The notes under the pieces are model-generated. The model was given only the letters and a program-made list of their open reading frames with translations, was not told the DNA's origin and made no database searches. Below are positions 1 to 64,000 of a stretch of DNA of 64,000 nucleotides, in pieces. The translations under genes were made by a program, and so were the position numbers. This DNA comes from Camelus ferus (lineage: Eukaryota), in the NCBI RefSeq assembly GCF_009834535.1, contig NC_045696.1, positions 15,068,001 through 15,132,000 on the forward strand, written 5' to 3'. The first letter of the stretch is position 1. The number at the start of each line of letters is the position of its first letter.

Positions 1-9
1 AATACTGCA

Positions 10-68
10 CTAGGAAGAAAAAAAACATGAACAGACCAATTACCAGCAATGAAACTGAATCAGCAATT
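10..68 (+). mobile_element. L1 ORF2 fragment (window edge)
   Basis: gaagaaaaaaaacatgaacagaccaattaccagcaatgaaactgaatcagcaatt resembles the L1 ORF2 segment encoding NRPITSNEIESVI. Confidence 0.6.
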
Positions 69-249
69 GCCTTTTAATTGTCTTCTAATGGAATCTTGGT
101 CTTCTGTTACACCCAGCCTCAACTCCACAGGGTACTTTGCTATAGGAATTATTTTGAATGTCTGGTGGTTTTTCGCTTTTGTTTTTGTGCTCGCTTGCTT
201 GTTTCAGAGCCTACAAAGATCCCTTAATGTCACTTATATTACATTAATC

Positions 250-1410
250 TATAGTTTTCATAATAATGAATGAAAATTTCCTCATCCCAACATTTTTCCC
301 CGAAAGCTGCTCTATATGAGCATTTGGTCTCAGTGTGTCTGGGTCCTCCTGTACCACCCCCAGACCAGGGTGACTGACTATTAACTCTTGACCACTGGCT
401 CATGCTTTGACTTCCTACATGGAAATTCTTCCGCATATCCTCTTGACCGTCTGTTTTTGTGTTTTCTTCAAAGCCTAGCTTAATTTTCATTGTTTCATAC
501 AGCTTTCGGTTAATAGTCTGGCTATTTATATCTCTCTGCTTTCTGATTATCATGCCTTTTTACGCATCATATACGTTCCTTGAGTGCTGTCTCTGTCGCA
601 GCATTTTCTCAGCTATATTCTTATCCGATCTTTATAAGATGTTCTTTGTATCAATCCCAAATATCGATTACCACTTCCTTCTTTGTAATTCCTATTGTTA
701 ATACCAAAATCCAAGTTCTTTTAACCTTTTCCAGAAACTATCACCACTGGCCTCCTCATGTTCAGTATCCGGTTTCCTTCAAATTCATTCTAAACATGAT
801 CGCTAAATTTCTCTTTCTAAAGCTAAAACTATGTCATTTAAAAAAAAAAAAGAAATCTATTCATCGCAACACTAGCACACTTGGTGGTCTCGTACCTGTT
901 GATTAAAAATCTCCTTTGGTTTTGAACCCCAGATATTTTTTTAATGTTCTCCAAATTTCTAAAAATAATAATAAAAAAAACCCTCCCAATATCTAAGCCT
1001 TAGAATTCTACTCTTTAAAATCATCTGTCAGCAGGCTTTTATAGGTTATTTTATTTAATCCTCTGATAGTCTCTGCTTCTGGGATTTGGTCCTACATTTT
1101 TCCTTAGTTACACATATTTAGTCACTCAAGCTCTTAAGTCAGGATTAATCCAATTTCCTCAGAAGGATGCTTTTCTCTCCTGTAATGTCCCACGTCCATT
1201 CTCCCTGAATGCTACTGCAATCCTGATTGTCCCAGAGCACCTCTTTTTGATTCTCTAATAGCACTTCTCATTCTGGGCTTGGTTTCACGGCTGTGTGATT
1301 ATCTGTCTCTTGCTTCCAGTAGATGACAAATGACTCAGAGCTTACGTATGTGTCATCCCTACAGCCCCACAGAAGACGGACGTGTACTGTGCAAATGACA
1401 AAACTGAATA
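250..1410 (+). mobile_element. Degenerate L2 LINE 3' region
   Basis: Pyrimidine-rich L2-like motifs (aaattcattctaaacatgatc...tttctaaagctaaaactatgtcat), ending in an L2-like tail near 1410. Confidence 0.5.
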
Positions 1411-2384
1411 ACCATTTTCATCCAAATACATTATTCCAGATTTTTAATATTCAGCTGAAATTGTATGCTTTCATCATTAGAAAGCATATTATAGCTCAAT
1501 CTACTGCTTACACTGATAATAAAATAATCTCTTTAAAATGTTTGCTGAGTGGCAGACACTGGGTATTAAGAGCATAATTATAATCATGACAAATTTCTTA
1601 CAGTTGAAGAGCTCCATCTATAATGAAGGTGACAAAGTGCTACCTGATAATGTCAAGACACATAAAAAGGTTAAATGCAAAGAAAGGGCAGAGGAAAACA
1701 AAGACGACCAAAGAGGGAGAGGGGAGAGGTGTAATGTTGCTTTAAGTATGATCATCTTGAAGGACGAAGTCCTCTGCACTACTATTACATATTAGCTGAG
1801 GATGAACCAAGAACTATTTTTTTAAATACCAAATGTCAAGTGTGTGCCTTCTTTCTTTCTAATACTAATTTCTCTGCTATGCTTATGTGCTTGCCTCTCC
1901 ATGTACACTTTTAAGATAAAATACTAACCTTTCTCCTTCCGATTAGATTTCCTTCTATTGAACATACAGGAAGCTAAGAATTTTCATCTTCCCCTTGTGA
2001 GTTCCTTCTTCAGCTTCTGAAATTGAAAGCATCCATAATTATAAGCTTCCTTCATGGTCTCGATGACAAGGATGGGCATTTTTCAAGTTAAAAAAAAAAT
2101 CATCTGACTGGAGAAATGTCAAACCTAGAATTCAATCTCTAAATTATAGGCTGCCCACCAATTCTTGTATTATTGTTTGCTCTTCTCTCCAGCTAACACC
2201 TTTCATGGGGGCATTTTTTTTTTCTCTGAATGTGAAGTAAATAGAGTGGATGTATGAACCCCCTGGATGGAACAGAAGCTATAAGACTGCGTATTTTGTG
2301 GATCAGCTCACCGGGATATTCTAAATGCTCATTCGAGCTCCTAGTTACCTTCTAGATAGAGTAAGTAGATGGTAGGTGTGGTTT

Positions 2385-2490
2385 TGAGGGATGGGTCTAA
2401 GGAGCCAGCTGGCCTGGATTTGTGTCCTGACTCTGCCTCTTGCCGACTTAACCTCTCCCTGCAAAACACTTAACTCCTTTCTGCTACTGC
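2385..2490 (+). mobile_element. MIR SINE fragment
   Basis: ggagccagctggcctggatttgtgtcctgactctgcctctt...cacttaactcc matches the MIR core. Confidence 0.65.
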
Positions 2491-4516
2491 ATATTTTGCT
2501 TGTCTGACAGACTTTTGAGATTTCATTGATGGATAACACTTACACCCTGGCTCATAATAATCATTTAACACATTTAAACTATTTTTATTGTATTCATATG
2601 TCAGGTTCCTGTTTGCTAGAATTATCATCCAGATTCTTCTTCTTCAATATATAGATAGTTGAAGCTATGAATAGTTCTCCCGGGCTTTTCTTAGCTCTTG
2701 CTTCCTGAGAATGAGCTGCCACATTTAGAGCAATGACTAAATAAAGAGTTCATGTTTCTCTCAGTAAAATCAGTTTATTCGTATCTTCCACAGACCATCT
2801 TATGGCCTGTTTGCTTTCATTCTATAAAGAAAATGTTAACTTTTGCTTAAAATCTGTTCATTTCTATTAGTGTTTATTATTATTTATACATGTTTATTTA
2901 TTTATGTCTGCTTGTTTGTGCCTCTTGTTGAATTGAGTGAATTACCTGAATGGCTGTTTCTGCATGGTTCATGTAGGTGATAATACACTTTGAATAAATT
3001 TAGAAGCAGAAAGTAAGTCATACTCAGTCTTGCAGAGCAAAGGACAAGTTATAGTTCTGCAAGTTAGAAACCCTTTGGCACAGATAGATAATTTACCAAA
3101 GGGGGAAAAAAAAGTTCACATTTTTCTTGGATGGCTCAGAAAATATATATTTTGAAGTTCTGAGTTGCCGCTTTCGTATAAATTTAGACCTACATGAAAA
3201 ATGTACATTTCATTTGGGACAATCTAATTTGTGAACATATAAAATGATATTTAACAATTTTCTCCCTTATTGCTGCAACTCACTTAGAAAAGAAAACTAT
3301 CTTGTTTCTCCAAGAAAAATATTTTCTTCAAGAAAGATTTAACAAAAATGCTGTAGGATGGCAGCATTTTTATGTAATGTGTGAACTCTACGTGTTTTGT
3401 AAGCTCAGATGTTTATGGTGTGGTAAGAATGTTAAACCACAATTCATAAAATGGAAGAGCTAATGGAAAATCTCACTTATATTTCTGAAACCAGCCAACT
3501 GTTTAGACTTACATATTTCAATTCATAAGTCATAACCCAGCATCACATAATTCTGTACATTGCACATATTTTCAGTGGAAAAAAATGTGAGCATCTTCCC
3601 TCATAGAACTTATTCAAAATTAAAAACAAGGCATAATGTGTAATTTTTCTATTGGAAATGTAACAATCACACCATACTTGAACTTTATTTCAATGATAAT
3701 GGTATATTTACTACTCTTAGAATGGATAACAATGGACATCTGGAAGCTCTTTTCCCAATATGATATTAAATAAAAGAAAGTTTTATATGCACAGAAAAAA
3801 TAAACCTGAAATCTTAAAGCATTAATGATACTTTGCTCTAATGAAGAAGATCATGAGATGTTACCTTATAATTTATATATTTTAGCATTTTTAAGTCTTT
3901 TTAACTTGAACTTATGTTACTTTAGAAATTGGGGTAGCAGAGGATGCAATGTTACTCTTTCTAAAATGTATTTTATTCTCTCATATCATCTCAGACTATG
4001 TGCACATAAGGATATAAACCTAACATTTGAGAGTATGTAGTTGTCTCTCACTATGTGAAAGAAAGTCAATCCATCAACAAAGAACTTTCAGTCAAGCCAG
4101 ATGTGATCAAAGGCAAAATCTCTGCTAAGGACTGATGAAAAGTGTTTAAATTTAAAGAACTGATGACATGTACACTACTTAATCATCTTTTAAGGAAACT
4201 GTAATACATTTTCAATCAAAACTTCCTAGGTCTTGATTCAATGCCTTTCTTATTAGAATGTCTTAAGAGCCTACATGAACTCATTAACTTTAGTTGTTTG
4301 CTTGTCACATATCAATTCAGCTATTATCTCAGCTAAAGTTACAATAGTGTGGAACTAATTACCTGATATTAATTTCTTGCTTACATGTTAGCAGGTAAGC
4401 TCCAGAAATATTTTCCTCCTCTTTACTTTCTTTGTTTTGAAATTGGAAGTCTGCTTGCTTTTCTGAATGAAACCAGTAAGAGTGGTTGGAAGCTCCAAAA
4501 GGAGTGGATGCTTTTT

Positions 4517-5021
4517 TTGTTTGTTTCATTGAAGTGTAGTTGATTGACGATGTTGTGTTAGTTTCAGGTTTACAGCAAAGTAATTCAATTATACATATAT
4601 ATGTATGTGTATATATATGTATTCTTTTTCAGGTTCCTTTCCATTATAGTTTATTACAAGATGCTGAATATAGTTCCCTTTGCTATACAGTAGGTCCTTG
4701 TTGTTCATCTATTTTATATATAGTAGTGTGTATATGTTAATCCCAAACTTCTAATTTATCACTCTTCTTTCCTCCCTTTTCCCTTTGGTAACCATAGGTT
4801 TGTTTTCTATGTCTATGAGTCTGTTTCTAGTTTGTAAATAAGTTCATTTGCATCATTTTTTTTAGATTCCACATATATATCATATGATATTTATCTTTCT
4901 CTGTCAGACTTACTTCACTTAATATGAAATTCTCTAAGCCCATCCATGTTGCTGCAAATGGCATTATTTCATTCTTTTTTATGGCTGAGTGATATTCCAC
5001 TGTTTGGATAAAGAAGTTGTT

Positions 5022-5052
<31 letters not shown>
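4517..5052 (-). mobile_element. Cetartiodactyl-type L1 3' end with short 5' inversion
   Basis: T-rich tail followed by the L1 3'UTR in reverse (gaatatagttccctttgctatacagtagg...ggctgagtgatattccactgt). A forward-oriented L1 piece follows at 5005-5052. TSD tgcttttt at 4509-4516 and 5053-5060. Confidence 0.9.

Positions 5053-5054
<2 letters not shown>
5024..5054. repeat. (GT)n microsatellite
   Basis: Uninterrupted GT run. Confidence 0.97.
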
Positions 5055-5056
<2 letters not shown>

Positions 5057-5184
5057 TTTTAAGACCTAGGTCAGAATTTATACACCAGTACTGGCTACAC
5101 TGGAGAAGTGTATCCCTTCTATAAAGGTGGAGTTGGAGAGTAAAGAGTAAATTTTGGTAAATGGTGATGACTGTACCACAGCTG

Positions 5185-6200
5185 TGTCTGCCAAGATGCT
5201 AGGGATCAGAGATATAAACAACACAGTGTCATATGATAAATGTTGAAGATTAGAGTTATATGGAAAATGTGGAAACAGAAAGTCAAAGATTACCTTCTTT
5301 TGGGAGAGTTGGGAAAATCTTTATGGGGTCAATAATGTTAGAACTAATTCTGGAAAAAATGTATGAGTTCGCAAAGAGAAGAGATAGATGAGACCATTAC
5401 AGTCAGAGGGCACAACAAAAATGGAAATACAGAATCACAGAAGACATTACTTTAATAAAACATGCACAGTATAAGAATTAAGAATAGATTGCCAGGGGAA
5501 AAGTGGCAGGGCTGGGACTGAAAATGCAGGTTTACAGAGAATTGTAAAAGATCATGACTGTAATGCTAAAACATTTGAAATTTACTCTGTGGGTTATAAG
5601 AGGTATATGAGTTACCTTATACTGTATACCAATCTATCATAGAACAAAGTGGCTTAAAGCATCACTGCTTATTCAGCTAATGACTCTGTGGGTCAGCAAT
5701 AGGGATTAGGTTTAGGGAGGTAGTTCTTCTGATCTCAGTTGGGCTCACTTACGTGGCTGCAGCAATACTGGGTATAGGAGACTGGTTTGATTAGGGGCCA
5801 CAGGAAATCTCATCCTTCAGTGGATTAGCCCAGGCTTATTTACATGGGGAAGACAGAAAGGTCCCAGGTGAGTGGGTAAGACTGTTAAGGCCCCGCAAGT
5901 CCTAGATTTGAGACCCACACATTGGCATTTTTTACTTCATTCCATTGGCCAAAGCACGTCGTAAGACCAGACCAGGGACAAAGGACTCCAATTCCTCATT
6001 GTAAGATCTTGGAAGCCACATTGCACATGGAATGGAAACTGAAAGGAGTGAAAGATTGAATCCATATTTGCAATTTACCAAGAAGGACTTTTGAATGATT
6101 TTATTGGTACAGCAGATGTAAATGGTGTGCTGGATTTATTTTGAATCTCATTATCTGGCTTCTAAGTAACCAAACCTTGAAAGAAGAAAAAGCCAAGGTA
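5185..6200 (-). mobile_element. L2 LINE remnant, interrupted by an MLT1 LTR
   Basis: L2-like motifs (ccaagatgctagggatcagagatataaac; gctaaaacatttgaaatttactctgtggg) resume after 6081. Confidence 0.55.
5604..6081 (-). mobile_element. MaLR solo LTR (old MLT1 subfamily)
   Basis: gtggcttaaagcatc...ctctgtgggtcagcaat...ccattggccaaagcacgtc...tttgcaatttacca matches reverse MLT1. Confidence 0.8.
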
Positions 6201-8339
6201 TATAGAAACTGAAAATATTACAGCATTTCTAAGGGTAGTTATAAGAGATCATTATGTAAAAATTCTTCCTGAGGGATTCTGTAACCATGGCTCACCAAGG
6301 CAAACCATTCCTCTTGCATCTCCCATTGGCCAAGAAGACAGCATTTCCAGTTTAAAAAAAAGAAAAAAATCCCTCACCTCATGTCACATGCTGGTAATAT
6401 CACTAAATAAAAATTAATTTCAAATAAAAAGTACTTCCTTTAAAAAATCTTTGTGAATATTTAAAAAGATACCCAATATTTAGATATGAATCATATTTAG
6501 CATTAATCGGAATAGCAGCATAATTTGGGAGCCGTGTATTGGACAGCGACTGGTAGGACAATGAACCTGGTTTTGAGATACTAGTAGGAGTGTGAATTCG
6601 GTGTTGAGTCTCTGCACTGTTTACTGTGGTTATGTCCTAGAAATGGAGGGAAGTAAGGAAAAGGAAGATCCCCAGCTGAGACAGAGAGGGCATCACTCAC
6701 ATCACTGTTAAGACAATTTCTCTTTAAATGGGCCAAGGCTGAGTCCCAAGGAGTTGCTAATAAGACTGTAAAAGGGAGTGGATGGAGCCAAAGGGGCATA
6801 ATGACTTCGGCCCTTGATGTGGCCAGCTTTACTTCCGAGATGCTTTTGAATTTTCAATGACGGTTCTTTCCTTGGATGAAGCTTTTAAGAGATTTATGCC
6901 ACTTCCAGACGTAGCCTGTCTTGTTTGTTTTGATTTTTCTCTTCAGGATACCTCTCTCTATACTTTTAAATAAACTACTGTGTGTGTTGGGCAAGATCAT
7001 ATGTTGGTAGTGGCCTCCCTCCTCTCAACATAACACTGTAATTTGAACACAGAACGCCTGGAAGTCAAGCTGAGCCGCATTCCTCCCTATGTATTTATTA
7101 ACAAGCATGCATACATAGAAAGTTGAGAGAGTCTTCTGAGAGAAAAGAGAATGGTACAACATATATGTTTATATATGTGGAGATTCTTATATATCAAAAC
7201 ACATTTTAAGGGAAGAAGTGCTTTAATTGAAGGTTACAGGAAGTGAATATAATCATCATCTAGAACCAGTCTTTTGAAGGGAATCCTGGTTCTGGGCAGA
7301 GGATGGAGACCACACATTTTGGGAAAAATACTGCATGTTTTGGAACCAGTGTGTCTTAATCATGGGCCCTTTGAAAAACAAGATAGTAATGATTTGAGGA
7401 AAAAAAAAACTGTAAAAGCCTACATGCAATAGTTACAAGAGGGATTGCCATTTGTGGACCAAAGATTTGAATGCAACTTTGGAATACAAAGAGTAGTTGG
7501 TGTCTTTTTGATGGAAAAGCCAAAGCAGAGAAAAAAGCAACCTGGACCAGGAATGAGAAAAGAATGAAAGGATGGTAGGTATCTTTCTTCTGTGTGGATT
7601 TTCAGAGAGACTCTAAACTCTGAGCTATAATTTATTGTCCATACAGAGACACTTCTGAGAGTAAAATGGTACAACAAGCATAAACCAGGGCTTTCCTGAG
7701 CAAACAGGGACATGTGGGCACAGTGCTCAGAGACAGCTTTCTAACAGAGCACAAAGGCGTGCTGCGGGTAGTAACTAGAGAGCTGATGGAAAAAGTCGCT
7801 GAGAATAGCTGCAGACCTGGACTCCTTCCTCTCCTTCCCCTAAAAGGAGAGCCCATTGCCAACTTTGTTCTAGCCAAAGCCTTAACATTTATCATTTTCT
7901 AATCACGTGAAGGATTTGCCTGAGACACATGCTTCCTGTTCTCTAATCAAGTAGGAGGAGGTGTGAATTAAAGAAAGATGGAATCACCAACAAGGACAAA
8001 TAACTCTGGGTACGTTCAGGGCAATATTTAGATAGAAGACCACATAGGAAAGTCTGGAATTCCTGCGTAAGGACTACAAAGAGGATTAAAGTTGTTATAT
8101 TTGAGGTATGAATGAAAATATCACTTCATTATTACTTATAAATTGGTAAACACTAGACGGTCTCATCACAATTCATCAGAGTTCTTGCATGTGGGTTTCT
8201 AGGGACTGGGTAGATGGTAGGTGTAGCATGTCCAGAAAGTCAATATTCCTTGGCGTGCTGGTGGGAAAGGAGAAGGAGGCATATCAAACATAAGGTGTAT
8301 TTCTAAGAATGGTGCCCTGAAACTAGAGGTTATGTTGTG

Positions 8340-8378
8340 AATAAAATAAAAATAAAACAATAAAATAAAAAAATAAAA
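8340..8378. repeat. (AAAAT)n simple repeat
   Basis: Directly visible. Confidence 0.85.
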
Positions 8379-10039
8379 TCTTCATGAACATAATCACACT
8401 TGGCTGTTTTACAAATATCTAAAAGAGATCAACCAGGTCAGAGAAAGAACTATTATTATACTTGGTGGAGTGGATAGACGTCTGAGAAGATGTTGATCTG
8501 ATGCCTGTGGTCTGGCCAGAGGAAGGAGCCACAGCAGGGACGGGGCAAGGACTTTCAGCCAGGATGTGCATACAAAGAAGATGTGAATGAAACAGCACAC
8601 TCTGCACAGTAGGTTTGCTCAGGCCAAGTCTTGTCTCCTCAATGTCCTTGAAGTCCCAGAGGTGGGGGAAGAAAAAGATCATATTTGTAAGAATTTCAGA
8701 TAGTATCAGGCCCTAGTATTTTATTAATAAAGAAAGGAACCTCCTTTGTTAATAAGAGAGGAACCCCCACAACCTGCCTGATACTGCATCCTGCTTTAGG
8801 TGTGAGAAGCTGAATGAGAACCAGGAAACGAATGCAGGTGAGCAGGTTTCTGTCTTGCAGCTGTAGCTACATCCTGGAGCAGAGGGAGGCTTCCTCTGCT
8901 TAACCTGCCCCCCTTCAACCATCCCCTGACAGTGAGCCCTGTTTTCAGAAGGTTTCCCTTTCTCTTTCCTTCTCTCCTCTCCCCTCACTTGCTGAAGGTC
9001 TAGAAGCACATAGGCAGTGTGCAATAATGCATGCACTTCCATCTTGGATACTAATGAACCAACTCATGGGGAAATAAATTTCAATTATCACAGCAAATAA
9101 GTTGAGCAGTCCCTGATTTCACACATTTGAGCTACTCTATTTCTCTTCATGTGGTGCCCAAAATTAGAAAAACATCGCTAATCCAGAATATGTGAATCAG
9201 CAAGAGGATCCGGTGAGGCACATTTTCTCACACATGTGAAGTCAGTGAATTCATTCACCTGGTACTTCCGGTCTCCCATTTAGACTTAACCATCCCCTCC
9301 CCAAGAGCTGTGTCAGGGGTTTTAGCTTTTCCTCTTTCAGTTTTATTGTTTTAAGACCTTCTTCTCACCTTTAAGCAAACATTTCCACATCCTGCTTCAT
9401 GAAGACACGCCTTTGGAGATAATACCTGGAAATTACAGTTATTTTGTGTCATCAGTCTTAACATCTGATATATCAGCTTATTAATTTTTAGGATATGATA
9501 ACAAAAAGTGGTAAATGCAATGAACATTGGTACTCATATGTGACTTTTTAAATAAGATATGAATTATTTAAATTGGTTTAGTTTTTGTTAAGTTTTTTTT
9601 AACAATTGCTCTCTATAATTGGTTAATTAGACTACATAAGTAAATTACAAGGACATCTCATTAAATGACATTTCAGCAAAAAAAGGCAGAGAACGAATAA
9701 TTACTGAATGTGCCAAACATACCACTAGCTTCCAAGCTCAATTCTTTATTTGGAACAAGTTTAATTTACCTCTTTATTCAAGTGCAGAAAAAAGTACCTT
9801 ATAGTTATTAAGAGACAAAGAATTAGTTTGAACTCAGAGATCTGTGGACCTGAAATATATGCTTTTTCCATTACAGCTTGTTCTGTTTACTTTCAAAGAC
9901 TAGTGTTAACAAAATGCAGCCACTGCAGCTATCGTAAAAGTGGGCCATTTGAAAAAATTAATTTCATATCTCTCAGATACGAAGCTTTATCCTGTGTGCT
10001 GTTGGAATGCTTTTCTCCTGAAACCTTCTAAATGCTCTA

Positions 10040-10207
10040 TGGTGCTAATACTAGGAGATGAAAACCAGAGTTCTAGTCTGACTCTGTCATTAAGTTACTG
10101 AACCATCTTGGGCATACCACTTATTCACTCAACACCCCATTTGCTCATCCCCAAGTGGGGGACAGAATTAAATTAACTTTAATGCACTTCTAGCTTTAAA
10201 ATTCTTA
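10040..10207 (+). mobile_element. MIR/MIR3 SINE
   Basis: gagttctagtctgactctgtcattaag...cttgggcataccactta...cttctagctttaaaattct. Confidence 0.7.
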
Positions 10208-10759
10208 TATAATATATAACATAGTTTTATATGTATATAGTTATAATATATAACATAGTGTCTTTTTCACATTTTATTTTAAACCTTAGCATAGCAGAGG
10301 AAATATTTTTACGTTTTTGAAAAACATACTGGTTTTTCTTATGGAAAAAAACTAGATCTAAAATGAGAATCTTCTCCAGTGACCAAAAAAATATATAGGT
10401 TTGAATATAAGGACATTGGTGTGATAATGATTCTAGCTAACTTGAGTAGATGGCAACTTTTTGATGAAAGTTGATCATAGCATAGATCTTAATAGAATGT
10501 AGACTTTCCTGTTAACTTGATAGAATAACTTTTCAAGCAGACAATGAGTCATTTTGCTTATAAATGGTGACCATCTACTTTATCACTATATGGGAAACCT
10601 CACACTCACACATCATTAGTCACTAGCTTGTTTATATATTTGTGGATTCATTTCACAAGTACTTAAGGATCTTTATTCAATTTTTTCACCCTAAGCAGTC
10701 CTTTTTAATCTTTTTTCGTTTGCCTCTTATCTAGATTTTGTACAATAAAGGGTGTATGT

Positions 10760-11700
10760 CACTTGTTTTTTCTCACCCAAATTGAGATTTTCCTGGTTTT
10801 TCACATGCTGAGTAATTTTGGATTGTATTATAGACAATAGAGATTTGAATAGCATCCAGTTTCTCATCAGAAAATATAGAGACCCAAAGGAAATAGAACA
10901 GTATATATTTAAGTGCCAGAAGAAAAGATTGCCAACCCAGAATTTTATATCCAGTGAACATACTATTAAGGAATGAAGGATAAGCAAAGATATATCCATA
11001 TAAAGAAAAACTCAGAAAATTAATAGTAGATATTCACTAAAAGAATTATTAAAGGAACTTGTTTAGACAGAGTGTAATTTTATCAGAGGGAAATGTGGAA
11101 CATCAGTAATGAAAGCAGAGCAACAGCAATGATACTGAATAAAAGTTACAGACTATTATCTTCTTGATTTTTTAAAATGTGTTTGACAATGAAGGAAATT
11201 TATGACATTGTTGATGAGATTTTCATCATATGCAGATGTAATATATACGACAATTCAAAACAGAAATAGCAGGGTAAAGGATCTTCAGTGCTGGTAAGCC
11301 TTCTGCATTCCACTTGAAATGGCAAAGTATTCATTGTAATTGAGCATCAAAAGTTAAATATGTATATTATAACCCTAGAGCAAGCACTAAAAACTACAGA
11401 AAGAGAGATGTAGTTAAAAACACAATGATAAATTAAATCGAATGGGGAAGAAAAGTTCAAACGACACTTTAAAAAAAGAAAAAAGAAATAACAGAGGGAA
11501 CAAGCAGAAAACAAATAATAAATTGCAGCTTTAAATTCAAACATTTTAATTATACTAAATATAAATGGTTAAATATATCAATTGAAAGATAGGTGTCTGA
11601 TGGAAAATGATACGTCATATATATGCAAACAATAATCAAAAGAAAGCTGGATTAGCTGTTTATATCCAGCAAAGCAAACTTCAAAGCAAAGAAAATTGCC
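10760..11700 (+). mobile_element. Old L1M fragment (ORF1 3' end, inter-ORF region, ORF2 start) with an inverted 5' piece at 10760-10838
   Basis: ttctcatcagaaaatatagag...caacccagaattttatatccag is the ORF1 end. atgcaaacaataatcaaaagaaagctggattagct is the ORF2 endonuclease start. 10760-10838 is reverse L1 5'-region sequence. Confidence 0.85.
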
Positions 11701-11959
11701 ATATATCTGCATTAGAATGTCACGCTATCACACTAAAAGTATCATGAAGTTACCAATGACTGCTCTCCAACCCAAACCAGGTATAATGGAAAAATATATC
11801 AAACAATTGTATAGACATCAAACTGAGATACATGATTTGACAAAGAAGATGACAAAACATAGACTACAAAAATGCCTTCACAAGCACAATTCTATTTTTA
11901 TTAACATCTTCAAATAGATTTTTTCCCCAAGAATCTCGAAGAACACACTAAGAAAGATA

Positions 11960-12330
11960 TTTTAAATTTTTGAGCCAACATTAGATTATGTTATCTGAAA
12001 CTTGTCTTTATCGCTTAATAATATATTGTGGATATACCTTCAATTCAACTGCTATAGGTGTAATTAATTATTTTTAAATGGCTTTACACTGTGTTTGACA
12101 GTGAAGGAAATTTATGACATTGTGGATGACACTGTGAATGCACTGTAATTTGTTCCACTTTTCTCTTACAATGAGTGAACATTTATTTTATTTCTTTCTT
12201 TTCCATTATGAACAATATTGTAATAAATATTCTTGCACATTTGTCCTCTCAGAGTTACTCTAATTCCTATAAGGTAGATTCTGAGGGATACAATTTTGAG
12301 TATGTAGAGGTAACTTAAAAAATATTTTTA
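11960..12330 (-). mobile_element. L1ME-like 3' fragment
   Basis: cttaataatatattgtggatatacc...ttccattatgaacaatattgtaataaatattcttgcacat matches the reverse L1M 3' end. Confidence 0.65.
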
Positions 12331-13942
12331 ACTTGTCATTGAAGATCCTGCTCTGGCTTGTTTCTTAAAACAATTTCTTATATAATAACTAAGTTTTTAA
12401 ACTCTTCTATTAAGTGATGAACTCTTAGGACACTGTGACAAACTGACATCAATATTCCCCAAATAATCAAATACAAAATTTATGATTAATTACCTTTTTC
12501 AATAATATAGAATCTTAAAAATCATCAAAAAGAGTGAAATAAAATAAATACAAAGCCAAAGCAGCATTAACTACAAGTAGGTGAAAATGTAATTTCAGAC
12601 TAAAACAATCTTTATATGGTTTCTCCATCAGGGGGAACAATCTATAAAAATGCAATTTCTCACATGAGGTTGAATAAATTATGCTTTTTAAAAAATGTAT
12701 CATTCATAGGCGAATAGAGATGCTAAACTCAATAATTCCCACATGTGCTGGAGGAAATGGCAGGTTCGTGCATGTTTGTGAAATAGTTCCCAGGTTGGTT
12801 GCTTTTCCAGGCATTTCTTTATTTTGGCCTGAAGGAGGAAAAAGGGGAAAGCATCACTTAATTTAGGAAACAATTCAAAAGAGGAAAATGGCTGTAGAAA
12901 AGGACATAAATTGGATCTGGATTTCAGAGAATGTTGGTTTGGACTCAGTATGACTTTACATTTCAAGTAAAATGAGAGGACTGAGCTGTAGAAGCCAACA
13001 TCTGGCACTCTAAGAATGCACAGAGTAAATACCATACCTCTCGGCAGGTTTGAAAAGTTATCAATGTTTGTAGATACAGTGTCTTATCTTTACATATATC
13101 CTGGGTTTTTTTTTTTTTAAGTCTTGTACAATTCTGAAAGGCTTTTTGACTTATTGGAAGCAAAAGTGTTTTCACAAGTTTGCCCACAATAAGCAACTAA
13201 AAAGTAGGACTCTTTATTAATGGTGATAATGCCTTGTTCTATAGGAGAGGAGGAAGGTAAAAACCCACAAATGCAATAAAACTAGAACCAATTGTATAGT
13301 CAGATCTCTGTGTATTTCATTTGCCATCAAGCTCTCCTTAGTCATCATCTCTCTCAACACACACATACAGAATCTTGAATTTAGCATTGATAAATCTCCC
13401 GAAAGTCAACTCCCTGAAGTCCTGCCAAAATTTATCCCTGCTGATTTACACTAAGCCTGTGATTTAAATAATACCAGCTCAGAGATCAGTTATGTTTGGG
13501 CTGGTGCCTATAAGCAGCTAAGAATATCTCCTTTTAAGGGACCAGTATAGGGGAGGGGAAAGAGCACAGTATTGGAAATGAGAGAGTTTGACTTTATTTT
13601 TCAAAGGTTCAAATTCCTTATCTCCCAATGTCATGCTGTTGATGTAAGTGTTAAATAACATATGCAAAAAACACTTTGGACAATAGTCTACGATCGTTCT
13701 CCAATAGACCCTGATATACAATTGCTGTCTCTCAAAGTGGGTCTATGCATTTCAGGTAACCCTGAGGACATGATCTCATTGAAGTCTTCCAGAGTCTAAG
13801 CGCTGGACCAGCTCTTTCTTCCTTCCTCATGAATAGAGTACAGGAATGGGTTGGGGAGATTATGATTATATTTAGTTGTTTATGTTTTTCTCTCTCTTTG
13901 TATTATAATTACACCATCTTTTAGCAATGTCTGCTTCATAAG

Positions 13943-15255
13943 TGTAGTGACTAATCCAGCCAGAGATGTATATAACACCAGACCCACCCATTTCCTCCTT
14001 TATATATAAAGAATATGTTCAATTGGAAGTTTCAACTGGAGTACCAGTTATAGAAGATAACTCATAAAAATGTGACTTATGATTCACTATTCACTAAACT
14101 ATAATTAAATTTCCAGTGAAATATCTGAATGCTAATTACACAACACTTGGGCTCCTCATGACTTCCTCAGATTAAAGATAAAGTGTCAACAGAGTAAGGA
14201 TAGTTTAAGGATCCAGTGAGTGGAGATTTTGTAAGGAAGATGGCTATTCTGGGACACTCACTATTCCTTCCCACAAGGCAATGGCTGGGGAGGGGCTGGT
14301 GACTGAGAAATCAGCCCAAGCCTAGTGAGAGAGTTTTAGTAGGCACACTAAATAATCTTTACATTCATCACCTCCAGTGAGAGACACAGAGTTGAATTGT
14401 GCCTGAAGAAGACAAAGCATTCTTGGCAGCAGAGTTGGGAGCTGCAGCTGGAAAGGAGTTGCACTTCCAACTGAGAAGAGGAAGGTCAAAATTCATGAAT
14501 CCCAGGGACTGAGTGTGATATATGTAGAAGGAACATTAGCCTGGGGGTCATTCAAAATGGTGCCTACTCAAGAAGACAGTCCCTCATAACCAGAAGATGA
14601 CAACAGTGGGTCCTGGAGGTAAAAGCTATAGAGGGCAACAGAAAGGTGGCATCACTCACATTGTGGAAGCTAAAGTCCATGGACACCACTAAGTTGCCAT
14701 CAAGAAACCCACAAAGGACCCTGCGAGAGAAACCATAGCTTTAAGTTATCTTTTCGGCAAAGGATGCATGAACACTGCATATCATAGTACCAATCAAAGA
14801 GAAAGTTCCCTAGCCTCCTTTTTCATCTTCCCTCCCCTCACACCAACCCTCGAGGGATTTGAAATAACATCTAGTAGTGGAAGTAGGATTGAATGACAAG
14901 GAGAGTGAAGCCAAGAAGGATTCATTTTCCTGAGAGCTAGACATCCTCCAGAGACTGGCCCTAACTGGCAGAAAAATGGGAAGGTAAATTATCTTGAATA
15001 AAGGTAAAATACCAATTAATATATGTGACTGGACGCTTTTTACTGCAAGTAATGAGATTGTGTTTACAACTTAGAGTGACCAAAGGATTTTATGCTAAAG
15101 GTGACTAGAAATGCATGGAGTCCTCAACAAGCTTTCATCCAGTAGCAGAAGAAAAATGTCCCCTGCTAGACAGGATTAAAGGGATAATGGGAGATCAAAA
15201 ATAAATTAGCTCATTATTACACCTAATGAGTCCTGCTTGATTAACATATAGATCA
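13943..15255 (+). mobile_element. Ancient LTR, probably MamGypLTR-like
   Basis: Begins TGTAG. Ends aataaa...ttacacctaatgagtcctgcttgattaacat, resembling recalled MamGypLTR 3' ends. Family assignment from memory only. Confidence 0.5.
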
Positions 15256-15376
15256 TGGATGTACATTTAATCTCAGCAGTATGGGAAATGAATAATGTTT
15301 AAAACAAAACTCTTAAATGTTAACTAGATAGAAAGATAAATAATAAATAGATAGATAAAATGTATATATCCATACA

Positions 15377-16194
15377 CTGTAGTCCTCCCTTATCTGAAGT
15401 TTTGTTTTCTGAGGTTTCAGTTATCACAGTGAACTGTGGTCCAAAATTATTAAATAAATTCCAGAAATAAACAATTCATAAGTTTTTTTTCTTTTTTGAT
15501 TCATAAGTTTTTAATTGCCTGCTGCTCTGAGTAGCAAGATGAAATCTCTCGCAGTCCTGCCCAGGATGTGAATCACCCCTTTGTCCGGGGTATCCCGCCC
15601 AGTTAGTCACTTAGTGGCCGTCTCGGTGACCATATCTACTGTCGCAGTATTGCAGTGTTTGTGTTCACTTAATAATGGTCCCAAAGTGCGAGAGTAGTGA
15701 CGCTGGCAACTCAGCTATGCCAAAGAGATGCCTTAAAGCACCTCCTTTAAGTGAAAAGGTGAAAGCTCTTGACTTAAAAAAGAAAAAACAAATTGTATGC
15801 TAAGGAGGCTCAGAAGTACAGTAGAAATAAATCTTCTACCCATGAAATCGTGAAGAAGGAAAAAGAAATTTGTGCTAGTTTTGCAGCTGCACCTCAAACT
15901 GCAAAACCCATGGCCACAGCGTGTAAGTGTTTAGTGAAGGTGGAAAAAGCATTAAATTAATAAAATAAGATATTCTGAGAGAGAGAGAGAGAAAGACCAC
16001 ACTCACGTACCTTTTATTACAGTATATTGTTATAATTGTTTCATTTTATTATACTTATTGCTGTTAATCTCTTACTGTGTCCAAATAGTAAATTAAACCT
16101 TATTCTAGATTTATATGTATAAGAAAAAAAATAGAATATCCATGGTTTCAGGCATCCAGGGGGAAGTCTTAGAACGTATCCCCTGTAGATACTG
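15377..16194 (+). mobile_element. MER44 (Tigger7-derived TcMar DNA transposon deletion derivative)
   Basis: 5' TIR ctgtagtcctcccttatc and 3' end ...gaacgtatcccctgtagatactg followed by TA. Decayed transposase N-terminus from ATG 15675 (MVPKCESSDAGNSAMPKRCLKAPPLSEKVKALDL). Confidence 0.93.
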
Positions 16195-16419
16195 TACACG
16201 TATAGATTAGCAAGAGGAGTACGTAAACATTCCACACAGGAGCATCTGATGCACAGAGCCTGCTTATATGTCTCCATCAGCAGGGTTCTCTTCCTTCCAC
16301 AGCTATACACACATCTAATTCTTTTGAATAATTATAATTTGTTTCAGAGTTTCACTTGTCCCGCTTTGTTATGTGAGGCATACATTTGAAACTGGTCAAA
16401 ACCTCCAATCCATTAATAT

Positions 16420-17590
16420 TCCACTGCTTTCCCCCTGGTTTTCCTGCCCTCACTAGTTCTCTCCTTGGTACCCAAGCCTGGACCTAATCAATCTCTTGAC
16501 TCTATCCTGGGATCTAAATTCTGTCCAGCTTACTTCAGGGCCACACCTGCCCCGTTAAACCCTCAAACACTGATCAATCTCACCATTTGTTTTCTATTCA
16601 TCGACTCCCTTGAGGCTGAACGCTGCTTGGGAATATTTCATCAGCTTACTGATTGGCATCATTTCAAGTTATTATTCAGCCTCAGCTGCTCCCTCAAGCT
16701 TTCTTGACAAGTTGTTTTTGCAAAACCTTAATCATATTCTCTATCAAACCACTAAATTCCATTAATATCAACCTGCCCTCCCATTTTTAATAGCTGTTCT
16801 AATTTTACTTCTCTGGTTAAAAAACAGAATCTTCAGTTATGAATATACTCCTACCAAGTCCACATCTTTACTCACACTTCCTTTTCATTCTTCTCTTTAT
16901 TAACTTCTAAGACTGACTTCCTTCATGCTATTTCTCCATAAGTTATATCATTTTCTAGCTGTTGTTGTTACCATCTTAACATTCTTACCGCCACTGCTTT
17001 CTTGCCCTAAAGCAGTGCTTTTCAATTAGGGGTTCCGGGGAGCAATTTTGTCTCCTAGGGAGCACTTGCCAATGTGTAAAAACGTTACTGATTGTCAGGA
17101 CTGGGAGTCAGTGTTACTGGCATTTACTAGGGAGAGGCTAGGAGTGCTGTTAAACATCTTAAAGTTTACAGAACAGCCAGCCCTATGACAAGAAATTATC
17201 AGGTCCAAGAAATCAACAGTATTGATATTAAGGAATCTTGCCCTAATGATACGAAGTTTATAAGCTTTCTGCTTCTAATAAACAAACAGATAAATAACAG
17301 AAGAAAGAGGAAGAAAGGGAGGTAGCTGTCTTTCTTTGATAATAGTTCCCTTTATAATTCTACCCAACTGTCTCTTTTTCTCACCTCTGAATTTGTTAAA
17401 AGTCACAAGATGGCATTTATATCTTTTTATTTCATGTGCAATACTACTAATTAAACTCTGATAAAATTTATTTTAAACATTTACCAAATGTGGCCCCAAT
17501 TCCAAGTTGTCTAACTACTCATTGATGATATTTGATATTATTAAAAAGTTCTTTCTGCTTGAAACTTTCAGCTTACTTTTTCACGATATA
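16420..17590 (+). mobile_element. Degenerate L2 internal fragments (host of MER20)
   Basis: ctgattggcatcatttcaag...; tttgatattatt...ttctgcttgaaactttc are L2 RT-region-like motifs. Confidence 0.45.
17013..17240 (+). mobile_element. MER20 (hAT-Charlie MITE)
   Basis: cagtgcttttcaattagggg...gttactggcatttactagggagaggctaggagtgctgttaaacatc. 8-bp TSD ccctaaag (17005-17012) / ccctaatg (17241-17248). Confidence 0.92.
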
Positions 17591-17705
17591 GTGAAAAAGG
17601 TACAAACTTTGGGATTCAGCCTTATTTTCAAATCCTGGGTCTAAACTTTACTGCCTGGGTAACTTGGATCAAGCTCTTCAGCCTCACTAAGCTTCATGTT
17701 CCATA
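17589..17705 (+). mobile_element. MIR fragment
   Basis: ttcaaatcctgggtcta...gggtaacttggatcaagctcttcagcctcactaagcttc. Confidence 0.65.
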
Positions 17706-18084
17706 GCCTACTCCCTTTGGATTCAGATCATGCAGTATTTCATTTTTTTTTCTCCTCCTCACTATTCTTAACGCTTTGCTTGGCTGATACTGGGTGCTCA
17801 ATAAGATGAATAAATTACTGACTGCATGTATGAGCCCTAGTCCTACCCTAGCCCTAGCTTTCCTTCGCTATGAGCTGTAGTTTCACAACCATCTCCAAGG
17901 AGCTCTAAAAGGTCACTTTAGTCCACTTCCCTCCACGTATCTGTTTCTTCTGCCAGTTTTGTAGTATCATCCATCATGGTCCCGCCCTTGAATTTTATCA
18001 AGTATTGTAAAATAGCTAGAGGTGACGTGATAAAAATGGTTTAGACTTATCCTATATAACTCCAGAAGACAGGACTAAAATCAG

Positions 18085-18230
18085 CATTTTGATGTAAGGA
18101 GGAAATTATTCCCAATTAAACTGTTCAAAGATGAAAGTGATCACTGTGTGTCGGTTAGTGATCATCCTGTTACTGGAAATAGATGAGCAGAAGCTGAATG
18201 TTACTCTATTGGTTGATTAGTCTAAAAGGA
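18085..18230 (+). mobile_element. CR1/L3 LINE 3' fragment
   Basis: ctgttcaaagatgaaag...tagtgatcatcctgttactggaaatagatgagcagaagctgaatg resembles the L3 3' end. Confidence 0.6.
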
Positions 18231-18249
18231 ATGACTGGAAGGGTCTCAA

Positions 18250-18445
18250 AGAGCAATGGACTCAAAGGAATGCAACTTGGTTTTAGGTCCATTTGCCTTA
18301 ACTTAGCTACGTTCACCTTGATCAAGTTATTTGCTGTCTCTAAGCTTCAGTTTCTCATCTGTTCAGTCTTAGCAAAATTTTATATCAGATTTTGAATAAA
18401 TGGATAGGAAAGTATTTTGCAAATGTATAAGGTGCTGTATTTTAA
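18250..18445 (+). mobile_element. MIR SINE
   Basis: accttgatcaagttatttgctgtctctaagcttcagtttctcatctgt is the MIR core. Confidence 0.75.
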
Positions 18446-20083
18446 GTTGTTAAAACTTCAAGAATTTATTTCCACATTTGAATTCACTGCTTCAGTGGTG
18501 ACAGCTGTATATTTATATAAGTAATAGATGAAAGTAGATATTTTTCTACATACAAGTACATGTATGTACTTATTTTTATTCTCATATTTCAATGAAAACA
18601 TTATAGAGCATAGAAAATTCGCTATTTAAAAAATAATGTAGCAATGAAAACAAAATGGCAAAGGTTTATTTAGAATTACTATGGCACACTTCATAAATAT
18701 CATATTTAAGCATGAAAAACTCTCTTCTGGATAGCATGCTAATCTTCATAATCTCAAGTTAATATGATCATTGTTCTAGAGAAACTGCTTTTGAATTCTT
18801 TTCAGACATTTGCAACTTCCCACTGTAATTTCCCACTCTCTTACCTTTTACCTAATTCATTAAAATTATCACTTAACTGTTCTTTGATTTAATTGTAAAT
18901 GTATAATACACTTTAAATTTTTTTATAGAAAAATTAAACATTAAAAAAGCAGACAGAATATTAATCAAGGGAAAACCTTAACAAAAATGTATTATGATGC
19001 TCTAACAATACTCAGGTAATACTCTGAATTACAAAAAGAATATTTGAGAAATGTAGATTTTTCTCCTTTTTGCTGTTGTTTCCTACTTGGCTTTCCTGGT
19101 CTCCTTTACCAAAGTGCAGGATCCTTTGGCACCATCCTCACATAATCTGTTGAGAAAAACAAGAGCATGGTTTCTATCTCAAGTTTAAGTTTTGCAGTAT
19201 CTGCTGTTGCCACATCCCTTCTTGTTTGAGTTAATCACAAGGGTGGGGACGCAGGCCATTCCTGACTTCAACAGTTATTCCTTCTGCCTTACACCCATGG
19301 GACAAGTCTTCGTAGATAATGTGATGATCTGGAGCACGTTGAATGTGCCTCTCTCACCAACCTTGGGAGCAGAAGATGGCAGAGGAGGGAAACACTTAGA
19401 ATAGCTTGTTCTTTATAATGTTTTTAAAAACTAAATCTGCATTGGGTTTTCATAAGCTGGGAAAAAAAAAAAGCATCATGGTTTAGCTTTCATTTAAAAA
19501 ACTAAGCAGGAAAAAAGAAAAAGGATTTCCTTGAATCAAAAGTGTTGATTGTTGTGTTGTTGTCCAGGAAATACCCCATGAACCCCCAAGTAGTTAATGC
19601 ATCATGATCTTTATAAAAAAAGATTTTTTGTAGGTGTTTTTAGCATTAAATTGTTGTCTGTTTTCATTGCTTTTTTTTATTGTTCATTTAAATGCATAGG
19701 TAATTAAATCAATTATCCACTTATTTTGGCGACATTCTGAGTGTATTATTCTCTCTCTTGCAAGCTCGGTGTGTTGTCTTGAAAATACCTTTTCTAAGCA
19801 TCTGAAATTGTGAAAACAGAGTGCATTTAGCCAGCCTCTCAACTGGAGTAGATTTCCAAAACCAATTTAAGATGTGTCTTGTTCTAGAAAACTGAACCCA
19901 GGTTGCTAAATTTGTTCTCCTGCTTTGATAGGTATTCCTCCTCATGTAATACTCTTCTTCATTGCCTTCCCATTAGAAGCTATTCTGTGTATAGATGGGG
20001 TATTCATAAAACCATTTTTATTGCTTTTGGCATTCCATATTCACATATGGTTGATTTTTCCAAATATGTATTTTATTTCAGCC

Positions 20084-20110
20084 TTTTTTTTTTTTTTTTT
20101 TTTTTTTTTT
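20084..20110. repeat. Poly(T) tract (27 nt)
   Basis: Directly visible. Confidence 0.95.
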
Positions 20111-20786
20111 GCTTTAGGTTCCCATGAAAGTTTCCAATGGTTGAACAATATGTAAATAAAAACAGAGCTGTGGGTACTGTTTGCATATTGGGTATATCAT
20201 TTTGCATATAGATTAAACAAAACAAATGATTGCCAATAAATTGCTTTGTCCATTTTCATTTAGTTCCTAGACTAAGAGACATCTGAATGTTTAGTCTTCC
20301 TTCATAAACATGACTCATGTTTGTACCATTGAAGCAAACTAACTATACTTTGATTAAAATTTTGATTAAATGGATCTGGAGAGCTCTCATAAGAAAAAAA
20401 ATGGAAAAAAGTTTTACATTCATAGCAACAGTTGTTTTAAAACAAGAAATAGAAGGCCATATATTGAAACTTAAATAGAAAAAAAGGAAATAACACGATA
20501 AAATGACTCAGATTAACAAAAATGAATAAGGTCAAAAGGTAAATCACTTATTTAGAACATGAAAGACACTGATGATGCTACCTTTATTCCATCTACCATC
20601 ACTACTCTCTACACCTCCACACTGCCATTCCAGTCTTGCTGTTTTGACTATTTTGGAGTAAAGGAAGAAATCTTGGAATATAATTCAGTTTTTTGCCAAG
20701 GAGTATATCTTCAGGTTTTAGGCAATTTATTTTTGTAAACTTGCAATTTCTATAGACAATTGAAGAGTAGATTAGTACAAAACTTC

Positions 20787-21570
20787 GATGAGGTATCACC
20801 TCACACTGGCCAGAATGGCCATCATCCAAAAGTCCACAAATGATAAATGCTGGAGAGGCTGTGGAAAAAAGGGAAACTTCTTACATTGTTGGTGGGAATG
20901 TAATTTGGTGCAGCCATTATGGAAAACAGTATGGAGATTCCTTAAAAGAACTGAAAATAGACTTACCATATAATCTAGCAATCCTACTTCTGGGCATTTA
21001 TCTGGAGGGAACTCTAATTCAAAAAGATACATGCACCCCAGTGTTCATAGCAGCACTATATACAATAGCCAAGACATGGAAGCAACCTAAATGTCCATCA
21101 ACAGATGACTGGATAAAGAAGATGTGGTGTATTTTATATATATATATATATTTTATACACACACACACACACAATGGAATACTACTCAGCCATATAAAGA
21201 ATGGAATAATGCCATTTTCAGCCACATGAATGAACCTACAAATTATCGTACTAAATAAAGCAAGCCAGAAAGAGAAAGAAAAAACACCATATTATATCTT
21301 TTATATGTGGAATCTTATAAAACAACACAAATGAAATTGTTTGGTTCATTTGTGAACAAAATAGAAACTGATTCATGACATAGAAAACAAACTTATGGTA
21401 ACTAGGAGGGAAAGTGGGGGGAGAGGGATAAATTGGGAGTTCAGGATTAGCAGATACTACCTACTATATATAAAATAGATAAACAACAAAGTCCTACTGC
21501 ACAGCACAGGGAACTATATTTAATATCTTGTAGTAATTTATGATGAAAAAGAATATAGATATGTGTATCT
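20787..21570 (+). mobile_element. Cetartiodactyl (camelid-like) L1: ORF2 C-terminus and most of the 3'UTR
   Basis: ORFs 20788-20973 ([25 protein letters not shown]...HCWWEC) and 20840-21229 ([32 protein letters not shown]) are the frameshifted L1 ORF2 cysteine-rich domain. 3'UTR motif gcacagggaactatattt is present. Confidence 0.96.
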
Positions 21571-21574
21571 AAGA

Positions 21575-21705
21575 ACCTCAGCGTGCATCTCCTAAGAATG
21601 ACATTCTTTTACGTGACTACAATACATTATGCTCCCCCAAATTAACAATAACCTTTTAAATCATCTAATAATCATTTTAATATTCAAAATTTCATGACTG
21701 CTCCA
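21575..21705 (-). mobile_element. L1MC-like 3' fragment (host of the preceding L1; also 20725-20786)
   Basis: ctcagcgtgcatctcctaagaatgacattctttt...tcatctaata...atattcaaaatttc. Confidence 0.6.
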
Positions 21706-24509
21706 AAACAAGGAAGAAGGAAGAAATGAATGAGAAGAGAAATAAATAAAGTGAGAAAGCAATAAGCAAACAGGAAGTCTTGAGGTTTTTTTTTAAGGTC
21801 AGCTAAGGGATGCATGTCTAAAACATTTCTTATGTTATATTTTCTGGGAATCTGAGTTCAGTATTAGGTAAGTTCAATGTGGAATAGATCCAAAAGAGAA
21901 ATATGATGATGGTGCCTTCGACCTCTACTCACACCTCTAAATTTTTCATAGGTTGCAAAGTAATACATATATTACACCTAAATCCAAGTTACATACTTTA
22001 GTATTTAATGCACTTAAGAGTTCTAAATTTATTTAAATGCAAGTCTTTTGCTAGAAATGAGTTGTTGAGGTCCTAACATGTACCAGGCAGGGTACGGTAA
22101 TGAGTGTAGATTACGTCTTAATAGGTTCAATTATTTTCTATTCCAATCAATGTCATATTTATTTTTACATCATTTATTTCAAGAGCAGCATTACTTGAGT
22201 AAATGGCGTCTTTTAAATGACTTGGATAATTAAGTACAGTCTTTGCTCATTGTTTACAAACAAGCTTTTCTTTAATTGTATGTGAATTTAAAAGTGATAA
22301 AAACTGCTTGTCAGAGTATCATTTCTCTCAATGACAATTTGAAAGGATGTGAATATTTGGATTATTATTATTGATAATATGAATATGTTTTATGTAACAT
22401 TGGAAATTACATATTTAATTCTTAATTATATTTATCCTTTATTCAAAAAAATAATGAATGGCTATCAAGTTGCTTAATATAATTCAAAATGAGTGTAAGA
22501 CACTCGATGATGACGGAAACTAGGCAAATTTGGGGTAAAGAGAAATAAAAGATGGAAAGTATCATGTAAAATTTGGCATTTGTGTCTCCACTGGGCTGTT
22601 TCAGTCCCCATCTTCATTTAAACTTACCTCTCATAAATCCCCACCCTCTTTCCTGCCACGAGCTAGGAATTACTTGGTTTAACAATCCTCCATCTGGATG
22701 TACTGGCATCTTTGGGAGGAGTTTCTCTTAGTCATTCCTTTAAAGATAACAACTTTATGCATGACAAAATTCATTTTTCCCTTTATCCATTTAATTCCAC
22801 AAGATGTTTATCCACTTACCCATTATTTAAATCCAGTTTCAAACAGGATTTGAGGAAGGATTACTTCAAAGAATTTTTTTTTGAGACATATTAAAATGGT
22901 AATTGATGACATGAGTATTTGCCTAGCTGGGTTGATTCCTCAGCTTTGGAGAACATTCTGTTCCCAGGAGGTGATTCCACTATATAGCAAGTGCTTAAGA
23001 AAATAGGGGGAAAAAATAAGCATTCGGAAAATTACTAACCTTGTCTCACCACAAGTCAACCTTGAAATTTTGTGGCAGGATTCTATGAGATACAAACAAA
23101 CTGGATTTTGTTTGCATCCTTCACAATCTGAGGAATTTGATTTGTTAGAAGTTTACATCCAGGCAAAAGAAGCCTTGCCCTGAGCTCTCACCTGGCCTTT
23201 CCATAATAAATTGAGAACCCAAACATGGCCATTAAATCATCACTTACAGTGTAGAGACTTTCCCAAGGGCTATAAATTAAAAGCCACGAAACCCTCACCT
23301 CCAAAATTGCCCTAACTTACAGCCTGTATGGAGCTGGATTTATTTGGGTCCTTGTTTTGCTACAACATGAGGAAAGAAAGCTTAAGAACTAGATGTGTAG
23401 GTAAGAAAGGGTGAAGAAAGATGGAAAAAAATCTGTAAAGTAGTGGCTTCCACTTAAATTATATTATCCACTACTTTAATAATACGTGCTCTTTAACGAG
23501 CTTAATGTGCATGGCAGTTTCTGAATTCAGATCCTAGACTAATGTTAAAGAAATTGCATTGACTTTGACTTCACATATCCTTCCTCATTCTTTTGCCATC
23601 TTATATGCCGCTTGATCTTCAAAGGGAACCGTAACTAAATCCTTTCAATACAAACATGACCCACATGCAGTTTGAAATGCTTCTTAGTTTGGAAATAAGC
23701 AAAATCCCATAAGAATTTTGTGTCTCCTCCAAAAAGCTACATATCCCATTTTACGAAATTTTCTCTGCCTACCTAACCCATTGATTGATTGTTTTCAAAT
23801 GCTAATAAGAATAATTTTAGGCACTTGTAGAATGTTAATTCCTGAACCCCTTTGGTCAACAGTTCTGTTCTCTTTTCTTTTTTGTTTATGTGAAAAGTTT
23901 GTGTTGTATGCATGGGTTGTTGTTCTGTGTGTGAGAAAGATTTGTTTTGTTTTGTTTTAAAAGTAGAGCCTTATAAGCCTGAAAAAAAAAAAAAAAAAGA
24001 TGTTTTAGTTACTACACACAGTGGAGCAATTTGAAATAAGATATATTTATAAAAACTATCCATTCTGGTAATAGTGCTTGTTTTTATGGGCTTTACCTGG
24101 AAGTTATTCCATTTTTTCTAACAATGACTTCTTACTGGACCACTGGAAAAAGAACATGTTAATGTACTTGGAAATCATATCTGAGGTTTTTTTCTATTGG
24201 GAAAAATGTAGAGTCAGTGAATGCTGTCATAAAAAAAAAAAAAAAATGGGTGCCAAGCACCATCTTACTACATATTCCACTAGTTTTGCCATTCATGGCA
24301 ATGAATAAATTCCTTTGTCATGAAAAAATAAAGGTGAAAACTGAAAGATAAGAACAGGGCAACAAATAAAAATATTAAAAAGTTAACAATTTGGGTTGTA
24401 TATATCCATATAGGATATGAAATAACTGTATTATAAATCACTAGGGTTATGGCCATTTGCAAAAGGTAAAAAAAGTTGCAGCAGTAAAAATTTTATCTCC
24501 CAGAGTATT

Positions 24510-25470
24510 GATGTGATCCAGTCCCCTGATCTTTCTTCTCTACCCTCACTCTCCGATCTCATCAAGTCTTAGGCTTTTAAATGTGATCTACCAATGAGAG
24601 CCACATTAATGATATTCTGTTCCTCTTCTTTGAACTTTAGAAGTGTACATCACCTTGCTATGTGACTTTCTGACTTCGTTCTAACAAGCAGATCAACTTT
24701 ACCATATCAACTCTTCATCCGTTCCCTCCTGCCAAGATAAATGGCATCATCATTTGCCTAGTTGTTTATCCAAACCTTAGGAGCCATTCTTCATTCTCAC
24801 TTTTAATCTACAGGCAAATCTTCAGGTAGTTGTGCTAAGTCTATCTGCTGTTTACTGCTCCGTGCTGTCATCGCTATACTCCGAGTCCAACCCTCCACGT
24901 GTACTTGGATGACCATCATAGACCCTTACTGAACTCCTTGCTGTAAAATCCACTTGTTCAGAAGCAAGCAGCATGATCTTCTGAAAATTCAAATTGCTAT
25001 GCCCCAAATCATCCCATAGCTTTCCATTTCATTTATAGTAAAGTTTGTACATTTTACAGTGGTCAGAAGACTATAGAATCTGGTCCCTGCATAACTCTCT
25101 GATCACACACTACACCAATTACACTCTTCTCTCTGTAGGAAGCCACATTGGCTCTCTTTCTAGATTTGCAAGCATACCAGCTTGGCTTCCATCTAAGGGC
25201 ACTTGCGCTGGTTACTTTCTCTCACGTTCTCCACTTGGTTGGTTCCATCTTGATATTAAAGTCTCTGTTTAAGTGTGAGCCTTTTATTATAACCTGCTTT
25301 ATTTGCACAGTTTGAAGGAGTGCCATTGAGTACTTTTAAATTCTATTACCCTCTTTTATTTTTATCATATTGCTTACCACTACTTAAAAGTATCTTATTT
25401 ATGCACTTAAAAATTTTCTGTCTCCCTATGAATGGAATCATGTATTGGCTTTTTTTGTCAATCTAATTGC
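24510..25470 (+). mobile_element. L2 LINE 3' region
   Basis: gatctcatcaagtcttaggcttttaaat...aaaccttaggagccattct...gcagcatgatcttctgaaaattcaaatt...ccatctaagggcacttgcgc. Confidence 0.8.
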
Positions 25471-25524
25471 GCTAGAATCTTCGCAATTCACAAATGTCAG
25501 ATATGGAGACTATTTAAAGAATCC

Positions 25525-25660
25525 ATGCCTCAGGTTCTTCATAAAAAGTGAGGAGAACTGCCTTTGACTTTAATCAGATAGTTGTGCAGATCAAATCAGG
25601 TAATAAAGATGAAAGCAATGTTGAATCGAAAAATTGCTATCAAGTGAAGAGTAATACAAT
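25525..25660 (+). mobile_element. MIR 3' half
   Basis: gcctcaggttcttcataaaaagtgagg...gttgtgcagatcaaatcaggtaataaagatgaaagca. Confidence 0.6.
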
Positions 25661-27238
25661 TTCCTTAGATATGAGTCTGGATAACATCACAGATCATGGG
25701 GAGTCTCTTCCTATTAGAATATTTTTAGTAAACTCTGAACTGTAGAACTCTGTTTTGTGCCCATCATCACTTAATATTTTACCTAAATGGCTATGTATAT
25801 TGTTATATGAAATATTTTTGTTATTCTGATAGTCAGTTGACCTCAAGTCAATGCTTAGTGTCACCACTCAAATGATAACCCTTAAAGATGTTGGATTGGT
25901 TAAAGATATCCCATAATGCACGATAACCCTGAAAAGTAAGGCAGTCAAGAGCTTGCTCCCTCGTGCTTTCTTCCTCCCACATGTCTTCACAATTAAACTC
26001 AGACTGATAAGAAATTCTCAGCTCCAGTAAGGAGCACATGGAGACATTACTGCCTTTTAAAACCATCACCGTCTCCTACATACATGGGTAAAAAACATAA
26101 TAATACTAGTAGTAACTAGCAGAAATAGAATTGAGGGAATGCAATAATAAACATAAACAAGTAAAACTATTACCTCAGCAGCACAAGGCTCTGGCGTACT
26201 GATTTCTAAAGCAAAATCTAGAAAAACTGTCAACTTTTTTTCAGATGTTTCCCATTCTTGCACAGATTGAACAATTTTAGGACAGTCTGGATTGGTTCTT
26301 TATACTGATCTTCGTGAGTAGGAATTCCAAGAATGTTAAACAGCTGTCATTCACACAGATAAACCTAGAGCCCGTGAAGCTAAAAGATGTCAATGTCCAA
26401 AAAAATGAGCTGCTATTAGCAACAATGTCAGTCTACTGAAATGTATTAAATAAATAGAAGAATAAGGCACAATACAAATAGTTGCTGATCACCACACTCA
26501 GTCTTGAGGCCACAGATGACCTCAGAAATATTCTACCTAGTGACATCTGTGTACAGGGAAAAAAATATTTGCCCTTGACAAACACATTATTTTATAAACA
26601 CTTCAGATATCTTTTTTGTTTAGATTATCTTATCTAATAGACTCAGAAGTGAAATGCCAAAAATCTTTCCTGCTTCATTCTTCATATCAGTTTCCAAAAT
26701 GACACCAAGATTATTCCGAATTTTTAACTTCCTGCAATTCATTTGTTCTCCACTGTACAAGTCACTTTAGTATAAAGCTAATAACAAAAGAAAGTTGGCG
26801 CCACAGTACAGCTGAGCTGAGCCCTTAGTATGTGACAAGTATAAATCACTAGGCAGAACAAGGCTGTAAACACATATCATGTGCTGACCTTGCATTCCCT
26901 CAAGTCTATTTCCGCTACTTCCAGCTCCCATTTGAAAGAACTGCAAGTCCCACAGTTGTGCCAGTGTTTATTTTGGTGGTCAACAATCAAGTGGAATTAA
27001 CAAAAATGAACAGTGGGTTTTATATTATTGGCAAGAGTGTTCAGTCTCTTAAGGATTTACTGTATTTTTTGAACAGCCTTGAATATTTTTATTTTGTTTT
27101 GATTTTGACAAGTGGGAAATAAATTCAGAAATCCTAAATATTAGAAAAGGTTTTATTTGGGAATCCAAAAATTTAGAGCTATGAATTGATTATATAGGAA
27201 GAAAAAAAATCTGCCCAGTGGAAACCTTAATTCTATAT

Positions 27239-27778
27239 TGTGGTAGGTTAACTGTAAAAACATCCCCAGTTATTCCCCTCCTGGTACCTGCACCTTTTGC
27301 AATGTGGCTTTTCAAAACTCCTCCCATTACGTGGTAAAGTCTATTTACCCAGCCCTTTAAAATGTGCAGGCCTTGTGACTTGCTTGGTCCAATTTGCAGC
27401 AGATGTCACGTTGTGCCAGTTTTAAACTGAGGCCTCAAGAGGCCTTATATAATTCTACTCAGTCTTTTGAAACTCTGCCTATGCTCTGAGTAAAAGTCTA
27501 GATTAGCATGCTGGAGAATCAGAGACTTGGTAGCAGGCAGCCTTACTGTCCTAACCAGTGTCATCCTAGACCAGCCTGCAGACAGCCAGCTTTCAAGCAT
27601 GCAGGACACCCCATTCAAGATTAGCAGAGCTGCTTCTTCAACCCACAGCTAATCGTAGATGGATGAGTGCAGCTAGGACCAGAGATTCCCAATGGATTCA
27701 AGATTCATGAGAAATAATTAATGCTTGGCAGTGAATTTCATTTTACAGCATTATGATATCAAGAGATAATTGGAGTCA
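27239..27778 (+). mobile_element. MaLR solo LTR (MLT1H/G-like)
   Basis: tgtggtagg...ggccttgtgacttgcttggtccaat...tgtgccagtt...ggcctcaagaggcctt...gataattggagtca. Confidence 0.88.
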
Positions 27779-28240
27779 TATGAAAACAGAGAAGCGAGTT
27801 ACAGCTCTCTGTAGTCTCTTGGCTGTTGTATGATGCAGGCCCAGAACTACTTCCGAGAATCAATTTAAGTTGATCTTAAAAATTAAGCTAATGAAGCTAA
27901 TTAAGATACCTGATTCCTACACTGACAAAGATGGTTGGGGTCTAATACAAAGTAAGTTTCCAATAAGTTATCTCATGCATTTACTAACTAATATGTTTCT
28001 AAGCAGAGTCCCAAAAATCTAAAGTGGATTCAAAAACTGGAATTAGGCAAATTCCTATCTACTTTAAGGAAAGAGACATAACAAGTCTGCATTTTCCAAA
28101 CAGCTATTTTGTTAAGACTATAAAAGAGGATCTCAAGGCCCTAAGAGAAAAGAGAAGTCAGAGCCTTGTGCAGAGATGAGCCTTAAACCCAGGACAGTGA
28201 ATAGCTATATTGGAGGTGGTTACATGAAGAGCGAGCATTT

Positions 28241-28374
28241 AAAGACTCTAATATGAAAAGATACATGCACCCCAATGTTCATAGCAGCATTAATTACAAT
28301 AGCCAGCACATGGAAGCAACCTAAATGTCCATGGACAGATGACTGGATAAAAAAGATATGGTGTATGTACACAC

Positions 28375-28430
<56 letters not shown>

Positions 28431-28943
28431 GGAATACTACTAAGCTTTAAAAAAGGATAAAATAATGTTGTTTGCAGCAACATGTATGGACCTAGAGATC
28501 ATCATTCTAAATGAAGTAAGCCAGAGAGAAAAAGACAAATACCATATGGTATCACTTATATGTGAAAGTCTAAAAAATGAGACAAATCAACTTATTTACA
28601 AAACAGAAACAGACTCACATAGAAAAAAACTTGGTTACCAAGGGGGAAAGAGGAGGGTGGAAGAGGTAAATTGGGAGTTTAAGACTTGCATGTACTAACT
28701 GCTATATATAAAGCAGATAAACATCAAGGGCTCACTGTATAGCACAGGGAACTAAATTCAATACCTTGTAATAGTGGATAATAAAAAAGAATCAGAAAAG
28801 GAATAGATAGATAGGTAGGCAGATAGATAAACAGATAGAACTGAATCACTGTGCTGTATATCAGAAGGTAACACAACATTGTAAACCAACAGTTAGAAAA
28901 TAAGTAAATAAGTAAGTAAGTAAGGTAAATAAATAAATAAAAA
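28241..28943 (+). mobile_element. 5'-truncated cetartiodactyl-type L1 3' end
   Basis: ORF2 tail peptide (FIAALITIASTWKQPKCP, 28275-28460), 3'UTR ctgtatagcacagggaact and an A-rich (TAAA/TAAG)n tail. Confidence 0.94.
28379..28428. repeat. (CA)n microsatellite inside L1
   Basis: About 25 uninterrupted CA units. Confidence 0.97.
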
Positions 28944-29121
28944 CTAGGGGAAGAAAACTGGAAAAAAAGGGAGGGTGCATGGGAACAAGTAAGGAGACAA
29001 GATCCAAGGGTCTTTTCCATAGATCAGCTTATGTTTACAGTTCTCCTTTAGGGCCCAGCAAATGTGTGCTGTGTATCAGTTCTTGGTTGCATTAAGGAGC
29101 AAGAAGCAAAACAAACAGCCG

Positions 29122-29335
29122 TGGTATTGGATGCTGTGGCGTGGTTCTCAGATTTCCCCCTTCAAAACTGAGGTGTTTCATCCTCCAGATGCCTGGAGCT
29201 CTGTCGGCTGACTGTCCAAAGTTGAGGACTTCCCCAGGAATTGCTTTCAGCCAAATGGAGCTGCCTGGCTCTCTCTCATCCCAGAGGAAGCACGCATCCA
29301 TTGACTGGTTAATGCAGGGAACAAAGGCCCAAGCT
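29122..29335 (+). mobile_element. LTR16-family (ERV-L) LTR, 5' part
   Basis: ggatgctgtggcgtgg...cccccttcaaaactgagg...ccccaggaattgctttcagccaaatggagctgcct...catccattgactggttaatgc. Confidence 0.8.
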
Positions 29336-29759
29336 GCTGTCCCCACAGAGCAAAGCGGAGGGCCAGACGGGCCGTGCACGCGTGGTGGAGCAAAGGAAGG
29401 AGAAGATCCCTTAGCTTGAGAGGCATCTGTCTTTTCACAGCAAGCAGTGAGTAAACCTGATCTTTGTCTCAGAGGGACATCACCTGCTCCTTAAAAGTTG
29501 TTTGCTCCCAACCCAACCCTACTCCTTGCGTAAAGGATACCCCGTCTGCGTTCCTGACATACATGGCAAGATGTATAGGAGCACAAGAGACCCACGGAGT
29601 ATTGTCCTCCGACAAGGGCCGAGGCTTGAAGTTTCTCCATTTACCTCATTTTTATGTTTGCCTAGGCAAAGGCTGATTGAAATCTTGAAATAGCTCTTCC
29701 CAGATGAGCCAAACTTATTCTACAAATCAAGTAAGTCTACCTGACAATGGAGTGAACTG

Positions 29760-30023
29760 ACGTGGGTACTTGAGATGCTACCCAGATCCCCACTCGCTCC
29801 ACCAGCTGCTGGAAGTGTTGCCTAATCATGGCTTGTAACTGATTTTCTCCCCAGAAATTTCATCTAGTCAGAGAGCTGTCACACCCAAGTTTCTTCCTCT
29901 GCCCAATTCTCCTTTCTTTCCCTCTTTATAGACATTCCTGAGACAGATGTTTCTGAGAGGCGTAACCAGTACATGCAAATTTCCATCCCAGCATCTTATT
30001 TTCCAAAGAATACATCTATAACA
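29760..30023 (+). mobile_element. Second LTR16-family LTR, internally deleted
   Basis: gatgctacccagatcccc...ccagctgctggaagtgttg...cttcctctgcccaattctcc...catgcaaatttccatcccagc...ataaca. Confidence 0.72.
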
Positions 30024-30134
30024 TCAACATAAACAACAGGACCATCTGAATGTTTGAGGTTTTACACATCCATGCATCTAATATTCATGTTGATACTGTT
30101 ACTTCAGCCTAGTCTCAGATAGTAGCTATTTTCT

Positions 30135-30165
30135 AAAAAAAGAAAGAAGAAAAGAAAGAAAGAAA

Positions 30166-30198
<33 letters not shown>

Positions 30199-30323
30199 AG
30201 AAAGAAAGAAAGAGAAGAAAGAAAGAAGAAAGAAAGAAAGAAGAAAGAAAGAAAGAAAGAAGAAGAAAGAAGAAAGAAAGAAAGAAAAAAGAAAGAAGAG
30301 AAAGAAAGAAAGAAAGAAAGAAA

Positions 30324-30367
<44 letters not shown>

Positions 30368-30370
30368 AAA
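30135..30370. repeat. Compound (GAAA)n/(GAA)n polypurine tract
   Basis: About 236 nt containing only A and G on the + strand. It is the source of the spurious F/L/S ORFs. Confidence 0.98.
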
Positions 30371-31049
30371 TAAACACATTTTTTTCTGAAAAACAAGTGG
30401 CTAGAAGGTGCCCTCTCATCCTATCGTGTTATGTTTCCTGCCCTTCTCAAAACACTACTTGATCTTTTACATCATGCACTGTTTACTCTGTGGTCTACAT
30501 TTTTGTATTTTTATACATTCTTCCAAAATAGTGAATTTGGAGAATCCCTTCCCTCCTAAATTACTGCCATTCCACTCTCTCTACCTGGAAAGACAAATTT
30601 GAAGAATCATGGATTAATTCAGGACAGATTCTTTGAAGACTAAAATCAGTAGTCACTGCTGTAGCATTGCTGGATCTTATTTAATGTACAATAATTGTAC
30701 TTGACATATCTAATCATGCTGATAAAATCATACTAAATTCTGGTGCCAAAAAATGGTCTGACAACTATCACAGTCCAATTATAATTAATTTACATAGGAT
30801 TGGATTTTTGCATTAAATTTAGTAATGCTATAAAAAATTAAATATAATGATTAACACAAAAAATTCAAGATGGTGATTTTCCCTAGGAGAAGATGGGTAC
30901 TTTTTGCAGAAGTACACACAGGAGATTCCATCTTTCCATTCTCTACAACTCATGATGCATATTACTATATTTTAAACCTTAAACATACCTTGTACATGCT
31001 TTTGTATGTATAAGACTTCATAAAAATCAATATTTGTATTATTGCTATC

Positions 31050-32240
31050 TAACTCAGTTATATTTGGTCAAAGTGTCATCTGTATAATTCAAATCCTGTA
31101 AAATTTGAGATTACTTATGACTAGCATATGATCAATCTTCTGAATGTTCCACATGCACTTTGAAATAATATGTATTCTGCACTGGTTTAATATGCATTTG
31201 ATAGCTGTGTTCTATGAATACACTAGGTCAAGTTAGTTGAGAGTATTGCTCAAGTGCTAAATCCTTAGTGCATTTTTATTTTTTCTATTAATACTGAGAG
31301 TCATTATAGAAATTGCCAGCTTTTAATGGCAATTATCCTATTACATCTTTCAGTTTTTACTTCTAATATTTTGAAGTTACGTTATTCTGTGAATACACAT
31401 TTAAGACTATTACGTTTATTGATGAATTGATCCTTTCATCATTATGAAATGTTGTTCTATTTACCTTTATTAGTATTTCTTGCCCTGAAGTCTAATTTTT
31501 CTAATATTAATATAACCTCTTGGGCTTACTCATGGCTAGGGTTTCCACGATGTTTCTTCTGTCATTATACTTTAACTTTTCTGCATCTCACAAACAGTAC
31601 ATAGTTGAGACTTGCTTTTGTATTCTGTCTAACAATACTGTACCTCTGACTCATGTGTTTAGCCACTTGTATTTATTATAATTACTGATAATTCCATTTT
31701 ATTAACTCTATGGGCATATTAATATGTATCTTTTAAATTTGTCTCTAGTGGCTGTTCTAGAGTTTGCAATATGCATCTTATAAAATCATAGTCTACACTT
31801 ATATAATATTATACACCTCACATTTAATACACACCCTTACAATATATTTCTATTTCCCTCCCTTGTACTTATATTATTATTTTTACCTCTACATATTGTA
31901 TAAACTTCTCACAATATATTTTAATTGTTTTTGTTTTAAATAAATCCATGTAAGAAAATACTTTTTTTGCAAATGAAAAAAGCCTTTTCTAGTTATCTGC
32001 TTAATCATTATTTCTAGTTCTCTTTTGAATAATATTTTTCTTCAGCCTGAAGAACTTTCAGATTAATCTTCTAGAAAAAAATTTTTGGCAATGAATTTTT
32101 GTTTCTGCTTTTGATCGTTAAAGGACATGAATATATTCTATGTTGTTGGAAATAGAATTTGAGGTCAAGGGTTTGTTTTGTTGTTTACTCTCCCTTTCTG
32201 TACTTTAAGGATTGTAATCCTTTCAAGTTCTTTTTTGGTT
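31050..32240 (-). mobile_element. Old L1M (ORF2 endonuclease start and inter-ORF region)
   Basis: gaatgttccacatgcactttgaaataatatgtattctgc...gatgaattgatcctttcatcattatgaaatg matches reverse L1 ORF2 5' sequence. Confidence 0.85.
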
Positions 32241-32614
32241 TACACACCAGCTGTTTATCTGTGTACTGTTACACATAACAAAATGAAATTCTATCTTGTA
32301 AGAGTCACTGTAGTTTAGAGCCTATAAACACATAAAAATTAAAATACACAAACAAAAATGGGAAAATGGAGATCATCTATCTACATAGGAAATTGATGAG
32401 CTTGGAAATTAAGGAAAAATTTCCTATACATCTTTGGTGATATGATTTTAGAATTTCATCTGTCTAGTTACTTTAGAAGAAGCTGTATTCTCTTCAAAGT
32501 GTAGAAAGTTAGGTTTTGTTAGTACTAAGAATTCTGCTGTTCTCTGAATGTCTGTCTTGTTCCTATCAACTAAATTGACTCAGAGACAAGAAGAAAACTC
32601 AAGTTCTTAAAAGC

Positions 32615-32763
32615 TATAGTAATGGAATTTTTCTATGTCTTAATTGTGATGATGTTTTCCTAACTATGCATTTGTCAGAATTTATAGAACTGTTTAACTT
32701 AAAGGAGGGAATTTGATGGTGAGTATACTATAGCTCAATAAACCTAACTTAAGAAAAAAAAAT
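32615..32763 (+). mobile_element. L1MC/L1ME extreme 3' end
   Basis: ttctatgtcttaattgtgatgatg...catttgtcagaatttatagaactg...ctcaataaacctaacttaagaaaaaaa. Confidence 0.75.
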
Positions 32764-33436
32764 TCAGTAACTTAGGCAGAACTTAGGACAATTTCTGGCA
32801 TATAGTAAGCATGTAGAAAATGCTAACTGCTTTTGTTACTACTATCATTATTTTTATTATTATTGAAATGACAAAGACATTTTTCAACAAGTGCACAGCA
32901 ACAATTTCCATACCATAGAATGGAAAAGTGATGCAGTTTCATTATCAAATATTGAAATGGTCTAATAAATAATTCTATAAAATCACAAATAAGGTAAATA
33001 GCAAATTTACATTTAGAAATAACAATACAAATCAAGCATTATACCCTTTTGCTTTTACACCATTCTATCTAAATTTCTAAACAGATTAAAGCATCCATGT
33101 GCATTTACTCATGCAATATTTACTGACCATTTGCCATGCATCAGTTTTTCGCTATGCGTTGACAATCTACTGGTTAAAAAAATATATATTTGCATAACCA
33201 AATCATATAATAATATTAGTGTCAAAAATATTTAGGAACTATATCAAACTAAAGCCTAAATAGAAATATATTTATATAATTTCAAAGGAGAATGTTTCTG
33301 TGCTACATGGTTGGCGGTAGTCAAGTAGAGCAATTGACGATGAAGTACATATGTAACATTATTACATCAAGTTATCATTAGGAAAAAACAAAGTTTAATG
33401 GGGAGTTGTGACATACAATTATGTTCGAATGAGGGA

Positions 33437-33996
33437 TGTTCCAGTTACTATTGCTGCATAACAAATGATATCAAACCTCGTGTCACACACACACAAAACT
33501 GTTTTAAAAGTGTTGTAGATGCTTGAGGTTCAAGATGGCTTGTCTTATCTACAATATATAGGGATACACCTGGGAAGACTTGCTAACTGAAGGCTAAAAT
33601 CATGTGGTGGTGGTTTCTTTACTCACACATCTGGTGGTTGATGTTGCTTTTCGGCTGAGACTTGAGCGGGGCTGTTGGTTGGACACTTACAAAGGGCCTC
33701 ATGTCTAATTAATGTCTAAGAATTCTCATTTGGACTTCCTCCCAGCATGGTAACAGAAAGCAAATATCCCAAGAGAACAAAGTAAAAACGTATAACATTT
33801 TTATAATCAAACCTTTGGAATTTCAAAGCATCTTTCAATTATATGGTATTGGTTAAAACAAAGGTCTACAGAATTGCAAAGTGGAGGGTGAGCAAGGCAT
33901 ATCCTACCACATCACAGGTTACAATGGAAGGAATATCAAAGACACATTAAAAAGAGCATGAAGGATGGATCATTTTGGAAAATGCAGTCTGCTATG
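33437..33996 (-). mobile_element. MaLR solo LTR (MLT1F/G-like)
   Basis: tgttccagttactattgctgcataacaaa...actcacacatctggtggttgatg...cattttggaaaatgcagtctgc. Confidence 0.85.
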
Positions 33997-35309
33997 AAAG
34001 GTGAAATTTTGCCATGGGATTATATTAATATTGATAAAATTAACAATCGGCAATTGACCATTTGAAAAATATAGTAATTGGCATCTAAGTTCATGAACCT
34101 CGCATATCTTGCCTTAAATATTTAGATTCTCAGTAAAATCAGGAGTCTCAAGTCATTTTCATTCTATAGGAAAGTTTTCTATTGATATTTAGGTCATAGA
34201 AGCAAAACTTGTTATTTATAACTAGCCATATTTATCAGACATTTATTCACAACATTTATCAAATGCTCATTAAGTGATAAACGCTAACTACAAATAGCAA
34301 TTCATCCTGTTTTCCATTTAGAACTACTATATTAGACACTGCCAATTTTGAGTATTTTTGTTTCTTTACAATGATACGCATTTTACTTCTACGGAGATTT
34401 TTTTCTCAGCTTATAAATGTTAGTTGGATGTTTTTCAATTGATTACTATTAAGGAAGTTCAACTAGACTAATATGCCTTTTGGGGAATGGGCTGAGATGA
34501 GGAATTTTACACTGCTGTTACTGTTATTATTTCCATGACAACATTGTTCTATGGGATTGAATTTAAAATCACAGGGTATCAATCAATAATGACCAACAAG
34601 AGCAACCTCTATAAAACTGAAGCTAAAAACCTTACACAAGAGTATTAGGGATCCAAGTGCAATATTCTCAGGTGTGTAAACAGCATATTTCTTCTCCAAC
34701 TTGGGCAAAATTCAGCTAATCATGTCAATAACATAAGAACACCAAATCTTTTTTCTAGTATCCTTTCCTCAGGTTGCCCTGGATCCATACCCATCCCTCT
34801 TTGAAAGACCTAAGTAGAAGATGGACCTAATAAGGATGCTAGCTACTGACCAAGTCTGTTTTATATTCCAGAATGGTGCAAGAGAGGAGTGTGAGTAGTT
34901 CTGGTTGATGAAGTGCAGATGAGAATAATGTAGGTCCTCTCATTAAAGGACCTGCTCTTGTTCAATGTCCAGATACCAGGGATCAGCAGAGGACTTCAAG
35001 ACTCCAGAGGACTTTGAAACACTTGATAACAATGGAGAGTAGTAGATAGAAAGATCTTTGACTCACCACTGGGAAAAGCTTTACAGAAGTTTTACAATAA
35101 ATATCTACATTGAAATTGGTACAAGGATAAATTTTACCCTCTTCTGAAATGTGGGAGATTGTATTTTACATCAGTTAGCCTACCCTGATCAGTATTGCTA
35201 GTATTGTGGGACAGAGGTATCTGTAGTCTCAGTGTTAATAGCTGAAGAAAATTATTAATTACATGTAAAGAAGGGTATCAAGATTTTTAAAAAATAATAA
35301 AAAAAAATG

Positions 35310-35680
35310 GTAGTATGGTAGACCCATAAGATCTTCTCCGTGTACACCAGCTCATCTACTCAGGCTTTCTCCAGACCTTGGGATCTTGTTTGTTTCCTAC
35401 GGGAGAGGCATAGTGTTAACTCAAGGACTTCCCGTGTCCAGACCACACTCGTTCCTCTACCACCTCCAAAGGCTGGGACAACCCTCATGCTCTGCATTGG
35501 CTGATGGGGAAAGACTGCCCTATCTTTCCACTGGCCAAACTGGAGCTGGGGAATTTCTGCTTCTTCTGGCTGCCCAAAGGAGGCCAAATTTCAGAGCCTG
35601 AAGATGTGGGCAAGGCAATGCTTCATGGTGTACACCTTGACCAATGAAAAACAGGATGCCAGATTTTCCTCTTCAGTAAA
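35310..35680 (+). mobile_element. Probable old ERV-L-class LTR fragment
   Basis: GC-richer block ending ggtgtacaccttgaccaatgaaaaacagga, resembling LTR41/LTR33-type CCAAT segments. Family uncertain. Confidence 0.35.
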
Positions 35681-37769
35681 ATCTTAGAAATGCAAATATG
35701 AAAAGAGTTCACCCAAATCAAGCCAGTGTTTCCTTATAAAACACCCAAATTTTCTTGCATATAAATAGGTTAATTTTGAGAAATGTTCTAACATAGAAAA
35801 TCAATTGCTCAGTAAATAAAGGCCGATTTTCTGGTAAATAAACATTTGGAACCAGAAATAATGTAAAAAGTTTTAAGCTGTTGTGAGTAGGTGCAGTTTT
35901 ATACCTCTGGTAAATATGTGGCTTCTGTGCTTTTAAATTATCCTTGTAACTTTGAAACCACATTCTGATTAAACCCCGGATGATTTAAAAAAAATGAATC
36001 ATAGCCTAAGGAAGTCATAATTCTAGAGAAGCTGTTATGTGTTAGACAAATGTGAGTAACACTAAAAATTTTTGTATTAGACAAAAGTAAAGCATTTTGG
36101 CTTATGTGAATAAAACACAGCTGAATGATAATGATGATCAGTGTAGTCATGTATGTGTTCCTCCTTCTTCAACCCCACCAGACCTGTGGCTGATAAATAT
36201 TCACAAAAAAAATGCTCCGATATCAGATTAAATTATCTGTTTAGAGTTTAGTTTTGCCACGAGATTGATCATAACACTTAAAGTTAGAGACTGTTATTTA
36301 TATATTCTTATTTTTCCTAAATATTAATATTATATGATGTATCTTTTAAATAGTAGGGAAACAATGAAGATGAGTGAAACTATAAGAAGAAAGATAAACA
36401 TTTGAGGCTGGAAATAAATTACTGAAAAAGGAAGCATTATGGGAGATATCTTAAGAAATTAACATTTTCATTAATTCTTCTATGATCACAAGCCCTTCAG
36501 AAAAACTGTGTGTGAGTACCACACATAAAACAGCACATTAAGAAACATCATATAACAATTCCAGAAAATAATCTTGCTTGTAGAAATGTTTTTCATCAGT
36601 GTAACATAAACTTTCATGGCAATAGGATCACTTGAGGATAAAGAATACTGGATTGCTGTAGAGCCATAAATTACAAATTCCAACCAGTTGACAGATTCAG
36701 CATAAAAAGAGGAAAATGCAAGCTCAAAAGTTTTAAATGTAAATATGTTACCCAAAACCATTAAAAAAATCAGTTTTCTTGATACTTTCAAAGCTATTCT
36801 TCAAAAAAAATTGTATCAGGAGACAGTACTGTTTGAACTTTGAAGCTGGTTCCCAAGAGAAAGGGACTGCATTTGTCCTATTCATTGTGAAAATATAAAT
36901 ACAATTACAAGATTTATTTCCCATTATTGCTTCGAGGCATCTCAGGTCTGCAGTTAGACTTTATCTACTGCGTAATTCTAAACTTTTCTATATAAAGCTA
37001 TTGCTATAAGAGATCTCTTTCTTTACTTAAGACCTTTCTGACTGGTACTCATGCCATTGTAGAAGCATTCATCTCTCATGACCATATTGATGGGATTTAG
37101 TAACCAAGTCAAGAAGATAGCAGGGGGTCAAAAGATTTGGAATTCTTCTGGCAGTGAGATAATCAATGAGGCTCTATGAGCTGCTGGATATGACATCATT
37201 TTGGAAGTATTTTGCCCTGTGCTTGTTACTGAGTAATTTTATAATCTGCTTTGGGGACAAATCACACGTATTCCTTTCACTCTTGTATTGCTGCAAGATT
37301 TAGTTATGGAATCTTGTTCTGTATAGTAGCACAGGCTGGTAGATTTGTATGTTTGGTGAGGGGGAAAGAATAAGTTATAAACTGGACACAAAGGGACTCT
37401 CTTTGATCTCACAACAGAGATGACACAGGAGTCTGATTACAAAGACATCACAGGACGTTCTAAGAGCAATGATATCACATAAGGCTCACACTTCTCCCTC
37501 TATGCATTTGCCTCTTTCTTTCTTAGCTCAAAATTCTATCACCAGGCTTGTGTCAGAAGTTTCAGACACATGCATCCCGTTTCCACTACAGCTTTGTCTC
37601 TTTCAAATTTCTGTGTTAATCTGTCCCCATTTGAACTCTCTCTCAACCTCAGCCTCCCTTGAACTTAAATTCAATTGCATCTCTCAACTTTCTTTACCCA
37701 ACTGTACCCTCCTTCTTTATTGTACATCCTACTAAGCTTATATTTAATGATCCAATCTTTCAATTTCAA

Positions 37770-39180
37770 GGAGTAGAATTGCTGGATCATATGGTAATTC
37801 TATTCTTAGCTTTTTGAGAAACCTCCATACTGTTTCCCACAGTGACTGTACCAAATTATATTCCCACCACCAGTCCACAAGTACTGCCTTTTCTCCACAC
37901 TCTTGCCAAGTCCACATCCTTGCCAACTTTTGTTATTTGTAGACTTTTTTGATGATAGACATTCTGACAGGTGTGAGGTGATACTGTTGTTTTGATTTGA
38001 ATGTCTCTAAAAATTAGCTATGTTTAATAACTTTTCATGTGCCTATTAGCCACATGTATGTCTTCTTTGGGAAAAAAATGTGTGTTTTTTAGGTCTTTTG
38101 CCCATTTTTTTATTGGATTCTTTTATACTGATTTTGATATTGATTTGTATGAGTTGTTTTTATATTTGAATATTAATTCCTTGTCAGCCACGTCATTTGC
38201 AAATATTTTCTCCTATCCCATATCCCTTTTCATTTTGTTGATGATTTCCTTTGCTGTGCAAAAGCTTCTCAGTTTAACTAGGTCCCATTTGTTTATTTTT
38301 GCTTTTATTTATTTTTCATTAAGATATAGATCCAAAAAAATGTTGTTATGATTTATGTCAAAGAGTGTTCTTTGTATGTTCCCTTCTAGGAGTTCTAGGT
38401 TTCAGGTCTTAGATTTAGGCCTTTAATCCATTTTGAGTTTATTTAGGTATATGGTGTTAGAAAATGCTCTAGTTTCATTCTTTTACATGTAGCTGTCCAG
38501 TTTTCCAGCACCACTTATTGAAGAGACTGTCTTTTCTTCTTCATATATTCTTGCCTCCTTGTCATAGATTATTTGACCATAAGTGTGTGGGTTTATTTCT
38601 GGGCTTTCTATTCTGTTTCATTGATCTATATGTCTATTTTTGTGCCAGTGTCATGCTGTTTTGATTACTATAGCTTTGTAGTATAGTTTGAAAAGAAGGT
38701 AATTCTTCCAGCTTTGTTCTTCTTTTCTCAAGAATGCTTTGGCAATTTGAGGTCTTCTGTGGTTCCATATGAAGTTTAGGATTATTTGTTCTAGTTCTGT
38801 GAACAATGCCGTGATATTTTGATAGGGATCACATTCAACCTGTAGACTTCTTTGGGTAGTATGGGCATTTTAACAATATTAATTCTTCCCATCCAAGAGC
38901 ACATGATATCTTTCCACTTCTTTGAACCATCTTCAATTTCCTTAATCAATAATTCACAGTTTTCAGAATATCGGTCTTTCATTCCCTTGGTTAAGTATAT
39001 TCCTAGGTTTTTATTCTTTTTGATGCAATTCTAAATGAATTTTTGTTTGTCTTTGAGTTTTTTTCTTCATTCTCTTTCTGATAGTTTATTATTAATGTAT
39101 AGAAAAGCAATAGATTTGCATATGGCACAATACTTTATATAGAAAACTCTGAAAGTCTCCACCCAAAACCTGTTAGAACT
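37770..39180 (-). mobile_element. L1 ORF2 segment (RT to C-terminal region) with inverted 5' piece at 39114-39180
   Basis: Minus-strand ORFs 37744-37926 (ETVWRFLKKLRIELPYDPAI) and 38791-38982 (KWKDIMCSWMGRINIVKMPILPK) are L1 ORF2. 39114-39180 is the forward-oriented decayed FADD-motif segment. Confidence 0.95.
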
Positions 39181-39295
39181 ATATTTTATATTTTTACATA
39201 ACTTCTTGGATATACTTTATTATCTCTTGCTCCTGCAATTTTATTTAGCTTTTTTCTTTGGTTAGAAGGTGCTTCCTTCTCTTTGACTGTATTCT

Positions 39296-39537
39296 TTTTT
39301 TTATTGAGTTATAATCAGTTTACAATGTTGTGTCAGTTTTTGTTGTACAGCACAGTTTTTCAGTCACACACGAGTATACATATATTCATTTTCATATTCT
39401 TTTTCACTGTGAGCTACTACAAGATCTTGAATATATTTCCTGTGCTATAAAATATAAACTTTATTTATATATTTTATATATACCTGTCAGTATCTACAAA
39501 TCTCAAACTCCCAGTCTGTCCCTTCCACCCACCTCCC
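39296..39537 (-). mobile_element. Young 5'-truncated L1 3' end with intact TSD
   Basis: Poly(T) plus reverse L1 3'UTR. Exact 12-bp TSD tgactgtattct at 39284-39295 and 39538-39549. Confidence 0.92.
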
Positions 39538-39549
39538 TGACTGTATTCT

Positions 39550-39768
39550 ATTTAACCTTCAGATCCATGAGATATTTCTTTAAGCATAATGTCTTCTTTT
39601 CTTTATGCTAAACATGCTTGATTCTAAATTGTTTCTTAATAACCACATTCTACACAGGACTGTAGATTCTTTGAAGGCAGAGAATGCCTCAGTCTTGACC
39701 TTCATTTTTCAGCACCCATACAGCACTCATAGGGTGTTTAGTAAGTATGATAAAATAATGAATGATGC
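39550..39768 (+). mobile_element. L2 3' end
   Basis: gactgtagattctttgaaggcagagaatg...cagcaccca...catagggtgtttagtaagtat...aatgaatga. Confidence 0.7.
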
Positions 39769-39844
39769 ACCAAGTTCTTAGGAGGAAAGTTTTATTCAGA
39801 TGGTAGCATGGCTGAAAAAGCGGGTTACCCAGTTTTAATGATAA

Positions 39845-40250
39845 AGAGTTAGAGCCTACAAACATTAAAGAATGGAAAAAAAAAAAAACACTGTTAAGAA
39901 CTATATGCCAACACAGTTTACAACATGGAACAAAGAGTTACATTTCTTTAAAAATACTATTTCTCAAAATTAAGAAGGCAGGAAATCTGCATAGTACTGT
40001 ACTTCATTAAGGAAACTGAATTTGTTATCAAGAAGAAAATGTAAGACTGAATTAGTTTGCTGATTTATTCTAACATTGAATAAATAAAATCAAAGTTATA
40101 TACACTTTTTCAGAAAACAGAGGAAGAGAGACAACATTCAGCTCAATATATGAGTCCAGCCTCATACTAAAATCAAAATCTGAGAAAGATCTTGAGAAAA
40201 AAAATGGAAGAAGAAAATTATAGACCAGTATTATGCATGATTAACATTAC
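39845..40250 (+). mobile_element. Old L1M ORF2 fragment
   Basis: aactatatgccaacacagttt...tttcagaaaacagaggaagag...aaaattatagaccagtatt. Confidence 0.75.
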
Positions 40251-40251
40251 A

Positions 40252-40304
40252 AGTTGAATTGTGTCCCCTCCAAAAGATATGTTGGAGTTCTGATCCCTAG
40301 CACT
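40252..40304 (+). mobile_element. MLT1A/B/C 5' terminal fragment
   Basis: gttgaattgtgtcccctccaaaagatatgttggagttctgatcccta. Confidence 0.65.
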
Positions 40305-40735
40305 TAAATAAATCTCAAGGGCATCATTCTGAATGAAAAAAAAAAAATGTATTGAAATGTCACATACTGAATGACTCTGTTTATACCACAGTTTTGACAA
40401 AAACAAAATCATAAAAATGAAAAACATGTTTTTGGGTTCCAAGAGGTAGGAAATGTTGGAGGTAGAGGAGGATGGGCGTGATGGTCAAGAGGTAGCACTA
40501 GGCAGATCTTTGTGGTATTTTGATTGTGGTGGCGGTTACACCAACTAACATACATGATAACATGATAGAACTAAGTACACATACTGTATTAACATCAATT
40601 TTCTGGTTTTGACAGTGCATCATAGTTGTATAAGATACTTTCTGGGAGAAATATGGTGAAAGGTACATCGGACTTCTCTACTAGCTTTCCAATTTCTTGT
40701 GATTCTATAATTATTCCAGAATAAAAACCTTAAAA
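40305..40735 (+). mobile_element. L1MD-like 3' end
   Basis: aatctcaagggcatcattctgaatgaaaaa...ttgattgtggtggcggttacac...ggtgaaaggtacatcggacttctct...tataattattccagaataaaaa. Confidence 0.82.
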
Positions 40736-40899
40736 GTACTATTTATAGTGAGGAACCAGTTTTTTTTTTTTTTTTTTTTACTTTTGGAAAATACTATAAA
40801 ATGACTAGAAAACTGAAATAAACCAAAGATATGCAAAATACAAACACATTCATTTTTAGAAACAGGAATATCTTCCATTTTTTAAAATATAACCAGAAC

Positions 40900-41430
40900 A
40901 TACATAATATATAAAAAAGAGAATAATTTTTAAAATAGTATATCTTCCTTATTAAGAAAATGAGCCTAGGTCACTAATATAGAGAATTGCTGTTATACCA
41001 TTTGTCTTTCTACAATCCCAACTAAAACTTTATTAATGAACTGTGATTTCATGTAATAAATACAAATGCACACTTTGGAAATACAGTGTGTAAGTATTTA
41101 AAGAAGTCTGATGTGATAAATGCAAACAATTTGCCTCTTCTTTATTAGCACGTCTAATCTAGATTTTACTGGCAACAATGCATGATATGATGACTGTCTG
41201 TGCTGTTTCTACACTTTATTTTAATGGCACTCATTATACAGAAACCAATCTCACAGATATGTAAAGGGATGGAAAAGGAGCCTTTAAGGTAATTTCAGTA
41301 AACCCAGCTTGTTTTTAGCTTGTATCCAAAAATAAAGTGATAGTGTATTTCCAAAATTCATCTTCAGCATTTCATCAGTAGCTGGTTCTATCAAATTATA
41401 CTGCCATTATATTTGGAGCCTTTGGCAAGC
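40900..41430 (-). mobile_element. Charlie2-like hAT transposon, 3' part (dimerization domain)
   Basis: Reverse translation across frameshifts gives EPATDEMLKMNFGN..FWIQAKN..FTYLCEIGFCIMSAIKIKCRNS..SRLD..HLSH, the C-terminus of Charlie/Buster transposases. Confidence 0.82.
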
Positions 41431-41431
41431 T

Positions 41432-42877
41432 ACATAGAGGCACTTCTAATACTTCTACTTGGCCCTTCCCAATATAATAGCCCTCACTGCACAGGTCAGG
41501 GAACAAATGTGGGGACTGTGGCAGCTATTAAGTCTGACTATTCCAACTATGCATTCTGGAACTGGGGAAATAATATAATGGGTTCAGGACCCACTGGACT
41601 CATTGTGAGGAGGAACTGAGTAAAACTCCATTGATCATGTGACTTCGCTAAGCCCCTACTCTGACCAGTGGATGGCAGTAACATTTTGGGTCTTCTGAGG
41701 TCTGTTTAGAGTCAGAAGTCCTCCAAGTGTCTGATGATTGCCATCTCCCCGATGTGTAGTTACCCTGGGAGAAGACTACAGGTCTTTTTGAGGAAAATCT
41801 GGGAGAATGATAAATAGCATAAATTTTCAGTATTTTGGAGGGATCTTTCCTTAAGACGACCTGACCTCCTCTTCATTCAAAGGGATTGGTGTTTATAAAC
41901 TGGCTCAACTCGGAGAACAGATTGAGAGATTGTGACTCCATTTTTATGATTCAAGATCACTTGACCTAGAACTTTTCTGTTTATACAGATCAAGTAAGAA
42001 TTTAATAGGCTTCCTATCTGGGTCACTTCTAAGAACACCATGATTAACTAGCCAATGCCATAAACCTACATGAGTCAGACTATTTTGATTGCTGCTTTGA
42101 CTCTGCTGTCCTTTAATGGTAACCACCCCCACTATGCCTTTGGGATGGAGTGATGCCACTTGGCCCCTGTCATCACTGGATCTAATTACTTTTATTGCAT
42201 TTAGTTTTTCCAATTCAGTGATTACAGTTTCTACTATAAGGTCTGAACTATAGGGAAGAGTAGATACGGAGCCTTTCCAGGCTCCTCTCACAAATTTATT
42301 TCTCAAAATACTGGTAAAAGGTATGTCTTCTGGACCCTCCCAGTGTGAATGCGTAGGTTTTAACTTAAAAATCCACTCTAACAGCCCAATCTCAATGGAT
42401 TAGATTTGATGTATTTGATTTTCAACAATTTAGGTCCTATGACTACAGGAGATAAGGGTCTCTTTCAGAGCACACATAGAAGCTCTTAGATCATTTTTGC
42501 AGCACTTCAGCTGAGAATTCAAATCCCTGAGCTCGTGTTTTTCTTTCACCACTTTGTCCAGCAACATTAGGAGCAACCAACCATTGTCATCATATTTCTT
42601 AGTTTTCCAAAAAAGTTAGAAAGTATCAGATACAGAGTAACTTAGCTTCCTGCTTTTAATGGCTGGTTGATTAGGAGTGTCCAATGCGGTATTTTGTGTA
42701 TCTCTGTAAACAGTTCACACCATATACTATCAGTGATCCTTTTTACCTCTTGAAATAAAGACATTAGCAAGTTTAAATCTAATCAGATTAGAGAGCTAAT
42801 TCTAGAAACCACAGAACCAATTCAGAAAACTCGTTCTTAAAATTCTGCCCTTCTCAATCCACTCCTGTACCAAAATC
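41432..42877 (-). mobile_element. ERV-L internal region (PBS, decayed gag, protease region); pol and 3' LTR missing
   Basis: ORF 41944-42306 (RNKFVRGA..DLIVETVITELEKLNAIKVIRS..RGQVASL) resembles HERV-L/MERV-L gag. Protease-region sequence lies at about 41450-41770. Confidence 0.9.
42856..42872 (-). promoter_or_regulatory. ERV-L primer-binding site (tRNA-Leu type)
   Basis: Minus strand reads TGGTACAGGAGTGGAT a few nt downstream of the 5' LTR end. Confidence 0.7.
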
Positions 42878-43385
42878 TGTTAGAGTTTGTCAGAGAAATG
42901 GAACAAACAGAAAGCATATAAATATATATAAGGAGATTTATAATAAAGTAACATTATGTGATTTTGGAGGCTGAGAGTTCCCACAGTCTGCTACCTGCAA
43001 GCTGGAGGCCCAGGAAAGCTGGTGGTGATACTGTAGTCCGAACTCTAAGGCTGGAGAACCAGGAGAAATGATATCAAAGTCTTAGTCCAAGTCCAAGTGC
43101 CCAAGAACCAGAAGTGCTGATGTCAAAGGAGAAAATGGATGCCCCAGTTCAACTGGAAAGAGTTAATTCACCCTTCCTCTACCTTTTGTTCTATTTAGGC
43201 CCTCAGTGGGTCAGATTATTCCCACCCACACTTGTCAAGGTGACCTTCTTTATTCAGTTTATGGATTGAAATGCTGATCTCTTTCAGAAACATCCTCACA
43301 GACACACCCATAAATAACACTTTACCAGCTATCTGGGCATCCCTTAGCCCAGTCAAGTCAAGTTGACATGTTAAAAACCATCACA
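42878..43385 (-). mobile_element. MLT2B-family 5' LTR of the ERV-L provirus
   Basis: tggaggctgagagttcccacagtctgc...gcaagctggaggcccaggaaagctggtgg...catcctcacagacacaccc...cccagtcaagtc..gttgaca...ccatcaca. Confidence 0.92.
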
Positions 43386-45301
43386 TCTTCAATTAAAATT
43401 TTGGTGATAACCTTTTGCAAGTATGAAATAGTAACATCAACATCTACTTAATGGATAATTGTTAAGTTATTAACTTCATAAAATCTTTTAAAACTACTTT
43501 TTACAAAGCTTCTCAGTTTTATTTTTGCCCTCCAATCTTATCTGCCATTGAAAAACTTATTTCATTCCTAGAAGTACTAATATCATCAAATGTACACAAA
43601 GCATCCAATAAACAAGCAATCTTGGCTATTGTTGAATATCTTTTAAAAGTTGGAACCAAACTAGTTTCTCATTTTACTAAAATACTGTTTTTTTAAAGTA
43701 ATTAAAACATTTAACACAATTTTTCTTCTCCACAACCATCATGCTTCTTTGTGCAACAATGTGCTTTATAATCAGCTTCCATATTATCACCTTGATAAAG
43801 AAAATAATCTCAAATTCAATTGTTTAGCATTTACTGAATTCACAAATGTTACTGTGTGGTTAAGCACTCTGTTTATTTAAGCTGACATTTTGTGCAGAGC
43901 AAGATTTTTTGATAAACAAAGCAGCGTGTTGATCTTCATTTTGGTGCAAGCTCAGCGCCATAATCTGAGAAACTATTCCAGAATGTTTTCTGTCATAAAT
44001 ATTGTGCTATCAGAACATACTACTACACAAAGCTTAATCTCCAAACTACATTGGTTAACCATGCATAGTTTTATACAGTTCAGACCTAGTCATTTTAAGT
44101 CAATGATGATGAAAAAAATTCCACCCATCAACATTAGGTTGAAAATGCAATATGTAGTATAATTATCATGTAAGCAGTATCTGGGCATTAGTCTAGTTTC
44201 AATTAAAAACACTCTGCTAGATTTAATTACTCTGAGTTGGTCTCCTGTATCATCACTCAGTTCCTGAATACCCAGTATCATTGGAAAGTGGTATTTGATT
44301 GACCTCATACCACAGATTCTTCCAAGCAAACATTTTTTCCAAACAAATATCTTTAACACTATATAAAGAGCCAGCAATTGTATGTATGTTTCATTTAGTC
44401 TCAGCAACCCAAAATGTTGTTTTATAAGAAGCCCACATAGCACCAATATTTATATGTGAAATGTTGAACATCTGTTTCTGTCAGTTTTTTAATGCAATAG
44501 TGTTTTTTTTTACAAAGCAGTCTTGGTTTTGAACATATTTATTTACATGTTTTATGTAAATATCACTTAAGTTGTGATGCTTTTATCCCTTAATTATCTG
44601 ACATATCTCCATAAATAAAACACTGTGGTTTTAGCATATTACCATCAATTATGATTTTAAAATGATTGCAACATATTAGGAATTGTATTTCTGAGTAAAA
44701 TGAGTATGAACTCTTGGTTTTCAGCTCTTCATAATGACTTCCATCACCATCATTTGGTCTATAACTACTGTAGCATTCATAGAATATGTATCTCCTCTTA
44801 GCAAGTCCAGTGCAGTAAATTCTCCTTATATGTTTCACTTAAAATAATGCAAATTGAATTTCCTTGTGATAATATTGTTAAACTATAACTGAAAAGCAGT
44901 TATCAATAAACAAGTGCACAGTTCTAAAAATAAATTATAAAAACTTACAAAGTTTACGTTTTGTAATTTTACAGTTACAAAATTGTACACACACTTAAGT
45001 TACAGTGTACAAACTAGCTTTAAAATGCCACATGTTGCAATGTGGTCCTATTACATGTGACTAACATGTTTATACCATATTTGACTCACAACACCCTAAC
45101 TGTTTTATACGCTGGCCAGAGACATCTCACTGATTAGAAACTTGGATGGCTTGGCAATGTCAAATTGTTGCAGACATTTTGAATGTTTGTCCATACATCA
45201 GTGCTTAGCCTCACCTCAGTGCTTATCCTCATCTTCCCTCAAACTGGTAGCAAAGAGTTCCCACTGCTCCAGTCCACAGGATCACACTTTGAGTACCCAA
45301 G
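43386..45301 (-). mobile_element. Charlie2-like hAT transposon, 5' end and decayed transposase
   Basis: Terminus (minus strand) gtactcaaagtgtgatcc. Reverse translation across frameshifts gives IDGNMLKPQCFI (BED finger), QIPLSNDT..IQELSDD..DQL, KHSGIVSQI..STRCF, LNLRLFSL..DNMEADYK..LLH. Confidence 0.88.
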
Positions 45302-45399
45302 TCTAAAAAGGCAAAAGAGGCATGAAAAAATAATAATAATGGTGCAAATGTAATATAGGTACAGGTTGTGATATGGCTATAAAGGAAAAAATACATGAA

Positions 45400-45830
45400 A
45401 AATACATGAGCAAAGAAAATAGGGGTTCTATTTACAACAAAGGGTGAGGAAAGTCCTTCCCAAGAAGGATGAATGAAGGAGGGGAGCCTCTTGAGTACAA
45501 AATGGGAAGACATCGTATTGCAGAGAATCTGAGAACAGGAAAAAGACCAGAGTGGCTGTAGGTTGTGAGACACAGTGAGTTCTAGCAAATGAGCAAGATG
45601 AGAGAGGAAAGCCCAGAGCCTGCAAGGCAGCGTAAACTGTGACAAATTGCGGTAAATTATAGTAAGTCTGATTTTTTTCCTAAAGGCTATGAGATGCCAT
45701 TAAAAAGAATAAGATAGGTTGTGGTTGTGAGTCACAATATATATTCAGAACTGCAGCACATGAGCCTGTGTTGGAAGGAGCCTGGGACCCAGTGTTAGTC
45801 TGGGTATACAGGGTAGGGTTGAGAAAGATG
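45400..45830 (-). mobile_element. L2 fragment
   Basis: aaagggtgaggaaagtccttccc...aaagaccagagtggctgtagg...ttttcctaaaggctatgagatgccattaaaa. Confidence 0.7.
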
Positions 45831-46224
45831 CCAAAGGTGAGGCATGTTTATTTTTGACAGTTTGCTTGCTGTTTTTGTGTGTTTTCATTTGTGATTGTAG
45901 CAGATTATAGAAACTCAACAAATATCTTTTCATGAATTAATAAACAGATTTATTCTGTATGCTGTACAAAAAGTGTTACTTCTTTAATACAGAATTTCCT
46001 AGTAGAAATAAGAAGATAGTATGTCAATAATTCATATCATTCCTGAGAAAGGATCAAAGTAATTGTATTAAAAAATTATAAACAAGTTCTGATGGTAATA
46101 CCCATTCTCAAGTCACTTTTAAGAATCACTAGCAATATGACAGCATGATTGTTGATACTTAAAAACTGAGCCAGCTTTTCTTAGATAGGATGACTTTGTA
46201 GATAAAATATAGGAGTAAATGTTT

Positions 46225-46625
46225 ATGCTAGATTGTGTTATTGCAGACAGTTCTTCATTCTTCCTTTTCTGTAAGGGAATTGTACCTCACTGCTCATTGC
46301 CACAGAGTTCAAGGGGCTCTTTATGAAAGGACAATATATTCCTTGCTCTATTGACATTGGACCTGACCACATGATGTCCCTTGACCAATAGAACATGAAT
46401 GGGCATGATGTAAATTACATTGGAGAAGAATCTTTAAGAGGTACTAGTAAATTTTGCTAGCCTGTTTGTTTCCATTTTCTGTCTGGGTCCTGGAATAGAA
46501 ATACAGGGGTGAGGATTGCATATGAGCTCAGCCAACACTTAGCTTGAACAAGAAATAAATGTTGCTTTATTGTTGCAAGCCACTGAGATTTTATGGCAGT
46601 TTGTTTCCTCAGCAAAGCTGTTAGA
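46225..46625 (+). mobile_element. MaLR solo LTR (MLT1I/J-like)
   Basis: ctattgacattggacctgaccacatgatg...gaccaatagaacatg...agaaataaatgttgc...aagccactgagattttatggcagtttgtt. Confidence 0.82.
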
Positions 46626-46693
46626 ACAATCTCTACTGTTACAATTTGGCTAACTGGATTTACTGTGTACAGTGGAGACTCCACCATTATTTG

Positions 46694-46745
46694 TTCATTG
46701 AGTTATTGAGTTTTCAACTTTCATTTGAGTTATTGAGTTTTCAAC
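46694..46745. repeat. Tandem duplication, 27-bp period
   Basis: ttgagttattgagttttcaac at 46698-46718 and 46725-46745. Confidence 0.9.
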
Positions 46746-47059
46746 ATTTGGATAGTACTAAAATATAGTTAGAACTAAATAAATAATCTTGGATGAATTA
46801 AGAGAATAGCAAATTGAGTGAGTGAGTGAGTTAAGTAAGAGGACTGTCATCTTCATTATTGGACATATTTTGAAAGTCAAGAGGAAATAGAAATAAGGTT
46901 AGATGAAAATGGGGTCACACTGAGAAAAACTAGGAATAGCAGATCAGTCATCTTTCATGCAGTACAAAAGAACAAGCAACTGCAGAGTTTTAATTATTCC
47001 TTACTCACTCCAATTTGTCGTGTCCAGCTGCTAGCCCCCCAAACGTCCTCCCAAGCAAA

Positions 47060-47650
47060 TATGTAAGGTTTCATCTTGACATTTTGTCACCCTTCAAATA
47101 TGCTGACCAACTACATTTTTTGAAACACTTTCTCCCTTTTAACATGACACACTCCAGTGGTTTTCTACTTCCTTCCCTGTCTTTTTTAGATGTTTAGTGT
47201 TGACATTACTTACTCACAGCTTCATCCTAAGCCCTCTTTCTTCACACTCCATACTTAACTTCCTGGATGATTTCATCCATAATCACAGCTTCAGTTATTT
47301 ACCTATTTGGGCATAACTGGGCCAGCTGTATCTCTAATATTCACCTCTAAGTTGGGCTTTATGGCTCTGTATGACCAACCCTGTTTTTGACATCAGCAAC
47401 TAGATTTTTTCCAAGGCAAGGAGCAAAGCCAAGGTTATGGAGAGCTTCTGAAAGGTTTCATAAGGTGAGAACTAAAACATGTCCATTGGATTTAGCTGCC
47501 TGGCATGAACAAGAGTTGTATTGGTGAAATGATAGAGGTAAAACCCAAATAAAAATAAGATGAGAAATTAACCAAATTGAAAGAGTGAATGTGGACAACC
47601 CTGGTGAAGTTTATGATGGGATAAAGAGACAGGTTGGAAGCTTCAGAAGA
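47060..47650. mobile_element. Two L2 fragments in opposite orientation (+ 47060-47417; - 47420-47650)
   Basis: tttgaaacactttctccc...cagcttcagttatttacctat (+), then ggtgagaactaaaacatgtccattggatttagc (-). Confidence 0.6.
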
Positions 47651-47909
47651 AACTGAGTATGTTTAGATTCAGACAGATTTCACATTTGTGTGATTTATAG
47701 CAAAAAAAAAAAAAAAGCTGTAATTTATCTTTCTTAAGAGGTAAGTGTTATATTGGAAGAATAAGTACTATCATATTGTCATACACTTTTGATATTTTCT
47801 TTCCCCATTTGATACTGAAAACAAAGCCTTCCAATTTGCAAACGTCCGTATTCTACAGTCAATTATTATTTATGGGTTTAATACACTGACTGCCATTCTA
47901 TAAACCAGT

Positions 47910-48012
47910 TAATATATGTATGTTCCTATATGACTGAATTATTGTGCTGCACACCAGGAGCTGAGATAACATTGTAAACTGTCTATAGTTCAATAAAAAT
48001 ATTAAGAAAAGA
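47910..48012 (+). mobile_element. L1 extreme 3' end (lineage-specific type)
   Basis: atatgactgaattattgtgctgcacaccagg...aacattgtaaactgtctatagttcaataaaaa. Confidence 0.82.
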
Positions 48013-48138
48013 ATGCTTTTTATCAAGGTAAATAAATAAATAAAGTAATGCAGTGTAGAGTAACAGAGTTTCTTCCATATACCTCCTTTCACACGGAAGT
48101 AGGTACCTAAACTGACATACTTGAGATTTTTTTCTGGG

Positions 48139-48520
48139 TGTGATGGTTTATTTTATTTGTCAACTTGACAAGGCTATGGTACCAGTCTAGATGTTGCTGT
48201 GAGTGTTATGTTTTTAGAGGTGATTAACATTTAAGTCTGTAATCTTTGAGTAGATTACCCTTCATAATGTGAGTGGGCCTCATTTATTCAGTGGAAGCTT
48301 TAAAAGAAAAGACTGAGGTCCCCTGAGAGACTGTAACATCATTTCTTCCTTGGGTCTTCAGCCTACTGGCCTAGCTTGCAGATTTCAGATTTGCCAACAC
48401 CCACACCAAGAGAGCCAATTCCTTAAAATAATTGTTAAGACTAAATATAAATTCCTTAATGCATACACACACACACATTCCTATATCCTATGGTTTTTCA
48501 GGAGAATCCTGACTAATATA
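48139..48520 (+). mobile_element. MLT2D-like solo LTR
   Basis: tgtgatgg...gtcaacttgac...gattacccttcataatgtgagtgggcctc...ggagaatcctgactaatata. Exact 5-bp TSD ctggg at 48134-48138 and 48521-48525. Confidence 0.92.
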
Positions 48521-48554
48521 CTGGGATTCTCTCAGTTTACAAATAGAAGTGGAG

Positions 48555-48730
48555 GCAATTTGGAAGGGATTTACAGGGCTTTTAAGCCACAGGCAGTGTT
48601 CAGTTTTTTAACCTGGGTGGTAGTTATATAGACACTTAACTTTACTAATATTTTTAAAAACATATTTTTTGTAATTTCTCTGCAGTATTAATGTATTTCA
48701 CAATTGAAAAATAAAATTATAATAAAATCT
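48555..48730 (+). mobile_element. L1ME-like 3' end fragment
   Basis: ggcagtgttcagttttttaacctgggtggtagttatatag...tatttcacaattgaaaa. Confidence 0.55.
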
Positions 48731-50004
48731 GCAATTTGAATTTCTAGATGACTACATTGTATGTAATATATAAGCCAACATCTATTTATTCCATTTATGA
48801 GATGGTATCAATTCTAGTTTAGCCTCTGTATAAAACAGATGAGGTCTTAAAGAACCTCAGATATGACATTTTTGTCATGTCTCCTACTTTTTCTTTTTTT
48901 CCTCTATCTTCTCCTCCTCCTCCGTCTTCTTCTTTTAAATTTAGTAGGCCTTTTTAGAGGTAATCTGTAGGACATATGACATATGAAATAAAAAGAACTT
49001 AACTTTAGGTATACTTCAATGACTTTAAGCTGTGATTGAATAGCTCCTTACTATATTTCCTTTACCCTTTTTCCATCAAAACTTACTTAATTCTGCTTAT
49101 CAGTTCCTCCAAGTCTTGCTTAGAGCTAGAAAGTAATGTGTTTTAATTGAATAAACTTTTTTTCTATGACTTAACCCTTGTTGTTTAACATCCAGATACC
49201 AGTCTCTTAAGGCAGCTCAAGGGAGCCCTTGCTGCATGTCTAATACAGACAAGTTCAGAAGCATTGCAGTTAACTGGGGAAAGGTCACTCGGCGTGCTTG
49301 TCATTCCTCTAGTCACACCATGTAAGCAGATCCCTCCTACACAGGGCTGGCAAAGAACCTATTATATAAACATAGAGTAGGCCAGGGCCCTGGTATAAAT
49401 CTCTCCATCTTTAGCCATCAGCTGCCCAGGATTATTAAAACAAAGGAGAAAAGTGTTATCAGTGGGGATTGGATTCCATTTTTACTCTTTGTTAACCTCC
49501 TGTCCAAAATGAATCAGAAAGCCAACTAAGGAAAGCCACATTCATTGGATTTGTACCCAAAATATGCAAAGTTTGAGGATTTGTCTCATCTTCTGGAGGT
49601 ATCTGATTTAGATTTCTTACCTGTAGGTCAGGTGATTTTTAAATAACTCTATTCCACCTGAAAATGTGATGATCCATTGGATTCAGTTTGCTTTTTAACT
49701 ATCAGTGACTTTATTTGCAATATGAAGTTTGTAATATCCAACTCTTATCTTTAAAATGATGTTAATGGATTAAAATTGAAATGAAAAGTCACTACTACAA
49801 GTGTGTACATGTGTATCTGTAATGATTCTGCTCCATTAATAGGCAAACACTTTATATTTTGAGAAAAATATACTTCCAGTAAGTAGTCACATGCTTTGAT
49901 TTTTTTCTGAGCAATTCAAAATGAGTCAAAAGGATAAAATTGCTAAACATTTGGTTTCTTCTTTTATGCAGAATTTAAGAACTAAAGCTGAATGATGATC
50001 AAAA

Positions 50005-50056
50005 ATAACACTGTAAACTGACTATACTTCAATAAAAAAAAAGAAAGTTAAAAAAA
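50005..50056 (+). mobile_element. Severely truncated L1 3' terminus
   Basis: aacactgtaaactgactatacttcaataaaaaaaaagaaag. Confidence 0.75.
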
Positions 50057-51159
50057 CATTCTGGACTTCGTTGCATTAAACAGTCTAATATACATGTGGT
50101 TTTGAATTCATTAAAATGGATTTCCTTTAGACACTTTAAGCTCACTTTCTGTGAGATCCATTTACGAATTGGGCTGTTTGGCTGATGACTAGACATCAAG
50201 GAATGAATGAGAGAACTGTTTTCATTTGCTCCAGTGAAAATTCAGCCACATTCTTTGTAAGGAGTTGAGTTGTTTTCCACTTCTAATTGCCAGTCACCCC
50301 TCATTGATCTTAGAAAGAAAGACATCTATGTAATGACCACATTAACTATTTTATAAGAAGTAACATATCTTTGCAGATTCTTATTATTGACTCTGAGCTT
50401 TTTTTTTTTTTTTTTTTGTAGAATTTTGCCTATTTCTCCAGGAGATACGTGTGCACTTCAACTACATACAGCCTAACTGCTGAAGTACTTATAGCAAGAA
50501 AGAAAAATACCTTGACACTGAAATAGTTTTACTCTGCCTTTGTAATTCCATTTCTAAAATACATTCACTTCTATAGCATTAATGATGTGATTTCAAAAAT
50601 TATTTCTTAAAATTTCTATCTCCTTATTAATAAACTGATGTCACTCTGAAAATGAAATTACATTTATCAAATAGCCAGCACACATGATTGTAGTTGTTTA
50701 ATAAATCAATGGTGTCTTTTATTTTTTATTTTTTTCTCATTATCTGCAATGTTTCAGACTTACTTAGATTTCTTCCTTGCACTTCTCTTACATGTTTGAT
50801 GAATAATATTATCCAAGCTCTCTGATATGTATCCAGTACCTTTTGTGAATAATACTGGTGGATACTTGTCTGCAGATGGAAGCTTTTAACTAAGTTACTC
50901 CAGTAGGAGCGATGCAACTGAATCTAGCCATCCTTTAAAAACGATTGACCCTAAAAGATATATTATCTAGCCTTAAGATTGGGGGAAAGCTATAAATAAT
51001 TAGCGATTTAGAACAGAGTTTAAATCTTAAGTGAGTTGGCATTGACTACTTAGACCATCAATTCTCACCTGCATCATAGGGGTTGTATCATTCTCAAATT
51101 CCTTTCATGGAAATAATAGAAAAATAAACCATACAGGTTTGTTGACAAGATTAACTAAG

Positions 51160-51930
51160 AGAAATTTTTTATTCAATAAATATTTATTGGCAGCCTCATA
51201 TGTGGCAAGCCCTTACAGCAGAAAGCAGACAAAATTCTTTGCTTCTTTTGTTCCAGAAACAGGAGTGTAATAGTTAAACTTCTATGTCCATTTGTCTGGG
51301 CCAAATTGCCCAAATATTTGGTGAGACACTCTAGATGTTTCTGTAAGGGTGTTTTTGGATAAGATTAACATTTAAATCAGTGGATTTTGAGTAAAACAGA
51401 TTGCCCTCCATAATGTGCGTGGATTTCATCTAATCAGTTGAAGGCCTTAATAAACAAAAATAAAATTCCCCCTGGCAAGACAAAATTCTGTCCACACATA
51501 GTCTTTGGGCTTGAACTGCAACATCAAGTCTTTCCTGTATCTCCAGCTTATGGGCTTATCCTGCAAATTTTGGACTTTCCAGCCTCCATAATCACATAAA
51601 CCAGTTTCCTAAAATCTCTCTTTCTCTCTTTCTCTCTCTCTCTCAATATGGCCCTCTCAATAATTAGGAAATAAATAAGAAAATATTTGTTACATAATGA
51701 TCAATTTTGTGGATTGAAATCAAGAAGGAATAGGAATGGGGTTTTCCAAGAATTGGGATTTCAATTTCAAACACAGGGTGAAGAGTGAATAACATTTGAG
51801 TAAAGATGTAAAGGAAAAGATGGAGTAAGTTCTGCAGACAGTAAGAGGGTCCTAGGCAGAGGAAAAGCAAGTTGAAAGACCCCGAGATGGGAGTGAGCCT
51901 GGTATGCTCGAGAAAGAGTGACCACATGCT
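51160..51930 (-). mobile_element. L2 3' region, interrupted by MLT2
   Basis: attcaataaatatttattgg at about 51171. It resumes with gaataacatttgagtaaaga...ctaggcagaggaaaagcaag...gaccccgagatgggagtgagcctgg. Confidence 0.75.
51266..51655 (+). mobile_element. MLT2C/D-like LTR
   Basis: tgtaatagttaa...gatgtttctgtaagggtgtttttggataagattaacattt...gattgccctccataatgtg...cagcctccataatcac...(CT)n. Confidence 0.9.
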
Positions 51931-51944
51931 TAGTCAGCACCTAT

Positions 51945-52537
51945 AGTGTATAAACTGATTCCTTCTAAGAAATCCCTTATCATGAGATTGACTGTTGACT
52001 GAGGTATACCCCTTTAGGTAATCCTCAACCCAACGGCCAGAATAATCTGTGAGAACCCAAGTTAGAACATGTCAGTCCCCTGCCTAAATCTTTACACTGG
52101 CAGTCAGGAAGAGGCAACAAGAGGTTTCTAGCCCATGACCACAGGCCAAATCTTGTTGTCCAGAGGCAGATAGGAAAGGAAGACCATGAAAGGGCTAGAA
52201 CCCCACAAGCATGAGCTAGAACGTGTCCACAAGGAGAAGTCTTTCCTCTCCTTTCCAAATGATTAAGTTAGACACTCCGAAGATCATCTTAATTTAAATC
52301 AGTTGATTATGGACTTTAATTTATCTGCAATATACCTCCCCAGCAACACCAAGCTTAGTGTTTTATTGAATAACTGGGAGGATATATTTATCCTATAAGA
52401 TGGCTGCTGTTTGTCTTGATTTTCCCAACATATAAGACTATATCTTACAGCCTACCCTCTCCAAAGTACACCGGGAAGAGAATTCTAGGGAATGTAATTT
52501 AGTCTAACCAAATTGCTAAGTCATGAAGATATCATAA
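51945..52537 (-). mobile_element. MLT2E/F-like LTR
   Basis: gcaacaccaagcttagtgttttattgaataactggg...gggaagagaattctagggaatgtaatttagtctaaccaaattg. Confidence 0.7.
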
Positions 52538-53926
52538 GGAAAAGAGTAGCAGAGACAACAATTAGACAGCATCACAATAATCAAGACAGGAGATTATGGA
52601 AAATTTTTAGAAATAAGGAAGGGTCAGGGCTGAAACAGTTTTGATGGTCTCAAGGTCTACATGGTCATGAGGCCAGGAGCAATAGAAGGTGGAGATCTCC
52701 CCAGGAACCCACAGAGTTCTGGGGCCCTCTTTCTACTGGACACTTGGAGGCTGAAACAAGGATGGTATTTATATTTTCTGTTTTTTTCTGACAGGAAGCT
52801 TCTTGGGGCCTCCCTCACCCTTCTCCAACAAAACTTTTAGCTTTTGGAATTCATTGCTGGTCCCCAGTGCATTTAGAGGGATTCACACAGTGCCTTTTAC
52901 ATGGTGAATTCTCAGTAAGTATCAGTGATCATTACTGCCTTCAAGTCATCAAATGGTTATACTCAGGCTTCTCTTTCTAAGAAATTTATTACTGGATCAG
53001 CTTCCATAGAAAAAATCATATTTTTGTTTCTCTTTACATTGAAAACATTAAAACTTTTAAATGATTGAGGAGCTAGGTTATGTTAAGGTCAAAGTTTTGG
53101 AGCCAATGAAATTGAGTTTGGAGTCACAAGGCTACAGCCTTTTATGGCTGGACAATCTTGGAGGACTCACTTATTTCCTTTGCCTATTTTATTATCTGTC
53201 ACAGGGTTCTTTTGAGGTAAAGGAAACATCATTTACAAGACTGGTTCATTGTAGGCTCCTAATTAATGCAATTTTCTTTTTTCTCTGAGATCAAGTGAGG
53301 AGAGACACTGCAGATGGCCTCTGGAGGCTCATTTCCTCCACTCCTTTAATAGGACTCAGAGTTGGCTCAGTGGAGCTGAGGCCTCAGTAGACAAAAAGGA
53401 CTGATTCCAGCAGCTGAAGTTCCTCTTTCTAATAAAGCAACTTTCCCATCTAGGAAGCTTCCCTTTGATACACAATCTGCTAAGGTCCCCTGTCCCCCAG
53501 TCCTTTTGGACTCGGAGACTTAGGGGGTCAAGCTCCCTCTAACAGACTTTTCCCTGGAATGTTTGGTCCAGTTGTGCCCTAATAACATGTGGGATGTTGC
53601 AATCAGTAACTGTGTGATCTTGGTGTATCTCTGCTCATATGTTTTTTTCTAAATAAGCTCATTGTGATACTAATTACATGACTCTAGTATCTTCTATGTG
53701 TGCATGAAGCTCTATGTGCTATTCTTGCCTCTTTGCACAATGTACTTCACCATTTCTTCTATTACTGCGATGACTATTGCTTCTATGCATTTTCAGCTAA
53801 TTAGCCAGCATAGAGTGCACCTTCTTTTCTTGAAAATTTAAGCTAATTTTATTTAAATAACAGATAAGTGAATATATTCTCCCTGTAAACTTACTAAATT
53901 TTTTCAGTTAATGTCCACTATCTAAA

Positions 53927-54636
53927 TTTTAAAATAAACTTTATTTCTTAGAGCAGTTTTAGGTTCACAGCAAAATTGAGTGGAAAGCACAGAGAAATCC
54001 TATATCTCCCTGTCCCCACACATGCACAGCCTTCCCCACTATCAACATCCTACAACACAGTGGTGTATTTGTCACAGTTGATGAACCTACATTGACACAT
54101 TATCACCCAAAGTCCATAGTTTACAATAGGGTTCACTCTCGGTGTACATCCTATGAGTTTGGATAAATGTGAAATGACATGTCCACCACATGTACAGTAT
54201 CATACAGAACAGTTTCACTATCTTAAAAATTTCCTATGTTCCTCCTATTAATGTCTCCCTTTCCCTACATTTTTGGAAACTATTGCTCTTTTTACCGTCC
54301 TCATAATTTTACCTTTTCCAGAAAGTCATACAGTTGGAATCATATAGTATGTAACATTTTCAGACTTGACTGTTTTTACTTGGTAATATGCACGTAAGTT
54401 TTCTCCATGTCTTTCCATGGCCCAATAGCTCCTTTCTTTTTAGTGTTGAGTAATATTTCATTGCCTGGATGTACTGCAGTTTATTAGCCATTCACCTATG
54501 GGAAGACATTTTGGCTGGTTCCAAGTTTTGGCGATTATAAATAAAGCTGCTATAGACATTTGTGTGCAAGGTTTTGTGTGAACGTAAGTTTCAGTTCATT
54601 CAGGTAAATGACAAAGAACACAACTGTTAGATCACA
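53927..54636 (-). mobile_element. L1MC1-like 3' end
   Basis: ttagagcagttttaggttcacagcaaaattgagtggaaag...gttgatgaacctacattgacac. Degenerate TSD atctaaattt (53920) / atctatattt (54637). Confidence 0.92.
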
Positions 54637-54979
54637 ATCTATATTTCACTATTGGTTCAATAAAGGCTTAGTATTCTCTTAATTTTCTTACATACAGAAC
54701 TTTAATTTGGCTAAAACTCATTTGGTAATTACCCGAATCTTCTAATAAATAGTGACCTCATCAAATTATCGAACCAGAAATATACCATTATAGGATATTG
54801 CATATAACATTTATTTTATTTTGATTTTAGTTAACTTTTTGTAAAAAAGTATAATGAATTAAAGTGACATTTCATATACACGGTAGTGTGACTGGAAGGG
54901 AGATAAACACATGCACAACCAGTATTGCATGCCTCGTATTATCTAATTATTTTCATACAAAGGTAATTTAAAAGTTCAG

Positions 54980-55100
54980 TAGTCTGATTTCTCTTTTAGA
55001 AATGGAGACTCTTAGAGTCAGAACAGTTGAATAACTTGTCCAAGTGGAAACACTGCAATTCCATCTGTTTGACTCCGGGTCTATGCTCTTTCTAGGACAC
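54980..55100 (-). mobile_element. MIR fragment
   Basis: ttttagaaatggagactc...gttgaataacttgtccaag...ctgtttgactccgggtctatgctcttt. Confidence 0.65.
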
Positions 55101-55642
55101 AATTTGCACAATTATGAGGGAAGGAGATTTCTGCTTTATTAGTTTATCTCAGCTTATTTTCCAGAAAGAGCTTTTAAACTAATGCCCATGGGTCTATCCC
55201 ATCTGTGCGATTTTTCTCTGTGGAAGTTCAGGGTAGGGCTGCAAATGATTTCATAATACACAATTCCAGAATCTAAACCATATGGCTGTATTCTATGTTT
55301 GCACAAACAGATAGCTGGCTCCACACAACAGTAGCAGTACATGTGTAATTACATACTCACTCAGTTCTTACTGCAAGTGCCCTTGTCCCCCAGAAAGAAA
55401 ACCATAACAATGTAGTTGTTTAGAAATCATATGTGACAAACTGCTACATATTTTGCTAATAATATAAAGGAGGTAGAGTTAAAAATATAAAGTTTTCTTG
55501 GGAATTAAAAATTGTTTCAAATGCAAGATATATTCATAAGAATGAAATTTTACCAATGGTTTTACACAAATGAATAAATACAGCATGTTTAAAAATGTGT
55601 CCTTAGCTATACCCTGTAATTTATATTTTCTAAAATGCTCAG

Positions 55643-55692
55643 CCAGTTTCTCTACTGCTGCAGTAGCTAAATAGACTTCTTTAGGAAAAACA
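55643..55692 (+). repeat. Left arm of a perfect 50-bp inverted repeat
   Basis: ccagtttctctactgctgcagtagctaaatagacttctttaggaaaaaca is the exact reverse complement of 57900-57949. Confidence 0.97.
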
Positions 55693-57639
55693 AATGTGGC
55701 TACACTCTTTCAATTCATAATTTACTAGAGCAATTCATATTTAGAGTTGCTTGGATAAATAATCTCTAATGTCAGAAAAATGTGTTAAAATTTTTTCAGT
55801 TTTAGCTAAAGTACAGAACAAAGTTCTTCTAAGAAGAAGTAAAGGGAAATTTCAATACCCACAAGTGTACTTAGGAGAGGACTCCCTGGAAAAACCCAAC
55901 TCGTGGTATGACTCACTCAGTGAATGATGCTTAACTGACTTCACCTGCAAAAGAAAAATGATAATACCCAGCAGTGTCCATGATAAATCTAAATTACAGA
56001 GTAGCTGATTCTTCCAACAACATGACGTATTGTTTTTGAAATATCCTATTTAATGCCAGGGACAAGTCATGGATATGGGAACAGATGCTCTTAGCCAATG
56101 AAAAAGAAAAATCAACTTTTCTCTAAAATATTTTTGTGACAGTATGAAGTGTTATACTTTTGAGTCTATTGTGATGGAATAAAAAATTTATCCCATAGCT
56201 ATTTTAATGAAGACCAAACAGCAAACACTCATATCATTTAGCTTAAAAAGTTGGTATTTTCCAAGAACATAAGCAGAATAGTAATGGATTTGAATGCGTC
56301 TGAAACTTTTTTGCCCTTGATTGGATTTGTTTGCAGAAATTTTTGCATGTTCGGGTAATGAATGGGTGATAGATACATGAACATCACAACAAGAGTGTTT
56401 GTCTATTTCATAGTCAGGTTTTCTTGATAACTTAAATAATACAATACTGCTAACATCATAGTACCAAGTGTTTGAGTATTATGCCATTCAACACTGAAGT
56501 GAAAATAAATATTTGGAAATGAACTACTTTTTGGTTAAACCAAAGAGTAATTCTAAGAATTTTGCATTATTTCCTTGTGTGAGCATAAGAATATGTATGT
56601 TTATAAAAAGACCTTGTGTTTTAAATGGTCAAAACATTTTGAACAGTAATTTGATGACTTAATTGTAAAAGCTTCCAAAACATATGGATTGCATTTCCCA
56701 GTTCCATTACAATCTCACTGGGTTTTTAAGTAATAGGCAAAACCTCTTTTTAAAAAAGGCTCAGAACATGATGAAAAATAACTTGAGCATTTCGACAAAT
56801 TCCAAATTCAACAGGATTTGCCCCTCCCAAGTGTATAATTGACCTAAATCATAGGATTTCTGTACAAGACATTTTTTCTTTTTGTCACTCTGTTAAACAT
56901 CATCTATTAGGCATAATAACGCCCAGTAATTTTCTTCCCCCCTCTATTTTCTTTTGCATAACTGAATAGGGAGTTTAAGTGGAGAATGATATTCTAAAAA
57001 CACTTAAGAAATTGAAGAAGCTGACACCCAGCATTCAGTAGATTCAGCCAGTTAGATGTTTGTTTGCTTGGTTTAGTTTGTCTTTTTAATATCTATTAAA
57101 GGGAAAGAGGAACTAGATAAGAATTATGACTTATTTTTTACCCTCTAATCTTTGTTCCTGGATTTAGTCACATGAACTGGAAGTATTTTCATGAAGTACA
57201 ATTATGTAGAATTTAAATTTTAGATTCATGCTGTTTGAAATCATAATATTCAAAACTTGTTAGCTTTTACTTGATTTGCAAGGATAGTCCTTGGGATTCA
57301 AATCATAATCACCATATGATATTCTCTACAGTTAAGAACTTAAGAGTGACAAATCCACCCAAGTTACAAAAATTTTCCAGACTCACTTGATAACATGTTG
57401 AAAATAGGACTATTTTTCATAATTTTGTAAAAAATGTGTTTATTTTACTTTGAAGTTGAGAGATGAACAATTCTCCTTTATCTCCACAACGTTTTATAAG
57501 AGAAAACTGTCGTCTAGACACATAATATCCAACTTGCTGTGGTTTGCTTTCTGAAAGCTGAAACCAAAATCTTCTTACATTCCCTGTAATCTTTGGGATA
57601 CTCTCATTCTTCAATTTCCAACTTAATTTCTTGTCATCT

Positions 57640-57995
57640 TTAATTCATCACTTTTCTTTATTTCCCCATTTTCAATCAGATTTCAAGCTCTGTCCATTCC
57701 GTGTTCCAGATTTGAGGGTTGATTCCTCTTGTATGCCCTTTATTTTCACTCGAGTCTCATCACTTTATACCTATATTATCTTGTTCGAGTACCCCCCAAA
57801 TGTCATGATTTACTTCCATTTTAGCCTCTTTCCAAGAAGTTTCTCATTGCCTGAAATCTCATGTTTTACCTCTTCAATAATTTAAAGCATAGCAGCATAT
57901 GTTTTTCCTAAAGAAGTCTATTTAGCTACTGCAGCAGTAGAGAAACTGGATGAAAATAATCATCTTTTAAGGCCAAACTTATATCACTTATCATA
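57640..57995 (+). mobile_element. Degenerate L2 fragment surrounding the right inverted-repeat arm
   Basis: ccccattttcaatcagatttcaagctctgtccattc...cctcttcaataatttaaagcatagcag [arm] ...taatcatcttttaaggccaaacttatatcact follows L2 consensus order. Confidence 0.45.
57900..57949 (-). repeat. Right arm of the perfect 50-bp inverted repeat
   Basis: tgtttttcctaaagaagtctatttagctactgcagcagtagagaaactgg. Confidence 0.97.
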
Positions 57996-58955
57996 ATCCT
58001 AGTGATTAAGAGAAACAGGAATGAAATATGACATTTTGAAGACCTCAACACATTTTATTTATTTTATTCTCCTTCTTTAAATTTTAATATTATTCTGACT
58101 ATAATGAATATGCATTTTGAATTTGACATTCAATTTTGTTTTAATCTTTTTAGAACCTCAGCTGTATAATTTGACAAAGAATTCTGCCGTTTAGAATTTT
58201 TATTTTTACATACAAATTGAAATATATTAAGTAGTCTCTATATTAAGGATTTCAAAGTAAGTTTAAACATAACCCAACAAACTAAGGGTTTTAGCTGGCT
58301 GAGAACAGTGTGAAGTTGCTACTACCATCTGAGAAACGCTTTGCTTTTGGTCTGGCTGTATTATGATATCTTAAATCAAGGGTTAGTCAAAGGTACTAGT
58401 GGAATGTCTATTAATTGAATATTTAATTTGTAACATCTTAATTTAAAGAAAAAAGCAAACGAAAGGTTAGGTACAAAGTCCCTGGAATTTCTAAATTGTT
58501 GAGAAAGCCTGAAATGTTTTTACAAATGATTTCCTAGAGCTTTAGCAGCTGTGTAAAAATATTCTCTACTACTCTTCTAAAAGTTAGGACTCAGAACTCT
58601 AAAATTCAGTGCATGTATTGTCAGGAACACCATCTGCTGTATGTCCTTGAGCAACAGACTCAACTTTGGGTACACAGATTTCTAGGATTCTCTGATTATC
58701 GATTCAAAATTTCATTTTCTTTATTTCAAACTGGAAAACTATTGCACTGTTCCAAGTCACTCATAACATCATGGCAAGTTTATTCTTATTTATTTTTTAA
58801 GCAGAGGCATCAGTCAGTATGACAATAATCCCAGAAGAACAAGGCAAGCCTGGAACTCCACTTCACAACATCAGCAAAGACAGACTAGCAATGGCAGTTT
58901 TCATCTGCCAAATATGTTTTGAGATTCATTTTGTTTTGTTTTGTTTTGTTTACAG

Positions 58956-59007
58956 CGTCTCTGCAAGAACCTCCAGCAGACGATGGTGTGGTTTAATTAT
59001 TTAGACG
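58956..59007 (+). other. Candidate 52-nt spliced exon (host gene unidentified)
   Basis: Branch-like TTCAT at about 58925, a long (TTTTG)n tract, acceptor TTTACAG|C and donor ACG|GTAAGT. Three CpGs; one frame open (RLCKNLQQTMVWFNYLD). Confidence 0.5.
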
Positions 59008-60094
59008 GTAAGTTTCTTCTACCTCTAGATTCTTTGGTTCTCTAATCATGCCAAAATTCTTTGAAAAGCTATAGTAATGTGAAAGGACCAAACACACACA
59101 CACACTTTAAGAAATCAAGATATTTCAGAACACAAAACGTTAAAATAGGTTTTACATTATTGTGCACACACATATGTGTACATTCTCATGCCGAAAGGTC
59201 TCAGGGTCATACTGTAGTCCATGTGTGTAGTTGAACCTGTCTTGAAGTTTCATTACCTTGAAACATACTTTATTATAGAATAAAAGCTATAATCTGGATC
59301 ATCAGTGGAGCTGAATAGTAGATATGTCAAACTAAAATGCATCATCAAACGCATCTGATGCAGAAAGATGCTTGCTAATAGAAAGGAAGGTGGTACAACT
59401 TCTTTCCTTCTAGATCCTAATGAAAAATGTAAGATGTGCAGTAGTTTTGGAGGATTTATTGTAAGTTAATTAGAACATGTTAAGTAGAGATTAATAAATA
59501 GCTCAAAAGGATTTATAGTCACAACTCTGAGGCTAGCTGTGAATATTAAAGTGCAGCCACACCAGTCTCAAAGGAAATAGTAGCAGAAGGAATATAAGTT
59601 ATCACTGTGATGAAACAAAATAGTTGCAATTGCAGATGGATTATTAGCTAATATTGACTCTTGCTCTAAAAGCTGTCAGACCTTTGCTATGCAGCATTGA
59701 AACAGCTGGGAATGTTCTGTCAAGAAGCCACTGGGAGAGATGTTTTACTTGGGTTGAGATACAAAAGTTAGATATTTGCTAAGAACATAAGAGCCATATG
59801 TTTGCTCATGGGTCAGACAAAACCAAGTATCTTTTTTTTGGGGGGGGGTGTATTCTAAAATATGTGCTTATTTCACTCATCAAACATCAATTAAGAACTT
59901 CCAAAGTGACAAACCCTATAGGTTCTAACAGTTAAATAACATACCAATCCTGCTGTTATAGAAATTGAAATCCGGAAAACACTGAATTGATCATTTAAAG
60001 TTTTCTATAAGAATAGCAAAAAAAAAAAAAAAAAAGCCTCATTGGTTAAAGGAAACTAACTGATGTAAAAAGAGATCCTATTTCCATTTGTGTT

Positions 60095-60430
60095 TAGTCA
60101 TGCTGCCATTTATGAACTGAGGCCCCCTTTATTCTGTCGTTCTACCATCCCAGAGGTCCTCACCGCCATCAACAACTAGCCAGCAGGACAGAGTGGGATA
60201 AACTATGAAGAAGGCACACCCACATCTTGAAAGCCTTGGTCCCAAAGTGGCACACACGACGTCTACTTTCATTCAGCTGGGTGAAGACTAGTACAAATGG
60301 CTACTACAGGTTAAAGGCAGGGGGACTGGGAGATGTAGAGGCAGAAAAAGTAATAATTGGTTTGGCAGCTACCTTCCAGATATGACTTTATAGTATGAAT
60401 GAGCAGACCAGATATTGATGAACCACAGTA
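60095..60430 (-). mobile_element. MLT1J/K-like LTR fragment
   Basis: gaaggcacacccacatcttgaaagccttggtcccaaagtggcacacac...aaaggcagggggactgggagatgtag. Confidence 0.7.
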
Positions 60431-61182
60431 AGGACAAAACAGAAAACATCACTTATTAGCAAACCCATTACAGCTGGACCTTTAATTAATCATAAAATAT
60501 CAATAATAAAAGTGTTAGTTAAAAAACTTAAAAATTTTGATGTAAAAAATACTGTTAAGCGTTTCACATAGCAAATTACTTTTCCAGCCAGGTTTAGACT
60601 TAACAGAAAGAATATCTTCTTGGATAATATCTGTTTGCAAATTGGGTAATAGTTGCCTTCTTCAAGGGAAATTCCAGCACTAGAATAACTGTCTATTCAA
60701 GAAATGACTTTTGAAATGACATTGAATTATAGTGACATGAGTAGAGATCAAGCTATTATAAAAATATTTGCAATGTCAAACTCAATCTTTATTGTCACTT
60801 GAGAATGCCCTAATTTGTTGAAGACAAGAGTATGTTTAAAATCAAAAGTACTTGGTATTAGATATCTCTAGATTATCATAGATATCTATATTGTAATTCA
60901 GTGATTAAAAAAAAACTAAAACTGTAAGATAAAGTTTGTACAAAGGTTGGGAAGACTCTGTAATTCAGAAATCTAGAATTATGTCATAGTTGCCTTATTC
61001 CAAGTTCCCTGAAACCTAGATTAAACGTACCTCTTTGGCATCCCATCCTCTCTTTCAAACTTACACACCTGTTTGAATTACATTCATCTTCATAAATATA
61101 GCTAGCCAAACTCTCATAGAAGAATTTGAAGTCTACATGAAATGAAGGTGCATACAAGTAGCAAAATGAGTTAAATCTCTAT

Positions 61183-62110
61183 TGCGGTAGACACTGCTAT
61201 CATTCCATTTCATAAGTGCTAACACAACACTATTTTTTTTAAGAAAGAAATGCCCCTAGACTGAAAAGTTTAAAGGTAAAAATTACAATGGGTCGGCTAT
61301 CATTCTCCACCCCACCTTTGGCAGTCCCTCATTTGAGCTTGAGGTGATCCATAATCTTCTCCTGGACAATGAGACCTGAGTAGAAGTCAGCTGGGAGTTC
61401 TTATTAGAATAAGCACTTTCTTGATAAAAAGACAAGTATGGCTAGAAAACGCCAAGAGTACTTCATTTTTTCCCACCTTTTAGTTTTGAGCATATTTTAT
61501 TTTACTAAGGCCGCCATCACAAAGTACCACAAACTGTGTGGCTTGAACAATAGAAACTGTCTCATAGTTCTGAAGGCTTAGGAGTTGGAAATCAAGGAGT
61601 CACAGAGTTGGTTTTCTCTGCGATCCATGGGGGAAGGATCTGTTCCAGGTCTGGCTGGTAGTGGCTGCCTTCTCCCTGTGCCTCCTGACATCATCTTCCC
61701 TCCATGCTTATCTGTCTGTGTGCCCAAAATGCCCTCTTGTATAAGAATACCAATTATACTAGATTAGTCCTTAATCTGTAAAGAGCTTGTTTCCAAACAG
61801 TCACATTCAGAAGTAGTAGGGACTAGGACTCCAACATACATATTTTGGGGGGATACTATTCAACCCTTGAGAGAACTCAAACATGATGTGGAGGTAAAGT
61901 AACCATCTGGCCGCCAGTATGAGAATGAAATCCTATAACACAATAAGATGACTGCTGGGCAGAAAGCATGAGTCACTGATGGTGCTAGAAAGTTTCAAAC
62001 CCTTCTGCCTACTTTAGAATAACACTTTCTTGAAACTGCATTTCTAAATGTGAGAAAAATACCAATAACCTGTTAATAATTTTAAAATTCAGTATTTATT
62101 TTGGAACTTG
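61183..62110 (+). mobile_element. MLT1K/L-like LTR, split by MLT1A
   Basis: tgcggtagacactgc...ctggacaatgagacctgagtagaagtcagctggg [insert] ...aaccatctggccgccagtatgag...atgtgagaaaaatacc. Confidence 0.6.
61491..61868 (-). mobile_element. MLT1A-family LTR
   Basis: ggccgccatcacaaagtaccacaaactgtgtggcttgaacaatagaaa...gtcacattcagaagtagtagggactaggactccaacata...attcaaccc. Confidence 0.9.
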
Positions 62111-63117
62111 TTGAAAGATTTGAAAATATCTAAGATTAGTGCTTTTCAACGCATATTTTACCTTATGTTTATTATACATTAGTAGGCTAATATAAAAATG
62201 GATGAATCTTCTTATAACTTGATTATAACAATTGGTTTACATTTACTTAATTCCAAAAATCCTTCATAAACTAGACCATTATTTGAAGGCATTTGTAAAT
62301 TTTATTTTGATTGGGGAAGAATCTGAACAAAGCATATCAGAACAGCAATAGATACCCTAATTTCTTTATTTACAAATGGAACAAAAATATTTTGCTTTTA
62401 CATAATTGACTCTAGAAATATGACTCCCAGTGGTTTGTAAAGAATTTTATTTATGACACATTCGATTAGAGTATGTCTCCAAGTGCTTTCACTCCTATTT
62501 ATATTTTTCAATTCCCTACTCCTTGAGGATCTTATTTATTTTTCTCCATATCAGTTTTTAGCTTGGTCCATATAACTATGATTGAGAAAACAATGTCACT
62601 GCCCAATGATGCTGGGGTAAAATTTTTTATTTCCATAGCCTGCCTAATGTCTTGATGTTGTTATTTATGACATTTGCAATGCCTGTATTGTAATCACTGG
62701 TATTAATGCTTTGCATTCAGCCCCCATGGTATACACTCAGTAATCTGTTCCATCAGTTCTAAGATAGAACACTTGCTGTCTGCTGTTTTCATTTCCAGCT
62801 GTGTGTGGGCAACTGGCCACATTCTTTTCCTATTCGTATAAACAGACTATTACAATTATGTAAACAGTTTAACTTTTAAATGCTGATTGTATTTCATGAG
62901 ATCTATTTACTTGACTCATAATCTTAAAGGCATCAAAATTTGAAAGAAAATTAGATTAGAGAACTATTCTAAGATTGGGTAACAATATATAGACCTAATT
63001 TTATGCAAAAAAGTGGAACCACAAATCATTTTTTCAATAAGGAAAGCCTGAGGAAGTATGAAACAGTTTCATTTACAACTGAGCCATTTCCATGGGAGTC
63101 ATGGTCTGATAGATCAA

Positions 63118-63256
63118 ATAGTTTTGGATTTGCAAATGGTAACTGCTATATATAAAAATCGATTAAAAAATAAAGTTCTTCTGTATAGCACAGGAAACTA
63201 TATTCAATATTTTGTAACAACCTTTAATGAAAAAGAATATGAAAATGAAAAAAAAT
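63118..63256 (+). mobile_element. L1 3'UTR fragment (lineage-specific type)
   Basis: ctgtatagcacaggaaactatattcaatattttgtaacaacctttaatgaaaaagaatatgaaaatgaaaaaaaa. Confidence 0.85.
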
Positions 63257-63767
63257 GATGTAATCTAGGGTAAATGTTTAAGGACTCATTATAGAATTTA
63301 TGTGAATGTATCCATTGTCTGATTTTCTGGGTTTAAACAATATTTAAGCAAAGCAGTAAGATGACATCTAGATTTTTTAATTTTGGAAGAAGTAGAAAGT
63401 CCCTCTTCCTTGTCATATATGGGTTTACCTTACAGGGGGACGGTGTTTTTTAACTCATCTCATTCACTTGGCCAAACTCGGGATTGATATGAAAGGAATA
63501 AGATGTTTGTTTGCAGAAGAGAACAGTCTGTCCAATGAATGGAATCAAGGTGAAAGTCATTTAGAGTAAGCCAAAGGTTTTATTAACTTTTTATTAGTTA
63601 TTAGTAATGTGTGCTCAAATTCTTGATGAAGAAATAATACCTTAGAATAAGTCCTTTTAATTCAAATGATTAATTAGTGTTATGTGTATCTAATTGTTTT
63701 CAAATAATTTGAAATCATATTTATATATGAAAATTCAAATAAGAAATTTACTCACAATAATTATATA

Positions 63768-63950
63768 CTTAGAGTACCATGGGGTTGGAAAGAATCTTAG
63801 ATATCATACAGAGCACCTTTTCCTCAACTAGGGCATCTTTTATGTTGTGTCTCCCATGTGGAATCATGCAGGTCCTTTGGATACTCCAGCCAGGAAAGAT
63901 TTCACTGTGAGGGCAGGGCTACAAAATCCATTTCTGAACAATGCTGTCCA
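63768..63950 (-). mobile_element. CR1/L3 3' fragment
   Basis: ggggttggaaagaatcttagatatcatac...ggatactccagccaggaaagatttcactg resembles the reverse L3 3' end. Confidence 0.55.
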
Positions 63951-64000
63951 CCATATAGATTTGCTTCATAAAATCTGTTCTTTCTCAATTATCACTAGAT

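Follow-up and report, generated by a model that had tools for sequence, protein, structure and literature searches.

What generates an exact inverted repeat of 50 bp whose arms lie 2.2 kb apart? Such a repeat is present in a 64-kb stretch of the Camelus ferus genome, the whole of which was analysed and is called the window here. The left arm at 55643-55692 (plus strand) and the right arm at 57900-57949 (minus strand) are exact reverse complements of each other. The original prediction had reported this 50-bp match, its extension to 64 bp with four mismatches, and a short palindrome in each arm. All three were recovered, the exact match at the same coordinates.

Extent and significance of the repeat

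Without gaps, the repeat extends to 64 bp with 94% identity (55639-55702 / 57890-57953), and 2187 nt lie between the arms so defined. The four mismatches of this block are at 55642/57950, 55693/57899, 55697/57895, and 55698/57894. When one gap is allowed, the repeat is prolonged on its inner side to 77 nt with 88% identity (55639-55715 / 57879-57953). The palindrome CTACTGC-n-GCAGTAG is located at 55652-55666 in the left arm and at 57926-57940 in the right arm. Taken singly, the arms do not fold better than shuffled sequences (z = -0.31 and -1.13). The spacer, at 55716-57878, is AT-rich and showed no Pfam, Rfam, or tandem-repeat match.

The number of exact inverted matches of at least 50 bp expected by chance is about 9e-20 (about 1e-19 as a summary figure), and the second-longest non-simple exact inverted match of the 64 kb is 22 bp long. 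With up to three mismatches allowed, a 28-nt piece of the arm is found twice in the window and in none of 100 shuffles. There was no exact match of this piece among viral contigs, and neither 53000-61000 nor 55600-55760 had a look-alike in the other genomes scanned.

The inverted repeat is real. Both arms have unique flanks and contain no Ns, which argues against an assembly or polishing artefact in which one arm would be absent from the animal. In general, assembly errors rarely produce a reversed copy of 50 exact bases whose source is at a distance of 2.2 kb and whose edges are graded. An artefact is very unlikely here.

Age of the match and its probable origin

The four mismatches of the 64-nt block all fall within its outer 14 nt, and the core is exact. 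If four mismatches were placed at random, a run of at least 50 nt would be left with a probability of 5*C(14,4)/C(64,4), about 0.008 by hand calculation. The mismatches are therefore not explained by the even decay of a longer copy. Zero differences over 50 sites place the divergence of the arms below 5.8% at the 95% level. The old dispersed repeats of the same window, which we take to be L1 ends, are 73-83% identical in pairwise comparison. In simulated arms of 77 nt, an exact run of 50 nt appeared 0, 53, and 1873 times per 100,000 at 75%, 83%, and 90% identity, respectively. The rarity of such a run at the identities of old repeats suggests that the match between the arms is young, or has been kept young.

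The two edges of the arms differ in their statistics. The inner imperfect edge of the left arm, at 55693-55715 (+), is paired with 57879-57899 (-) and is a candidate microhomology. Its anchored score was reached by 32 of 1500 random flanks, which is above chance. After the first mismatch, seven of nine positions match, a level reached in 8 of 20,000 trials with a span picked after inspection. At the outer edge, 55639-55642 (+) shows one mismatch and then three matches to 57950-57953 (-). Here the anchored score was reached by 399 of 1500 random flanks and is not above chance.

It is probable that one template-switch event copied about 50 nt in reverse and left the spacer unflipped. In the course of replication or of the repair of a break, the growing 3' end would leave its template and anneal, by means of a short and imperfect homology, to the opposite strand some 2.2 kb away. 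About 50 nt would then be copied as the reverse complement before the strand returned to its own template. The outcome would be an inverted duplicate on either side of an unflipped spacer, a topology that the four-point model denotes as 3-2-1-4 or 1-4-3-2. We infer in this way a single event, its youth, the guidance of the switch by microhomology, and the orientation of the spacer. The original prediction had favoured a young inverted templated copy made through homologies at the edges. The copy itself is in agreement with the exact core, the clustering of mismatches at the edges, the inner edge above chance, and a class of the same size and spacing in the literature; against it, the similarity at the outer edge is at chance level.

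The literature class is that of small inverted duplications. In the 1000 Genomes map, 54% of the sequenced inversion sites are inverted duplications and 20% are simple inversions (PMC4617611). In the same map, nearly all inverted duplications are shorter than 1 kb and no more than 5 kb distant from the other copy, and they are not typically linked to retrotransposition (PMC4617611). The camel repeat is similar to them in that its reverse segment is 50 bp when exact and 64-77 bp with its edges, well under 1 kb, and in that the 2187 nt between its 64-nt arms are within about 5 kb. It also shows no marks of retrotransposition, and the duplications that bracket the arms are at chance level.

A long-read study describes inverted duplications as the commonest inversion class, with a median length of 284 bp and mostly 1-15 bp of microhomology at the junctions (PMC12350158). 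With about 50 bp, the camel segment is at the small end of the range, unlike a typical member with the human median. The putative camel junctions have the scores given above (32 and 399 of 1500 random flanks at the inner and outer edges). The inverted duplications in human maps are polymorphic, whereas the camel copy, known from one assembly, is fixed or unphased.

The repeat is also similar to the product of a four-point template switch (3-2-1-4 / 1-4-3-2), which is described as a reverse-complement copy of a nearby tract that forms a perfect inverted repeat with dissimilar or partly similar flanks (PMC5453318; PMC7954356). It is not a member of the short-range template-switch set, because the template is 2.2 kb away, whereas that set requires it within 100 nt (PMC7954356). 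Class 2 templated sequence insertions share with the camel repeat the lack of a long target-site duplication and of poly(A), and their junction microhomology has a candidate counterpart at the inner edge of the camel arms (PMC5110952). The donor differs: it is local (2.2 kb) and inverted here, but distant and often proposed to be RNA-mediated in class 2 (PMC5110952).

Most likely, the inverted repeat is an ordinary member of this class of small inverted duplications, known from human catalogues. If this reading is true, the locus adds one more small inverted duplication and matters little in itself. It would be a clean example with readable junctions at a distance of 2.2 kb, between the switches of less than 100 nt and the kb-scale inverted duplications, and it may be of use as a lineage marker.

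Presumed L2 context, insertion site, and transposon readings

The surroundings of the right arm, at 57560-58010 (+), may be a decayed L2 element. Read on the minus strand and with the arm included, the left site at 55560-55800 would correspond to the portion of L2 present at the right site, and its outer flank seems to carry on the presumed L2 that precedes the right arm. On this assumed likeness, the arm itself may be derived from a known repeat, which would weaken the statement of the original prediction that it belongs to no recognisable family. Probes of the 57560-58010 resemblance with nhmmer, Pfam, and ESM Atlas were blank, and nhmmer found no other copy of the region in the window.

The presumed L2 context bears on whether the spacer was turned. 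In an event of the same type, the switch would have copied the arm together with the whole 2.2-kb spacer in reverse (1-3-4-2 or 3-1-2-4), and the arms would be the duplicated ends of an inversion. As the arm and the left outer flank are both L2-like by our assumption, the order of the L2 parts does not tell against such an inversion, and the apparent continuity of the left outer flank with the element before the right arm speaks for it. Nor do the junctions separate a switch of the arm only from one that inverts the spacer, because both use the same two edge homologies and predict the same junctions. Among short-range human-chimp events, the spacer-inverting type accounts for 23% and the non-inverting type for 31% (PMC5453318). 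Against it, about 2.25 kb would have to be copied in reverse to invert the spacer, compared with 50 nt for the arm, and longer tracts are expected to be rarer. At the kb scale, inverted duplications (54%) are more frequent than simple inversions (20%) in the 1000 Genomes map cited above (PMC4617611), and base skews give no telling separation of the spacer from its flanks. Inversion of the spacer is rather unlikely.

Another reading dispenses with most of the insertion. In two old, weakly homologous inverted repeats, such as L2 fragments or decayed ends of a DNA transposon, a 50-bp tract could have been homogenised recently, either by ectopic gene conversion or by the correction of a quasi-palindrome, and little sequence would have been added overall. 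The gapped match that runs to 77 nt, the presumed L2-like words at both sites, and a direct match of six in eight positions just outside the boundary 55640/57952 would be consistent with it. The flanks, however, have no homology past the edges. Neither eight flank comparisons, nor four comparisons of flank against arm, nor two whole-site comparisons gave a convincing homology. In seven of the eight flank comparisons, at least 85 of 500 random partners scored as well; in the best one (outer, 300 nt), an AT-rich and gappy alignment, 24 and 9 of 500 did so. The whole-site comparisons are at chance level, the boundary match is also found at the rate of chance (see below), and there is no Pfam match. 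Homogenisation is improbable, and the single template switch that copied the arm is preferred.

Three further similarities were observed near the arms. The segment 55720-55760 has a weak ungapped likeness to the arm over 39 nt, a level that 59 and 53 of 1000 random partners attained; it is perhaps an old tandem copy or chance. A direct similarity of 20 nt (80%) is present between 57939-57958 and 58009-58028, 70 nt apart, and overlaps the outer end of the right arm. A direct match of 16 bp at 4180/57957 gave no clean alignment and was discarded.

For the preferred template switch, insertion can be read at either site. At the right site, the insertion would be 57902-57952, 51 nt long, with a 3-bp duplication (57899-57901 / 57950-57952, the second copy of which lies in the outer edge of the right arm) and no mismatches within the copied part. 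At the left site, it would be 55638-55696, 59 nt long, with a 5-bp duplication and two mismatches in 54 nt. Of 5000 random position pairs, 2740 did as well as the 3-bp duplication at the right arm, and 1038 as well as the 5-bp direct repeat that brackets the left arm at 55633-55637 / 55692-55696. Both being at chance, these target-site-like duplications were rejected as signs of direction. The 5-bp direct repeat keeps the left-site insertion alive as a reading. Insertion at the right site is the slightly better fit, and the two points in its favour are parsimony and the presumed L2 resemblance. The direction of copying was thus somewhat more probably from left to right, with the left arm as the probable template and the right arm as the probable inserted copy.

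The original prediction had held that there is no target-site duplication outside the arms and that the arms are unlikely to be the terminal inverted repeats of a transposon, and the present results agree with it on both points. Exact duplications outside the arms are not longer than 2 bp. The six-in-eight direct match at the boundary 55640/57952 (55632-55639 / 57953-57960) looks like a decayed 8-bp target duplication, but matches of this quality were found in 462 of 5000 random position pairs, which is the rate of chance. The ends of a DNA transposon or MITE were rejected on the grounds that no target-site duplication goes beyond chance and that the arms are far more alike than the old repeats of the window at 73-83%. 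A Pfam search of 55400-58300 in six frames, with stops as X, returned no families, and its power is low for decayed and frameshifted transposases.

Just before the right arm, 57562-57882 (+) is a stop-free frame of 107 codons. It is probably not a gene. The search of this 107-aa frame in ESM Atlas gave a best score of 0.83, no family, and a recognition value of 964, and it is uninformative.

An origin by the L1 machinery was also considered. Class 1 templated insertions are defined by a duplication of at least 5 bp and by a poly(A) tail with its signal (PMC5110952). Neither a poly(A) signal nor an A/T run of at least 7 nt is found near either arm, and for this reason L1-mediated insertion does not fit. 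Class 1 was rejected on the missing tail and signal, and the left arm has a duplication of 5 bp that does not go beyond chance, as stated above (1038 of 5000).

Possible RNA duplex and transcription, and other repeats of the window

The original prediction had noted that either strand, if transcribed, can form a 50-bp dsRNA stem. The duplex is indeed predicted to be very stable (-103.1 and -108.4 kcal/mol), as any such repeat would be, and it forms in the predicted minimum-energy fold of 2.35 kb. Such a stem could have been selected as a long-range duplex of a non-coding transcript; pairing of the arms would loop out 2.2 kb, and the stem would be a substrate of ADAR or take part in the control of splicing. 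Human chromosome 21 gene deserts are widely transcribed into lncRNAs, according to one report (10.1101/136275). By analogy, low-level transcription is conceivable here too, and the window may be transcribed at a low level.

The evidence of the locus itself tells against this duplex. The edge mismatches give G-U pairs in one of four cases on the plus strand and in none of four on the minus strand, which shows no bias. Rfam had no match across the 64 kb. No host gene and no convincing exon were found in the window, which appears to be intergenic. The spacer has one weak splice-site pair (rank 43 of 235), and it therefore offers no obvious segment for looping out or circularisation. A perfect 50-mer is a sign of copying rather than of slow selection.

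The arms are similar to PCCRs, which are described as at least 10 nt long and less than 10 kb apart, in that their predicted energy is far below the -15 kcal/mol given there and their length and distance are within these limits (PMC8052449). PCCRs, however, have a median length of 13 nt and lie in conserved intronic regions of one gene, and conservation is part of their definition, whereas the camel arms are known from the sequence of one genome (PMC8052449).

The original prediction had placed its best candidate exon about 1 kb downstream of the repeat. The candidate at 58956-59007 (+) is the best of five listed when an open frame is required, and ranks 10 of 235 when it is not. Its score of 12.9 was reached by 29 of 30 Markov-simulated windows in the scan with no frame requirement. 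As its splice score is at chance level, it was rejected as a sign of transcription. With the exon at chance, no G-U bias, and a window that is apparently intergenic, the proposal of a selected pre-mRNA duplex was not borne out, and a selected duplex is very improbable.

A composite of several readings was also weighed. Residual homology between two very old, oppositely oriented L2 fragments would have steered the switch, and the switch would have made in one step a perfect 50-bp stem in a non-coding transcript, which would then have been kept by selection and edited by ADAR. This is to be regarded as highly improbable. If the arms were conserved, transcribed, and edited, the locus would matter more, as a case in which a single mutational step gave rise to a long RNA duplex. 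Most likely, the inverted repeat has no function.

The segment 58956-59007 (+) deserves a description of its own. This AG...GT segment of 52 nt follows a (GTTTT)n run and is open in one frame. Its 52 nt contain three CpG, whereas the rate in the window is 0.005 per nt, a contrast that was noticed after the fact. It could be an lncRNA exon or chance.

Other repeats were observed elsewhere in the window. A direct repeat of about 56 nt, with copies at 11170-11225 and 12082-12137 that are 912 nt apart, has an exact core of 22 bp at 11190/12102 and is possibly another small local duplication. A dispersed repeat is present in three copies, one of them inverted, at 43104-43388, 48136-48429, and 51263-51615. 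An (AAAG)n array of about 61 copies occupies 30135-30369, and a near-perfect tandem duplication of 27 bp is located at 46694-46745.
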